From assembly GCA_024704765.1 (NCBI GenBank), contig JAKMXF010000022.1, forward strand, positions 759,055 to 823,054: a DNA stretch of 64,000 nucleotides. Direction: 5' to 3'. Each line of letters begins with the position of its first letter. The stretch's first letter is position 1. Source of the DNA: Oopsacas minuta (lineage: Eukaryota > Animalia > Porifera). The notes beneath the pieces were generated by a model. That model made no database searches, was not told the DNA's origin, and worked only from the letters and a program-made list of their open reading frames with translations. The position numbers were made by a program, and so were the translations under genes. This document shows, piece by piece, positions 1-64,000 of the stretch.

Positions 1-259
1 AAAATTGCCTACCAAATTTAACAGACTTGAAGTAATCCATGGTTCAGTAAATATGGTCAGCGAACAGGCTAAAGTTTCATTGGTGTGGGAAATACCTTTT
101 TTTATCTGCATACTTAATTGATATGTATAACTGCATCCTTGACCTATAATAATTCAGGGGTCAGCAAATTGTGATTGGAAACCGGATTGTGTTCTATAGA
201 GGGTCATCAGAAATTGTTAAGGGTGTCGATAGCCCCAAAATGGGAGGGTTACTCTGCAG

Positions 260-344
260 CAAAGTTGAAACCGATGGAACCAAATATCAGTATTCATGGA
301 TAGCAACCTAACCAAATACTGATAGTATTCGGTTGCAACCTTCA
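260..344. mobile_element. hAT-like MITE, family A, copy 1
   Basis: Terminal inverted repeats caaagttgaaaccga / tcggttgcaacctt. 8-bp flanks ctctgcag / gtctgcag match 7/8 (TSD). Near-identical element at 16917-17035. Confidence 0.75.
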
Positions 345-453
345 GTCTGCAGTAACTAAGCTAACTATTATGATTAATCATAAATTATAAATTATTAAAC
401 TCCAACGTTCACAAGTTAGTGAATCATAAAATTAGGATTTATTTGATATTTTT

Positions 454-1735
454 ATGTCGAAAAATAAACGAGCCGTGAAGAGCCTTCTCGTGAAAGGAAT
501 TCCTAAGGAAGTTTCTAATCAAGAGCTTGGAGGTTTGTTCAGTACATTTGGTACCCTCTCAAATGTAAGTTTCTATTCGAATCCGGACAAACACTCAAAG
601 GTAGCATTTCTAACTTATTCCACAATTGAACAAGCTGATTATGCTCGACAAAACATAGAAAATTATCGATTTCCAGAATACTCACATGTACTGCATTGTT
701 TCTTTAACTATAAAGAAGATGACTCTAAATCTTATCGGTATAATAACCCTAAACATTCTAAAAAATTTCAATCAACAGCACAGAATAGTGCCTATCAGGA
801 TAATTCATTTCACGAGAATGAACATATTGATCCCGCCTCTATTCGTGTGCTAGTCACTCATGTAGAAAATGCTAGTTTTTTCTGGGGACAACCAATTTTT
901 GAGGATGATTTCATCAGGCCAGTGAAAACGATTGTGCCTATAAATGCTTACTGTCAATCAATAATGAACGGTGAAACTAATACAGAGACTGTTCTTGATC
1001 CAATTTATCACGCTGCAAAATTTGCAGACGGTAAATGGTATCGTGTAGAAATAAAGAGTAATGGAGAAGATCCAGCTAATATTCTATTTATTGACTATGG
1101 AAATTCTTCGACTGAGCGTCTGATGAATTTAATTCCTTTACCCCAACGATACTGTACTTCCCCGTTATGTTATAAATACTGTATAGGAAATACAGAAGAT
1201 ATACCTGACAGTCTGGTAACGAATAGAGAAAGGATAACTTTCTTATCTAAGATGATATTCGACAAGACTGTGTGTCTAACTAAGATACATCAACACCCTG
1301 ATGATCTTAACTGTACTGTCGTAGGTGTAACTTTGCCCTCAGCAGATGGAGGAATTAGAAATGTTGCTGAAGAGCTTAACAATTATGATCAAATTTTATC
1401 TAATTCTTATTCTTATTCTGAGAGTCAACATTCTACTATCACTCCAAGCACAAGTAATAACCCTCCTCAATATCCTAACTCTCAGTTATCTCAGACTACC
1501 ACCTCTCAATACGATAATTCTACATACTCTGCACCCCAGAGCCAATCTCAGTATCAGCAAATAACTTGTGATGCAAATCCGGTGATTGTACCGAATTATG
1601 TGAGTTCAAATACTCTCACTCTTATTTCACAAGGCACACAGCAACCCAGTCCCTTAGCTCCCTCTAACCAATTCATCTTTCCGACAACCATGTCTCAACA
1701 ACTCCATCAACAACAACCCCTTCAACATCAACATC

Positions 1736-1766
<31 letters not shown>

Positions 1767-3996
1767 TTATCCACACAACTCTGCTTTCGAATCTTACAAT
1801 ACAAACAGCTCGAGCAATCCTCTTCTTCCTATCCACTCCAATTCTGTTCAAGTTGATCAGCAGTTATGTCACCCAAATTACGATCCCTTGCACGGCCCGG
1901 AACTGATTAACAGATACAGGCAAGAGCTAGAGGATATGGATGAGAGGATGAAAGCTACCAGTGGGCGTGTGATTTCCCTTGAGACTCAAAATTCAGAATT
2001 GATGACAAAGCTAGAAGAGCTTGAGAGTCCAACAGGTTTTCAACGACTACTCGATACCATGACTGATAAATTGACAGAATTTGCTCACGCGAAAAAACAG
2101 TTATATTCCGGTCCAGATTTTAGTTGTCTGAGAGACATTGCTAATGAAGTTCTCTCCAACAGGAGTAGATTCTCTCTCAATCAGATGTCAGAGGTTGTGG
2201 AAATGCATTCTATTCAGGATCAGCTGGTTGGCTTGATAGCTCAGATCCGCTCTACCTCGGAAGGAGAGGAATGTCCCTCTCTCTCTCAGCTGATAAATCA
2301 GAGGAATGATTGTAGATGTAAACTTATTAGAAATTTGTCTTGTCTGATTGAAACGTTAGGCAATTTTCCATTAGAAGAAAGAACTGAAGAATTAAATGCA
2401 ATACATGAGCGTTTAATTCAGATCCCTGGTTACAGTCCTGAAAATGCTAAAGATATCGAATTGACTGTTTGTTTGGAAACATTTGATTCCGTTCAGTCAT
2501 TTGATATGAAAGAGTTGAAGGTTGGACAAGAAGATGAAGCAGGGCTTGATGAGTTATGTGCTAAGCTACATGTCTCTTTCAAATATTTTACCAAGTTACT
2601 GACCTTGGATCCAAGCGAAGAGATTGGAGAGGAGAAAGTTGAGAATGCTAGTGAGCTGATTCATAAGATTATCCAAACAGCTGATTGCGAAATAGCCGGA
2701 TTGAAGATGATGGAAGATATCCAGTCTGAGAGATGGAATACAGCTAGTTCCAGTCTCACTAATGCAGTAGCATATGAACTGGAGAGAGAGCTAGCAGAAG
2801 TACAGTCTATTAAAACATCTCTCCTGCCTAGACTTAAGAATGAACTTGAATTACTCAAGGACTGGGATGCTAATCCTCCCTCTTTAACCAAGTTACAACT
2901 GAACAGGAAGGAAATCAAGAAATTGAGAGCTGATCTTAGACACTTGAGGGTCGACATGAGAGAAGCTCTTGAAGATTCAGATATATATAATCTAGGTGAT
3001 ATTCAGATAAACATCAATACACTTCTCGCAAAATTCCACCAGTCATTGTTGACTGAACACGAGCAGATGTTGATCATCTCGAAACAATTTCACTCACATT
3101 TTTCAGAACTCTTTATCTTATATCCTGATCTCCCTTTTGCGCGGCAAGTTGAATTTGGACCGATTTACATGCACTCCTGGGAAGTGGACTATTTTGGTAA
3201 TTGTACAGAGATATCAATCTTTCCTGAGCCTACGAATTTGACCACTTTCAACCAAGAGAATTGTCTTTTGAGGGAAATTAAATTTTCTGACCATGATCAA
3301 CAATCAATTCTCGTTACTAACGTTAATAAACTCATCCAAATCGAACATCATTCCGTATTGAAATGTGATGCTATGTTCTTCAATAAGCCGAATACCAAAG
3401 CTTTTCTGAAACATCCTATGATTGAGGGTACAAATATTTTAGATTATATTCAGTCAGAAAAATCTTGCCGCTTATCAACTAAATTCTTATTATCGGAGAT
3501 TCTACACGGCCTAATGGCTATTCATAGTTCTGGACTTTATTGCCGATATTTAACAGAGAAGGACATATTCGTGAATTCATCTAGCGTATTAATTACAGGA
3601 ATTGAGCTCCAATCTGAAGCATCTGGTCCAGAGCTACACGCATATCACAGAAATGACTTATTTAACTTTTGCACTCTAATTCTATCTCTCTTCTATTGCT
3701 ATAAAAGAGATTTTATCGATTCTCGTGTGGGCGATTGTAACATTGAAGGTATCGTCAAGACTTCAGGGCTTAATGAAGAAACTATGAAATTCGCTCTCTA
3801 TGTTTTAAATGAATCGTCCACCCCATCCAGCCTTGTTGATCACCCATATTTTGACCAGCTTTCCAATACCGTTTCAACTTGCGAGAGAGAAGCTACTGAA
3901 CTCGTAGAAACTTCTATAATATTAGAATTTCAACCTGAGAATCCAGAAGGAGATGATGAGGAAGTTGAGAAACTTATGAATAACGATTCTCATTGA
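454..3996 (+). CDS. STK31: RRM-Tudor-coiled-coil-pseudokinase protein, STK31/TDRD8-like (1180 aa, intronless)
   Basis: N-terminal RRM (LLVKGIP...VAFLTY). Extended Tudor (VTHVENASFFWGQ...AKFADGKWYRV...LFIDYGN). Q/S/T-rich linker, long helical region, C-terminal kinase-like fold (FLLSEILHGLMAIHSSG, LVDHPYF) lacking the VAIK/HRD/DFG motifs. Orthology inferred from domain architecture only. Confidence 0.7.
1735..1764 (+). repeat. (CAA)10 microsatellite encoding polyQ
   Basis: Ten perfect CAA units in frame within the 454-3996 ORF. Confidence 0.95.
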
Positions 3997-4195
3997 TATG
4001 TGATCTATTAGTTATTTAGTTTTACTTTCTTATATTCGAGTATCCCAAATAATATTGGCAGTATTGTGATTAGTTTTGTATCTACTACTCTATACTGTAG
4101 ATCTGGAAAATTCCATGGTTAAAGGTCTGGGCTTGCAAAACGACAGGTCGACTAATAGTTCGTGCACCGTGTACTTTCTTTTCATGGGTCATAGA

Positions 4196-4518
4196 CAGGG
4201 TTGCCGTGGGAATGGGAATCGTAGTTATCCTATGGGATTTCCCACGTGTGAATCCCATGAGAATTTCTATAGGATTCCCATTTTAGAGGATTCGTTTCCC
4301 ATTCCCACGGCAACCTTGTAATAAAGACAGAATAATAATTAATAAGAATAGAATAATAATAGCATCATTGTGAAGGCACTCAAAGTCGAAAGTAGATATT
4401 ATAAGATATCCTATAGGATTTGGAATTCCCATTGGATTCCATATGGAATTTCAGGATTCCCACAGAAATCTTGTAGGAATGGAATGGGATTTGAAATTCC
4501 TTTCCCACGGCAATCCTG
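4196..4518. mobile_element. Compound TIR MITE (hAT-like CAGGGTTGCC termini)
   Basis: Left TIR cagggttgccgtgggaatgggaa at 4196. Its reverse complement occurs ending at 4318 and again (ttcccacggcaatcctg) ending at 4518. Outer flanks gggtcataga / gactcataga resemble a degraded TSD. Confidence 0.7.
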
Positions 4519-4803
4519 GACTCATAGAAAACATGAAAATATTTTAACAAGAAAATGTTCAGATCTACTGTATTTCACGTATTAGATACTTGTGACACAA
4601 ATAATTGTGATAAACGAGAGGCAATTTCGTGTCAGAGATTTACAGTTACAACTGTGGATTGTGGGAAAATTAGTAATAAATTCCATAATCTCCCTCAAAA
4701 TTGGGGGATGTATCAAATCACGACATCACAGTTATTTTACATTTTCGTTACCAAGCACTGCTGAATCATTTAGTGATAGTTTCATCATCTCTTTAGTCAG
4801 TAA

Positions 4804-4967
4804 AGTCTACCATAACGATGCAAATTAGTCGCATGCAACCAATCCAAGTTGCAACGTGTAGTATGTTGAATTTTCCATGCAACAAATTTGGGGAAATTGT
4901 TTGATGATTTTGAGGGCGATTTTGTTGCACCGTGTATGTTGCTTTGTTTCATCGTGTATGGTGGGCT
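4804..4967. mobile_element. PIF/Harbinger-like MITE
   Basis: Imperfect TIRs agtctaccataacgatgcaa / catcgtgtatggtgggct, flanked by TAA and TTA (TWA target typical of Harbinger). Confidence 0.55.
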
Positions 4968-5307
4968 TTATTAACACTTCGTTAGTGGCTTAACTGTTAG
5001 AAGGCACGCGGGACAGAGTCCCCATTTTCTTGAATATGACACTACAAGTACGTAATAAATGTAATTTCAATTTGTTACAACACTCTGAGGTGAAGTTATT
5101 TTTACGTCGATTTCAGTGGGTTTACCGAAAACTTGTAAGGAATTCTAAGAGAATTTCTTGCTACTGTCCCCGCTATATTATAGTAAAGTGGTCCAGTATT
5201 GAACTCTAAGTTCATTGGTAATTTTCACCCATGAATCTTACATGTAATTGATATTCTTATGTTCAGAATTGCTTTCAACTCAAATTTTGTGCATCTGGTA
5301 TTTGCTC

Positions 5308-5335
5308 AAATTATCTCCATGTATGGAGATAATTT
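5308..5335. other. Perfect inverted repeat upstream of actin
   Basis: aaattatctccat-gt-atggagataattt: 13-bp arms, 2-nt loop, about 170 bp before the actin ATG. Confidence 0.8.
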
Positions 5336-5483
5336 ATCTCAATCTGGGTTACAGGTTTTACCATATATAGGCATTTTCGTGTACTTTGTGCTTCCAATTT
5401 TCTTATAAGTAGTCAGGAACCTATGTTGCTTTACTATCTCAAGATTCAAATCTCAAATTTTACTTTCTTCACTAAACCAATAA

Positions 5484-6635
<1,152 letters not shown>

Positions 6636-7366
6636 GCTTCCAGCTACTGGCGTGTTTGAGTTGTATTACTTGGTAATTTATGTATATTTGTTAGCTTTTA
6701 GGTGATTATGTCAATTAAAACTACGAATACACAAACTCTTTTTAAACTTTAATGACCCTTACTTACAGGATAACTAAATTGGTGATTATATTCACACTTT
6801 TGGCCCAAGTCCATACATATTAGTATGACAGTAGACACGTAATATTAAAACGAATACGTTATTGTACAAATTTCTTGCAAATTATTCTCTCCATAGACCA
6901 TAGCGAACATATCGGATATAGCAGGAGAATTGCCCCACAATTATTTCTCAAATTGTATAAGTAACAAATATAATGTATTGAGAGTATCCTAATCAAACTA
7001 TTGGAAGCATGATTTTCCCGCGAAAACAAAAATTGCCAATATAAAACGAAGAATACCTATACAATGATGGTAGAATTTAGCACTCTTGTTAAGTCCCGAA
7101 GTGAAGTGATCAAGCCCATTGCATGATTAACGTGACCTCTTCCACCGACCCAGTGACTAGTGTACCATAATTCATTCAACATTACATGTTTGTAATTTTA
7201 TTTAATTTCTTATTTTAACAGAACACAAGAATATATATACAAGCTAGGAATAGTGAATAATATGTGAAAATACAATGAGAGATAATTAGTTAAAATATAG
7301 AAAAATATAATTGAATACATGTAATATTCTTCCTGGGTAAATACAGCTGAATGAGGGTTGCAAATG

Positions 7367-10300
7367 TTAGACCGCTGAATATACGGTAGATCTCTTCTTG
7401 ACTGCGAGTATCAAAATAATACAACACATTACTATTGCTAGTATAATCATGGCGGCAAGCAGCGCACATAGAACTGTGATAGCAATCCTCGAATCTGGAC
7501 ATGGACCTTGAACTAGAATAATTGGGAAAATGAATAAACAGTACAAATATGCCTCATAGTCGAATATGACTGAATTGTGACGATCGTAACAAAGGGTATG
7601 CACATCGGAAAAATCAATATTTAACGCATTTTAGATTCCTATGCTATTTTCGCTAGGGCGGCGATAATTTTCGATTTAAGCGGAGTTTGATATAATCAAT
7701 GGAATAGATTTATGTTACTTTGACGGTTTGGGACTATACATTTACAATTCTATATAACTGGAATTGACTGTATTACTATGAACTGATTATTCAATACTCA
7801 CTTTGTTTCTACTAAATTTTATGAAATATAAAAGTTATTACCTTGTAATGGTTCAACTTCTGATCCAATGAGTAAGTAGGTGGGTCCTGCTCCTATCGTG
7901 TATGGTGTAACAGATATGTTATAAGGGATTGTCACCTTAGATGGGATTATGATATCCCTGTTTATAGGGTCCTCACGGAATGAGATGCTCTTTTCTATTC
8001 CTTCAAACTCATACTCGAATACCACCAAATAGTACACAAGTACTCCATTTTGATCTATTAGGGGAGGAGCATACCAAGTGTACTTGGGCACTCCGTCTTG
8101 TTCATAATCACTCAGTTCAGAAATCGGCCTGCTTGGAGCTAGAATGAGAAATATATTAAAAACATTTAATATTAGCGAATTTAATAATTCGTATATCCAC
8201 TCTCACCATCTTGATCTGTCCTTCCTCTGACAGGTACAGAAAATTCCGTACCAGTACCGTTTGAGTAAACAGCTCTAACTGTAATTGTATAATATTCATG
8301 CTCCTCAAGGGATAGAATAGATTTGTAGAATTGGTATACCTCGCTTGTAACACAACCGTTTGTCTCAGGAAATCGATCCGCCTCATAACACACCTCCCAT
8401 GATGTTAGATTAGAGAATAGAGTCTCATTAGATGGTTCCCAGGTTACACGTAGCATAGTTGAAGATAGTGTGGCTACCTGGACATTAATTGGTGAATCTG
8501 CCAATCCTATAGGAATAATTATTTATTATGACAATTGTGGTTGGTAAATTTGCAATTACATTATCGTTTTATATTTCGTATAATATTAACAACTGCATTA
8601 ATTCCTCGTAACATACCTTCTAACAGAGTTAGAACATTAATAGTTGATTGATCTCCCTCAGTGTCAAGCTCAATAATACTGATAGTATAAGTTGTGTTCG
8701 GTGTCAAACCTGAAAACACAACCTCCCCATTGTTTAGAGTTTGTCCATATATAGTTTCACTGCAGTTAGATGATCTTTTGACAGTAATGCAAACCGTGAA
8801 TGAAGAAATGTTTAAGAGTATACCACTAGTTTCCCATTCAAAATAAATTTCATATGGAGACAAGGCAGTTCCGTCGACAGTTACTTGAAGTGTAGCTAAA
8901 AACAAATCGAAGCGTAAATACATTACGAAAACATTGAATTTAACTTTTTATTCAACTCACGGAATGTGGGCGTTGTTATCATTGTTTCTGCTACTGGACC
9001 TAATCCATCTTGATTCCACGGGTATACCATAACAAAATAAACCGTATTTCCTTCCACATCCGTGATCTCAACACTATTAACATCAGCTGTTACTGATGTG
9101 TTTATGGTGCAATTTCCTCCTGAAGTCATGGCTAAACACACATAGAAATGTGTCGGTACATTTTCTTGTGAAGTTGCATTGAAATCCCAGCTGACATTCA
9201 GACTGTAAAATTTAGTAACCACAGCTAGTAAGTTGGCCACCGCATCAATTGGAACTATTAAATATATTGTATCATAGATAGTTTTCAATTTTCAATTAAA
9301 CTGTATTAATCATAGACTTATTATCAATACCTAACCTGATGGAGATATCGTGGCTGTTGATGGATTTGATGAAGGGCTCGCCTCAGAATTTATGTAAATC
9401 CCTGGTCCTGTGTCAACATTGATGTAAGCAACAACTGTAAATGTGTACTCAGTATTAGGAGTCAAATCATAGATACGGAATGTCAAATTGTCATTTGGTT
9501 GCACTATGATTATACGATCACATTCAACCCCTGTACTACTGATACAAACTTCGTAATGATCAATTGGTATACTGTTTCCAGTTGGATTAATCGGAGTGAG
9601 GGTAACTAAAACACCATCCTTATCAACTGAGACTATTTGAAGAGATTCTGGTGGTTCTGTGGGTAGAAATAAAAATAAATAATGAGTGAGTAATAACTCC
9701 TATACGTAAGTGATGGTATTATTATTCTATTTACCTTGCTCTGTTATAGAGGTGATTGTAGTACTGGTTCCATTTCCCACTGAATTAGACGGTGTAATAG
9801 TTATGTTATATTCTGTATTAGGTTCCAATCCAGTGAATCCTACAAACTGATCAGATGTCTCTGTGGTGCTTATTACCTCTCCTCCAATACTGATTGTGAC
9901 ATAATATGTAATATTATTGTCATTAATAGCTATTGGCTCTGTCCAATTGACCCATACACTGGTACTGTTTGACATACTCTGAATATTCATTACTGATCCT
10001 TCTGGTGCTATAAATACGATGAAGGTAATATTGATCCATTTATGTGCGTGATTTGTATTTTAGTATCCTTACCTTCAGGTAGAGTTGTTATTGTGACAGG
10101 ATCACTCTCTGTGACCCCTCCGGGCCCAGATAAGATGACAACAACTTCATATTCTTGGTTAGGATCTAACTCATCAGTAATGCCAATAAAGCTGGTATCA
10201 TCAGCAATAATTGAAATGTTTGTACATAGAGTCGTCGAACTTCTTCTTACACAAACGCTAATATCGGAAACTGCGCCTCCAATTTCTGAAAGGTTTCCAT

Positions 10301-13300
10301 TGATAGTAACGAGAGGTCCATTTTCAACAATGACCTCCACATCTGGTTCCTCCGGTGGGCAAAGGCAAACTAGACAAAAACATTATAATGTTAGCAAAGA
10401 TATAGTACGTATATTGAAACGGTATATTGCCAAAATTAATTACCTTCGGTTTGAGCAGTGATTGTAGTACTGGTTCCATTTCCCACTGAATTAGACGGTG
10501 TAATAGTTATGTTATATTCTGTATTAGGTTCCAATCCAGTGAATCCTACGAACTGATCAGATGTCTCTGTGGTGCTTATTACCTCTCCTCCAATACTGAT
10601 TGTGACATAATATGTAATATTATTGTCATTAATAGCTATTGGCTCTGTCCAATTGACCCATACACTGGTACTGTTTGACATACTCTGAATATTCATTACT
10701 GATCCTTCTGGTGCTATAAATCAAATCAAATTAATATTGATTATAATTATCTTGTATTTTAATATCCTTACCTTCAGGTAAAGTGGTTATGATCACAGGA
10801 TCACTCTCTCTGTCTCCTCCGGGTCCAGTTGCAATTACAATAACTTCATATTCTTGGTTAGGGTCTAACTCCTCAGTAGTGCCAGAAAAGTTGGTACCAT
10901 TAACAGTAATTGAAACGTTTATGCATTCTGTAGAAGTATTAGAAAGTAATCTCACACAAACAGAAACAGAGTTTTCGCTATCTGAAATGTTTCCACTTAT
11001 AGTAACAAGAGGTCCATTTGCAACATCAACTTCAACTTCTGGTTTCTCTGCAGATAATTTTAGTATTTAAATATTTACATCAGAAATATTCAGAAATGCA
11101 ATAAATTCCAACAACTCACCGGGTAATGTTATTACTGTTATTGGAGTACTGTAAGGACCAGCTCCAGCACTTGTAAACGCTCGTATAAATATTCTGTACT
11201 CTGTATTGGGAGTCAATCCTGATACAATGGTTTGTGTAGTGGGAGTACTCACCTCTGCGAGTGATAAACAGAACCCGGAACTTGTAATCCTTACACACAC
11301 TCTATACTTTGTAATTATTCCATTTCTATCTTCTTCTATTACATCACCCCATGATACTGTTAAAGAGGTGTCACTATCAGCTGTTGCAGTAAAGTTTTGG
11401 GGAGCAGATGAAGGAACTAAAATATATATATCAAAATCGCTCTTGTAGAATCCATGACACAAAGTAAGCAGGTTTTCATCCAGGTTCATAAAACACGGCA
11501 AAAATTTCACACTAGGTGAAATCCCATGCGTATGTAAGCATGCCCCATACTCCTGGATAAACCCAGTTAGTAATTACTGCTATTACTTACAATATTCATT
11601 TGTTAATGCTGTTTTCACCAAACTGTAAACTTCAATTCCTCCTGGAGTTATGGCCTTCACGCTAATGTTATAGATCGTATAAGGTTGTAGATTCATGATA
11701 GTATAAGTAGTTTGTGTTTCGTCATCAATCTGTATTTCAGCTGATGTAACAGACGTACTTATAATTATCTCATAACTAGACACAGGTATGCTTGATACAA
11801 CCCAGCTAATATCAATTGTTGTTGGTGTAGTATCCACAATATTCAATATTAGTTCCATATCATCTGGATCGTCTAAATATATTAATAAATATTGTCTATT
11901 ACTTATATGTAAATGTTATACTTACTTGTTGTCGCGTTGATTGCTGGAGTTGATGGTCCTACACCAATTGCTGTTGATGCTCTGATCGTGAAGTAATAAG
12001 TTGTTCCTGGTTCTAAATCATTAAAAGTTAATTCCATTGCCCCTGTTACGTTTAGTTCTGTACAGGTATCAGTTACAACTCCGTAACATATCGTGTACGA
12101 AATAATTTCCCCATTGGCTAAATCTGTTTCAACAGGATCCCATAGTAATCGTATTGAACTTGTAGAGATAAGTTCAGCTCGGAAGTTGGTAGGAGCTCCG
12201 CTGGGTTCTAATGAGAATATAATTGAATAAATAAATACTACTATACGTCATAAATTATCTCTCATTTATAATGGCTGCAATTTTCTACCTGTTTCATTAG
12301 TTGTTGCTGATACTTCATTGCTTACAGGGGTCATTCCTACTGTAGTTACGAATTTGATAGTGAAGTACGATGTTGTTGCAGGACTAAATCCTTCTACTGT
12401 ATAGTCTTGCGATATTGCATTAGGTAGGCCAAGCCTGAAAGATGGGGCGGTTCCACCAGGCGAATCTGCAATAATTAGAATCACCTCAATTATTAAGCTA
12501 GATGGTACATTGGTATTAGTCCATGTCAGTCTTATCCTAGTAGCATCAACTGTTTCTGCCGTTAGAGTTACAGCTTGTAGTGACTCTATATATATTTATC
12601 CATCAGGTAAATGAAAGATTCAGTACAAATTTATTACCATTTAATAATGTATATTCAGACTAACCTGTTGTAACTTGATACTCATCTGTATATAACCCAA
12701 GTCCTCCTCCGTTCATAGCTCTTACACGAACTCCATATACTGTGTTAGGATCTAAACCAGATTGCGTTTTTACGAGTGGAGAAATTGTGGCGTTATGTGT
12801 CTGCTCAAAAAGACAAGACTCTGTATTGAGTTCTCTGATACAAATGAAGTATTCAAGTATTATACCATAAAGTTCATCATTTGAAGGTGGAGTCCAAGAA
12901 ATTTGAATCTCAACAGCTGATAATACAACAGCGCTTATGCTAGTTGGTGCTCCAGGATCTGTTAATATAATATTTCAATAAATGAATTCTGAAATGATTT
13001 ATGGATATATATTCATTATAAATAACTTACTCCTCTCTCCAGTACGTACAATAATTGTATTGCTTTCCTCGCTCCTTCCTTGCTCTGTGATAGCCACGAT
13101 GCTAACTTCGTACAATGTGTATGCATCAAGCCCAAACACTATTTTAGAGGTATCAGTTGCCAGAGCTGATACAATCATCGCACAAACGTCTGAGCCATTA
13201 AGCTTAATGCAAATTTCATAAGATTCTACTACTCCTTCAATGGATGAAGTCCATGTAATAGTAATAATATGATATGATCTGATTTCTGCACTAACTAGAT

Positions 13301-15020
13301 TAGGTCCTCCAAGTATTGCTATAGAAAATTACTTAATTTGTTAAATCAGTGTTTACGTAGTAATACACCATTGAATTGCTCCATTATTTAATACGACCTC
13401 TTTATGCATTTTTACAATACCTAAGCCTGTAACAGTAAAACTTCAGTAAGGAATTTATGATTATATTTAGAGATTATGAATTAGTTTCTATTCTTTTGCA
13501 GTAGTATCAGAACATAAAATCTCACATTTTATCTCTTTTAATTGAGTTATATAAATATTTACGAACACAAACCTGTTGCAGCAATCTCTTCATTGCTATA
13601 GCTTCCTGATCCACCAGCATTAACTCCTCTTATTCTGACGAAGTATGTTGTATTAGGTTCTAGATTGTTTTGTATATACTCTGTTATAGATCCATCCACT
13701 GAGCTTTCAACTTCACAGCTGCCACCTGAAGTTAAACTGTAACAGATCTCATAAGCGAGGGTCTCTCCACCACTTCCAGCTGCATTCCAGCTGACTGCAA
13801 TTGAAGTTGAAGTAACTGAGGTAACCATTAGTTGGAGAGGAGTTCCTGGCTCTTCTAAAATACAGAAATTCGATGTACATCTTATAAATGATGAATATAT
13901 ACTCAAAAAATGTCCAGCCGACAGACTGGGAGTGCAGCGCAGGATTATTTGTTTGTGTTATGATTAATCATATTAAATATGATTCGCGCGGACGGACGGA
14001 CGTCGCATATCGTCCATACCATTAGGGCATCTCCCTCCCTATAAGAGCTGTGCTAAAAAATGCTAGAACGAACCTATCGTTATTCCATCTAATTCATTAC
14101 TGATTGGTGTAATTCCTATATCTGTGAATGCGAACACAGAAATTGTATACAAGGTGTTTGGAAGTAGATCACCAACCACGAACTCGCTTACTGTAGGATC
14201 GATGTCATGAAAAGTAATATTACATTCTCCAGGCCCAACTTTGAGACATAATTTGTATGAAATTACAGTTGTAAATGTATAAGGAGTCCATCTTATTGTC
14301 AGACTGTTGCTTGAATTTACTGTGACGCTTACAATTTGAACTTTTGGTATTGTACCTAGATAGAAAAGATAATCTTCATTAAGATTTGCTATTCATTTTA
14401 TGATTACTTAACATTTGTTATAAATTTTCTATGTTAGATAAATAACTCACATGTTCTGTCAATGATACTTGAGATATTTCCAAGAGCTTCATTCAAATCT
14501 GAGAAAGTGATCAAATTTTGTTCATGTGGCTGTGACGCGATTGCAGCGAGTTGGTCAAGGTCTAACAAGTCTCCAACTCCGATCGTAATTATTGTGACAT
14601 TACTTTGTTCCAATAAATCTGCACTTTCAGCCAATTGGGATATAGAATTAATTTCATCCCTTCCATCAGTGATCTGAAAAAATAATTTTCTAGAATCCGG
14701 CTGGAGATCGGGATTTGTTGGGTTAAATATGTTGTCATTAACATATGTAATTGGTGCTAATAAGCTTGTCCCTTCTGAGTCATATATAACATCTCTTAGT
14801 TCAAACTGCAGGATTGCGAGACTAGAAGTTAGCGTCCGTATATTGCTTACTGTTTCTGTGAAAGTCAGAAAACCGGCTTTAGCAGATCTTTCTACATCAA
14901 TTAATCTTTGAAGTAGTTCTATTACAAGCTGCTTCTCTAGGTTAAAGTTATCTAGAGTTAAACTATCAGACGCGTCTAGTGCGAAGAAGATGTCTAGCGT
15001 GTCTGAACAATCCAACTGAG
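7367..15020 (-). CDS. Multi-exon single-pass receptor/adhesion protein: VWA + about 17 FN3 + TM + 10-aa tail; 5' end (signal peptide) unresolved
   Basis: VWA exon 14451-15020 with intact MIDAS (DASDS, GTS, ITDG). A chain of ~280-320 bp phase-1 exons each encodes one FN3 (W...Y..C...GL.P.T.Y...V.A), e.g. 8961-9254, 8617-8895, 8207-8506, 7842-8138. Last exon 7367-7512 encodes the TM (IAITVLCALLAAMIILAIVMCCIILILAV) then KKRSTVYSAV-stop. AATAAA on the minus strand near 7197-7202. Confidence 0.85.
9752..10721 (-). repeat. Near-identical FN3 exon pair (9752-10015 and 10458-10721) within a 706-bp two-exon tandem duplication
   Basis: 264 bp with one mismatch by eye (tcctacaaac vs tcctacgaac). The partner exons (~10070-10350 and ~10770-11050) are clearly more diverged. 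Confidence 0.95.
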
Positions 15021-15204
15021 CTCTTAAGAAGAAAAATAATTTCAATGAATACATTCGTTTATAGTTTCATTGTTTGATAATGAATTCTTTTCAATTAAAT
15101 GGTTCTAGATCTTTGTGGTAAGAATCCAATAATACAATGCTACTACTTTACACTTTAAAATGTGTATAATCACAGTATAAAGTAAATACTTTGTTCTTCA
15201 ATTA

Positions 15205-15261
15205 CAGCGGAGTTCGCTTATTAACAAGTCGTATTACTAATTTCCCTTGCTAATATGCAAA
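15205..15261. mobile_element. Tc1/mariner(pogo)-like MITE end
   Basis: ta-cagcggagttcgcttattaacaag...tttcccttgctaatatgcaaa. Inverted homologue at 34786-34846 and a related end at about 28857. Confidence 0.6.
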
Positions 15262-16916
15262 CTTCCTATTAGAGAGACTATTTCCAATGCGAATGTACTT
15301 TACATCTCTAAAAAACTTGCTGCTATGCTATTAAATGAGTGGAAATAGCGGAATATCATACTTACTGCACAAAATCTTATTAAAAACAGAATTATTTTTC
15401 ACAATTTGCAAACTCACAGTCTTGATTGTTGAGGAAAAGCCATTAGTAACAGCAAGATAGCTGTTACAGTTGGGAGTATCTTCATTTTCACCTAAAACAG
15501 ATATTTTAAATTTCATGTGAATCTGATATACATGTTCTGATTTATATAGAATTCAGTTAAATAATTTATTATCTCAACCAATTCAGTAATACACATTGTA
15601 TCAATTATCATTTATACTTATCAATAGGTTAATATCAATTAATTATTATTATGGCTTCATCCATTCTTGTTGGAATTTGATTATCTTAAATTATTTAGTA
15701 TTAGAGGATTTTTGGTATTCAATAAATTTCGGTATGAACACACTTAATAGGTAATCGGACATGTACATATGGTTCCTATTCTCTCCTTATATTAGTATTG
15801 GAATTTGCACTAAATTTGAAACATTAGAATTATGGCAGAATCAAAATTATAGTTTGCAAACAATTTATTATTAATATATTACCTTTTTGAAATAATTAAC
15901 TGTATTAGAACTGTAGATATTTCAATTTTTTACTGGTTAGTCAAAACACTGTATTTATATGTGAGCTGAGCTTCAATTGGATTTATAGTGGACATGATTG
16001 ACGTACAATTTTCGTTAGAAATACTGCAACTTAAGCGGTTTAGTGAATTACTTACTTACCCATTTTGTGATGGTACAATTTGGAGATTATTCCAAAAGAT
16101 TTGATGATGTAAACTTAGATGAATTTCTGTCTACGATTAGCGGAGCACATTATAGGGTATCAAACAATCTTTCTGCTATTTGACACATTTTTACTGTCCA
16201 ATACACAATTATTGACAAAATACAACTAATCCAAACTATAGCCTATTGTATAGGTTTATCATATCTTGTTTTGCCAATTTAGTTAAGTTTAATTAGCAAA
16301 CAGGATGTTATATTAGTTAATTAGTTCAGGCCAAAACTGATTACATTCTAAAACCTTTCAAAAACATTTCGTAAATCGATGGTACCCAGAATTATTGTAA
16401 TTAGTAGAATTACATACATATCGTGTCAAGTAATATTTTCTAATAATTTTTGGCTAAATATTGATAAAATTGGGAAACAATATCTTACCTGTTTATGAAT
16501 CTAGCTGTATCTTATTTCTACAAATGAATCTTCAAAATGTATATAAAATGATTTTTAAGTATATATGTAATTTGCTGGTAATAATAAATGAAGAAATTAT
16601 TTCAATTCTTGTGCATATTGTAGTAGACCTTTATATATGTGAAAATAATATAGAAACAGCTTAGAGTATCTCAATTAATACTTATAATGAACAGTTGTGT
16701 AAAATGAGGTGAAATGCACTGATTGTAATTTCTTCATTTATCATATCTGGTAATTCTAGTAGTTTTATGGTCAGAAAGCTTAATTATTAATTAGACTAAC
16801 ATTCTGGTACATTAATCATTTACCAGAACAGCTGTGAGTTTCAAAATTTAGCAATGGCCACCTAAGGTCAGTGAATATTTTATTCATTTTCATCTTTTAT
16901 TGTATTTGATTAGAAC

Positions 16917-17035
16917 CAAAGTTGAAACCGATCAAACCGAATATCAGTATTCATGAATAGCAACCCAACCAAATACTGATATTATTCGGTTTGGACCAAC
17001 CGAATACCGAATACTGATATTCGGTTGCAACCTTG
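16917..17035. mobile_element. hAT-like MITE, family A, copy 2
   Basis: TIRs caaagttgaaaccga / tcggttgcaaccttg. 8-bp flanks attagaac / gttagaac match 7/8. Homologous to 260-344. Confidence 0.8.
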
Positions 17036-20000
17036 GTTAGAACTATATATATATATACAAATTTAAAACAGGTCAAAGAAAATATGACCGAACATAGCAA
17101 TCCATTCAAACCAAAACTTGTGTATATGTTCGCTAACCAAAAGGGTACAATTTTTATATAAATGTCTGGGTTATAGTAGAAATCTCAGAGCGAGAAGGCA
17201 GCGATAAACATTTGCCTTAAAATTTAATCGCGATTATAATAGGAAGATGAGTCGACGATCGAAAGAGAGAGAAGGAAACTGCCTCTTCTTCCTCCTCAAT
17301 GCTAATTAAGCCCTTGAATGTATATATTATTTAACTAGTAAATTCATTAATTGCAAGTTCTGTATAATAGCCGAAGTGAAGTGTGATTATTTATTATATT
17401 AATACGTTAATCAAGTTGCACTATCTACGATTTGGCATACAACTTTGATAATATGACTGATTGGCCCTTGTATAATGTACCATTCGCAAATACAACTATT
17501 TTAGATGTCTACTCCAAAATATGTTAATTGATTGTTAACATTTAAAAGGAGCTATATGATTTGATTTGATTGTTTTATTGATAGTTTACAAATTAGGTAA
17601 TATTGGTCGATATATTACTTTTTTATTGTTAGGAGTTTAAAAAGCAGCAACGCAGCAGATATTAAATAGTTGGCATTATTCACTATTAATAATGAAATTG
17701 GATAGTTTCCATTATTTTTTGAAATATAACCGATTTTGTAACCATTTGATATAATCAAAATAGTAATTACTAGAATTGTTGATTGAATTAGTAAGCTATC
17801 ACTCGTTTATAACTGTTGATTCGACATAATTCTGATCATTCTGAATTGTGTAATCGTGCTCTTTTATTTAGGTTAATTGATTGCTGTAGCCGCACAGGGG
17901 GTACAACTAAACCCAGGGACATCAGAAGCAAAAAATCATTGGTGCGGCAGTCATCACATGCCTCAAAGATGGATTCTGTCAGCTTTTCTATGGATCGAAC
18001 CTACAGGGTGGTTAACAATTTCAAACTATCGCCCAATCCGTGAGTCGAAATCTTGATCGGTTCTATCTATGAACTACCTGGCATGAATATTTCCCCTGCC
18101 AGGTTGCATGTCTAAGCCTAACAATAATTATGTCTAGCCAAGGGCAAATGCTGGCAAATTCCCCATTTCCCCCCCTGGGACCGCCGCTGTGTTAGTCCGA
18201 CCACTGATAAGTAACTTCAATACTCGCTGATTCGTTATAGAGTATTGTTTATTTGCAAATTTATTGAGAGAACTCGCAAAACAACCTGGGACACTCTTGA
18301 GTATTCATTATTTCAATATTCAATCATCATTATTAGTTAATTAAGGCTTGTTGTACTTATCTGATATGATAAGAATGTCGAGAGAGCATATTTCTATACA
18401 TTATATACGTAATTCGAAATAGACGACTTTTGACGCTAGCCTGGCAGAGACAAATAATTAATAAATAATGGAAGACCCGCTCTCCCTCATGAACGTTCTA
18501 TAATAAGAAATATTATGTAATTGGAATTGCCTTGCTTTTGTCGTAACCTCCTGATACATTCAACTAGACGCTTAGCTTTCCATACAATTAATTACACACA
18601 AATATGCCCACTTTTCTACTTGACCATCATGCATTTGATAGAAAATACTTATGAGACACAATTTACGGCAGCTGTGTGTAATATCTTGGTTAGTTTCATA
18701 ATTAATTTCTAGGAGTTATTATTTATTTAATTATTTAACAGAGTTATCTACTTTTGACTACTCAGGAATGTGTTATCCAGACTAATTTGTTAATATCCTT
18801 TAGTTGTAATTAAATGAAATGTACCACATATCATAATTCATTAAGTAAGTAGTCAATAGTTCTAGTAACCTTTTTGATAATTCAAAAGATCTCCCACTCA
18901 GTAATCAATAAATTCTGGCACAGTGTGGAACTATGCGGTAATAGGTGAAAGTTGACTTCGCTATTTACCAAAATTAATATGTGCATTCGATTTTAGACTA
19001 TTTCAAACCTAGAAATATGACATTATTAGATACTTAATGAACTTATGTCTAACCAAAGTATCAAACTTAGGTTAAAATTTAAAAACCTGAAAACAACAAT
19101 TATTTATTCTTCAATACTCTTTGCGATATTTCAACATCCCAGGATTTTCAGTAATTCATGGCATTTATCAGTATTCGTATACATTATGTGATGATTAATT
19201 TTAACTCGCTTGCAAAACAAATGAAATCTTTATTTTTTCATTCTCAAACATTTTTAGCCGTCTATTTTTATCCATATTTCAGCTCCTTGACATACCTTTT
19301 AGGTCCCCGATCTTATAATGCAAACAATTGCGAGTTGAATAGTTAACAATTTCGCGTAGTATATCTTTCTAAATTTCATTTTCAATAATTTCTAGACCCG
19401 CCCAAAGGCGCCCACTTATACTTTTCTTGACATTAAGTGAATGGGGCACACCCATTCGGATGAAATTTATTTTTAGAAATATTCCATTTCGTTAGAACAT
19501 TTTATAATTACAGCATTTCCAATTCATTAGTATCATTTTATTAAGTATCCAATGCAGAATTGAATGCAGTATAGGCATTGTTATTCAAGTTCCTCAATAA
19601 ATAGGGCTGGTTGGTATAAACACTCACAAATTTACAACTCATTTATTCTTGAACCATAATTATTAATTATATCAAAATATCACAGATTACGTCATAGTCC
19701 CATTTCCAGAAGTGCAACTAAAAATCTAGTGCCATTTTTGAAATCTACAGTGTCGATTTACTATTTATGACAACATTTTAACATATATCTTCAGTGTAAG
19801 TACCTATTACCCCATAATCGCCATTTTGCCACACTGTGGATCCGGTTTACCGCTAATTGGAATTACTTAACTGGGTTCACATGAATATGCCAAATTCCAT
19901 CTACAATTGTGAAAATATTTTAGAAGTATTCACATTCAAATATTCAAATGGAGTAAGATTATGTTTATAAGAATTTCTATCTCTTAGCAATATATTCCAT

Positions 20001-20649
20001 TACTTGTCACTCCCAAAGTGGCTTAAACCGAATGTCACTTTGAAATTACTTGAGAACGGAAGGGCTAGATGGACAGCTAAACCAGTCGGTTGGGGAGTCA
20101 TTCTCTGGACTCGATATCAAATTAGATCATATTCTGAAATTGGTTGTGTCCAAATTCCAATTCTCTTGCTCTTGTAGGAGTATTAAATGGTGTTTTCTTA
20201 TCACTAAGTACAACATTTATGTGTTGCAGTAAGTGTATTTTCAGTAAAAATCGCGCGTTTGGGCAACATGTACACCCATGTTTTTTGAATCCTGTGTAAA
20301 TTAGTGAGTACAAGTGATCCTCTCTAATTATTGCCCACTTGTTCATACATAAACCTCGTAATCGTTTTCAGGTGGAATTCTGTAAATGTAATGTAATTTG
20401 ACATTTTACACAACGGCCCACTTGACAGGCACCTGATTTTACTACACGGAACGGAGAAGTTGACTTGAGGAAAATTAAATTTGTTCACTGCCATATATTT
20501 GACTTCACAGAATGTTGTAAAACAACGGTTGTCAAGCATTTGTTAGACATTTCACGTTATGGGCAATCAATTTGTAAACCATATGTAAAAATTCAGGTAA
20601 CTCCACTTAGAAACCTTGCCACTCATAATTTCTGATGCCTTTTGCTTAG

Positions 20650-20679
20650 CTACCGAAACTGAGTTTCTAGTTTCGGTAG
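20650..20679. other. Inverted repeat 45 bp upstream of caspase-NHL copy 1
   Basis: ctaccgaaact-gagtttct-agtttcggtag: 11-bp perfect arms, 8-nt loop. Confidence 0.75.
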
Positions 20680-20724
20680 TTATAATCAACCTGAATACTC
20701 GAATTAGAATCTCTTGTGTGTAAA

Positions 20725-22392
20725 ATGGATAGAATAGTCCAGGAATACCAATACAACATAGGTTCCGCGCCCCGAGGAATTGGACTCATCATCGTGAATC
20801 ACTTTCATGGCCAAGAAAAGTCCAGGAAAGGAGCAGGGAATGAGGAAGAGAATCTGAGGCTTTTGTTCACACTTATGGGTCTGGATACCAAGGTATTCAT
20901 TGAATTAAACGCAAAGCAAATCGAGGGTAAACTTCTAGAAACTGCAGCTGCACCTCGATTGAAAACTGATTCTATGTTCGCGGTTGCTATCAGTTCCCAT
21001 GGATGTGAGGAAGGTTTGCTGGGAGTCCGAGGAGATAAAGATGACTTCATTTCTACGAACCAAATACGGAATATTTTTAACGGAAATAATTGTCCAAATC
21101 TTGCGAAAAAGCCCAAAATACTTCTGTTAAATGGCTGTAGAGGTAATGGGAATGAAGAAATAATTGAAAGCGATAATCTTTCTACCAAAAATATCCCTGA
21201 ACAATTAGCCACAACTTGGTCCGATTTCTTTACCATATATTCATGCGAATTTGGTACTGTAGCTTTACGTTCTACATACGGAGGTTCTATATTCATAGAG
21301 ATGTTCCTGGAGTGTTATAAAGCTTATGGAGCAAACCTCCCATTTGAAATGATGATGCCAATTGTAAATCGCAAATTAATGAAGACTTGCGCTGCGAAAA
21401 CTAGAAGATATCATATTGACGATGTACCTGCTACACAATCCTGCACCTGGGAATCTTCCTGCACCTGTATACTTAAAGTTGTTCCAAAAGACGCTGTAAT
21501 TAACAAAGTACCTGCTAAAATACAACCAGATGTTGATTCATTCAAACTGGTCTGGGCTACTTGCTCCAAAGGATTACAAGGTCCAAACCAAATGAGTGGT
21601 CCTAGAGGTCTACTCATCACTCCCAACGGTCAGATTTACATCTTAGATTCAGTCTCCAGATGTATCTGGGTATACTCCACTGATGGAGAACCAATGTACC
21701 AGGACATCAGTCCAAAGACGTACAAACAGCTGGTGATTGGGAACCTCGGACTAACCTACTGCTGGGGCATGTGTCTTCGAGATAACTTCCTGTTTGTATC
21801 TGGCACTCTGGCGCTGATAAAATTCTCGTTAGTGGGAGGAGGCTTATTGACTCACAAATTTCATGATGTTCCTATTTCTGGCATGGATATCGATGAGAAT
21901 GGTATAATCTATGCATGTGAACGTCAAAGCTGTAAGATCTTACTGCTAGACATGGATTTGAATGTTCTACCTGAAAAGTTGGATCTTACTCATACACTGA
22001 ATCCAGCCACTGACCGTCTGATGGATATCAAAGTGTTGGATGATCAGCTGTATATCCTTATTAATATGAATACATACATTATCCAGATATTTGACAAGAA
22101 AGGACACCATCAACGTAACCTAGTATCCAGTAAATATCTGACAGAGTGTCTCTATTTCGCGATTAACAGGACTACAAAGACCATTTTCGCAGGAGATATT
22201 GTGACGAATGAATTGAAAGCTTTCAGTGCTGATGGTGAGCTAATGTACAAGATAGGAAAACACGGTGATAAACGAGGTAACCTGATAGAACCTGCTGGAA
22301 TTGATTTGACTAATGACGGAGAGGTTGTTATCGTATCTCCTAGTAAGAACAAGTTCATGTTGCAGTGTTTCAAAGTACCTCCAGACATGTGA
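20725..22392 (+). CDS. Caspase-NHL beta-propeller fusion protein, copy 1 (555 aa from the first ATG, intronless)
   Basis: Caspase p20 (GIGLIIVN, RKGA, ISSHG with catalytic His, KPKILLLNGCRG with catalytic Cys), linker IESD/N, p10 (SDFFTIYS...ALRSTYGGSIF). C-terminal NHL-like repeats (MSGPRGLLITPNGQIYILD; LIEPAGIDLTNDGEVVIV). In-frame stop at 20692, so no prodomain in this exon. Confidence 0.9.
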   Translation: MDRIVQEYQYNIGSAPRGIGLIIVNHFHGQEKSRKGAGNEEENLRLLFTLMGLDTKVFIELNAKQIEGKLLETAAAPRLKTDSMFAVAISSHGCEEGLLGVRGDKDDFISTNQIRNIFNGNNCPNLAKKPKILLLNGCRGNGNEEIIESDNLSTKNIPEQLATTWSDFFTIYSCEFGTVALRSTYGGSIFIEMFLECYKAYGANLPFEMMMPIVNRKLMKTCAAKTRRYHIDDVPATQSCTWESSCTCILKVVPKDAVINKVPAKIQPDVDSFKLVWATCSKGLQGPNQMSGPRGLLITPNGQIYILDSVSRCIWVYSTDGEPMYQDISPKTYKQLVIGNLGLTYCWGMCLRDNFLFVSGTLALIKFSLVGGGLLTHKFHDVPISGMDIDENGIIYACERQSCKILLLDMDLNVLPEKLDLTHTLNPATDRLMDIKVLDDQLYILINMNTYIIQIFDKKGHHQRNLVSSKYLTECLYFAINRTTKTIFAGDIVTNELKAFSADGELMYKIGKHGDKRGNLIEPAGIDLTNDGEVVIVSPSKNKFMLQCFKVPPDM

Positions 22393-25085
22393 ATGTATAT
22401 GTATATACCTGTAGATCACTCATATGCCAAGGATAATATTTTGATACTAAATGTTATTTGATTGCTATTCTGTACATAATTATTTCTGCTCGTAGATTTA
22501 TGTTAACTCCCTCCAAATTATTCGTATTTCGGCCAGTAGCCGCGAATGTATGTAATTATATTGGATTATGTAATCTCTCTAAATGCTATGCTAAAACTAA
22601 TCTGCTGCTGTTAGTATTTTATCTAGCTTGACCTGTCATGATTTTTTCATTATGTTGGTTATTGTAGCTATTTTAATTGCACAATTCACCTGAATTAAAG
22701 TGTATACACAAGTACCTGTATAATTCGAAATTTTTATATCCTAAATGTTAACACTATTTGCTATGAAACTCGGTTTATATAGAAGTAACTATCAAGGCCT
22801 TTTATTTGATGGTAAATCTGATTATTTGTCTCATAGAAGTTTTCTATCTGGAGGTCTTCTTCCAGTAAATTCACTTAAAATACTTATAACCAATTATCAA
22901 CTTTATTCAAGGTATTGATATACTATACTTAGTCCGAATATTCAAAGAAGCAAAAAATATTGGGAGAAATTTTGTGATGAATTTTCTGGATATTTTTGGG
23001 AGGATTGTAAACAAGTAGTAAGTTGTTTTGATATCATATTTATTACGTTTGTGTCTAGTAATAATATACTGTTTATATATTGGCTATATACAGCTGCGTA
23101 TTGGATGGTTATACGTAGAATTTTTATAGATTTCTCACGGTAATTCCCCACACATATTAATATGATAATTATATTATCACTATTAAATATTACTATAACA
23201 CGGTAAGGAAATTACCTATAATTTTGTTGCAACAATTGAAGCCTTTTGTAATTTACATTAATCAGTTCAAATATAATTTTTGATTTTTCCAGTAATTAAT
23301 CGCTGATGATAACATTAACAAATATATAAATTCAAGTACTTATAGTAATTACGAACAAATAGATTAGTCAACTTTACGCATTAGAATTTCAAATTATGTG
23401 CGATCAAATTGAGGATTTCTCGTATCCTATGAAGGGGGACTGTCGAGGTGTTGGTATCGTTATAGTGAATCTCTTTCTGAATCAGCGTATTCATAGAGCT
23501 GGAGCTGAGTTTGAAAGAGAGAATCTGAGTCATCTGTTTACCCTCATGGGTCTTGAGGTCAGAGAATACAGTGAATTAACAAGTCACGAAATCGTGAAAT
23601 TACTTATAGAAACTGCAGCTGAGCCTCGCTTGAGAAATGATTCTATGCTCGCGGTTGCTATCAGTTCCCACGGATGTGAGGAAGGTTTGCTAGGAATAAA
23701 CGTAGAGGATCGATTGACCTGGTTGGATACCCATCAATCCGATTATAAAGATGGAAATGACTATGTTCCACCACAACAAATACGGAAGATTTTTAACGGT
23801 AAAAACTGTAAACAATTAGCCAAGAAACCAAAACTTATTCTGATGAATGGTTGTAGAGGTGGCGGGAAAGAGGAATTAATTGAAAGTGATAATATGCCAA
23901 CACAGACTATTCCTGAACAGAATGCTACAACCTGGTCTGATTTCTTTATCATACATTCTTGTGCACCTGGTAACATTGCGCTACGATCAAATATGATAGG
24001 CTCTCTATTCCTTGATGAATTCCTGAAGACATATATAGAGTTTGGCCAATATCTTCCATTTGAAATGATGATGCCAATTGCAAATCGTAAAGTTATCATG
24101 ACTAGTTCGTCTAAGAAAAATACTATTTCAGCACAATCCTGCACCTGGGAATCTTCCTGCACCTGTATACTTAAAGTTGTTCCAAAAGACGCTGTAATTA
24201 ACAAAGTACCTGCTAAAATACAACCAGATGTTGATTCATTCAAACTGGTCTGGGCTACTTGCTCCAAAGGATTACAAGGTCCAAACCAAATGAGTGATCC
24301 TAGCGGTCTACTCATCACTCCCAACGGTCAGATTTACATCTTAGATTCAGTCTCCAGATGTATCTGGGTATACTCCACTGATGGAGAACCAATGTACCAG
24401 GACATCAGTCCAAAGACGTACAAACAGCTGGTGATTGGGAACCTCGGACTAACCTACTGCTGGGGCATGTGTCTTCGAGATAACTTCCTGTTTGTATCTG
24501 GCACTCTGGCGCTGATAAAATTCTCGTTAGTGGGAGGAGGCTTATTGACTCACAAATTTCATGATGTTCCTATTTCTGGCATGGATATCGATGAGAATGG
24601 TATAATCTATGCATGTGAACGTCAAAGCTGTAAGATCTTACTGCTAGACATGGATTTGAATGTTCTACCTGAAAAGTTGGATCTTACTCATACACTGAAT
24701 CCAGCCACTGACCGTCTGATGGATATCAAAGTGTTGGATGATCAGCTGTATATCCTTATTAATATGAATACATACATTATCCAGATATTTGACAAGAAAG
24801 GACACCATCAACGTAACCTAGTATCCAGTAAATATCTGACAGAGTGTCTCTATTTCGCGATTAACAGGACTACAAAGACCATTTTCGCAGGAGATATTGT
24901 GACGAATGAATTGAAAGCTTTCAGTGCTGATGGTGAGCTAATGTACAAGATAGGAAAACACGGTGATAAACGAGGTAACCTGATAAAACCTGCTGGAATT
25001 GATTTGACTAATGACGGAGAGGTTGTTATCGTATCTCCTAGTAAGAACAAGTTCATGTTGCAGTGTTTCAAAGTACCTCCAGACA
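21434..25085 (+). repeat. 954-bp near-identical direct repeat (21434-22387 vs 24132-25085)
   Basis: Offset 2698 bp. By-eye comparison finds only 3 mismatches: 21599/24297, 21606/24304 and 22288/24986. Confidence 0.93.
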
Positions 25086-25105
25086 AGTTAGATAATAGCG
25101 ATTAA
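23396..25105 (+). CDS. Caspase-NHL beta-propeller fusion protein, copy 2 (569 aa, intronless)
   Basis: Same architecture: RAGA, ISSHG, KPKLILMNGCRG, IESD/N, SDFFIIHS...ALRSNMIGSLF, then an NHL region almost identical to copy 1. In-frame upstream stop at 23360. Confidence 0.9.
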   Translation: MCDQIEDFSYPMKGDCRGVGIVIVNLFLNQRIHRAGAEFERENLSHLFTLMGLEVREYSELTSHEIVKLLIETAAEPRLRNDSMLAVAISSHGCEEGLLGINVEDRLTWLDTHQSDYKDGNDYVPPQQIRKIFNGKNCKQLAKKPKLILMNGCRGGGKEELIESDNMPTQTIPEQNATTWSDFFIIHSCAPGNIALRSNMIGSLFLDEFLKTYIEFGQYLPFEMMMPIANRKVIMTSSSKKNTISAQSCTWESSCTCILKVVPKDAVINKVPAKIQPDVDSFKLVWATCSKGLQGPNQMSDPSGLLITPNGQIYILDSVSRCIWVYSTDGEPMYQDISPKTYKQLVIGNLGLTYCWGMCLRDNFLFVSGTLALIKFSLVGGGLLTHKFHDVPISGMDIDENGIIYACERQSCKILLLDMDLNVLPEKLDLTHTLNPATDRLMDIKVLDDQLYILINMNTYIIQIFDKKGHHQRNLVSSKYLTECLYFAINRTTKTIFAGDIVTNELKAFSADGELMYKIGKHGDKRGNLIKPAGIDLTNDGEVVIVSPSKNKFMLQCFKVPPDKLDNSD

Positions 25106-25485
25106 TGACTATGCTTGAACTCAATATTTCAGATTTTATTAATTCTGTATTCATATGTTTGTTATCTTTAATTGTTATATATATTTTCGGCTATTTTATG
25201 CTGATGTATTGTCCAGTTTGATATTTTATTTATGTAATTATTGCTATAATTAATTATTCATGTTTTAACATTCTTTGACTCTCGCGTATTATGCCCTCGA
25301 AAATCTGCAATTCATCAATGTGTTTCCTATTTACAATTGGTTACTAAACTAACTTCAGTGCCGTATCCAGCCGTGGCAGTCTACTGCCGCAACTTTCCTT
25401 AACATACTATGTACTGTATTTTGTGGTCTTTACAATTAACAAATTCAATAATTAAAATCACTGAATTAGCTACCATTTACTCAAT

Positions 25486-25758
25486 ATGAGCTCTACATCA
25501 CAGAAACACCGTAACTTCGTGTGTGAACCTATGGGAGACAAAGATGTAAGAGAGTTAGCTGGTATCGGAGACGTTCTCTCAGGGAGATTAGCTGAGAAAG
25601 GTTTCGATAAGGCATTTGTTGTTCTTGGGCAATTCTTGTTACTTAAGAAGAATGAGGAATTATTTAAAGATTGGCTGAAAGAGAGTTGTGGTGCAAACTC
25701 TAAACAATCTCATGATTGTTACAGCTGTCTTAGCGAGTGGTGTAATTCATTTATTTAA
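25486..25758 (+). CDS. BANF1: Barrier-to-autointegration factor
   Basis: [24 protein letters not shown]...[17 protein letters not shown]; 90 aa. Confidence 0.98.
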
Positions 25759-26318
25759 TGATATGCTACAACTACACAGTCAAACTCTCATTATTCTATC
25801 ATATACATGTACTGTTATCATAAATTGATCTGTTATGCTAGAATATGCTAGATTAAGAGTCTACATTTCATTTATGTACTCAGAGAGTGATACAGTCGAT
25901 GTTTAATTAATAGGGTTACATCGGGACCTGGCCATTTTGACCTAATTAATCGGATTATATGTGTTAGCCTGAGTTGATTAATATCATTTGTATGCCTCTG
26001 TTTATGGCCAACTGAGATAATTGATCTGTGGCTCAATATACGAAACTCCTTGAAAGCGATACATAAATATTATGAACAATCGAACTCCTGTTATATCGAA
26101 CACGGATATATCAAAATACCCGGTTATACCGGAGTCTTAAATTGTACAAATATGGTCAAATCGTCAAATTATATTCAAAATGAATCTAATTCAGTTATAA
26201 ATGTAAATTTATTGGAAGTTGGTATCTGATATGTCAATCCGTAAATTCTCACAGTTGTACGTATTGGATATATCATATATGTATATAAAACCTTGTAAAT
26301 TATCAGTTATATTCAATT

Positions 26319-27008
26319 ATGGAAAAATTATGGATCTGTCTCTTCGCCATTTTTCTATTTATAGTAGCTAATGCTGCTCTACGAGAACTGCAACTTGAAC
26401 CAGAGGACACAAAATTTGATCATCTCACGTTCACACAATTCTGGGCTCCAGAAGCATGCAGAAGCATAGATCCACGTTGTAAATTTACTAACGTATCCTC
26501 CGATTGGACTATCCATGGTCTCTGGCCTACCATGGGGAACACACACGGGCCGGCACATTGCACGAATGAGAGTTTTAATCAAAGTCTGCTGACAGCTGAT
26601 ATGTTGAAATTTATGGATAAATATTGGATAACTTATGTGAAATACGAACCTAATCCTAGCTTCTGGGAGCATGAGTGGATCAAACATGGAACATGTGCAG
26701 TGGATGGTGACAAGACTGAGTTTCTTAACCAGAAATCTTATTTTCAAACTACAATTAATCTATACAATAAGTATAATATAAGTACCATTTTAACGAAAGC
26801 GAATATTAAGCCGGGTATGAGTAGGCCATTGGATGATTTCTTAAATGCCTTTAAAACAAGTGAGATTGGAAAGACTGTGAGATTGGATTGTAACGGAGTA
26901 TTCTTGCTAGATGTAGAGATATGTTTTAATTTATCTCTGCAACCTATCGACTGTACAAGCCCTACTGGTTGTTCTTCTAAGAAGAATGTTAGCTACGAAC
27001 CATACTGA
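26319..27008 (+). CDS. RNASET2: Secreted/lysosomal ribonuclease T2
   Basis: Signal peptide, CAS I (WTIHGLWP), CAS II (FWEHEWIKHGTC), conserved cysteines. Confidence 0.96.
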   Translation: MEKLWICLFAIFLFIVANAALRELQLEPEDTKFDHLTFTQFWAPEACRSIDPRCKFTNVSSDWTIHGLWPTMGNTHGPAHCTNESFNQSLLTADMLKFMDKYWITYVKYEPNPSFWEHEWIKHGTCAVDGDKTEFLNQKSYFQTTINLYNKYNISTILTKANIKPGMSRPLDDFLNAFKTSEIGKTVRLDCNGVFLLDVEICFNLSLQPIDCTSPTGCSSKKNVSYEPY

Positions 27009-27605
27009 GTTACTGATTAATATCGTACTATGAGATCAGTTTATTTATACCTGTAGTAGGATTGTGTTTGTTTGTGTTGTTGGATAATAGCTAGTCATTG
27101 TTGTTTAGTAGCCCGATTGAAATTTATTAATACATTTGTCACATTAGTTTTCTCAAAATCTCTATCTCTATGCACAATGGATGTCTGTATGACGGGAAGC
27201 AACCTGTGACAAATGTCAGGATTTTCATATATAATTTCTCAATGAAAAGACTATGCTCAGAGGCTATGTCCTTAATGAGATTTTATGACCTCAATCTACA
27301 CTTATCAAGATTGCATGTTATCACACGATTACATGTAGTACTTTTATACAGCACAAAGTACAAATAAGGAAATCATAATATATGATTATGAGAAGAGCAT
27401 CTGTCATTAGGTGAACAGAGTAGCGTGTATTGTATATATCAGGCTGTAAGTGCTACATTTATATGAGATTCAGGCTTTGTCTTGTTGATCATATAAATAC
27501 TAATTCTTAAGGCATCACAGCAACAATTTCATGCAATTACATTAAAAATTACATTTTCTATATAATAACAATGACATAATCTATTTGTTTAATATTTTAG
27601 ACTCA

Positions 27606-28694
27606 ATGGCCGCGTCACGAGTTATGAACTCCTCCCGTATGGAGCTCCTAAATCTTGGTCCTTCCCCAATAGGCACCAGATGTGGTAGTTTACTACACCC
27701 TATAGAAGTAGCAGATCAATCAACCCTCACTAACATGTTTCTAATAGGAGGAGCAAACTCTAGTGAGACGATGTCAGATGTAGTCAGTTTCCAGATCGAG
27801 AGAGAGGGAGGTTGTCTCAACTGGGAGAAGAGGGAGTGTACTGGGGACTTCCCTGGGAGGTATGAAGCTGCTTCATTTGTACCCTCCTCACACCCTAGTG
27901 ACATATTCGTGTTTGGCGGTGGTTACGAGGAGGGGACTTATAACGACCTGTGGAAGTTGAGCACAAGGGAGAGTAGATGGGAAGAATTGGAACAAAAGGG
28001 GCCAACCCCCTCTGAACGTACACTCTACTCAGTTGCGCACCATGGAGATTGTCTCTACGTATGGGGTGGTGGCAGAGGGCAAACTGATCCGGTTAGAGAT
28101 ACACACGTTTATATTTTTGATGCAAACTCTCTTACATGGGAGATGACACCCTCTAAGGGGGAGCTGATACAGCCCAGACAGGGTCATGCCATGGTCTACT
28201 CAGAAGGTAACCTGTTGGTACACGCGGGTATGCAAGAAGACACTCTACTGGATGATCTGTTTCAGTTTGACCTAGCTACCTCTGAGTGGAGAGAGATTAG
28301 GAGTATCGGATTAAGACCTGAGGCCAGAGCGGCACACTCAGCTGTTTTAGTACCTTCTTCATCTGGCGCCCAAATAACCGGAATGATTATTTTTGGAGGT
28401 TTAGCTATTGCAGGCGCATTGAATGATTTCTGGTGTCTGCACACTAAATCTTGGGTATGGGAGAGGATAGAGTACCTCGGCAAACCTCCTGCCCCCCGGT
28501 TAGACCACTCGATGTGTCTCTGTACCAGCAGTTCATCCGTTCTTGACCTAACAGAGTCCAGCTGTGAAGATTCTCCCCCTACTCATTCCCCTATAGCTTC
28601 TCCTCTCCAAAAACACATATCAGTAGTTGTGTTTGGAGGCATGGATACAACAGGAACTGTATTGAAAGATGTCTTCTTATTGAAACTTAGCTAA
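27606..28694 (+). CDS. RABEPK: Rab9 effector protein with kelch motifs
   Basis: Kelch repeats (LIGGAN, RYEAASF, VFGGG, PRQGH, AAHSA, PRLDHSMC, VFGGMD) in the order typical of RABEPK. First ATG at 27606. Confidence 0.85.
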   Translation: MAASRVMNSSRMELLNLGPSPIGTRCGSLLHPIEVADQSTLTNMFLIGGANSSETMSDVVSFQIEREGGCLNWEKRECTGDFPGRYEAASFVPSSHPSDIFVFGGGYEEGTYNDLWKLSTRESRWEELEQKGPTPSERTLYSVAHHGDCLYVWGGGRGQTDPVRDTHVYIFDANSLTWEMTPSKGELIQPRQGHAMVYSEGNLLVHAGMQEDTLLDDLFQFDLATSEWREIRSIGLRPEARAAHSAVLVPSSSGAQITGMIIFGGLAIAGALNDFWCLHTKSWVWERIEYLGKPPAPRLDHSMCLCTSSSSVLDLTESSCEDSPPTHSPIASPLQKHISVVVFGGMDTTGTVLKDVFLLKLS

Positions 28695-28856
28695 CAAATC
28701 TGACGGATATTCTCTTATGTACACTTTGGTGTTCACTTACATTCTATTTTATATCAGCAGTGACCTGCTCTATGATGTTACAGGACTTTATCACTCATTG
28801 GTTGATCACTTGTTTGTACTAACTTATTATTAATAATAATATAATCATTAGGGATA

Positions 28857-30935
28857 TAGTGGTGTTCGCCTATTAGCAAGCAATATGAAGATCTTGGGTC
28901 TATCACTTTTGCGTACATTCATTTGCGTACAATGTTTTAATTTGGCAGTTGCGACTAATACATTTGCCTACAGCATTCAATTTATCATTTTGAGCATAAC
29001 TATAATTCTATTGCTAACTTTAATTAAATATGGAGTTGGTAACTTAAATAACACTCCAATACACAACTTATAGTAAGATTTTGAACGAAACTTCACAGCA
29101 GGTATAATAGTGTCGGTTTGTGTGCGAAAGAATTTACCAAGTTTATTAACGATTTTTTGTCTTTTTGGGATCTTCTCCACAAATATATCTCACATGTTTC
29201 AGTTCTACATTAGCTTGTTCAGTTTTCAAAGCCTTAATGAATTTCCAAATTGTGGGGTGGTGACAACCACATGTAGTTAAATATCCACCGTGCCATGCCT
29301 CGACCAAATTAGTAGTCCTAGGTAATTCTTGAGGTACAAGATGAAAAATATTCCAAAGATCAACGGGAAATAAGGAGGATTCTACCGCCATTTAGATTCA
29401 TCGCCCTATATATGTTTCCTCGAAATACTTACAAAGGGGATAAGCATTTTCGGGAAATATCGTAACAAGATGAACAAACGACCATCCAACAAGTTCATTT
29501 GGTATTGTTGCTGGAGGCCTAAGGACTGTACCTTTCGAAACACAGCCTGGGACAGGTGAAAGAAGCACGCTTTACTTGGGTTAGTGGCTAAATTAATTTA
29601 AAAGAATTAATAACCGCCTGTTCAAAATCGACAAAGAGAAAGTTAGGTTAGGAATTTGGACAAGCTTCGTTAATAACTTTCCACATTTTAGTGTAGGTAG
29701 TGGCTTTCTTATTGGGAAGCAATGCGTAAATACAAGGAAGTAAGTGTCCATTATCAAAGGGATTCGGACCTCCAGCAAGACAATGAATAGTGTAGAGCTG
29801 GGTAAATAGAGTAGGAACTGTTATAAACGTCCCATCAGCCAGTCAGATACTTGACATTGCTAGGAAATCTAAATTTTCTCTTGTAGCAAACATTACTATT
29901 CTCTCTGGTTTGGGTCCGGAGTCATAAAATAGGAAGTTCTTATCAGATAGTGTTTTTATATCAGACGCGTTTAATTCTAGATCTTCAACGGAATGTGGAA
30001 TTGGTGCGACAGTACGTTGTCTCTTATACATCAGCTTTAGAGCATGTTGTAATGGTAATAGAGATTTTGCTGCCTCTGATAGGGAACTCGTTTCTTCTCC
30101 AATAGCTATATGTGGATTATCGTGAGTTTCTCTTGCACGTTTCCTTAAGTTCTCTTTCGCAATCGCAACTTCCTCTTTGCCGTTTTCTTTTGAATGAAAA
30201 TGTTCTCCAAACATTTTGACAATCAAATCATCGACTGAGTGGACTCTTGCTTTGCACGTTTGGATCTCGCATCTCCATTCCTTCTTAAATATTCCCCGGT
30301 GGAATATGTATAAGGTTCCATCATGAGATAACTTATTTGTCCCCTTTGATGAAGACACTAATCGAAAGGTTAAGTCATTTGTAACCATTTATCATTTTTC
30401 TTACCGGTATTTGGTCATTTTGTACATTTTATTCATGTCAAAAAGTCTAAGTTTGTCAAATCACTTGTATTCTTGTGTTTTCAGATAAAACTATTTTGTA
30501 CGCAAGTGTAGTATATGTAACTATGAAATAAATACACTGTACACAAATACACTGTACACAAATGATATGTACACAAATGATATGTACACAAATGAGCGTC
30601 TCCCGAAGATCTTGTACTCCTCGCATTTTTTGATTATTTCACAAGATGTTTTGGTTGATTGCTTAGTGAAACCCAAAAGATCCTTGTCGCCATGTAAGTA
30701 TATGACAGACATGTATGCCAATTTCAACTTTCTATTTTGTATGTTTTTCTCTGGACAAACACACATATAATGATTGGCTTTTATAGTTACTTTAGTAAGG
30801 ATACATAAATTGCAAGTTTTTTCAAGCACTTTTGTTCGTTTTACGGTTTGTGCTTATTATAATTTGATCCTCAACTAGCGGGTTAGCGTACATGTAAATT
30901 AATAATATGATCGCTAATAAGCGAGCCTGAATTGT
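28857..30935. mobile_element. Degraded Tc1/pogo-like host element interrupted by the MULE
   Basis: Left end tatagtggtgttcgcctattagcaag resembles the MITE ends at 15205 and 34846. Inverted gctaataagcgag near 30915. The minus-strand fragment ..TSCEIIKKCEE.. is weakly like a psq-type HTH. Confidence 0.4.
28896..30604 (-). mobile_element. Mutator-like DNA transposon (FLYWCH + MULE transposase), inactivated
   Basis: Perfect 9-bp TSD gaagatctt (28887-28895 and 30605-30613). GGG-terminated TIRs with tttgygtaca subterminal repeats (15-bp tandem at ~30533-30590). ORF 29843-30388 has a FLYWCH motif (EWRC...CKARV...HFH). A stop replaces W in (W)LADGTF. C-terminal PRTTNLVEAWH...HPTIWKFI at 29146-29391. 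Confidence 0.92.
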
Positions 30936-31041
30936 GAATATCTAAATTTGCATGCTAAAGAATAACATTATAGATTATCCTGACTATCTTGTTATTATTA
31001 TTATTATTATTCTGTGTAAAATTAGATTTTGAGGTATAATA

Positions 31042-32577
31042 ATGCCTAAACACGATTTCCTAACTCCCAAAGCTATATCAAACCGAATTAAGGCTAAAGG
31101 TCTACAGAAGCTGCGATGGTACTGTCAGATGTGTCAGAAACAGTGTAGAGATGAGAATGGATTCAAATGTCATGTCACTTCAGAGTCTCATCAACGTCAA
31201 CTTCTCCTTGTAGCAGAGAATCCTTATAAATATACTGACCAATTTAGCAGGGTAGTACAGTGTACATTATATATTATTTGTTAGCTATTTTTAATCAATC
31301 TGGTTCTGTTTTTTGTAGGAATTTCTAGCCAATTTTCTGGACATACTTCGCAAGCAATATGGTACACGTAGAGTGCTAGCTAATACGGTATATCAGAGCT
31401 ACATAGCAGACAGAAACCATCTGCACATGAATTCTACTAGATGGATGACTTTAGGTAGTTTGTGTAAATGGCTAGGCAGAGAAGGTATCTGTAAAGTAGA
31501 TGAGACATCTCGTGGTTGGAACATAGCTTACGTAGATAGAGATCCTGCTACTATAGAGAGACAGAGTAGACTTAAGAAGAAGGAGAAATTAGAGACGGAT
31601 GATGAAGAAAAGACTGCTAAGTAAGTTTAGTACAATTCAATACTATATATTTCAACCAGGGATAATTATACTTTGTAATCGCTATAATTAGTTACAAACT
31701 CTCGCTGCAACGCTTGTCTGTATTTACGAGACTATGCTTGAAATCAGCCAAAATTATAATTGTAGAATTGTATTTAATTATATTTCCATCGAATACACCA
31801 GTACTCTTCAATATTTCTGGTACTTTGAATCATTAACGTTAATTATAAGTAACTCTTTGAGTTCATATGATCTTGAATTCCTTTCTGCTAATGTGTAGGT
31901 TCATAGAGCAACAAGTTGCCCGTGCTGCAATCAACCCTCCTTCAGATCCAGGCTATACAGAGCTACTGAGAGAAGAGGAAGATGGCAAGATACAATTCTC
32001 TATGGATACTAAGATGCTATCAACTCAATCTCAACCTCAACTTCCTACTCTACCTAATCCTCTTCAGTCAGCTGACAAGATCAAAGATACTCCCAAACCG
32101 AGCAGATCTCGAGACAGAGAACCCAGTGAGACAAGATCAATATCCAAGAGACCCAAAATATCAGCTCTAGATGAGATTAAAAGTATAGAAGAGAAGAGAC
32201 GAGAGAATAAGAATAGATTTGATCACTGGCTACATAAAGGAATTGTTGTCAAGATAAATACTAAATTATTAGGAGAAAATTACTTTAAGAAGAAAGGAGT
32301 TGTCGTGGATTTAGAAGATAAATTTATTGCTCTAGTGAAGATGATAGATTCTGGGGATGTGCTTAAAATGGATCAAATTTATCTTGAGACTGTAATACCA
32401 AATATTGGCAGAGATGTGCTGATTGTTAACGGGGCTAACAGAGGATCAAATGGTAAAATAATGAGAGTATGTCCTGAGTCATTTTCAGTAGATGTAGAAA
32501 TGCTAGATGGGGTTTTGATAGGGACAGTGGTGAAACAATTGGAATATGAAGATGTTTGTAAGCTGCATAAAGAGTAA
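31042..32577 (+). CDS. KIN: DNA/RNA-binding protein KIN17 (3 exons: 31042-31251, 31319-31620, 31899-32577; 396 aa)
   Basis: MPKHDFLTPKAISNRIKAKGLQKLRWYCQMCQKQCRDENGFKCH zinc finger, winged helix and C-terminal KOW/SH3-like domains. GT-AG introns keep the frame. Confidence 0.97.
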
Positions 32578-32950
32578 AGGATATTTGTTGATTAATTTGT
32601 TTGGCATTTGGCAGATGATAAGATAAATACACAATTAAATAGAATGTATTAAATAATATCTGGAATGTGAAGAATGGATTTATTCATGCAACTTTCCCAA
32701 GTCTTATTTCATGAAATAAGTTTATAAACGTATGTAAATGTTCGTAAATACGAAAACTAATAATAATTGTAAGAAAGTGCTTACGCTTTCTTAAGCTTAA
32801 AGTGATAAAGTATTCGTACTAACGGAATTCTGCTGTAATTGATTTTATCTAAGTTAACTGGCGTAATTCTTTATGAAATAATCTTATTCTAAGATTTCTT
32901 CTCAATTATACAATCATTATTACACAATATTATAATTTATTCATTTATCA

Positions 32951-35900
32951 ATGCAGAGTGTTAGAGAACCAAAATACATATTCTCGGATTTACTGACTCC
33001 AGAAGATGATCCTCCAAACCCTGACAAATCGGGAGACAGTTCCTTTCTCCTCTCTCTCTCCTCAGGTCATGCCCAGACTTCAAGACATCTGTTCAACTTA
33101 ACACCTGAAGACACTAACACACCTCAATCTAGAGGAGTTCTTAGAAAGAATCGAATTAATAACAGGTCAGCATAAATTTATACTAATTTGAATGATATTT
33201 ATGCATTTATCATTCTTGTTAGTTCTCTAGGTAAAACGAATAATCGTAGCATCATAGGAACAGCTATTACTCCTGGACAACCTCAAACTGCTAATATCAT
33301 AGCTCTGGTAGAAGGACGTGGTATGACTAAGGGACAGATCGGAATGGCTAGTCTAGACCTGAAGAGTCCAGAATTGATCCTTTCTCAGTTCCCAGACACT
33401 CAAACATATGCTCGTCTCCTCACCAAGCTAAACATACTACAGCCTGTAGAGATAGTGCTGCCTGCTACTCTGTGTCAGGTTAGGCCAAAACAATAATAAA
33501 AGAATTCATGAATTTGTTTTCCGGATTTAGTATTTTGTGGATAGAAATCAGAGAACTTAGATTTAGAATATAATGAGAATATGGATATATTGGGACCTAG
33601 TAATTCTCATTTTTGTTGCTCAACAGATTACTTATATTTGATATTTGAGGGTATCAGTTAAGTGCTTCTATTAATAATTCAAATTTTCTTAGGTTTAATA
33701 GCCTTAAGATTACAATAATCGGATAAATATTATCATTTATTTGATGTGTAGGATACAACTCTCATTACAGGAGCTCAGTCAGGTTCAGGAGCAGGTAAGA
33801 TTAACAACCTCTACGGCCTCCTAGCTGATCAGTTCCCGAATACAAATGTAGCTTCTGTTCAGCGTAAATACTTTAACGAAGCTAAGGGTCAAGAGATGAT
33901 AGGGTTCCTGTGTGTACCAGAGTTCAGTAGTGTTGTAGAGATAGAGCTCAGTGATAAGTACTATTGTCTTGCTTGTGCATCAGCTCTACTCAAATATGTA
34001 GAATTTATACAAAATGTGAGTTTCGCGAGAGCTTCTCTTAAAGTATCTTTCAGGGGCTCGGACCAGACAGTAATGATTGATGCGAATACTGCACAACGTC
34101 TGGAGCTGATTGTAAACTCACAAGATCCTCGTAACGGTCTCAGTCTATACAAAGTTATCAACTACACCAAGACAGGTCCTGGGAGTCAGATGCTCCGTTC
34201 TAATCTCTTACAGCCCCCCTGTTCTAGACAGACTATTGAGATGAGATTGGATTGTGTACAAGAGCTAACTGAACAACCAGATGTGTTCTTTGCTTTGCAA
34301 GGAGTACTAGGCAGGTACATTTGTAGGGAATTAACATTAAAATCATTTGCAGCCTTATTTCCTATTACACATTACTACTTATAGATTCATAGATGTGAAT
34401 CGTCTGCTGGGTCCTTACATACAAATCTCAAAACAGGAGAGTATACGTAGTTCTGAATCTAAGATTAATTACGTCATCCAACTGAAACATGTTTTGGAGC
34501 TTGTTCCTCCGTTGAGGAGCTGTATGGAGGAGTGTCATGCTCCTCTAACTAAGGCTTACTTCCAGGGACTGACTGACTCCAGATTTGATGCCATCCTAGA
34601 GAATATCAGGAATGTACGCTGCATGTAATAATACATAAGATTAGCTATACTCAATCTTATCAACACCTTTCACAAATTTCCTGAGAATTTCCTTGCCGAA
34701 TCCCAGGATATTTATCCCATTTCACACCTTTATTTCAGGAAGTTCGAGTCCATTCTGTATTTGAAATAATTACTTTAACAGCAAATTTGCATATTAGCAA
34801 GGGAAATTCGTGCAAAATATGACTTGCTATTAGGTGAACTCCACTGTAACTATGGTTACTATAGGTTGTTCATGATGATACACGATACTCTAAAGGCACA
34901 CTTAACACAAGAACGCAGAAATGTTTTGCAGTTAAGCCTGGCATTAACGGTATGCTAGATGTAGCTAGGAGGACTTATACTGAAATAGTAGATGACATCA
35001 GCACGAAAGTCCGCTCCTACGCTGAAGAGACACAACTCCCTATGCGTTCTGCATTCAGCACAGCTAAAGACTTTCATATACAGTTACAGCTAGCATCAGG
35101 AACCTGTAGTATACCTCTCCTACCTCCTAAGTTCATTAAGGAATCCAAAATAAAGAATAGAGTGTTATTCACAACTCAAGAACTAATTCATTGCAACAAC
35201 AGAGTAAAAGAAAGTTTGAATGAGATATATCTTATGACTAATCTTGTACTGTCTAATCTTATGGATGGCATCAGAGAAAATATTGGTAACATTCAAATAC
35301 GTACAGTTGACGGATTTTGCTGTATTTATATGATTTCTAAATTACAGTCGAGCTTGCCTATAACAGCCACCGAGGGGACTTGCCAAAATTGGCCACTGTA
35401 CAGGTGGAAACAGGTTCCAAAATACATTTACAGTCGAACCGGTTATTCTAACTTTTTTTGCAGGAATATGTACATATGTAGTAAGAAATACCGATTGGAA
35501 ATGAAATTAATCATTTTTACAATCTGAGGAGAAATGTAGTCAGAAAACGATAAGCTGAAAAACACAAGTTTCGACTGTATTTTCATATTTCCATTTCTTC
35601 AGGTTGTCTATACAAGCTAGCCGAGTGTATCGCTACCATGGATATGCTGGTTTCCCTAACACATTTCTGCACCCTTGGGAAATACACCAGACCTGAGTTT
35701 ACGGATACTCTTGCTGTCAAACAGAGCAGACATCCTATCCTAGACAAAACTCTAAATGATACATTTGTATCTAACAACATTTATGCTTCTAATGATACTC
35801 GTCTGTCTGTGATCACAGGTCCTAATATGAGTGGCAAATCTACTTATCTCTGTCAGATCGCTTTAATTCAGATATTAGCTCAGATCGGTTGTTTCGTACC

Positions 35901-37617
35901 AGCTGAATACGCTTCATTCAGGATTGTAAACCATGTATTTACTCGTATGGGAAGTTGTGACGACATAGAGACCAACACATCTACATTCAGTCAAGAGATG
36001 AAAGAAGTAAACTATATTATTCAAAATGTAACTGATCAATCCCTGGTGCTAATTGATGAATTAGGGAGAGGCACGAGTAGCCTAGAGGGGGTAGGACTAT
36101 GTCATGCTGTATGTGAGAAACTTTTGACTACCCGTGCTAGTGTATTTCTGGTTACTCATTATCCAGAGCTGACTGAGCTAGCTACATTATACCCAGCTGT
36201 AGACAATTACTTCTTTCAGGTATATTCTTCGGGCCACTGTAATAATGTTAAATTTGTGTGATTCTTAGTAAATGTGATAGACTTAAACATGGTGATAATC
36301 ATATACGTACATCTAAGGATCCGTTGCATACTACGTATATCTTCGATTTATATTGAAATATTTATGTGATTTGGTATTGCAGCGAAATTTTTACAGTTGG
36401 TTGGGCGGGAACTTCGGAATACAGAACTTACAACTGACCTCTTTTCATAGCACTATGGATGGCGAGTAGTTTGCAATAGTTTCGAATATATGGTCCAAAC
36501 ACGTTAATTATTTCAGATATGTCCCTTAGATGTATTACCAACATATATAAATATGGTAACCACCAGTTGCGTTAGAGTTAGCACAACTGTATTATTCATA
36601 AATAGGAAGTCGCCTATTGCGGATACACTAGTGTCAAAAGAAAGGTCTATCATCAATATTTCTCCAGATATGAATAGAATCTGTTCATGTACAATTGCAT
36701 AGCAACAGAGGAATTTGTCAGCATTCCATCAAAATTCCCACCTTTTTACGAAACAACTATATGACATCATCATACCATGTAAATATCCAAGATCTAACTT
36801 ACTTACTACATGGATAAAAACACACTCAAGACCTCTCCAAAATCATGCAAAACAGATTGTTAGGTAGTCAGACAATGACATAGCATTTTTTGAGGATACA
36901 AGCGTGTACGCGGTTACCATATTTATATGTGATGGTAATACATTTATGGGCATATCTTAAATGGTTAACTTGTTTGGACAATGCAAAAATGCAATTCCAA
37001 CAATCGCCTTGTAATATCCAGTTAGTTTAATAACTATTTAATACAGTTGAACTATGTTAGTACGTTTACGTACCATGGATAAAAGTCTACCTCCAAAATT
37101 TCTGAAAAAGATCATTACATCATAGATGCGTTTCTATGTAGATTGAACTTTGTTAAGGCTTCCTTCCGGTTAATACTACTACATACTGAAGTACTTGTAC
37201 GTACTTTCTACGGGTTTCAGAGGGTACATATTAACTGAGTTCTACTGTATTTATTCATCTCCCCTTCAGGTACAGCATTCTCTTTCTGACTCAAAGGGCT
37301 CCAGTTCTATTATTAGTACACATGTACTTAGCAAAGGGAAATGTGAAGAGAGGTTTTACGGCCTCAAACTAGCAGAAATTACTTGTATTCCTCAAGATAT
37401 AATCTCTGAAGCGAGAAAAATCGCAGAAATGATAAGTTTAAGACAAAGGATGAGTCGAGAGAAAACAACTCATGCTCATGAAGAAACCATGATTTATCGT
37501 CTGGCTCATAAATTAATGCAAGCAGCTTCGAACTCTAAATTAGACAAAAATACTCTTCGTTCTTATTTGGAGAGTTTAAAGGAGAGTTATTTGGCTGAAC
37601 TACAATCTCTGAATTAG
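32951..37617 (+). CDS. MSH4: MutS homolog 4 (7 exons: 32951-33165, 33223-33478, 33752-34314, 34385-34613, 34865-35285, 35603-36219, 37270-37617; about 882 aa)
   Basis: ALVEGRG...GQIGMAS, RTQKCFAVK, Walker A GPNMSGKSTY, DELGRGTS. The summed exon phases are mutually consistent. Confidence 0.95.
34786..34846. mobile_element. Tc1/mariner-like MITE fragment in MSH4 intron 4
   Basis: Reverse complement of the 15205-15261 sequence; ends ...ccactg-ta. Confidence 0.6.
35345..35577. mobile_element. Nested TA-flanked Tc1/mariner-like MITEs in MSH4 intron 5
   Basis: ta-cagtcgag at 35345, ta-cagtcgaacc at 35430 and gtttcgactg-ta ending at 35577. Confidence 0.65.
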
Positions 37618-38375
37618 CTCATAATTACTTGAATTCTTTCTCCAACATTTCGGGGTATTTTGAGCTCGTTAATAGAAACTTAATTAATTCATACATATAA
37701 TATTAAAATTTCTTTTAATCGTTACGATAAATTTCCAAAATTTCCTTGTGAACGTTTCAAAGAAGTGTTTTAAAGGTATTTACATTGTGTTTGTTAAGTG
37801 TGACCTCATTTCTACAACAGCTTGTTAATATTGTACTGAGGCCTCAAAGAGAATTTTATCACCTTAGGGCCTTATGGTTTATTCATTTACTCAGAAATTA
37901 TGTTGTAGAGATTATACGTACTCTTCTATTAGCCCTTATTTAACAATTCGCATTTATAAGTACATATTAACATTACTGTATATTTAATTATTACTCAAAT
38001 AATTGGTTTGCTTGCTGATAATATTTTGCTTGTTTACTTACTTGAATATATTATTGTTTCTTTCAATTATATTTAGCTGTATATACACTTTTAATATTCA
38101 TCTGTGCTAGAAATTTAAATGAGGTGGAAATACAATGAATAATAATAAGTTTGAAGTTTACTCTGACTATATTTATGCATTTTTCTAACTTGTGGATGTT
38201 AATATGCAACTCTAATAGTCCCGTATTTGTATGTAATACGTTCATACTCATCGATTGCTGAGACCTACTTCTACAAGTTTTGTTTCGTATTGGAATTAAA
38301 TTTAATAGTATATAAACAGATTTTATGCAAAGTTTCGAATATTTGTTGATAGATTAATTTGTTTCCAAATTTATT

Positions 38376-41015
38376 ATGAACTCACAAGAAAAGGAAAAAG
38401 TCAATTCAAGACCGACTTCAGACGGTGCTTCTCAATTACAGAAGCCTTTAGGAACAAAACTTCAGCTACCCCCATATTTAAATAGACCCCCTTCCGCTCT
38501 CCCTGCCCTCTCAAGATACTCAGATGATTCCCTCTCTCTAAATGCTCCTACTATCCAGCGTCCCTCATCAGCTCTCAAGGCTCCCACCAACACTTCCCGT
38601 ATTATAAACACCCCCACTAACCAGCCTCCGACCACCGTTACCAAGCCCCCAGTCCCCAAACCCGCGCCCTCTCAACCTACTACACTGCAATCAATTCTCA
38701 CACAAACTAACAAAGACATTCAGCTAGGCATGCGTGTGCTTTGTTTGAACAAACACAAAGGAAAAGTCTCTTATATCGGTAAACCTTCCTTCTCAGAAGG
38801 TCAGTGGTATGGTATAGCATTAGATGAACCAAATGGTAAGAATAACGGAAGCGTACAGGGTACTTCGTATTTTGAATGTGAACCTAATTACGGATTGTTT
38901 GTACGTCAACACCAGATTCTACCGCTATCTACTCCTGGTACTAATTCCCTCCCACAAAATGGAGTGTTACAAATACAGTTACAAAAGACTCCGGTTGTTA
39001 CTCGTGGAGTGTCTCAGCTACAACAGCCAAGCCGCTCCACACCCACAGGGGATAGACCCCCTTCAGCTAATTCTGTAGCTCCTAAACTAGCCTATAACAT
39101 TGGAGACCGAGTTATGGTAGGGGGCAAGAAGGGAACCGTACGGTACATCGGACGCACTCAGTTTGCCAAAGGATTATGGACAGGTGTTGAGCTTGAGAGT
39201 CCTGACGGTAAGAATAACGGTAGTATTGATGGAATGAAATATTTCACTTGTGCCCCTAAGCATGGTCTCTTCTCCCCAGCTGGTAAGGTCGTGGCTATCC
39301 CAGCTTCTCTGCCTGGCTTAAATACTCCTACACAACCTCCAGTAAAGCGTACACCTCCCAGTCTCAATTCTCTCAGCAGCAGCGGATCTGCGAAACAAAT
39401 CGCGATTAGAGAGAGGCCGAACTCCCGCAGCAGCTCATCTAGTCTCAACAGTACGGACAGGACTAAGCGGGCAGATTCAGACATGGAGCTGGAAGGTCAG
39501 ATAAGCGGTCTAATCGATCGACTGGAGATGGTGAGTAGTGAGAAAGCTTCTTTAGAAGACAGGTTGGCTGAAGAGAAGAGTACTAGAGAATATCTGCAGT
39601 TCTCTCTAGACGAGCATGCTGTTAGTCTAGATCTAGAGGGTCCGCGTACCCCTGGGATCCTACGTGAGACGAAACAGGAAGTTGAGATCCTACACGGCAC
39701 CATCCGTAAGCTACAGCAGGGACTAGCTAAGTCCTACGCTCAGATAAGTAACTATACTAGTGAGATGGAAGAGTTGAAGGAGAGTTTAGACAGGGAGAGG
39801 AAGTATAGCACTCAGCTGGAGAAAGAGAAGGAGACTACTATATCTTCAGATAGAGAGACTAGTAGCAGTAATGTCGAGGATGAGGAAGTAAGCAGAGAGA
39901 AAAAAGATTTGTTAGCATCTCTGTCTGAGAGAGATCTGGCCTTACAGACTCAATCAGCAGTTAAGAAAGAGTTAGAAGAGATAGTGCAGCGTCTTGAGAG
40001 AGAATTGAGCGAAAAGACAGAACAGCAGGAAAGTTTGGAGCAAGAATACAGAGAAGCAAGAATAAGTTTTGAAAACGAAAAAAGAAAATCCCTAACAAGA
40101 GTTGATAGTGTAGAACAACAGAAAATCTCTTTACAAGCTGAACTTTCTTCTCTAAAAGTTGCTCTCACGACTGCTACGGAAGAAGTAGAAGACAAAGATT
40201 CTAAATTGGTTACACTTAACAGACATTTGAGTAGTAAGGATTCTGAGATTGAAAACATGAGGTCACAGATAGATCAAGCTGCAGAAGAATTCCATATTGA
40301 ACGAGAGGATCTACAGGCTCCAATCACAGAGCTTCAGGAGAAGAATTCTAGACTAGAGAAAGAGCTGGCTAAAATCAAGTGTGATAAGAGAAGATCAGAT
40401 TCGATATCTGCTGATTTAGAAAAGTATAAACGAAGATGTGAAGAATTAGAACAATCTTTGAAGATAAGTGAAGAAGAGAGAAGAAAGGCTAGAGACACTG
40501 TGTTAAAAAAAGAAGAGGAGTATTACAGTCTACAGGAGGAGCTTACTAGTACTCAGCTACTCCTTAAACAGAAAGGAGAAGAGAATACACAACAGTGTGT
40601 CATGCTTAGAGAGTTAGAAGAATCTAACCAGCGTAAAAACTCAAGATTAGCTCTGATGGAACAGAATTATTTACAAAATGGCGAATTGCCTAACCAAATT
40701 GGAGACGAAACTATTGAAGACCCTCTTGATACTCAGCACTTTAGATTAGATGACTTAGATCTAGGTACTACACCAGATGAGTCTCTTATAGACTCCCCTA
40801 CTAATCCTTGGAGCCACCAGCCTTCTAGAATGTACTGCGATATTTGCGAAAAGTTTGACTCACACGAAACCGAAGATTGCCCTATCCAGGATGATAATAA
40901 TGATTCTCAAGAAGAATTTCAAACTCCCAAACTAGCTGGTTACTCAGATCGAGATTATTGCGATGTTTGTGAAGTCTTTGGACACAGCACTTGTGATTCC
41001 CAGGAAACTTTCTAA
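38376..41015 (+). CDS. CLIP1: CAP-Gly domain linker protein, CLIP-170-like (879 aa, intronless)
   Basis: Two CAP-Gly domains (GKNNGSV, GKNNGSI), long coiled coil, two C-terminal zinc knuckles (YCDICE...H) and C-terminal ETF. Confidence 0.93.
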   Translation: MNSQEKEKVNSRPTSDGASQLQKPLGTKLQLPPYLNRPPSALPALSRYSDDSLSLNAPTIQRPSSALKAPTNTSRIINTPTNQPPTTVTKPPVPKPAPSQPTTLQSILTQTNKDIQLGMRVLCLNKHKGKVSYIGKPSFSEGQWYGIALDEPNGKNNGSVQGTSYFECEPNYGLFVRQHQILPLSTPGTNSLPQNGVLQIQLQKTPVVTRGVSQLQQPSRSTPTGDRPPSANSVAPKLAYNIGDRVMVGGKKGTVRYIGRTQFAKGLWTGVELESPDGKNNGSIDGMKYFTCAPKHGLFSPAGKVVAIPASLPGLNTPTQPPVKRTPPSLNSLSSSGSAKQIAIRERPNSRSSSSSLNSTDRTKRADSDMELEGQISGLIDRLEMVSSEKASLEDRLAEEKSTREYLQFSLDEHAVSLDLEGPRTPGILRETKQEVEILHGTIRKLQQGLAKSYAQISNYTSEMEELKESLDRERKYSTQLEKEKETTISSDRETSSSNVEDEEVSREKKDLLASLSERDLALQTQSAVKKELEEIVQRLERELSEKTEQQESLEQEYREARISFENEKRKSLTRVDSVEQQKISLQAELSSLKVALTTATEEVEDKDSKLVTLNRHLSSKDSEIENMRSQIDQAAEEFHIEREDLQAPITELQEKNSRLEKELAKIKCDKRRSDSISADLEKYKRRCEELEQSLKISEEERRKARDTVLKKEEEYYSLQEELTSTQLLLKQKGEENTQQCVMLRELEESNQRKNSRLALMEQNYLQNGELPNQIGDETIEDPLDTQHFRLDDLDLGTTPDESLIDSPTNPWSHQPSRMYCDICEKFDSHETEDCPIQDDNNDSQEEFQTPKLAGYSDRDYCDVCEVFGHSTCDSQETF

Positions 41016-41324
41016 TCTCTGCTTTCACATAACATATATCAGATGTTGTATTCTAGCACACTTAGCCCCATTCTATAGATAGACCTTAATCAGTGAAGTA
41101 GCATTTTCTACACAAAACTAACCCGTGTCGATTGCTAGAACTATTATTGTTTTGTATATGTCCGTGTTTACTATACTTATGTATAAAGCAGTCTCAAAAT
41201 TCATTTTGTTGATTGTAATTCTGATTAATTTATTCTACATAAATTAAATTATAAGTAAACAATCAACAGAAGAACAGTAAGCTTTGGAAATGTACTAAAT
41301 ATATCAAACTCCTAGACCCATAAT

Positions 41325-41534
41325 TTAATCATTGAGTGCTGTCGATCCAATAACTGATGCAGCATTTCCACGCTGAATAGCAACGCTGACTCTTTGAATT
41401 AAGAAGTGGGAAGACTGAAGTTCCCCCGTGAGTTGTATTCTGTTACTTAAATCTTTGAAGAAAGCAATTGCTTCTTGGTCAAATACGCCTGAAGTCTCGA
41501 TGGTGATCTGAATAAAATAGTGGCTGGACGAGAG
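41325..41534 (-). mobile_element. 3' fragment of a non-LTR retrotransposon with restriction-like endonuclease (CRE-clade-like)
   Basis: Own translation of the minus strand: HYFIQITIETSGVFDQEAIAFFKDLSNRIQLTGELQSSHFLIQRVSVAIQRGNAASVIGSTALND*. This matches the typical RLE C-terminus (iETsG...QR.SVA.QRGNAA). Confidence 0.8.
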
Positions 41535-41936
41535 AGAGGAATATTTTTGGTTTTCTTATTTTCTAAATTAAATATATACTATTATTTAATAGTTTATATT
41601 CTATAAATTACGTAAAACACCGACAAAGGTTAGTCGAAATTTTACATATACTGTGCAGCCATCTGTACCTATCATTCCATCACCAGAGATAACTGCCTCG
41701 TACAAACCACGAAAGCTTTCCTATCCTAAATCACCCTACTACAGACACAAAAAATATATGCGAACCGTTTTCCATAGGATGGTGCTTATATCCTGCATCA
41801 ACTGTATAAGTATGAGAATTTTGTAATCAGAAAATTTAACATTTCAATCACACAATTATCAATAATAATTAGATAATTAATTTTGATTCTAGCAGTAAGG
41901 AATTTGCTGCATTAATTAATTAGGAGTATCTGAGTA

Positions 41937-43058
41937 TCAGCTGTCTTTTAATAACGGTTCTCTTATAGATCTTCTCTCTATATGATATCTGAATACTCTC
42001 CTTCTACGTTCTCTCTGTACAATAAATGCATAGCCTAAGTATGATAGCAATAACCCAATGTTAAACAGAGTCCCTAGCATAAACTGCACATATACAGATG
42101 CTATTCCAGACATTTCATAGGGTTTTCTTAAAAACTCTATTTCATATGTGATACCGTATGTTAGCCGAAACCAACATTGGTTCTCTAGAACACTCCCAAT
42201 TAGAGAAACTATTATTGTCTCTAGATTTTGACCTAAGACATGAAATCCGTAACTTATCAGTAGCACTCTTGTGAAGAGCCTAAATATACGAATATTCCTC
42301 CTTTCTTTTCCCTTGTGTTGGAGTTCTTCTTCATTGCCATGAAATATCAGCTCTGTATAACGCTTTTTAATAATTTTGTAGAGTTTCAACGTCAAATAAA
42401 TGAGCAGAAAATAATCAATTGTAAAACAAACAATATAAATTGTTTGTGAGATTAGATAAGTTTCAATGATTGGGTTTAGGATTAGAATCAATGTGCATGT
42501 TATAATACTGAATGCTAAGTACCCGTATAAGTATTTCTTTCTCTTATCATTCCTGTAGATGTTAATTAGGAAAAGATTCAAGAAGCAGAGCAGTGATATG
42601 ACAAATAAGTTACTGGAAATAAATATAGTAATGACAATATTATAACCATACCCTCTTGTAAATACTCTATACAATGATGTCCCAGCTACTAGTGTACAAT
42701 TATCCTTCATGCGGCCAGTGTTATTGTTTATAGTGGTTATATTGTTGTTTTGATGTTGCAGAGAATCGAGAATTATTATATTAACCATGCAGAAAACTCG
42801 CATCATTATCTCAAAAACTATAATGGCAAGTACTATTCTATCTCTGGTGTATGATGTTTGTTCGTTTCTAATTTGACTTATGTTGAGTGTAGTAGTACCT
42901 TCTTTTCTCAATCTTTTGAGTTTTGCTCTCCTTTTGATTAAACTGTCAATGACTATGTATGCCATAATGATCGAGCCGAGGAAAATTAATATCAGAAACA
43001 CCAGATTCACAGTATAGAAAAATAAATTTAAATAAAAGTATATGGTAGTGGTAGCCAT
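41937..43058 (-). CDS. Orphan seven-transmembrane (GPCR-like topology) protein, about 373 aa
   Basis: Seven hydrophobic segments by eye, N-glycosylated loop (NNNIT, NNNT, DNCT), basic intracellular loops and a C-tail. Likely start MATTT at 43058, after ttcag. No rhodopsin-family DRY/NPxxY motifs. Confidence 0.7.
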   Translation of the reverse strand: MATTTIYFYLNLFFYTVNLVFLILIFLGSIIMAYIVIDSLIKRRAKLKRLRKEGTTTLNISQIRNEQTSYTRDRIVLAIIVFEIMMRVFCMVNIIILDSLQHQNNNITTINNNTGRMKDNCTLVAGTSLYRVFTRGYGYNIVITIFISSNLFVISLLCFLNLFLINIYRNDKRKKYLYGYLAFSIITCTLILILNPIIETYLISQTIYIVCFTIDYFLLIYLTLKLYKIIKKRYTELIFHGNEEELQHKGKERRNIRIFRLFTRVLLISYGFHVLGQNLETIIVSLIGSVLENQCWFRLTYGITYEIEFLRKPYEMSGIASVYVQFMLGTLFNIGLLLSYLGYAFIVQRERRRRVFRYHIERRSIREPLLKDS

Positions 43059-43569
43059 AATTATCTGAATTTCAAAATTTGTTGGCGAAGTTAGCCCCTG
43101 TATATTTATATATACAGTTACAGTAAGGTAAGTATTGAATGTTAGGCAATACCACTTCATACGTAAGATTATCTTACTAATGTCAGTTGGGATTTTATTT
43201 TTGATCATACGCACATGATATTTATTTCATTCCTAAGATTCAATCCACGTGGATGAATAAACGTAAATATTGCTATATCATAATACTAGGGGGAGGTAGC
43301 CCTACAGTCAAAGTCTATTGTATCATATGTTATGTTTAGAGTTGAATCTCCTAAATCATTTCTTAATATTAGTAATAAGTTACTAATAATTAATAATTTT
43401 ATCACATTGTGTAGTAAGGTCAAATAAGATATTTATTTCATAGTCAGTTCTGCAGGCTCGCACTAGTACATTTAGTTTTGAATGATCTGTTGTATTTTTA
43501 GCATTTCCTGTAATGATTAACCACTCATTTCAAATTATCAGGTGCTATCTTTTAGCTTTTGTTGTCAGC

Positions 43570-44770
43570 ATGACTCTAGACTCAGAATTTCCAGGACAGA
43601 AACAATTCATGAAGCTTGACATTCATAACCACATCCTCCCTGAGAGATGGCCTGATTTGAAGGAAAAATATGGCTACGGAGGTTGGATACAACTACAGCA
43701 TCATTGCAAGGGAAGAGCTAACATGATCAGAGATGGTAAACTATTCCGAGTGATAGAGGATAATTGTTATTGTCCACAGAGAAGAATGCGAGATATGGAT
43801 GAGACTGGAGTAACTGTACAGGCATTGAGCACTGTACCAGTTATGTTCAGTTATTGGGCTAAACCAGAAGATACACTGGATCTGTCTCGTATTCTAAATG
43901 ATAACATTGCCAAGACTGTAGCTGAGAATCCCCGTAGGTTTGTTGGGCTGGGTACCCTCCCCATGCAGGCCCCTGAACTGGCAGTGGAGGAGATGAAGAG
44001 GTGTGTCAGCACACTAAAGTTCCCTGGCTTTCAAGTAACAATACATAACTATTGTATTATTTGGTAACTAAGTAGTAATTATAAATTTTTTCGTTTAGAT
44101 TGGGTCTCATGTCGGAGAATGGAATCTTGACGCGCCAGAACTTCGCCCCGTGTTCGCCACAGCCCAAGACCTTGATGTGTCTATTATGATCCATCCATGG
44201 GACATGTCGCAGAGCGGACGTATGTCCAAATACTGGTTGCCGTGGTTGGTGGAAATGCCATTCGAAACCACCCAAGCGATTTGCTGTATCCTCATGGGAG
44301 GGATCCTGGAGCAGTTCCCAAGACTAAGACTCTGCTTTGCTCATGGCGCTGGTTACTTCCCGTACACCATTGGTAGAATTGACCATGGATACAATGTACG
44401 TCCTGATCTATGCGCTACAGACTGTGCTTACAATCCTAAGAAATATGTAGGACAATTATATGCTGATTCTCTTGTACATGATTCAAGAGCATTGAGATTA
44501 CTGGTTGAGGTGATGGGAGAGCAAAATGTGATTCTGGGGAGTGACTACCCCTTCCCTCTAGGAGAACATCACCCAGGCAAACTTATAGACTCTATGGACA
44601 CCTGGAGTGATGAATTGAAACAAATGCTGCTTGCAGACAACGGTCTATCTTTCCTAAAATTGGACAAGAGTAATTTTGAGAATGAGCCAGTTCATATAGA
44701 TATCCCTGATGAGACTCAAGCTACCTGTAGCCCAGTAGCTAAGGAAATCACTGTACCAAATAACTGCTAA
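43570..44770 (+). CDS. ACMSD: 2-amino-3-carboxymuconate-6-semialdehyde decarboxylase (2 exons: 43570-44034, 44099-44770)
   Basis: [60 protein letters not shown]. One 64-bp GT-AG intron. Confidence 0.97.
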
Positions 44771-45140
44771 CTAATACTTACACTAAGACTACGAATCCGA
44801 TATTACCAGTCATGTCACTTCGTTAATTTTACTACTCCGTAAGTACTAAGTACGTATTAGTTTCATTTCATTGTTACAAAACTTTGAATTATTTTTACTA
44901 TCACTTATCAATTTTTGATTCCTTTATTGACAATTTTTCTAGTTTGATTCTATATAACTAATTCTATATAACGCGAGCTGGCTAATATAATATCGATAAA
45001 TCTGGTGGGAGCGTTTGAGCTAAAACCTTGCGTTAACGAGAGGCCGAGACCTTCGCCTATGATCAAAATGTAAATAAATATTACAATTCTATTATCTCAC
45101 TTATATAAATTCTAAGAAATAATAGTCAATTACATTCAAT

Positions 45141-45719
45141 TTAATTTTTGCACGTTTTGATTGCTTCAATGATAACTGTCACTATCGCATCAACAGCTGC
45201 CATAGCCCCTAATCCTACATCTCCACAAGCTAGTTTCTTCTCCACGCAAGGTACCACGGTATATCCCCACCCTAACACAACATCAAGTTGTTGCTTAGTT
45301 ATAGGATGAGCCCACATGAATGTATTCATAGCTGGACACACTATAATAGGTTTAGTAAAGTCCCATGCTCTTGCCACACAACTGACCAGATTGTCAGAAG
45401 CTCCGTTTGACACTTTTGACAATGTGTTAGCGTCAAGTGGAGCGACCACCATGAGATCTGCCCATTTCTTAAGTTCTATGTGTAACACTGGGTCTCCTAT
45501 CTTTTTCCACTGACTCCATTCATCTTTGTCTGTCAGAGTTTGTACACTAACTATTGAAGTGTCGAAGAAATGCATTGAATTCTCTGTTGCTATCAGTTTT
45601 ATACAGCACTCCTTTTGTGGGAATACTAATGGTATTCTAAGTGATAGCTGTTGTATTAATTCTGGTATTTTGATAGCTGCTACACTCCCTGTTGCAGCTA
45701 CTAAAATGTTTATAGACAT
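45141..45719 (-). CDS. PPCDC: Phosphopantothenoylcysteine decarboxylase
   Basis: TGSVAAIK, LHIELKKWAD, APLDANTL, PAMNTFMW, KKLACGDVGLGAM. Confidence 0.97.
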   Translation of the reverse strand: MSINILVAATGSVAAIKIPELIQQLSLRIPLVFPQKECCIKLIATENSMHFFDTSIVSVQTLTDKDEWSQWKKIGDPVLHIELKKWADLMVVAPLDANTLSKVSNGASDNLVSCVARAWDFTKPIIVCPAMNTFMWAHPITKQQLDVVLGWGYTVVPCVEKKLACGDVGLGAMAAVDAIVTVIIEAIKTCKN

Positions 45720-46106
45720 CAGTGCTGCGAAATATGCTATTTAATGTACCTATTATAAGAGGCGAGTATGACTCAATTTTTAGGGTCGAAAATATATCTT
45801 AAACACACTCATAATTTTTTAAGATTATAATGATACGTACACATATATTGTAACATATACCCTGATGCAACAGTGTATTGTTTTCAAGAAATGAATTCAC
45901 TATGTAGTAAATTATTTCTGAACCTGTCTTCAGCACTGAAATATTATTCACTAACATACCAAGAATTATTCTTCAATTATTCTAAGTAAATTTCTAAGAA
46001 AATTAATTTGGTCCAACGTAACTTAATGTTTCCCAAATGCAATGTATTTGAATAATTCATATTGTGGTTTATACATGGTATAGATTGTGACATAAATCCA
46101 ACTAGC

Positions 46107-46856
46107 ATGTGGTCTGAAATATCATCTCAAGATTTACCTTACCCCTCTCGTAACAGATGTAGTAACACATATCAAGCTCCTTATTGGAAAACCTTCACAG
46201 CTCAGGACACTACTCTACACTCCAAGAGCTCATCTCCTATTTCTGCTCCTCGTGTCATCAGGTCTGATAGTGTAGCATCTGTTAACAGAGTATCTTGTTC
46301 TATTTCACCTCTACAGTCACTTCCCTACCCAACTCGTGTGAAGAGTAATGACTTACCTTCATATCTCAGTACTTATGAGCTGACATCTGTCTCTGATAAC
46401 AAGGTCAAGAATCAACAGCTGTTGAGCTTGAAGAGTTTATACAGAAATCCTGATCAAATGCATTCTCTTCCAAAATGTCCTAATCAACATTACGAGTTAT
46501 CTCCTTCCTCTCCTACCTCTCCTACCTCTCCTTCTAGACTCACTGTCTCTACGAATAATCCCTGTACCCCTCTGTTATCTACTGCACTTTGTGCTACACC
46601 ATCGTCTCTATACATTGACGTACAACAACTATTAGCTCCCTCCAAAACAACGTTACCTGAATTATACACCATGGATACTAATATGAGGAGAATACGATTT
46701 GTCCGTTCCTCCCTGAACATACCACTTTACGACCTGCAACTCAGACGCGAAGTTCACACCCCTACTCCCCAGATGAAGAGGCACATGGGTTCACTCAAAG
46801 TTCAAGGTCTAAACCGAACATTTTGTAGAAATTCCAAGAACGAGAGACGAGTGTAG
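46107..46856 (+). CDS. Orphan Ser/Pro/Thr-rich protein (about 249 aa)
   Basis: Long open frame with codon usage like neighbouring genes (tct/cct/act). First ATG at 46107, after ctag. No recognisable domain. Confidence 0.6.
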   Translation: MWSEISSQDLPYPSRNRCSNTYQAPYWKTFTAQDTTLHSKSSSPISAPRVIRSDSVASVNRVSCSISPLQSLPYPTRVKSNDLPSYLSTYELTSVSDNKVKNQQLLSLKSLYRNPDQMHSLPKCPNQHYELSPSSPTSPTSPSRLTVSTNNPCTPLLSTALCATPSSLYIDVQQLLAPSKTTLPELYTMDTNMRRIRFVRSSLNIPLYDLQLRREVHTPTPQMKRHMGSLKVQGLNRTFCRNSKNERRV

Positions 46857-46996
46857 ATTTTGAACTCTTGTTATAAATACCCACACACATACACTTATCA
46901 CTGTTTATGGTTCTATAATTAATATTTAATATTTTTATCACTTTAACATGCTCTTAAAAAACTATAATTTTATTTCTATCTAACAGAGCAAATTTC

Positions 46997-49900
46997 ATGG
47001 ACCTTACGAAAAGTAGACCGAAATTAGACGATTTTCTGAAGACTTTAAATCAATATATTTCCTCACTTCCTGCTACCAAACCTAAACATATTCTAGAACT
47101 CTATTCAAAGAATAACAAATCAATCCCTCCCTTCCCGCAAGATGTATGTCCTTCTATGAGTGGGGACTGGGATATATTCCACTACTCTGCCCCCTCCTCT
47201 ATAAAGCTGATTGGTAGCTACATCCTACAATTACAAGTGAAACCTAAATCCAATATAGACTTAGCTATAGAACTACCTCTAGAATGTTATACACGTAGAG
47301 ATTATCTTGACTACCGATGGGCCCTAAAGAATGCTCTTTACCTCTCACACTTGGCTACACAAATCACAAAATGGGACTCCATTCTTAGTGTCCATTTCTT
47401 CTATCTTAACAATAATACCTTAAAACCTGCTATAGTATTACGTGCTAAGAACCATCCTAAGATAGATATACGATTACTACCACACCCGCCTAACGAATTA
47501 TTCAAACTTACAAAACTACTTCCTTATGAGAACTGTGTGAGACATAACCTAGACTCATTATCCTCTCCCAATCCTACACCTCTATACAATAACTCCCTCT
47601 TATCCACATTATTCTATGAGCAACATCTGCATTCAATATTCACTGCTATGGAGTTGTGTCCTGCTATCAGAGATGCTGTATTACTCGTTAAAGAATGGCT
47701 ACGGAGGAGAAATCTAGAAGATGGGTGGGGTGGATTCTCTGGGTTTCTCGGAACAATGCTCTTGACGTATCTACTGAGTTGTAGGAATGTGAGTAATGGT
47801 ATGAGTGAGTTTCAAATATTCAGAGTATTCATTCTAACTTTAGCCTCTTCAAACTGGACAGAGGAACCTATCTCTTTATTCCCAGAGGGACAGGAACCCC
47901 CTATAGACCCTGGCTCATTCACACCTTTCTATCCGGTAACGTTTGTCGACACCTCTGGCTATGTGAACCTAGCAGGTGATCTCTCTCTAGCACAATACTC
48001 ACGTGTAAGGCACGAGGCACAGATCTCTCTATCACAACTAGACTCATCTCGAGCCTTTGATCTTCTGTTCCATACATGTGTACCTTTCTTGGACTCATTT
48101 GATTGTGTGATTAGGATAGAAGAACTACATTCCATTCTCTCTCACATTAAAGATACTGTTACTACGGGGGAAGTACCAGAGATTGGTTCTCAGCTGTTAC
48201 CAACTGTCATTTACAGAATGTTAAAAATCCTGGAGAAAGGGTTAGGTGATAAAGTACGAATAATCTCACACACAGCTCTCTATTATGACCCGTGGGGCAT
48301 AGACACACACCCTCCTGTAGTTCCCCATCCTGATCAGCTGTCTCTAGGCTTTATCTATACCGGAAGTGAGATGTTTTCAGGTCAGATAATAGGTCCTCCT
48401 CTAAGTGACCCTGTGAGTGTAGTGTTCAGTGAATTATGGGGTGATAAGGTAGAGATGAGGAGGTTTCCTGATGGAGCAGTATGTCCTGTTGTAGTATGGC
48501 CTTGTTCCAATCCTTCTGAGTCACGTATTATTCCTTTTCTAATCACTAGACATCTGTTAGCCACACACATGGGAGTGTGTCCAGATAAGGTAACATTCCC
48601 GGGGATGCAGTTGGATCAGTTGTTGCATATTTCAGACCAATCCTCTATAGGACCAGAAATACCTCTATCAACTGGAGAGACATCTAGTAGCAGAGTACAA
48701 GATCTGTTTGGTGAGCTAACACAGAAATTATTTGCTCTCAAACATCTCCCTCTCCGTATCAGCTCTGTACAAGGTACGCATGCTGTATTCAGAGGGTGTC
48801 ACGTGTTCCCTCCTTCCTTAGCTCCCTCTGGAAGAGCTCTTCTAGCTCTGAAATCAGAAGGAGATGACCCTTCCTTCCTCTTGCCCAATGCAGACCTCTC
48901 TACTCCCCGTTACACCCCTGCTCTTACAGCTGTCCTCAATCTAGCTATCTCTGGGAAGTGGCCAGATGAGTTAGAAGCTATTTGGCGCGTAAAAACAGCA
49001 TTTTATTTAGAACTTTATCACCAGCTGAAGAAACAATTAATCTTGTCACTTCCAACTCGTTTCTTTTTGGACGTGTTTTTCCATGGATTTGTGTTTCGTT
49101 TTCAAGTATCCTACTTTAGAGAAGTTCAGTACCTACAAAACTATCCGGGACCCCTTGACCTAACTGTACAATTGAATGCTCGTGCTTCAGAACTGTTATT
49201 TGAGACAAAAACACTACCAACATATACTGCTAGAGTACACGGATTAATTCTGAAATATTCTTCTCTCAGTGCTGCTATTAGGCTTACGAAGAGATGGATA
49301 CATTCTCAAATGTTTTCTACTCTAATTCCTGACGTCATTATTGAAATGCTAGTTTTGTATGTGTATCTCAACTCAGAGCTATTCACCAGTCCAGGACATC
49401 ATGTTACCGCTTTTCTGCGGTTTTTGTCACTGTTGAGCTTGCACAGCTGGGAAACGGAACCGATTATAATTAATCCATCGAATCAGATCTCTGAGGAGGA
49501 CATTAAAGAGATACGAATTCAATTTCCTAAACTAAGACATACCCTCCCTCCTCTCTTCCTCGTCTCACCATGGGACAAAGAATCTAAGATAACAGCTTCT
49601 ACTCCATCTCTCCCAGTGCTTAACAGATTGACTATCTTAGCGAGGCAAACATACAAATACTTATCCTCCTTTCTTATACCTCAAATAGGATCCACACCTC
49701 TGGTAGATATCAAGGCTCTATTCAGACCCCCATTGAATGACTTTGACGTCATTATTCGTATAAGACTCAAGTTTGCACCGAGAGCTCTCTACGCAGTGGA
49801 CCCGTTAGTAGTTCCTCCTGTCCAAGAGAGTAAACAGAGAAAAGTCATGAATATGCCTGTTGTAGAATTTGACCCAGTTGAGAAGTTTGTTAAAGAGCTG

Positions 49901-50137
49901 AGGAGTAGATTTGAAAAAATAGCTCTCTTCTTTGTAGATGAGTGGGGTGGGAGAGAAGTTGGGGTTGTTTGGCAACCTAGTTACCAGCTGACAGACAGAT
50001 TCCGTGTCAATCAGTGTGGAGGTAAGAGATACAAGCAAGATAGTCAATTAATGGATGTAAATTTACATTCTGTTTTGAATGATTTTCGAATGATTGGAGG
50101 AGATATGATAGAGGATATTATATCAAATTCAAAATAG
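46997..50137 (+). CDS. NOL6: Nucleolar protein 6 (Nrap/Utp22), intronless
   Basis: IGSY...IDLAIELP, YLDYRW..K.ALYL, WLRRR.L...GGF.GF, FWG.K.E.RRF.DG, W.HSQ, DPV..FV.ELR. Confidence 0.96.
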   Translation: MDLTKSRPKLDDFLKTLNQYISSLPATKPKHILELYSKNNKSIPPFPQDVCPSMSGDWDIFHYSAPSSIKLIGSYILQLQVKPKSNIDLAIELPLECYTRRDYLDYRWALKNALYLSHLATQITKWDSILSVHFFYLNNNTLKPAIVLRAKNHPKIDIRLLPHPPNELFKLTKLLPYENCVRHNLDSLSSPNPTPLYNNSLLSTLFYEQHLHSIFTAMELCPAIRDAVLLVKEWLRRRNLEDGWGGFSGFLGTMLLTYLLSCRNVSNGMSEFQIFRVFILTLASSNWTEEPISLFPEGQEPPIDPGSFTPFYPVTFVDTSGYVNLAGDLSLAQYSRVRHEAQISLSQLDSSRAFDLLFHTCVPFLDSFDCVIRIEELHSILSHIKDTVTTGEVPEIGSQLLPTVIYRMLKILEKGLGDKVRIISHTALYYDPWGIDTHPPVVPHPDQLSLGFIYTGSEMFSGQIIGPPLSDPVSVVFSELWGDKVEMRRFPDGAVCPVVVWPCSNPSESRIIPFLITRHLLATHMGVCPDKVTFPGMQLDQLLHISDQSSIGPEIPLSTGETSSSRVQDLFGELTQKLFALKHLPLRISSVQGTHAVFRGCHVFPPSLAPSGRALLALKSEGDDPSFLLPNADLSTPRYTPALTAVLNLAISGKWPDELEAIWRVKTAFYLELYHQLKKQLILSLPTRFFLDVFFHGFVFRFQVSYFREVQYLQNYPGPLDLTVQLNARASELLFETKTLPTYTARVHGLILKYSSLSAAIRLTKRWIHSQMFSTLIPDVIIEMLVLYVYLNSELFTSPGHHVTAFLRFLSLLSLHSWETEPIIINPSNQISEEDIKEIRIQFPKLRHTLPPLFLVSPWDKESKITASTPSLPVLNRLTILARQTYKYLSSFLIPQIGSTPLVDIKALFRPPLNDFDVIIRIRLKFAPRALYAVDPLVVPPVQESKQRKVMNMPVVEFDPVEKFVKELRSRFEKIALFFVDEWGGREVGVVWQPSYQLTDRFRVNQCGGKRYKQDSQLMDVNLHSVLNDFRMIGGDMIEDIISNSK

Positions 50138-50550
50138 AAGTGTTTAAATAGATGTGGTAAGGAATATTCATTTGATATAAGTTATAGAATCCTGATTGGA
50201 AGAGAATACTACTGAGGATGAGATTTAAGATTTATCCAAGAGAAGAGGCAACAAAGACCACTTCAATTTGATAAATCAATATAGAATTAGAGACCTTTTT
50301 AGCAATTCATAGTTTATTTATTTCTTGTTTTCGAATGACACGAGGACTCTTCAACTGCTAGAAAACCTTGAAATATTTATATAAAGTTATTGATTAATCT
50401 GATATACGTAGATAGCTATAGAAATCTCTTATTTCGTACTATATGTGTATGCTGTTAATCTTTGTTTTAAGGATTGAACCTCGGATAAGTGAAAATGTTC
50501 GGAAACTCAAAAATGATGTGAAATCAGTGATGGTGAATATTATACAGTGT

Positions 50551-50735
50551 CAGCGGTGTAGCCAGCCTCGAGAGAAATTTTATTTGCAGATTCAACACAA
50601 AGCATATCGTATAGGCCTGCAATAATACTAAATAACTCGTGAACTACGTAAATTACGTAGTTCACGAGATTCACGAATAGATATGATCCATTGAAAAATA
50701 TTTCCCGAGCAGGCCCAGGCCTGGCTTCGCCACTG
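50551..50735. mobile_element. hAT-like MITE with an internal 33-bp palindrome
   Basis: TIRs cagcggtgtagccag / ctggcttcgccactg. 8-bp flanks tacagtgt / tacaatgt match 7/8. Palindrome at 50636-50668. Confidence 0.75.
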
Positions 50736-51216
50736 TACAATGTAGATTTTATATATTCAATTGGATGTTTTCTTGTGTATCAATACGGGATTGCCGATAT
50801 TTGTATCGTTCGAAATACTATAGTTTGCCAGTAATAATGAATATTTTTCACAACTAATTGTCCTCTATAATTTTAACCAATTGTCTACTCTACTGTAACA
50901 AGCGTATTGTGTACGTATGTTAATTATTTAATGATTCTATGCTTTCGTATTTCGTATTTCGTATTTCGCTACGAAAAGCTTTGCGACAATTCTGCAAACA
51001 ATTAATGGATTCTAAAATTACAATTATTAAATTTATTAATATTCAATTATTATTTTATTAACTTCATAATAAATAAATAATTGTAAACATCAATAGAGAA
51101 GTATTAGAAAACAAAATTATTTTTTCAATTCACAGTCTAACAACAACAAATTAGCAAATAATTCCTATAACCATCACGAAATTGCGTTTACTCTTTGCAA
51201 CGTGGAAAGTTGACTT

Positions 51217-51738
51217 TCAAGTCACGAGTATAAATTTGATGCAACTATAACCAATTTTCACTGGCATGGTCAGGATCGCTAAAGTGATCATAAAGAAGAA
51301 AAACAACCAGGAAACGAATCCACTTAGTATCTGGATTTGTCTGGTTTGAGAAACTTCGATTGGTTGGAAAGGATTGGGTTTACCTATTAGGAAGCGTCTG
51401 TCTGAACCGCTACTCCCAAAATTATCGACCTGACAGTCTGGCTTGCTGTTTTTCCTCGCTATGATTGTCTTAGCCAGCTCCCTGTGCTGAATGCAACTAC
51501 TATCACTTTGCAGGGTCTCCAAGAATGGCTCGAAGTCCCTTCTCTCTTTTTCAAGATGCTTCACCAGCTCGATGTTCTGTTTCTTGGTGCTGTAAATGTT
51601 CCCTATCTTCTCTCTCTCATCCTCCTTCATTACACCCGCATTTACAAGTCCATGGCTAATCTTTGTGAAATCTAACTTATTTACTATGAACAGTTCATAA
51701 GTACGGAAATTCTTGTATGATTCTGTATTACAACCCAT
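51217..51738 (-). CDS. Small death-fold (CARD-like) protein with a hydrophobic C-terminal tail (173 aa unspliced)
   Basis: Residues ~8-95 follow the CARD helical pattern (IVNKLDF..I...LVNAGVM...E.EKI.....T..QN.EL...L....DFEPFLETL....H.ELA). C-terminal ILSGFVSWLFFFFMITLAILTMPV. The ATG is directly preceded by an in-frame TAA. Confidence 0.7.
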   Translation of the reverse strand: MGCNTESYKNFRTYELFIVNKLDFTKISHGLVNAGVMKEDEREKIGNIYSTKKQNIELVKHLEKERRDFEPFLETLQSDSSCIQHRELAKTIIARKNSKPDCQVDNFGSSGSDRRFLIGKPNPFQPIEVSQTRQIQILSGFVSWLFFFFMITLAILTMPVKIGYSCIKFILVT

Positions 51739-52394
51739 TTATAGTTTGTGGAAATTTTGGAATTAGTATATATGATTTTTTATGATTTTTCTTTTCCAAA
51801 TTGTCTACAATAAGGTATATTTATAGTTTTTGCAGTATATTAATGTTATGTGACATATAATATACTTCACTCAAACAATTAGTCATCTCGGGGCTAGCAT
51901 AATAGTTTGGGATTGAATATAGTAAATTTCTTCAAATATTTATTGCCATGATGAATTATATTCTAAAAACATATTTTCTTGAAGTTTACACGTTATTCCT
52001 AGCAATCTTTGTTGTGTTACATATATTGATGCGAAATATTTTGTATTTGCAAAGGTTGACATGTCAGAGCGCGGCGCTAACAGTCAAGATAGTCAGGCTA
52101 TGGCTTGACCACTTTATAATAGATCAAGCCAACTCAAGAGCCTGACCGCTACTTAATACCTTCCGTCGCCCTTGCATGAGTTACATCTTAAAATACTCGA
52201 TTAAATAGTTTAACAACAGAATGATAACGCAATCACTTAGACATAAGTCTCCAGGTGTACACAGCATTTTGTAAATAAGACAAAAGTCACATACAGTATC
52301 TTCTACTTTTAAATTTTAGCATGAAAACTGCAATGTTGTTTACAGCTAACAGAAACTTTCAAATTTTGTTTGCCTGGATAATTTTAGGTATTTA

Positions 52395-55300
52395 ACAGAC
52401 TATTCGTATGAAGTACTTCTTACCATATATACAGCAACTAACTTGTGTTAACAACGTAAACTCAATTGGAGGAATTGTAAATGAGATTTTGAGGGAGGAA
52501 AGATTGTTGTTAACAGCAATTTTGATGCTCTTAACAGTTAACAGCATTTCTACCATCCCTGAAAAGAATAATTCTCTTACAGTCTCTTCGTTTATACCAG
52601 CAATTTTGATATGTCTAATGTTTCAATACTAGAAATTACATATGTATTCTAACTCAGAAGCATGCTAGGTTAAAAATTTCCATCAACAATAATGTTATTG
52701 TCTGACTATCTACTACTGGCTCGATGCTTCTTAATTCTATAGTTAACATTCCTTATTGGAATACGATCTATCATTTTCTGAAATTTTTATTTGAGACATA
52801 ATTGTATCTGGGTGGAAATTGTGGATATTAACTAGAAATACATTTGGTTTCCGATTTCTATAAAGACAGGGTTATTAATATTATAACCTTTTTCAGCCGC
52901 AGATGGTTTCAACCAGCATAATGTTTGAAGAATACTGGAGATAATTAATAATTACACAATGCTTACTTCATAGTAATTGCGATACTATTTATTGATTAAT
53001 AATAATTTACTCCAAACCAGTCCTGGAGTTGTCTTCGATCCCAACAAAATTGGGGTCACAACTGATCCCATTCGTCAAGTATACACTTCCATGAACTACT
53101 TTGTTAAGTATATTAATATTAATTACGTATATGTTCACTGCTAACCTCACTCTGTAAATTTCGTACTCAATTACTCCTTTTCGATGTTTTCAATTTTTCT
53201 AGAGATTATGGAGGGAGGAGGGTTGATGTAATACTCTAAATTAGCTGTGTGTGAGCTACGTTAGAGTTTGCTCAGTTATATATTCGAAAAATATAATATA
53301 TTAATTAACATTTTGGTTTAATTAATCAATTAAAGTTTATGCATTAACACTTTGATTTAATGTTTGTGCTAATTCGGTGACATTTGATAATTAGCCGTTA
53401 AATATATAATTATTACTCAACCTTGATGATGTAATTTAGCAGCTACAGTAGAACTCTCTGATTGGGATTTACTTGCTACTTACTAGCCTTTTATTTTTGG
53501 GGAAAATTTTTAAGTGACAAGTATATATTCCCTGGACGCCTTACCACATGCTTTTTAGGTAAAATAGCTTAGTTATTTCTTAGTAAATTTGAACAATGTG
53601 TTACTGACTTACTGTTTGTGTCTTGTCTACTGAAGTTTTGGCACCTGTGTATATTGGATAGAAATATATCGAAAATATCATATCATGATATCCAAAAACA
53701 ATGGATCCTGTTTATTATCATCCTTAATAGAATAACCCGTTTACTACCATAAGGTTCCAAAACCATTTTCGGTACTTCTTGTATTAACAAACTCCGCTGT
53801 TGCCATATCGCGTTATGTCATCTCCCGGATATTGTCATAAAATGTGGTCAAATTTGGTATCCTCCAGGATCTGTCATATACTTGAACGTGAATTCCAGTT
53901 TATTAGAAAGAAAAACGGGGAAATATACTGTACATAAGGAAGTGTGATAAAATCGTTTGCATATAGTTATGTCTACATGTATTGTCATTTAGCACTGAAC
54001 ACGTACATACATGCTACGTTTAAGAATTGTATTCCCAGATTATCCCGGATAATGTCATAGCAATCAACACTATCCATATATTGAAAATTAAATCAATTCT
54101 AGAACTTGGAATTTTAATTTTTTTGTAAATAATGATTCGTATTATTATATAAATCGTAGGATATATTGAGATTCCATTGTGATTCGAATTTTGTGTAATA
54201 CACATAATACATATCCAACCGAATTTTCTATTGATCAATTATACGAAAGTACAATATAATGAGCCTCTATACACGTAATATCCCTAATATTCATACGTTG
54301 TACCTACATGATTGAGAATACCAACTCGTGGTCTTGTGCTAGTTATCTACTAATTTTTGTATTGTCTATGCTTGTAATTACATACCTGGCTGGTATCAGC
54401 GTCTATACTGCTATAATTTCACTTAGCTCATGACACGTTTTATCCACTAATCTCTTCAACATTGTTTTCGATGATTTTCAATTAACTTAATTGCCAGATG
54501 TTATGTTTTCCAACAATAACATCTAATTTCGTCTGTCTTGTCTTTGCCAATTTTGCTTCACCAGTATTTGAGGTCATATAATTGTGAATTCATTAATCTG
54601 CGTAGGAAATTTATTAATGGCGAATTATCTTTGGCAATTCATTGTTATTGAGATATACACAATTAAATAAATTACTTAACGAGAAATCTGAATATTCAAT
54701 GTGTTTATAACCTCGAGGAATCATCAAATATTTCAATTTTTCTGTTACTACATTTACTAGATACAGTCAACTTCCGCTATTTCGAATGTTAACAGGAATA
54801 TTCGTTATCTCGGCATTCAAGATAGCGGATGAAAAAACCGTTCGCTATCTTGAATGCCGGTTACCTCGAACAGATTTTCCGGGTTCGAGTTACCAGATGT
54901 TAACTGTATAGCATATTCATTGAATATAATTTTATATTCTTGATATGAATTTTTTTATTGCATTTTGAAAAGATCACAAAAAACTGAATAAGCAGTAAAT
55001 ATCATATGAAAAAGTGTCACTGGGGAAATTGGAACCTTAAAATGGAGTCCATCTGTTAACTCGAACATTCGCTATCTCAAATAGATTTTGATTCCCTTGA
55101 GGGTTCGAGTTACCGGTTGTTGACTGTAATTAAATCTAATGAAAATGAGATAATTAATTCCCTTGCACTTATTGAAGTCATTTTATTTATTTAGTAAATG
55201 ATTTGTAGTATATTAATTATCTTTCTGCTAACAGTTAGTTTTAATCATAGAATATTCAATTTCGAACTTCTTCAAAATAGGACTCATTTCAAGTAGCTTT

Positions 55301-57119
55301 GAAAACCATATAAATTATTATCCTATCATTGCACTCATATGATATTTAATCTCCTTAATTAGACACACCTCTATGTAATTATAGAGGTGTAGGTATAGTC
55401 TTAATTTCTAAGAAGTTGTCATGACTAATTCAGCTATCACATTCCAGCATTTCATACTACTGAGTACTGACAATGAGAAATATCAAACATTTTCAATATT
55501 ATGTATTGTTAGAATATCTACTAAAGGCTTATGTTTCTTAATTTGTTCACATTCCTTTCTAGGAATAATTATATAATTACAAGTATTTCCTTATATACTG
55601 GACCACAGCCGATACCATATAATATACTAATGGAAAATTTTGGTTTCCGATACTGATTCATATAACAGACTGCACAGGGCTATGTACACACCAATATTAG
55701 TATTCGAAGGATCCTGGATACAATATATTACACAATGCCCACATCATAACATTTGTTGTTATTAATTAATCTTATATAATAATTAATAAACTCATTCATC
55801 TCTTTGATTTCGTTGTTCTCAGAATTGATTTTTCCACTAAACCGACGAGTAACATATAGTCATGTACTACAGTATACCCTCCCTAATCCGAAGTCCGAAC
55901 AGGATGAATTCTACTGCGGAAAATACTGTTTACTAATATATATATGTTGGCAGCTTTTCATCATTTGTACAACAAGATTCGAAATAATGTACTCCTAGAT
56001 CAAATAGCTATGCAGTATTTCACTAAATGAACGAAATATTTTGCAATTGGAACAGTGCTGTTCGGATTAGCAAGGTATACTGTAGTAATGAGAATACTTA
56101 ACCAATATGCAACATTAATTGATTTCCATAGGGTTGTCAGCTAATCTAATTGAAAATACTGAGCTAAATGCTCGTTGTGTGTTCCATTATAAAATAGATA
56201 TGTACAGTGTACAGCTGGCATAAAGTGTCTACTTAATTATTAAAGCATAATATCTATGATACTGTCTACGTAGATAAGACATGTTCCTTTTTCACAATAC
56301 ACGTTTTCTTGGAGTTTAATTATACATTTTATCATCTGTGATCAACATTTCCTACCTATTTATGGTGCTCGCTTCTAGTCGAATTTCCTGGAAAGTACTT
56401 AGCAAAATACAGCCTTTTGCGAATATCCCTAAATTATTATTATTATTATTATTACCATGCAAAATTGTATTAGTTTCAGCTGTAACAGGCTGTATGCACG
56501 CATCTTAAGGTTCATCTAATGATCCATCTCAACAGCAGCAATTCTAGCAAGATCAACCTAGCTAATACTTTTGATGTTACTTCACTGTCTAGGAGTGATG
56601 AGTTGTTCATAGATCTTTCCACCCGTACCTATTGAACCTTCATATTGCATGTTATTGCAACATCCTCTAAAATTGTAGTCCTTAAATTTTATCAACCTGT
56701 GGTTGCAAGCTGTTTTCTATAAAAGGAAGTGTAGAAGAAAGGATTATCAAAAACCAGATTTTTAAGAATTATTATTGTAGGTTAATTTTCTTCCTTATAG
56801 AGCCAATTGTATCTAACTTTAGGTTGACTTGGTCTGTCCCGAATTAAGTCAATGCATTTATGTGATTCCTGTTCACTAAGGTTTTCTGGAATCGAATAAA
56901 ACTTTATCTTTCCTTCTTTCAACGCAAAATAGTTATAGTAATCAGTAGTGATGAAAGCCGTACTGGTTAACATAAAATAGTTCTTGTGATGAACAATTGT
57001 AGTTAGGATCAGTCGTTTGCAAATACGCTCGTGAGATTATAACATCTCTCAATGGCAGGTGATCCACTAGGCATACTCCACTATTCACTTCTATCAATTG
57101 GATAATAGCCAAAGCTCAT
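52395..57119 (-). pseudogene. Decayed multi-exon coding sequence of unknown family
   Basis: Splice-bounded, phase-compatible segments: 53095-53011 joined to 52934 onward gives VHGSVYLTNGISCDPNFVGIEDNSRTGLDILQTLCWLKPSAAEKGYNINNPVFIEIG. Near 56700-56470: KTACNHRLIKFKDYNFRGCCNNMQYEGSIGTGGKIYEQLITPRQ*SNIKSIS*VDLARIAAV. Multiple in-frame stops and frameshifts; boundaries approximate. Confidence 0.5.
54764..55126. mobile_element. TA-flanked Tc1/mariner-like MITE(s)
   Basis: ta-cagtcaacttccg at 54764. Inverted ends gttaactg-ta at 54906 and gttgactg-ta at 55126. Same family as 58817. Confidence 0.7.
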
Positions 57120-57216
57120 TAGTCAATCAATTATTGAAGCCATTCACCTATTTATGAAATTACTCTCTTCTACTTTTCTATTTATTTAGTTTTTATTTTT
57201 CTAAATTCAAATTCAA

Positions 57217-58323
57217 ATGGCTAATGCTAATATCGTTCGTGGAATTCTCTTCGAAGTAGGACCTAGGTATTGCGATTTAAATTTCATCGGTGAGGGTGCT
57301 TATGGAATGGTGGTATCTTCATTAGATACAAGGACAGGACATAAGTGCGCTATAAAGAAAATTACACCATTTGAGCATCAAACGTATTGTCAACGTACAC
57401 TACGTGAAATAAAAATCCTGACTCGCTTCAATCACGAGAATATCATCAGTATTCAGGACATCATAAAGCCTAAAGGGCTCGATGAATTTCAAGACGTGTA
57501 TATTGTACAAACTCTAATGGAGACAGACATGTACAAGCTGCTCAAGAACCAGAACCTGACTAACGAGCATATATGCTACTTTTTATACCAGATCCTACGA
57601 GGACTCAAATATATCCATTCTTCTAATGTTATCCACAGAGATCTTAAGCCTAGCAATCTACTGCTCAACTCAACTTGTGATCTGAAAATATGTGACTTTG
57701 GATTGGCTCGTGTTATGGACCCTGGGCATCACCACAATGGAATGCTCACCGAATATGTAGCCACCAGATGGTATCGCGCGCCTGAAATTATGCTCAGTCC
57801 TAAGGCTTACAACACTAGTATTGATATGTGGTCTGTAGGCTGTATCTTAGGAGAGATGCTCTCCAATCGACCCCTTTTCCCAGGCAAGCACTACCTGGAC
57901 CAACTTAACCTAATTCTGGGTGTAGTAGGTTCCCCAACTGCTGAGGACCTGAACTGTATTCTCAATGAGAAGGCTAGAGTATATCTACAGAGTCTCCCTC
58001 AACGTCCAAAGGTCCCTTGGTCTAAACTGTACCCCAAAGCTAATCTCCTAGCTCTCGACCTCCTAGACAGACTCCTCACATTCAATCCACACAGACGTGT
58101 CTACGTAGAAGACTCCCTAAAGCATGTATACCTCAAACAGTTCTATGAGCCACGAGACGAGCCTATTGTAGAGCATCCATTCACGTTTGAGGTTGAGCTA
58201 GACGATCTCCCAAAGGAAACCCTCAAACAGATGATCCATGATGAGGTCATGCAATTCCCTCCCGCAAAACTCCCGAATAAAATCGTAGTTCCGGGCACGA
58301 CCGGAGCCGAGAAAATGGTTTAG
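57217..58323 (+). CDS. MAPK1: ERK-type mitogen-activated protein kinase, intronless
   Basis: [45 protein letters not shown] activation loop, TRWYRAPE. Confidence 0.98.
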
Positions 58324-58816
58324 ATGTCAGCGAGACAGCTCCTACGCATACTGCCTCTCGTAGCTTCTTTAATAACTAACTAACTCTAACACTTTTGTAT
58401 ATTTTGATTACGCCCTCTATTTTCTATCTGTCTCGTCGCGTATTCTGTGTGTCGGTGTGTTTGTGTGGTGTAGGTGAATATATTGTTAGCGTAAACACTA
58501 GGTCTTCATCACATGTACTCTCTCAATTGATTTACGTTTTTATAATAAGTCTAATCTGAGGTAAGAGATAGAATTTGGTGAATATTTCAACGTTCCTGCA
58601 TCTTCATACTAACTATTTCGTATTATTGTGTTATGACTATGATATACTTTAATTTCTATCGAATTTATTTCAGCTAATAGGATAATATATTGTGTTAACC
58701 CTTGTTGTATAGCTCAGGGTTGGGTATGCTTTCTCCATAAGGGCTACTTTACTGCGACGCTCTTTTCTGCTATCCGCCTTATGTGCCCTTATAAGTTAAC
58801 TGCGAGATTTATTATA

Positions 58817-58984
58817 CAGTCAACTTCCGTTATATCGAAGCTCAGATGGAATATATTTACAGTGAAACCTCGTTAATACGAGCACCAACGGACAGTCAAA
58901 ATTTGTTCGTCTTATCCGGAAATTCGTATTAACGAGGTTCCACTGCATGTAAAATTTCCGACTTCGATATTACTGGGTTGGTTG
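58817..58984. mobile_element. Tc1/mariner-like MITE containing a nested 86-bp MITE (58860-58945)
   Basis: Outer left end ta-cagtcaacttccg, as at 54764. Inner TIRs cagtgaaacctcgttaatacga / tcgtattaacgaggttccactg match 21/22. Confidence 0.75.
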
Positions 58985-59415
58985 TATGTACGTATTATAA
59001 ATGAAGTCCCTATGAATATTCTATTCTAATATATTTCTCACTATTATAGAAGGCCACACTGGCCCCCTTTTTGCCACGATGGTATAGTAATTAGTGTGAC
59101 TAACATATCAAGGAAGAGATCCAAGTTAAGCAATCGAAATGAGCCCAATTTCACACCATGAAAATCTGACGTCACTCAAACACCCAATTGTCGGTATCCT
59201 TACTTGTACTACCTGGTTGCAACATACCATACATACGTGTTATCTCAGCCAATCCAAATAGAAAGATACTCATAATTAAACAATTACATAATTAATAATT
59301 AGTAATTAGTAATTGTCACTGTATTGTCTTTGTTATTTAATTAATTACTAACACATTAGTGAATTTCTGGAGAATAATATTAAGTAACAATAGAATAGTA
59401 GCACAGATAGTGTGT

Positions 59416-61836
59416 ATGGCTTCCCTGGATGAATTGGAGCGTAGAGGACAGCTCCTGAGTTGTGAGGAACATAAAAAGAATGACTCACTCCCACTAATCA
59501 CCCTTAAAGTATTATACTACTGTGAGCAATGTGAAACTCATCAGTGTCCAGATTGTAACCGTGAGATCCATTCTAAACTGAAGGGACACAACTTCACAGA
59601 AGTACAGCTTCATCTTGAGGACGCCATCCAAAGTAAAGTGGATCCACTGGGTTGTGAGTTATGGTGCGATGGTAAGAACCTCGCTGAGATATGGTGTGAA
59701 GGATGTAATGGTATTCGTATGTGTACATTATGTGACGCAAGACTTCATAACTCTAACACAAACAACAGAGAATCACACGCCAGGAGGTCTCTATACGATA
59801 CCGATATATCTATCCGTGACGTCAGCGCTGCCTTCCTGCTGATGGATGAAGATGAGATAATACAGGTAGAAACAGCAGCTGATTTCAGGAAGTTATTAGG
59901 TACAGATGTTACGGAGTACACTACACTTAAGGTGGTGTCTATATTCGGTAATACAGGTGATGGAAAGTCTCACACACTCAACCATGCTTTCTTCAACGGA
60001 CAGGAAGTATTCAATGTATCAGCTAAACAGGTCTCTTGTACTATTGGAGTTTGGGCAAAGTTCCACCCTAAACTAAATGCGCTTTTTATCGACACAGAAG
60101 GACTGCTTGGCGAATCTGATAACGCGAATAGACGTACGAGATTGTTGTTGAAGATTCTCGCGGTTTCTGACATAGTTGTGTATCGATCCAGAGCAGAGCG
60201 TCTCCATACAGATATGTTTAACTTCCTTGGAGATGCAGCTAAAGCTTACACGGAATATTTTACTCAGGAACTGTCAAAAGCCGCAGAACGTTGTAACCTC
60301 AAAATTTCTCTCTCAAATCTGGGACCTGCTCTTCTTATATTCCACGAGACACAGCATACAGATCCTCTTGGCTCTTCTACCCCCTCTCCCCCTGATAACA
60401 AGAATGAATCTAAGATAGACAAGGATCGAGCTGATAAAGCTCTATCTAACATTAGTCCTGAGGAGCTAATAAGACGTAAATTTCATTCACTCAAATATTC
60501 TCCTAATGCGTTTAGCTCCACTAACTATGTAGGAATACGTACTAAATTTCCTCCCACAAATTTCACTTCATTTGTACGTAAAATCAAAGATATTCTATCT
60601 AACCATACGGTGAGGGCTCCTAGAGCTCCAGAGGTGTTCTTACAAGCTTTAACAGTTTTAAACAAGAAGTTCTCTGGAGATATTGATCCCTCCCTTCCCT
60701 CCTCTTTTCCTGACCAATACTTTACTTGTAACACACGGTGTCTCGCATGTGGAGCTCGTTGTGAGAAAGGGACTAATCACCATCTAGAAAAGATACCTCA
60801 CCTCACACGACAGAGATGTAAGTATACACATCAATTCGATAACAAAGTATTCACGTGTATCATATGCTTTGAAAACGGCAATGAGTGTATTGTAATTCCT
60901 CAAACTGCGGCTTCTAACACATCAGCATGGTCTGGTCTAGCTCAGTACATGTGGGCTGGCTACGTACTTGAATGTAAGAAATGTGGAGTTATATACAAAA
61001 GCAGACAGTATTGGTACGGCAATAGAGAGCCCACTGAGAAGGCTGCTCGCACAGAGATACGTCACGTATGGGAGGGAGATGTAGGTATCGGGGGTAATAC
61101 ATCTCATAACATAGGTCGTAGACTTATGGATGGAGTCAGTAATATATCACAACAAGTATCTACCTCATCTTCTACTGCTACCATGACGTCATGGTTAACT
61201 GATCAGATGGCGCCTTCTTACTGGGTCGCTAACAAAGAGACAGATACTTGTCACGATTGTGATAAGCACTTCTTACCTGGAGAAACTAAGCATCACTGCA
61301 GGGCTTGTGGGAATATATTCTGTGAGGATTGTTCTGATCAGCTGATGCCTGTACCTGAATTAGGATGGGGAACTATCCCAGTTAGAGTTTGTAGAAAATG
61401 TTATACAACTCGAGAAACTGCACAAACAAAACCTGAAATAAATATAAATGATTCTGATGATGATGATTTCGCTCTGATAGAACATCCCCCTGTAGAGGTT
61501 CCGAATATTCCTAATTCCCCGGGGAATCCAAACACCGTTACAGCTCGTAAAGTAGGAGAAGGACTCCAAACTGTATTCAGCTTCGTGTCCTCAGCAGCTG
61601 GTATTCCTAAATCATTCATCACAGACATGGCTCGTCCCTCTTACTGGGTACCAGATGCTGACATTAATGAATGCTATCTGTGTAGAGAATATTTCACAGC
61701 TGATAAATATAAACACCACTGTAGAGCATGTGGTCAGGGATTCTGCGGAAAATGCTCTTCACACCAGAAATCAGTACCCAATAGAGGATGGGAGTATCCT
61801 GTCAGAGTATGTGATAGTTGTGCTGACAAGTTATGA
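59416..61836 (+). CDS. ZFYVE1: Zinc finger FYVE domain-containing protein 1 (DFCP1), intronless
   Basis: Two N-terminal B-box-like Cys/His clusters, P-loop domain (SIFGNTGDGKSHTLN, DTEG), Cys-rich domain and two FYVE fingers (KHHCRACG twice). Confidence 0.96.
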   Translation: MASLDELERRGQLLSCEEHKKNDSLPLITLKVLYYCEQCETHQCPDCNREIHSKLKGHNFTEVQLHLEDAIQSKVDPLGCELWCDGKNLAEIWCEGCNGIRMCTLCDARLHNSNTNNRESHARRSLYDTDISIRDVSAAFLLMDEDEIIQVETAADFRKLLGTDVTEYTTLKVVSIFGNTGDGKSHTLNHAFFNGQEVFNVSAKQVSCTIGVWAKFHPKLNALFIDTEGLLGESDNANRRTRLLLKILAVSDIVVYRSRAERLHTDMFNFLGDAAKAYTEYFTQELSKAAERCNLKISLSNLGPALLIFHETQHTDPLGSSTPSPPDNKNESKIDKDRADKALSNISPEELIRRKFHSLKYSPNAFSSTNYVGIRTKFPPTNFTSFVRKIKDILSNHTVRAPRAPEVFLQALTVLNKKFSGDIDPSLPSSFPDQYFTCNTRCLACGARCEKGTNHHLEKIPHLTRQRCKYTHQFDNKVFTCIICFENGNECIVIPQTAASNTSAWSGLAQYMWAGYVLECKKCGVIYKSRQYWYGNREPTEKAARTEIRHVWEGDVGIGGNTSHNIGRRLMDGVSNISQQVSTSSSTATMTSWLTDQMAPSYWVANKETDTCHDCDKHFLPGETKHHCRACGNIFCEDCSDQLMPVPELGWGTIPVRVCRKCYTTRETAQTKPEININDSDDDDFALIEHPPVEVPNIPNSPGNPNTVTARKVGEGLQTVFSFVSSAAGIPKSFITDMARPSYWVPDADINECYLCREYFTADKYKHHCRACGQGFCGKCSSHQKSVPNRGWEYPVRVCDSCADKL

Positions 61837-62519
61837 CGTCATTAATATAAGTATTTTCAAGTTTGTAGCAATTTATGATTCTATTTGGTATATATTAATG
61901 TTTCAGCAATTAATACTATTTCTACGCTTATTTTCTCTGTGTTGATGTATATAGCTATCAACTGCTAGTTAATACACAAGTAGCGGTCATAATTTATCAT
62001 CTAGATTTTGTGAGATTAGACATTTTGATGTTACGTTTAATCAGAGCGGGTTGCACTCAATATACAGGTTCGTGAGAGCATACTCCTAACACTCCCCCCT
62101 TATTATTCCCATAAGACTGAATCAGGATATTAACTCATAGATAAATCCCAGCTTAGGCTACGAATAAAGAATTATCAGCTGATTATTTCTAAATTATCAC
62201 AATGAATAGCACTTTCTAAAGCAGACATCTCGATCTTGGTTCTCAAACTTCAAACTGAGAGAATTTTATCTAGAACGGTTCTAATTGTGTTTACTTGATA
62301 TAAATCAAATGTATGTATATTTCCTATTGAGATGTATGGTATACAGAAAATATCTCTATTATGAACACCTTTGGGTCCAGGATTATATTCTGTGAGAGCA
62401 CTTTCGAATTAATAAAATCATAGCATATGGTAAAATCTATTCTCCATACCAAATTTTAATTTTGGCGAAGCAGGTTTAATTATGATCGAATAATATTGTA
62501 ATTACTAGTACAAGAGTTT

Positions 62520-62906
62520 CTAAGACATCATTGCATCTTCACAGAAATGTTCTTGTACCAGTTCTAAAATTTTTTCGACTTCATCATCAGAAAACCTTGT
62601 GTCACACTCCTCTACCAGAATGTGTAGGTCCACTGGCTTCATGGGACATGTATTCAGAATCTGTAGTTTCTCAGAAGGTTTTAGTTTGAACTTTGCCAGA
62701 GTTTGAAGAAATGATTTTATTTTCTCCGGGGTCTGCTGTGCACTTGGACCTTCCGCGAGAAACTTCTCTACATTCTCGGTATTAGTGAACATATGTTCAT
62801 TGGAGAATTTGTTCTTAATTACACTCAATTCTATGTTCACTTCTTTAACAACTTGTAATACTTCAAAGTTGCTCAGATATCCTGCATTCTTGTCGAGAAT
62901 TTCCAT
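62520..62906 (-). CDS. CRCP: RNA polymerase III subunit RPC9 / CGRP receptor component
   Basis: LSNFEVL, QTPEKI..FL..L.KFKL..SEKLQILN..P...V....LVEEC..RF: Rpb4/RPC9 family. Confidence 0.9.
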   Translation of the reverse strand: MEILDKNAGYLSNFEVLQVVKEVNIELSVIKNKFSNEHMFTNTENVEKFLAEGPSAQQTPEKIKSFLQTLAKFKLKPSEKLQILNTCPMKPVDLHILVEECDTRFSDDEVEKILELVQEHFCEDAMMS

Positions 62907-63446
62907 AATTCGATTCTAATTGCTAAATTACACACACACACGCACTAATATCCATAGTAATTTTGCTAGGTCGACAACATATGTACAATACAATACTAAT
63001 GCTATCCTTAGTGCAGTTACGAATACATATTTTTGTTGTTCGCTCGCTTTGTAAATGATTAATTATGATTTACAACCTGAACCAAATCTAAGGAGGTATT
63101 CATTCTCACAAGGAATTGAGAACATGCTCACTATATAATAAAAAGTCAAGTAAGCATTGCTCAGTAGTCGAATATACATGATCAAATGTACACAGGCCCG
63201 TGGAGCATTCCAAGGAATAAATCTAAAAATATTTAGAATATAGCTTCATGAAATACAATTATGGTCAACTTAAGTTACATCCAATATTCTCGCCAAATAC
63301 CAATAATGTCTCATTCAACCCCCTTTTATCGCCTCAATTCACCCAGAATCAAAACTAACCTGTAGCGAAGACAACTACATATCGTTTACGTACATATATG
63401 AGCTTTAACAAATTACGAATAAATATAGTATTTGCCTAATAGAATA

Positions 63447-64000
63447 ATGACACACAAACCTCGAGTTGCGTATTTCTACGACCCTGATGTAGGAAACTAC
63501 TACTATGGACCTGGTCACCCCATGAAGCCTCATCGTCTGTCCCTGACACACAGTCTAGTACTATCTTACGACTTGTTCCAACACATGGAAATATACCGCC
63601 CTCTCAAAGCTACAGCATTTGATATGTGTACTTTCCATTCAGAAGATTATATTAATTTCCTACAAAGAGTAACTCCACAGAATATTGGAGGATTCACATC
63701 TAGTCGTTTCAACGTAGGAGAAGATTGTCCTGTCTTTCCTGGCATGTTTGATTTTTGTAGTATATATAGTGGAGCATCTCTTGACGGAGCAGTAAAGCTG
63801 AATAACAACCAAGCTGATATAGTTATTAATTGGTCAGGCGGATTCCATCATGCTAAGAAATTCGAAGCATCTGGGTTTTGCTACGTAAATGATATTGTTC
63901 TAGCAATACTGGAGCTTCTCAAGCATCATGCTAGAGTTCTGTACATAGACATAGACATACACCATGGAGATGGAGTGCAGGAAGCTTTCTACTTAACTGA
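63447..64000 (+). CDS. HDAC3: Histone deacetylase 3 (5' part, runs off the window)
   Basis: Own translation: [31 protein letters not shown]...DCPVFPG...[18 protein letters not shown]...[28 protein letters not shown] and DGVQEAFY are HDAC3 signatures. Confidence 0.96.

Follow-up and report, generated by a model that had tools for sequence, protein, structure and literature searches.

Two adjacent glass-sponge genes encode prodomain-less caspases fused to a TRIM2/3-like NHL propeller

Nearly all that is understood of caspase activation in animals concerns N-terminal death folds (CARD, DED) and adaptor platforms. Two neighbouring genes of Oopsacas minuta raise the question of how a caspase would be switched on when an intact animal-type protease carries a C-terminal TRIM2/3-like propeller in lieu of a death fold. 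The window analysed here, a stretch of 64,000 nucleotides, contains the following genes and domains:

20725..22392, + strand: ORF1, the upstream paralogue, a caspase–NHL fusion of 555 aa in a single exon (window ORF and Pfam)
20764..21468, + strand: ORF1 caspase domain, aa ~14-248 (Pfam, family alignment), with R34, H92, N136 (which replaces caspase Gln283), C138 and R182, the linker aspartate D150 (IESD), and the last strand QSCTWESS starting at Q238
21541..22380, + strand: ORF1 six-bladed NHL propeller, aa ~273-552 (Pfam, profile, structure matches)
23396..25105, + strand: ORF2, the downstream paralogue, a caspase–NHL fusion of 569 aa in a single exon (window ORF, Pfam, AF2)
23435..24166, + strand: ORF2 caspase domain, aa ~14-257 (Pfam, alignment, AF2), with R34, H92, N151, C153, R197 and Q247, and the linker aspartate D165 (IESD) inside the low-confidence AF2 loop 157-176
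24239..25078, + strand: ORF2 six-bladed NHL propeller, aa ~282-561 (Pfam, AF2, structure matches)

The ORF1 protein has an exact match on record from O. minuta (assembly GCA_024704765.1, scaffold JAKMXF010000022.1). Neither ORF is interrupted by a stop between caspase and propeller, and a flexible linker of ~25 residues separates the two halves. A preliminary description of this DNA had reported two ORFs with a complete caspase followed by a C-terminal NHL propeller of ~280 aa, and this architecture is borne out by Pfam, alignment, AF2 modelling and superposition. It had also presented the ORFs as intronless. Both are indeed single-exon, but so are most genes of the O. minuta genome (PMC10282587), and the trait does not set them apart. 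The pair consists of adjacent, separately trans-spliced, expressed single-exon genes, and both products are cytosolic, prodomain-less C14A caspases of animal type with a TRIM2/3-like six-bladed NHL propeller.

Pfam assigns Peptidase_C14 (PF00656) to the two ORFs with E values of 3e-30 and 4e-26. The catalytic His in SHG, the Cys in GCRG and the S1 arginines in RxGA and ALRS, all listed in the preliminary description, are present in both ORFs: R34 lies in R-x-G-A, H92 in SSHG, the cysteine in NGCRG and the second S1 arginine in ALRS, which align with Arg64, His121, Cys163 and Arg220 of caspase-6, respectively. In a family alignment of 25 sequences, the His, the Cys and the first S1 Arg are invariant and the second S1 Arg is kept in at least 90%. 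Every family member has Asn for Gln (Gln283 of QACRG) in the pentapeptide NGCRG. With the His/Cys dyad intact and both S1 arginines in place, the equivalents of Arg179 and Arg341 that give a basic pocket for P1 Asp, the caspases are complete and, judging from sequence, apparently active. An Asp with a hydrophobic P4 (IESD, IEGD, IECD and similar) lies within the disordered loop of 20 of the 25 members and is a putative intersubunit processing site. The last beta-strand is strongly conserved as QSCxWESxCT, and C249, W251 and S253 are invariant in the family alignment. The N-terminal half of the AF2 model superposes on caspase-3/-7/-9 with TM by target of 0.80-0.86 (Foldseek) and on caspase-2/-3/-6/-8 atlas clusters with rmsd of 2.6-3.2 A over ~235 residues. 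This half has the caspase/hemoglobinase fold, with p20-like and p10-like parts, and its nearest relatives in sequence are caspase-2, -6 and -3.

Neither ORF has a Pfam match to CARD or DED, and the caspase fold begins at about residue 14. In-frame stops lie 33 nt (ORF1) and 36 nt (ORF2) upstream of the ATGs. The leader is joined at these acceptors:

20706..20707, + strand: AG trans-splice acceptor of ORF1, 18 nt before the ATG, to which the leader ...AAAAAACTTAC(AG) is joined (RNA-like run)
23361..23384, + strand: three alternative AG trans-splice acceptors of ORF2 (23361/2, 23366/7 and 23383/4), 12-35 nt before the ATG (RNA-like run)

One leader is common to all four acceptors, and its sequence is absent from the window. 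Each leader junction corresponds to one assembled contig of run X4, which is taken as RNA from its depth contrast and adaptor type; its depth is 1200-4500 in the unique caspase-coding halves and 30-113 between the genes. Trans-splicing has been reported in glass sponges (PMC10282587). With the leader attached 12-35 nt ahead of each start codon, the transcripts gain no CARD- or DED-coding exon. The earlier statement that the proteins have no CARD or DED therefore stands, an upstream exon being excluded by the leader junctions as far as this run shows.

The C-terminal half matches the NHL repeat (PF01436) at 25.5 and 25.8 bits (cut-off 20), with one matching stretch per protein, and in ORF1 also the DUF5128 6-bladed propeller at 23.1 bits (cut-off 22.9). 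The AF2 model has a mean pLDDT of 82.7, mostly 85-95 over residues 283-559, where it forms ~25 strands. Residues 277-565 superpose on 6-bladed NHL propeller clusters over 273 residues with an rmsd of 3.3 A and TM by row of 0.73, and the C-terminal region is thus a propeller of six four-stranded blades. The relative orientation of caspase and propeller is not reliable in this model (pTM 0.52). Among NHL domains, the family profile matches TRIM2 (5e-32) and TRIM3 (1.5e-28) best, followed by Thin, TRIM71 and Brat. The propeller resembles the NHL domains of TRIM2 and TRIM3, and also those of Thin, TRIM71/LIN-41 and Brat, in being six-bladed and in its profile and structural match to TRIM2 clusters. 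However, the fusions have no RING, B-box, coiled-coil or filamin module, their propeller follows a protease, and several of their blades have no recognisable NHL motif. Because only Peptidase_C14 lies N-terminal to the propeller, the fusions are not members of the TRIM-NHL family despite the related propeller.

The tandem pair recurs in synteny in at least four further glass-sponge assemblies, giving five syntenic loci with O. minuta, and lies in a conserved block with BAF, RNase T2, Kelch, KIN17 and MutS. Two of these genes follow it directly in the window:

25486..27008, + strand: downstream neighbours BAF (25486-25758) and RNase T2 (26319-27008)

The pair is an old syntenic locus of glass sponges. 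A second, divergent caspase–propeller locus is nested in an intron of RRP40. The copy number is two to a few per genome, with no sensor-like expansion at the tandem locus. Propeller dN/dS is 0.08-0.17 in most between-locus comparisons, and the propeller evolves more slowly than the protease half; by this substitution pattern it is under purifying selection. It is also mildly acidic by composition (pI 5.9-6.1, D+E exceeding K+R). Together, purifying selection and mild acidity are easier to reconcile with a conserved partner than with an RNA ligand or a fast-evolving pathogen one. The partner is more likely to be conserved, whether a protein or some other molecule, than to be a fast-evolving factor from a pathogen. 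The preliminary description had suggested RNA or a pathogen protein as the ligand, in which case the fusion would be a one-component immune protease whose propeller binds RNA or a microbial molecule directly to cause cell death. Some TRIM-NHL propellers (Brat, LIN-41/TRIM71) do bind RNA, by a basic top face, and are matched by the family profile, bacterial caspase–repeat fusions exist and many caspase–WD40 proteins are listed in the Atlas and AFDB, and death/immunity fusions are expanded in sessile marine invertebrates (PMC8195603). A conserved microbial pattern may also serve as such a ligand. However, the suggestion fits poorly with the slow evolution and slightly acidic net charge of the propeller, with its nearest solved relatives being TRIM2/3 rather than the RNA binders Brat or LIN-41, and with the low copy number; we regard it as very improbable. 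The broader proposal of a sensor-protease in which a ligand would drive dimerisation and activation is plausible.

The two genes share their propellers to a degree that their caspase halves do not. The shared segment is present as two copies:

21436..22386, + strand: conversion tract copy 1, from the last caspase strand to the second-to-last codon
24134..25084, + strand: conversion tract copy 2

The copies are 951 nt long and have three internal differences, none synonymous and too few for a selection test. Exact repeats of ~950 nt are a classic cause of assembly collapse or duplication, so that the fusion or the duplicated propeller might come from mis-assembly or mis-annotation. This is scarcely credible, because three DNA-like runs show an approximate doubling of k-mer depth over the tract, which two real copies would give, the tandem arrangement and uninterrupted ORFs recur in four other independently assembled genomes, and no stop separates the domains. 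Across seven loci, within-locus identity is 92.6-98.9% for propellers and 45-68% for caspase halves. Consistently, within-locus dS is 0-0.15 for propellers, whereas it is ~1 or saturated for caspase halves (five loci at the DNA level). In trees, caspase halves cluster by paralogue type and propellers by locus. Forcing the upstream-position genes into one clade is acceptable for the caspase halves (p-AU 0.32) but rejected for the propellers (delta lnL 827, p 1e-61). The trees confirm a recurrent gene conversion, restricted to one domain, by which the paired propellers are kept near-identical while the protease halves diverge.

Such a pattern could arise by neutral concerted evolution, in which the fusion is functional but the identity of its propellers has no special meaning: conversion would homogenise whatever stays similar enough, and the caspase halves would have escaped only by prior divergence past the homology threshold. 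The tracts reach exactly as far as homology does, to the stop codon, and neither the 3' nor the 5' flanks are related; the 5' edge differs among loci (alignment column ~265 versus ~300). Within-locus propeller differences fall at generally variable columns, and therefore nothing in them points to selection. However, the outcome is confined to the same domain in seven loci, over divergences large enough to saturate synonymous sites. The caspase halves must have diverged first and the propellers not, an order that calls for selection to differ between the halves, and we consider a purely neutral origin rather unlikely. As a case of concerted evolution confined to one domain of a two-domain gene pair the locus is clean, and it is relevant to how tandem paralogues can divide one function between them and keep another in common.

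The reading that we favour, at slightly less than an even chance, is that the propeller takes over the role of CARD or DED by docking the zymogen on a conserved partner or platform for activation by proximity. Docking would raise the local concentration of the zymogen and so promote dimerisation via the conserved last beta-strand, accompanied by processing at the linker Asp. Having propellers of the same type, the two paralogues would be brought to one partner, where homo- or heterodimers of differing catalytic halves could form. In favour of recruitment we count the architecture with an intact active site and no prodomain, expression, the TRIM2/3-like type of the propeller, the five syntenic loci, the low propeller dN/dS, the shared propeller and the conserved last strand. 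Counted against it are three points: intersubunit linker length and the IESD site are effector-caspase-like; the tandem arrangement may produce the conversion pattern as a neutral side effect, with sequence divergence setting its 5' limit; and the domain orientation in the AF2 model is unreliable.

Effector caspases are constitutive dimers that are switched on by upstream cleavage, not by recruitment. Ligand-driven activation has an equally concrete rival in an effector caspase that carries a targeting domain. The fusions would then be constitutive dimers activated when an upstream initiator cleaves the IESD linker, and the NHL propeller would have no part in activation but, as an exosite or localisation domain, would direct the active protease to particular substrates or cell structures. 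The nearest matches in sequence and fold include caspase-6 and -3 alongside caspase-2, the loop between the subunits is short and has an I-E-x-D site resembling the IETD of caspase-3, and purifying selection on the propeller suits a fixed endogenous target. Moreover, NHL domains of the TRIM2/3 type are protein-interaction modules. However, no upstream initiator is linked to the pair, the conserved last strand and shared propeller are equally expected under recruitment, and an exosite and a recruitment module look alike in sequence. We consider this possible but doubtful. Recruitment by the propeller can be extended to an apoptosome in one chain, in which the cis-fused NHL propeller activates the caspase, gene conversion forces one shared propeller on the paralogues, and these heterodimerise on a single conserved ligand, by a death-fold-independent route that is old in animals and possibly common to rotifer caspase–NHL proteins; in this full form it is distinctly unlikely. 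The architecture is kept by purifying selection across glass sponges, a group whose branch is among the earliest in animals. Should the propeller prove to be the activation module, induced proximity can be wired through a quite different domain, and the fusions offer a simple two-domain test protein.

In the literature searched, no description of an animal caspase–NHL fusion was found, in agreement with the preliminary description. The architecture itself is not absent from catalogues: O. minuta P0039 is deposited as 'caspase-9-like', and the ESM Atlas holds a rotifer cluster of 67 members named 'Caspase family p20 domain-containing protein' (PF00656+PF01436+PF25021, 546 aa), alike in Pfam architecture and length, so that the fusion stands in databases under automatic names. 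The rotifer cluster is a feature-space look-alike only (score 0.88); no named rotifer protein is among the 150 best matches of an exhaustive profile search, and the fusion members among those 150 are ENA/Logan proteins or from O. minuta. What is new here is that 'intronless' is normal for the genome, the synteny of the tandem pair together with the RRP40-intron locus, and the domain-restricted gene conversion.

Look-alikes of the fusions in the Atlas and AFDB are mostly of the bacterial caspase–repeat kind, in which a caspase-like protease is likewise followed by C-terminal WD40, TPR or other repeats. Structural alignments to these AFDB proteins have only 10-13% identity. The likeness noted in the preliminary description holds as a functional analogy but not by descent, because both halves are animal-type. 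A prokaryotic origin was considered and rejected, as the best protease matches in sequence and structure are animal caspases and the gene is embedded in a conserved animal synteny block of an animal genome; sequence, structure matches and synteny show no sign of horizontal origin.

The fusions share with C14A caspases (caspase-2, -6, -3/-7) the fold, the His/Cys dyad in SHG and xxCRG, both S1 arginines, an I-E-x-D site in the loop between the subunits, and a GSxF motif that follows the second Arg. In contrast to them, the fusions have an N-peptide of no more than ~13 residues without CARD or DED, Asn for Gln283, a 300-residue C-terminal extension with the propeller, and a Cys/Trp-rich last-strand motif of their own. 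The N-terminal CARD or DED of death-fold initiator and inflammatory caspases is missing by Pfam, upstream stops and leader sites alike. Caspase-8, caspase-10 and cFLIP are tandem paralogues with a common recruitment module that meet on one platform and can heterodimerise via diverged protease domains, and they offer an analogy for the pair. However, their module is a pair of N-terminal DEDs and cFLIP lacks catalytic activity, whereas the O. minuta pair keeps its catalytic residues and shares a C-terminal propeller maintained by gene conversion. By the analogy proposed here, the fusions would resemble the Apaf-1/caspase-9 apoptosome and death-fold platforms in coupling a beta-propeller module to caspase activation by induced proximity. 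The WD40 propeller of the apoptosome is on a separate STAND ATPase that recruits the caspase by CARD–CARD contacts, whereas in O. minuta propeller and caspase are joined in cis, and neither an NTPase nor a death fold is present.

Two caspase genes lie in tandem on the forward strand of the window, each with an NHL-type propeller fused C-terminally to the protease, and two small genes follow them:

20725-22392, forward strand, ORF1, caspase-NHL protein of 555 aa
23396-25105, forward strand, ORF2, caspase-NHL protein of 569 aa
25486-25758, forward strand, BAF homologue of 90 aa, directly downstream of the pair
26319-27008, forward strand, RNase T2 with a hydrophobic N-terminus, directly downstream of the pair

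ORF calls and a Pfam search bear out the two caspase-NHL reading frames of the preliminary description. Peptidase_C14 is found in both (E 3e-30 and 4e-26), together with the 6-bladed-propeller family DUF5128 and a single NHL repeat that passes the gathering score. Every motif quoted in that description is present: R34 in R-x-G-A, H92 in SSHG, C138/C153 in NGCRG and R182/R197 in ALRS. These catalytic and S1 residues align with Arg64, His121, Cys163 and Arg220 of caspase-6 (HMMER), and IESD lies within the intersubunit loop.

The window also encodes actin, a Tudor-RRM protein, a VWA receptor, a Kelch protein, KIN17, a MutS homologue with short introns, a CLIP-170-like protein, NOL6/Nrap, a kinase and a FYVE protein. 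Among named proteins, the best match to the Nrap homologue comes from Mytilus, at 31% identity, which says little about taxonomy. The exact ORF1 protein is on record for O. minuta scaffold JAKMXF010000022.1; a rotifer origin was rejected on this ground, and the caspase expansion of bdelloids has no bearing here. Glass-sponge genomes are compact, and 9,872 of the 16,340 O. minuta genes are single-exon (PMC10282587). Because the neighbours are ordinary animal genes and single-exon genes are usual in this species, a viral, bacterial or horizontally transferred origin for the many long ORFs was rejected. For the same reason, the earlier remark that both caspase-NHL genes are intronless is correct but carries no information in itself. 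The RNase T2 is probably secreted, and the position of BAF and RNase T2 after the pair is kept in 5/5 syntenic loci. Between the VWA receptor gene and ORF1 lies an AT-rich stretch of 5.6 kb (15055-20724, GC 0.30-0.32) without long ORFs; a gap of comparable size occurs in L004, a locus fetched for comparison. A 173-aa ORF at 51217-51738 on the reverse strand matches CARD weakly (E 0.004; its 17.5 bits fall short of the cut-off of 23.9).

ORF1 and ORF2 share 59% identity across their caspase halves and 99% across their propeller halves. The identical DNA tract runs from Gln238/Gln247 (21436 and 24134) to the second-to-last codon (22386 and 25084) and is interrupted by three internal substitutions, G292D, R294S and E522K, with zero synonymous changes. 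Upstream of the tract the third-position identity is 0.4-0.8, and the 5' and 3' flanks of the two genes are unrelated. That all three differences are non-synonymous is true but statistically empty, being expected with a probability of about 0.4 by chance.

Extensive interspecies microsynteny is known in glass sponges (PMC10282587). The tandem pair is found in four other assemblies in the same order: VWA ... pair, BAF, RNase T2, Kelch, KIN17 and MutS. Across seven loci, the within-locus identity is 92.6-98.9% for the propellers versus 45-68% for the caspase halves, and the between-locus propeller identity is 73-90%. By the Nei-Gojobori method, within-locus dS is 0.00, 0.03, 0.10, 0.10 and 0.15 for the propellers and ranges from 0.94 to saturated for the caspase halves; between loci, propeller dS is 0.2-2.4. 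In trees, caspase halves from different genomes cluster by paralogue type (support 95-100), and the propellers cluster by locus (support 93-100). Trees constrained to hold all upstream-position genes together are acceptable for the caspase halves (p-AU 0.32); for the propeller halves they are rejected (delta lnL 827, p about 1e-61). These contrasts in identity, dS and topology show that the duplication is old and that gene conversion has repeatedly and independently homogenised the propellers. On its 5' side the tract ends at different places from locus to locus, as expected for separate conversion events. This domain-restricted concerted evolution, as read from the alignments and trees, is the most solid new result.

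The window is covered by four sequencing runs from one sample, none of the runs listed being labelled RNA-Seq. Three show a flat, DNA-like depth that is about twice as high over 21.5-22.35 kb, as two real copies of the 950-nt repeat would give. The transcript evidence comes from the fourth, RNA-like run, X4, whose depth is 1200-4500 in the unique caspase-coding halves of ORF1 and ORF2 versus 30-113 between these two genes; we infer that X4 is an RNA run. No internal joints in either ORF were found in X4. That the fusion or the duplicated propeller is an artefact can be regarded as excluded. Contigs assembled from X4 share one non-genomic 5' sequence, a putative leader ending ...AATCTTCATAAAAAACTTAC(AG). 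ORF1 receives it at 20706 and ORF2 at 23361, 23366 and 23383 (three alternative acceptors), each junction lying exactly on a genomic AG and being represented by one assembled contig. The leader sequence is absent from the 64-kb window; a gene for it was sought there and in the 8 fetched loci and not found. A leader joined at genomic AGs 12-35 nt before each ATG is the signature of spliced-leader trans-splicing, and a trans-spliced leader has been reported in glass sponges (PMC10282587). The ATGs of ORF1 and ORF2 are preceded by in-frame stops at distances of 33 and 36 nt. Given the RNA status inferred for X4, the junctions and stops leave no space for a CARD or DED exon and indicate two separate mRNAs. 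The Pfam search likewise detected no death fold in either ORF, so the absence of CARD and DED claimed from the sequence stands.

The best solved relatives of the protease half by sequence are caspase-2, -6 and -3, with E values between 3e-23, obtained for a circularly permuted caspase-2 construct, and about 1e-15. The best matches in fold are caspase-3/-7/-9 (TM by target 0.80-0.86), and the rmsd to the caspase-2/-3/-6/-8 clusters is 2.6-3.2 A. Across 25 aligned family sequences, the invariant positions include the catalytic His and Cys, the first S1 Arg and an Asn replacing caspase Gln283; the second S1 Arg is retained in at least 90%. The caspases of ORF1 and ORF2 are thus apparently active, judging from these residues. 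Family N-termini are short wherever credible, and the last caspase strand, QSCxWESxCT, ranks with the best-conserved segments. An intersubunit-loop Asp with a hydrophobic P4 residue is found in 20/25 members. Conservation of a cleavage Asp at the boundary between caspase and propeller was considered and dropped, since just ~12/17 close members have such an Asp. The main rival to the reading preferred below, possible though somewhat unlikely, is an effector-type caspase that is switched on by an upstream protease and uses its propeller as a targeting exosite.

The C-terminal half is confirmed as an NHL propeller. A single propeller sequence matches TRIM3/TRIM2 at about 1e-19, and the family profile matches TRIM2 (5e-32), TRIM3 (1.5e-28), Thin (1e-22), TRIM71 (about 1e-21), Brat (4e-14) and NHLRC2 (merely 2e-7). 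In the AF2 model (mean pLDDT 82.7), residues 283-559 form about 25 strands, and only residues 157-176 (intersubunit loop) and 269-278 (inter-domain linker) are disordered. When the stretch 277-565 is superposed on 6-bladed NHL propellers, 273 residues align at 3.3 A.

Between loci, propeller dN/dS is 0.08-0.17, reaching 0.31-0.43 for the closest pair. With dN of 0.06-0.23 versus 0.08-0.56, the propeller evolves at a lower rate than the protease half. In the protease halves of L004 and L006, the closest loci, dN/dS is about 0.6-0.8 (dS 0.28-0.36, dN 0.22), versus 0.3-0.4 in their propellers; in this lineage the catalytic half, not the binding half, evolves faster. Within-locus propeller differences sit at columns that are variable anyway, and their recurrence at the same columns (permutation p 0.006) arises because those columns are generally variable. 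The three non-synonymous differences between ORF1 and ORF2 are too few to weigh in an argument about selection. The homogenisation of the propellers could be neutral in part, which we estimate as possible but unlikely. The propeller is mildly acidic (pI 5.9-6.1). Such properties seem unlike those of a pathogen sensor under rapid diversification or of a basic face that binds RNA, and they fit a conserved partner. The RNA or pathogen protein proposed as ligand in the preliminary description is therefore a poor fit to a slowly evolving, mildly acidic propeller; sensing of this kind is less favoured and quite improbable.

What the sequences establish is an expressed (X4), prodomain-less and apparently active caspase with a fused TRIM2/3-like propeller, present as two paralogues with one shared propeller. 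Our preferred reading, held tentatively and with a little less than even confidence, is that the propeller is a docking module in place of the death fold and that proximity activates both paralogues. Docking would lead the caspases to dimerise via the conserved last strand and to be processed at the linker Asp, and the shared propeller would allow both paralogues to reach the same partner.

A word-indexed search found 29 relatives with the caspase-NHL architecture. Among the matches listed from an exhaustive profile search, the only new Pfam-confirmed members were P0030 and P0032; P0039, P0046 and, more weakly, P0045 were also recovered, their C-terminal halves being unrecognised by Pfam. Many two-stretch matches, at first candidates for CARD-caspase-NHL proteins, turned out to be tandem double-caspase proteins without NHL. 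P0039, from O. minuta, is the sole named family member among the matches listed, deposited as 'caspase-9-like isoform X3'. Its alignment to the family profile spans 485 columns, and its C-terminus independently matches the propeller-only profile (probability 97%, E 3e-11). The genes of P0039 and its counterpart are placed as follows:

L007 10001-11971 (O. minuta scaffold 133), P0039 gene, nested in an RRP40 intron
L011 6001-7815, P0046 gene, positional orthologue of P0039, nested in an RRP40 intron

Both lie inside the exosome gene RRP40, with its N-terminal/S1 exons on one side and its KH exon on the other, and the flanking Snf7, TMEM70, SPRY and mitochondrial S5 genes are kept in the two glass-sponge genomes. 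No synteny was found between the P0039 locus and the window, so P0039 is a separate locus; with P0046 it marks a second, divergent and old caspase-propeller locus, whose propeller has diverged beyond recognition by Pfam. All unnamed family members whose contigs were examined come from assemblies sharing gene order with O. minuta, so their sources are glass sponges. The caspase-propeller linker is about 130 residues long in P0039, and very long and of low complexity in P0024, P0025 and P0026 (629-911 aa), with PT repeats in P0025. In a related glass-sponge assembly, a stand-alone NHL propeller of 302 aa (L001 787-1695, reverse strand; PF01436 E 2e-17) lies ~4 kb from the caspase-NHL gene P0018 and could be a donor, partner or decoy of the fused propellers.

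An animal caspase-NHL fusion is not described in the literature searched, and the earlier statement to that effect holds within this scope. The proteins are already public under automatic names. The nearest ESM Atlas look-alike (score 0.88) is a rotifer cluster with the same Pfam architecture as the sponge family. Fusions that join caspases to unusual modules recur among marine invertebrates in general (PMC3196919; PMC8195603). A tie to the vertebrate CASP7-NHLRC2 adjacency was set aside, as the propeller matches NHLRC2 at just about 1e-7. The suggested analogy with bacterial caspase-repeat fusions holds for architecture only; both halves of ORF1 and ORF2 match animal proteins and, by these matches, are of animal type.

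Follow-up and report, generated by a model that had tools for sequence, protein, structure and literature searches.

A small CARD protein with a predicted C-terminal membrane anchor in the sponge Oopsacas minuta

The locus and its probable transcript

The window analysed in this work is a stretch of 64,000 nucleotides from the genome of the glass sponge Oopsacas minuta, located in contig C22 of the 61.46-Mb assembly (365 contigs) in which the genome searches were carried out. The list of open reading frames of the window includes an intact, single-exon ORF of 173 aa on the reverse strand. This gene, its parts and the neighbouring genes that served as synteny anchors are the following:

51217..51738, minus strand: gene of the predicted tail-anchored CARD protein, complete coding sequence with a TGA stop at 51217-51219 (ORF list)
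51445..51729, minus strand: CARD domain, residues ~4-98, predicted six-helix death fold with a kinked helix 1 (AlphaFold2 on family alignment A3, Foldseek, VIA, hhalign, Pfam)
51331..51444, minus strand: short linker, residues 99-136 (family alignment A2, motif scan)
51259..51330, minus strand: predicted transmembrane segment, residues 137-160, ILSGFVSWLFFFFMITLAILTMPV (hydropathy, single-sequence AlphaFold2 model)
51220..51258, minus strand: C-terminal tail of 13 residues, KIGYSCIKFILVT, net charge +2 (alignment, motif and charge scan)
51174..51766, minus strand: probable unspliced transcript of ~593 nt (depth and adaptor-tagged contig ends of run X4; suggestive only)
46997..50137, plus strand: Nrap (NOL6-like) gene, convergent with the CARD gene, synteny anchor (Pfam Nrap domains 1-6)
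57217..58323, plus strand: protein kinase gene, synteny anchor on the other side of the CARD gene (Pfam)
59359..61836, plus strand: FYVE-domain gene, synteny anchor beyond the kinase gene (Pfam)

An in-frame TAA is found immediately 5′ of the ATG, which fixes the N terminus of the protein, barring a spliced-in exon. Alignment with two paralogues located elsewhere in the genome and with 12 relatives from other assemblies revealed that both the N and the C termini are common to all of them. An earlier sequence-only reading of the locus had considered that the hydrophobic tail might be intronic, an option contradicted by the conservation of this C-terminal segment and its end in the paralogues and the 12 relatives. 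The data indicate that the window gene is a real, intron-less gene, with a predicted product made of a CARD and a C-terminal membrane anchor.

Evidence on expression came from four runs of one sample mapped to positions 49000-54000. Three of them showed flat depth (~100, 253 and 92) and an exact match to the reference, as expected of DNA. The fourth, run X4, presented SNPs with respect to the reference and a very uneven depth: ~6300-6800 over 51171-51671 and 3295 over 51672-51838, 0 over 51004-51170, ~35-45 in spacers and flanks, and ~580 over the Nrap gene. Adaptor-tagged contig ends were located in this run at 51174 and 51766, with no joints, and a variant poly(A) hexamer (AGTAAA, 51187-51192, minus strand) lies 13 nt short of where the block ends. 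The block is suggestive, and only suggestive, of an abundant unspliced transcript of ~0.6 kb over the ORF, X4 being a run whose kind is not on record and that was read through contigs, whose depth is a poor measure of expression. A TATATA sequence at 51767-51773 was discarded as a TATA box, as it is too near the apparent 5′ end.

Assignment of the N-terminal domain

The sequence-only reading had described a CARD-like six-helix pattern in the N-terminal part of the protein, and modelling proved it right. In a single-sequence AlphaFold2 (AF2) model of the full protein the N-terminal domain was poorly resolved (pLDDT ~50), yet six helices were visible. For this domain, that model was replaced by one generated from a ten-sequence alignment of the family (A3), with a pLDDT of 88 for the N-terminal domain and a pTM of 0.76. 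Helices were predicted at residues 4-13/15-21 (H1a/H1b), 24-33, 39-46, 51-64, 69-77 and 83-98, helix 1 being kinked at residue 14. A break of helix 1 into H1a and H1b is typical of CARDs.

Comparison of this model with the PDB using Foldseek resulted in matches to CARDs almost exclusively among the 50 listed, with best TM values of 0.65-0.80, and the few Death-domain matches among those 50 scored below the CARDs, as did DED domains. The PDB candidates from Foldseek were then re-aligned with the CARD model (VIA), and in the resulting ranking the first 48 PDB entries were all CARDs, which is hard to reconcile with the alternative that the domain is not a death fold. The best match was the caspase-9 CARD (Z 12.8, rmsd 2.1 Å, 91/95 residues); Z values of 12.3, 11.5 and 11.4 were obtained for MDA5 CARD2, RIG-I CARD1 and the Apaf-1 CARD, respectively, and lower ones for the CARD of BinCARD (9.9-10.0, rmsd 2.3-2.6 Å, rank ~35), ICEBERG (9.7) and the MAVS CARD (9.2, rank 48). 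The comparison with MAVS, RIG-I and caspase CARDs proposed in the sequence-only reading has thus confirmed the death fold, with caspase-9 and not MAVS as the closest structure. It has to be noted that, according to a warning of the tool, chance alone may give such Z values for helical bundles; a match list this uniform, together with full-length coverage, argues against a chance match here. Sequence identity to the CARDs of caspase-9 and Apaf-1 is only 16-18%.

Sequence profiles led to the same domain. The Pfam CARD model (PF00619) matched the full protein with an E value of 0.004 and 17.5 bits, and the isolated domain with 19.3 bits, both below the gathering score of 23.9. At the level of the family the evidence was far stronger. 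The same model matched nine out of ten N-terminal domains of the family (best E value 3.2e-5), and in the two proteins with listed ranges, the window protein and the copy in contig C332, the matches were in the same register. Alignment of the family (A3) with the four canonical CARDs of O. minuta (A4) using hhalign gave a probability of 83% and an E value of 8.5e-6 over 76 columns. A search of the family profile against PDB sequences (E<=10) produced weak matches, mostly to CARDs (MDA5 CARD2, BCL10, CARD11, RAIDD and designs based on the Apaf-1 CARD), and the look-alikes in the ESM Atlas were clusters of CARDs, at scores that make them leads only. A phmmer search of the PDB with the single protein gave only chance matches, such as shikimate kinase. 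Altogether, the models and profiles indicate that residues ~4-98 constitute a CARD, diverged to below the Pfam threshold.

The family, its anchor and the shortened copy

A first word-indexed search for homologues matched only the window protein itself. A phmmer comparison with 1.84 billion representatives identified seven relatives, 223-274 aa in length, and three more came from a profile search. In the O. minuta genome itself, searching with a profile revealed exactly three copies: the window gene and those in contigs C177 (218 aa) and C332 (276 aa). In all, the family consists of ~15 proteins, the three O. minuta copies and 12 relatives from other assemblies. These relatives (labelled P0002-P0014) derive from ENA or Logan assemblies, mostly from contigs of 0.16-2 Mb, and their sources include ENA ERZ25766962, ERZ25069837 and ERZ20067936 and Logan run SRR11455650. 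Judging from microsynteny and from 70% identity in Nrap, the assemblies are presumably from hexactinellids, and the family as seen so far would be limited to O. minuta and a handful of closely related genomes. Members have in common a CARD with invariant core residues, an acidic, serine-rich linker of variable length, and a transmembrane domain (TMD) followed by a short tail. A maximum-likelihood tree separated them into two clades with support 100/100, clade A including the window gene, the C177 copy and P0002-P0005, and clade B the C332 copy and P0006-P0008.

The hydrophobic segment of about 24 residues that had been noticed after a short linker, with a basic residue behind it, was located at residues 137-160. 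Its best 19-mer has a Kyte-Doolittle value of 2.27 vs 0.67 for the next-best segment of the protein, K161 follows it directly, and the single-sequence AF2 model places a helix at residues 131-172 (pLDDT 73-96). The proline at which the TMD ends, P159, does not vary within the family, and K168 hardly varies. All 15 members contain one TMD each, of 19-24 residues and Kyte-Doolittle values of 1.8-2.8, followed by a tail of 9-20 residues with a net charge of +1 to +5. The N terminus of the window protein is hydrophilic and part of the CARD, and its first 100 residues are hydrophilic and helical. The 15 proteins thus present the features of tail-anchored proteins, namely the lack of an N-terminal signal peptide and only one TMD, placed no more than ~30 residues from the C terminus. 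Such a topology would imply post-translational insertion into the membrane, with the CARD facing the cytosol. As for the membrane, the high hydrophobicity of the TMD would point to the ER as a candidate, and the basic flanks of the relatives would rather suit the mitochondrial outer membrane; the window protein is the only member that lacks a cluster of basic residues immediately ahead of the TMD.

The protein starts with MGC, and the sequence-only reading had seen in it a possible acylation site. The PROSITE pattern for myristoylation is G-{EDRKHPFYW}-x(2)-[STAGCN]-{P}. The fifth residue counted from the glycine is E, which breaks the pattern, and Gly2 is absent in every relative, their starts being MSD, MNQ, MP, MD or MA, so this site was rejected.

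The block formed by the FYVE gene, the kinase gene, the CARD gene and Nrap was also found around P0002 (ERZ25766962) and P0003 (ERZ25069837). In ERZ20067936, P0004 adjoins the FYVE gene, the kinase not being called on that side, and an inverted duplicate, P0005, is found beside P0004 along with a CARD fragment. The shared locus makes the window gene the positional orthologue of proteins of 223-233 aa, despite its length of only 173 aa. Alignment A2 showed that its linker is ~46-60 residues shorter than that of every relative. No indel was seen across the coding sequence in any of the four runs, indicating that the deletion in the linker is not an assembly error.

The synonymous divergence (pS) of the window gene is 0.56 with respect to the C177 paralogue and 0.74 (saturated) with respect to P0002. 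The lower value for C177 suggests that the gene was duplicated in the lineage of O. minuta; the dispersed copy (C177) would then have kept the long form, and the syntenic copy would have been shortened. The dN/dS ratio between both genes, to be read with the caveat that dS is near saturation, was 0.32 overall and 0.20 in the CARD, values that point to purifying selection still acting on both copies. Between O. minuta and the species of P0002, Nrap is 70% identical and the CARD protein ~52%, indicating that the family evolves fast.

A single element of the linker, [DE]S[GS]Φ[FY][ST], can be aligned between the two clades, with the variants DSSAFT, DSSSFT, DSSTFT or DSSIFT in clade A and ESGIYS or ESGIFS in clade B. 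Thirteen of the 15 members carry it; it is deleted from the window protein and degenerate in P0005. DSGΦxS is the phospho-motif of IκB and β-catenin; we take the likeness as a lead only, since in low-complexity Ser/Asp sequence it could be fortuitous. From these comparisons, the window copy, found at the ancestral locus, is best described as a shortened in-paralogue, which has lost the linker motif and the juxtamembrane basic cluster and kept the CARD and the anchor.

Candidate role and relation to known CARD proteins

Only four canonical CARDs were identified in the O. minuta genome: that of the single CARD-caspase ORF, that of a BCL10 homologue (E value 5e-11 to human BCL10), that of a 1195-aa protein, closest to those of CARD11 and CARD9, and a 96-aa CARD-only protein. 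All four are possible partners of the tail-anchored CARDs. As a separate observation, the genome may contain a spliced NACHT-Roc-CARD-caspase gene, its junction having been judged by eye.

The explanation that best accounts for the data is a lineage-specific, membrane-tethered CARD adaptor or regulator, to which we assign a probability of about 0.65. According to this explanation, the tail-anchored CARD would engage another CARD, or itself, through homotypic CARD-CARD contacts, as other CARDs do, and the tether at the organelle surface would concentrate the assembly of the CARD partner there, or restrain it. In the long forms, the linker motif would be a likely site of regulated docking or turnover. 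The window copy would represent a minimal CARD-on-membrane form, acting as a seed, cap or competitor of the long C177 paralogue, a role we infer purely from the linker deletion. CARD-only regulators of the ICEBERG/COP type (ICEBERG Z 9.7) offer a parallel, the window copy being likewise a CARD devoid of an effector-docking linker to which a decoy or capping logic could apply; they differ in being soluble, whereas the window protein is predicted to be membrane-tethered, and a decoy role would here be by analogy. The earlier description of the protein as a minimal organelle-anchored death-fold adaptor is a fair one for the conserved topology, and goes too far where it implies a likeness to MAVS beyond the layout. 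Its caution about the neighbouring prodomain-less caspases also holds, as nothing ties the window gene to them.

Among the alternatives, we consider unlikely that the protein is a membrane platform or restraint for the CARD-bearing initiator caspase, standing in for the apoptosome adaptor. The caspase-9 and Apaf-1 CARDs are the best structural matches and the closest in fold (PF00619; Z 12.8 and 11.4), including the kinked helix 1, although the ranking of CARDs by structure is no guide to the partner, and the window protein differs from both in its membrane anchor and in the lack of a protease or NB-ARC module. No NB-ARC match was found in the O. minuta genome, which therefore has no recognisable Apaf-1, and a single CARD-caspase ORF is present. 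However, this caspase ORF seems to be either joined to a NACHT-LRR-Roc protein of its own or closely paired with it, that protein being itself a possible activator, and the caspase is not co-located in the genome with the tail-anchored gene. Complex prediction for the window CARD and the caspase CARD gave a score of 0.00 and no verdict, and constitutes evidence neither way.

It is improbable that the protein is a sponge counterpart of CARD19 (BinCARD), which would imply a structural role at the mitochondrial outer membrane (MICOS/MIB, cristae shape) instead of signalling. Besides MAVS and CARD19, both characterised in mammals, no CARD protein is known to be an integral membrane protein of mitochondria (PMC8997538). 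The window protein closely resembles CARD19 in size and layout, CARD19 being a small CARD protein with one TM helix near the C terminus and the CARD facing the cytosol (PMC8997538). The CARD of BinCARD aligns with our model and the genome encodes a BCL10 homologue, but BinCARD is a mid-ranking structural match (Z 10.0), only about 35th, and was absent from the PDB profile matches (E<=10). Moreover, the TMD of CARD19 is more central, and its distal C terminus, a tail in the intermembrane space, is required for mitochondrial targeting (PMC8997538), whereas the stretch beyond the TMD is only 13 residues long in the window protein and 9-20 across the family. No sequence relationship was detected between them by phmmer or profile searches of billions of proteins.

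The sequence-only reading had also pointed to the architecture of MAVS, and of this claim only the topology was retained. A highly diverged MAVS orthologue, that is, a mitochondrial adaptor to which RIG-I-like receptors (RLRs) signal through their CARDs and which activates TRAF, IRF and NF-kB, is very improbable. The window protein does share with MAVS (IPS-1/VISA/Cardif) an N-terminal CARD, a disordered linker and a C-terminal tail anchor, with the CARD predicted on the cytosolic face of the organelle. The lengths differ, at 173 aa vs ~540 aa for human MAVS. RIG-I and MDA5 CARDs were among the good structural matches (Z 11.5-12.3), but the MAVS CARD itself was a poor one (Z 9.2, rank 48) and was absent from the PDB profile matches. 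The CARD is not of the type of CARD_2 (PF16739), the RIG-I/MDA5/MAVS-type CARD: a Pfam scan of the window protein at E<=10 listed PF00619 only.

Regarding the signalling motifs, a regex scan for TRAF2, TRAF6 and pLxIS, and including LIR, found none of them in the window linker and none conserved in the family. MAVS has binding motifs for TRAF2/3/5 and TRAF6 and a pLxIS motif for IRF docking. The TRAF2, TRAF6 and pLxIS motifs are missing from the whole window protein, TRAF-binding motifs being among the features that the sequence-only reading had proposed to look for, and the sole LIR-pattern match in that protein (residue 23) lies within the folded CARD. A proline-rich region like that of MAVS is also lacking. 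As for the receptors, a six-frame search of the O. minuta genome, done without a eukaryotic positive control, gave no match to RIG-I_C-RD or to CARD_2, and the RLRs for which that reading had proposed a search were not detected, while the same method found 8 NACHT, 4 Death, at least 150 zf-TRAF, 4 Rel-homology and 2 IRF matches. The many TRAFs and the IRF and Rel-homology domains would fit a MAVS-type pathway, and a MAVS is documented in a mollusc by work cited in PMC8998645. On the other hand, the RLRs described in demosponges, two in Amphimedon, carry Death domains and not CARDs at their N termini (PMC8998645), and the family is undetectable beyond a few close relatives. We conclude that the window gene is not a MAVS orthologue and shares with it only the topology. 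The family is analogous in layout to both MAVS and CARD19 and orthologous to neither; in size, CARD19 is the closer analogue.

A spurious or decaying ORF, whether open by chance or left over from the long form as a pseudogene, is hardly credible and already largely refuted: the protein is the shortest of the family, has lost the linker motif and sits on the longest branch of its subclade in the ML tree (0.73 vs 0.34-0.68), but its frame is intact and its termini conserved, dN/dS in the CARD is 0.20 with invariant core residues, the fold is predicted with confidence, the locus is syntenic, and run X4 shows a very deep, sharply bounded block over the gene.

What appears to be new in the lineage-specific, membrane-tethered CARD adaptor or regulator proposed here is a lineage-restricted variant of the membrane-anchored CARD adaptor, the combination of CARD and anchor being already known from MAVS and CARD19. 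A third family with this layout, unrelated to them in sequence, suggests that a membrane-anchored polymerising death fold is a recurrent solution; alternatively, the CARD-anchor arrangement may be far older than the vertebrate antiviral pathway. With three genes in one genome, in long and short form, the family offers a compact natural system to address the contribution of the anchor to CARD signalling.

A broader version of this proposal, which we regard as tentative and rather doubtful, is that a dedicated family of tail-anchored CARD adaptors, either an innovation of glass sponges or retained by them alone, makes a death-fold signalling platform of an organelle surface, as an independent functional analogue of MAVS. 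Such a platform would link the NACHT/Roc-linked CARD-caspase, or a module of BCL10 and the CARD-coiled-coil protein, to the hugely expanded TRAF repertoire, with the [DE]S[GS]Φ[FY][ST] motif of the linker as a phospho-switch and the short form in the window as a built-in CARD-only brake, and a MAVS-like function would then have arisen independently near the base of animals. The genomic context is one in which neither NB-ARC nor RLRs were detected, and in which IRF and Rel-homology domains, BCL10-like and CARD9/11-like CARDs and a very large expansion of TRAFs are all present.

A CARD-caspase ORF beside a NACHT-LRR-Roc ORF

The genome of Oopsacas minuta (assembly G000; C, contig; L, extracted stretch) contains a sole CARD-caspase ORF, of 374 aa, which starts with a GTG codon and has no ATG ahead of its CARD. 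Upstream of it, separated by 8 nt and in a different frame, lies a 1376-aa ORF that contains a NACHT domain, LRR-like repeats and a Roc-type GTPase P-loop.

L017:499-5762 (G000:C299:317498-322761), NACHT-LRR-Roc ORF and CARD-caspase ORF

Inspection by eye revealed a candidate splice pair (GTAAAG...CCTTCAG, L017:4568-4638), splicing at which would excise 71 nt and bring both ORFs into one reading frame, giving a single NACHT-LRR-Roc-CARD-caspase protein.

Apoptosis, CARD-CC/BCL10 and TRAF components

In genome-wide searches of G000, no match was obtained for NB-ARC (Apaf-1-type), and the Bcl-2 family gave a single weak match (27.7 bits, C222:1314997-1315236). The genome is compact, and its equipment for classical mitochondrial apoptosis appears reduced. 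Two further CARD proteins were identified.

L005:1360-1809 (G000:C33), BCL10-like protein of 149 aa; its CARD matches human BCL10 (E 5e-11)
L010:884-4471 (G000:C210), CARD9/11-like protein of 1195 aa; its CARD is nearest to CARD11 and CARD9

These two proteins suggest that CARD-CC/BCL10 parts may be present in this sponge. The origin of type 1 paracaspases has been dated before the cnidarian-bilaterian ancestor, and type 2 paracaspases are the only ones given for Porifera (PMC5978004).

As judged from domain matches, the TRAF repertoire of O. minuta is a very large expansion: at least 150 scored zf-TRAF (PF02176) matches, from 349 candidates, were obtained in the 61-Mb genome, many of them arrayed in tandem. 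Examples of such zf-TRAF regions in G000 are:

C343:75000-150000
C110:594000-642000
C353:102000-114000
C19:35000-45000

Variation in the tail-anchored CARD family and among sequencing runs

In alignment A2 of the family proteins, the linkers of clade B (for example residues ~120-175 of L003:1498-2328) share a second conserved block, [FL]ITxLFKELSFxPK, after which come D[TN]ESGIYSEG[DE]L and an acidic run, SE(S/A)ISEE; neither clade A nor the window protein has this second block. A further family member in assembly ERZ20067936 is a fragment with the CARD only (L011:12699-12918), situated between the full copies P0004 and P0005; it has 76-82% identity to them across 33 residues and is probably a pseudogene, remnant of a local duplication.

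Across window positions 49000-54000 (5 kb), sequencing runs X1-X3 were identical to the reference, whereas run X4 showed 11 single-base differences and 2 indels, which indicates that X4 likely derives from a different individual or pool. Its depth profile suggests that X4 is probably RNA.
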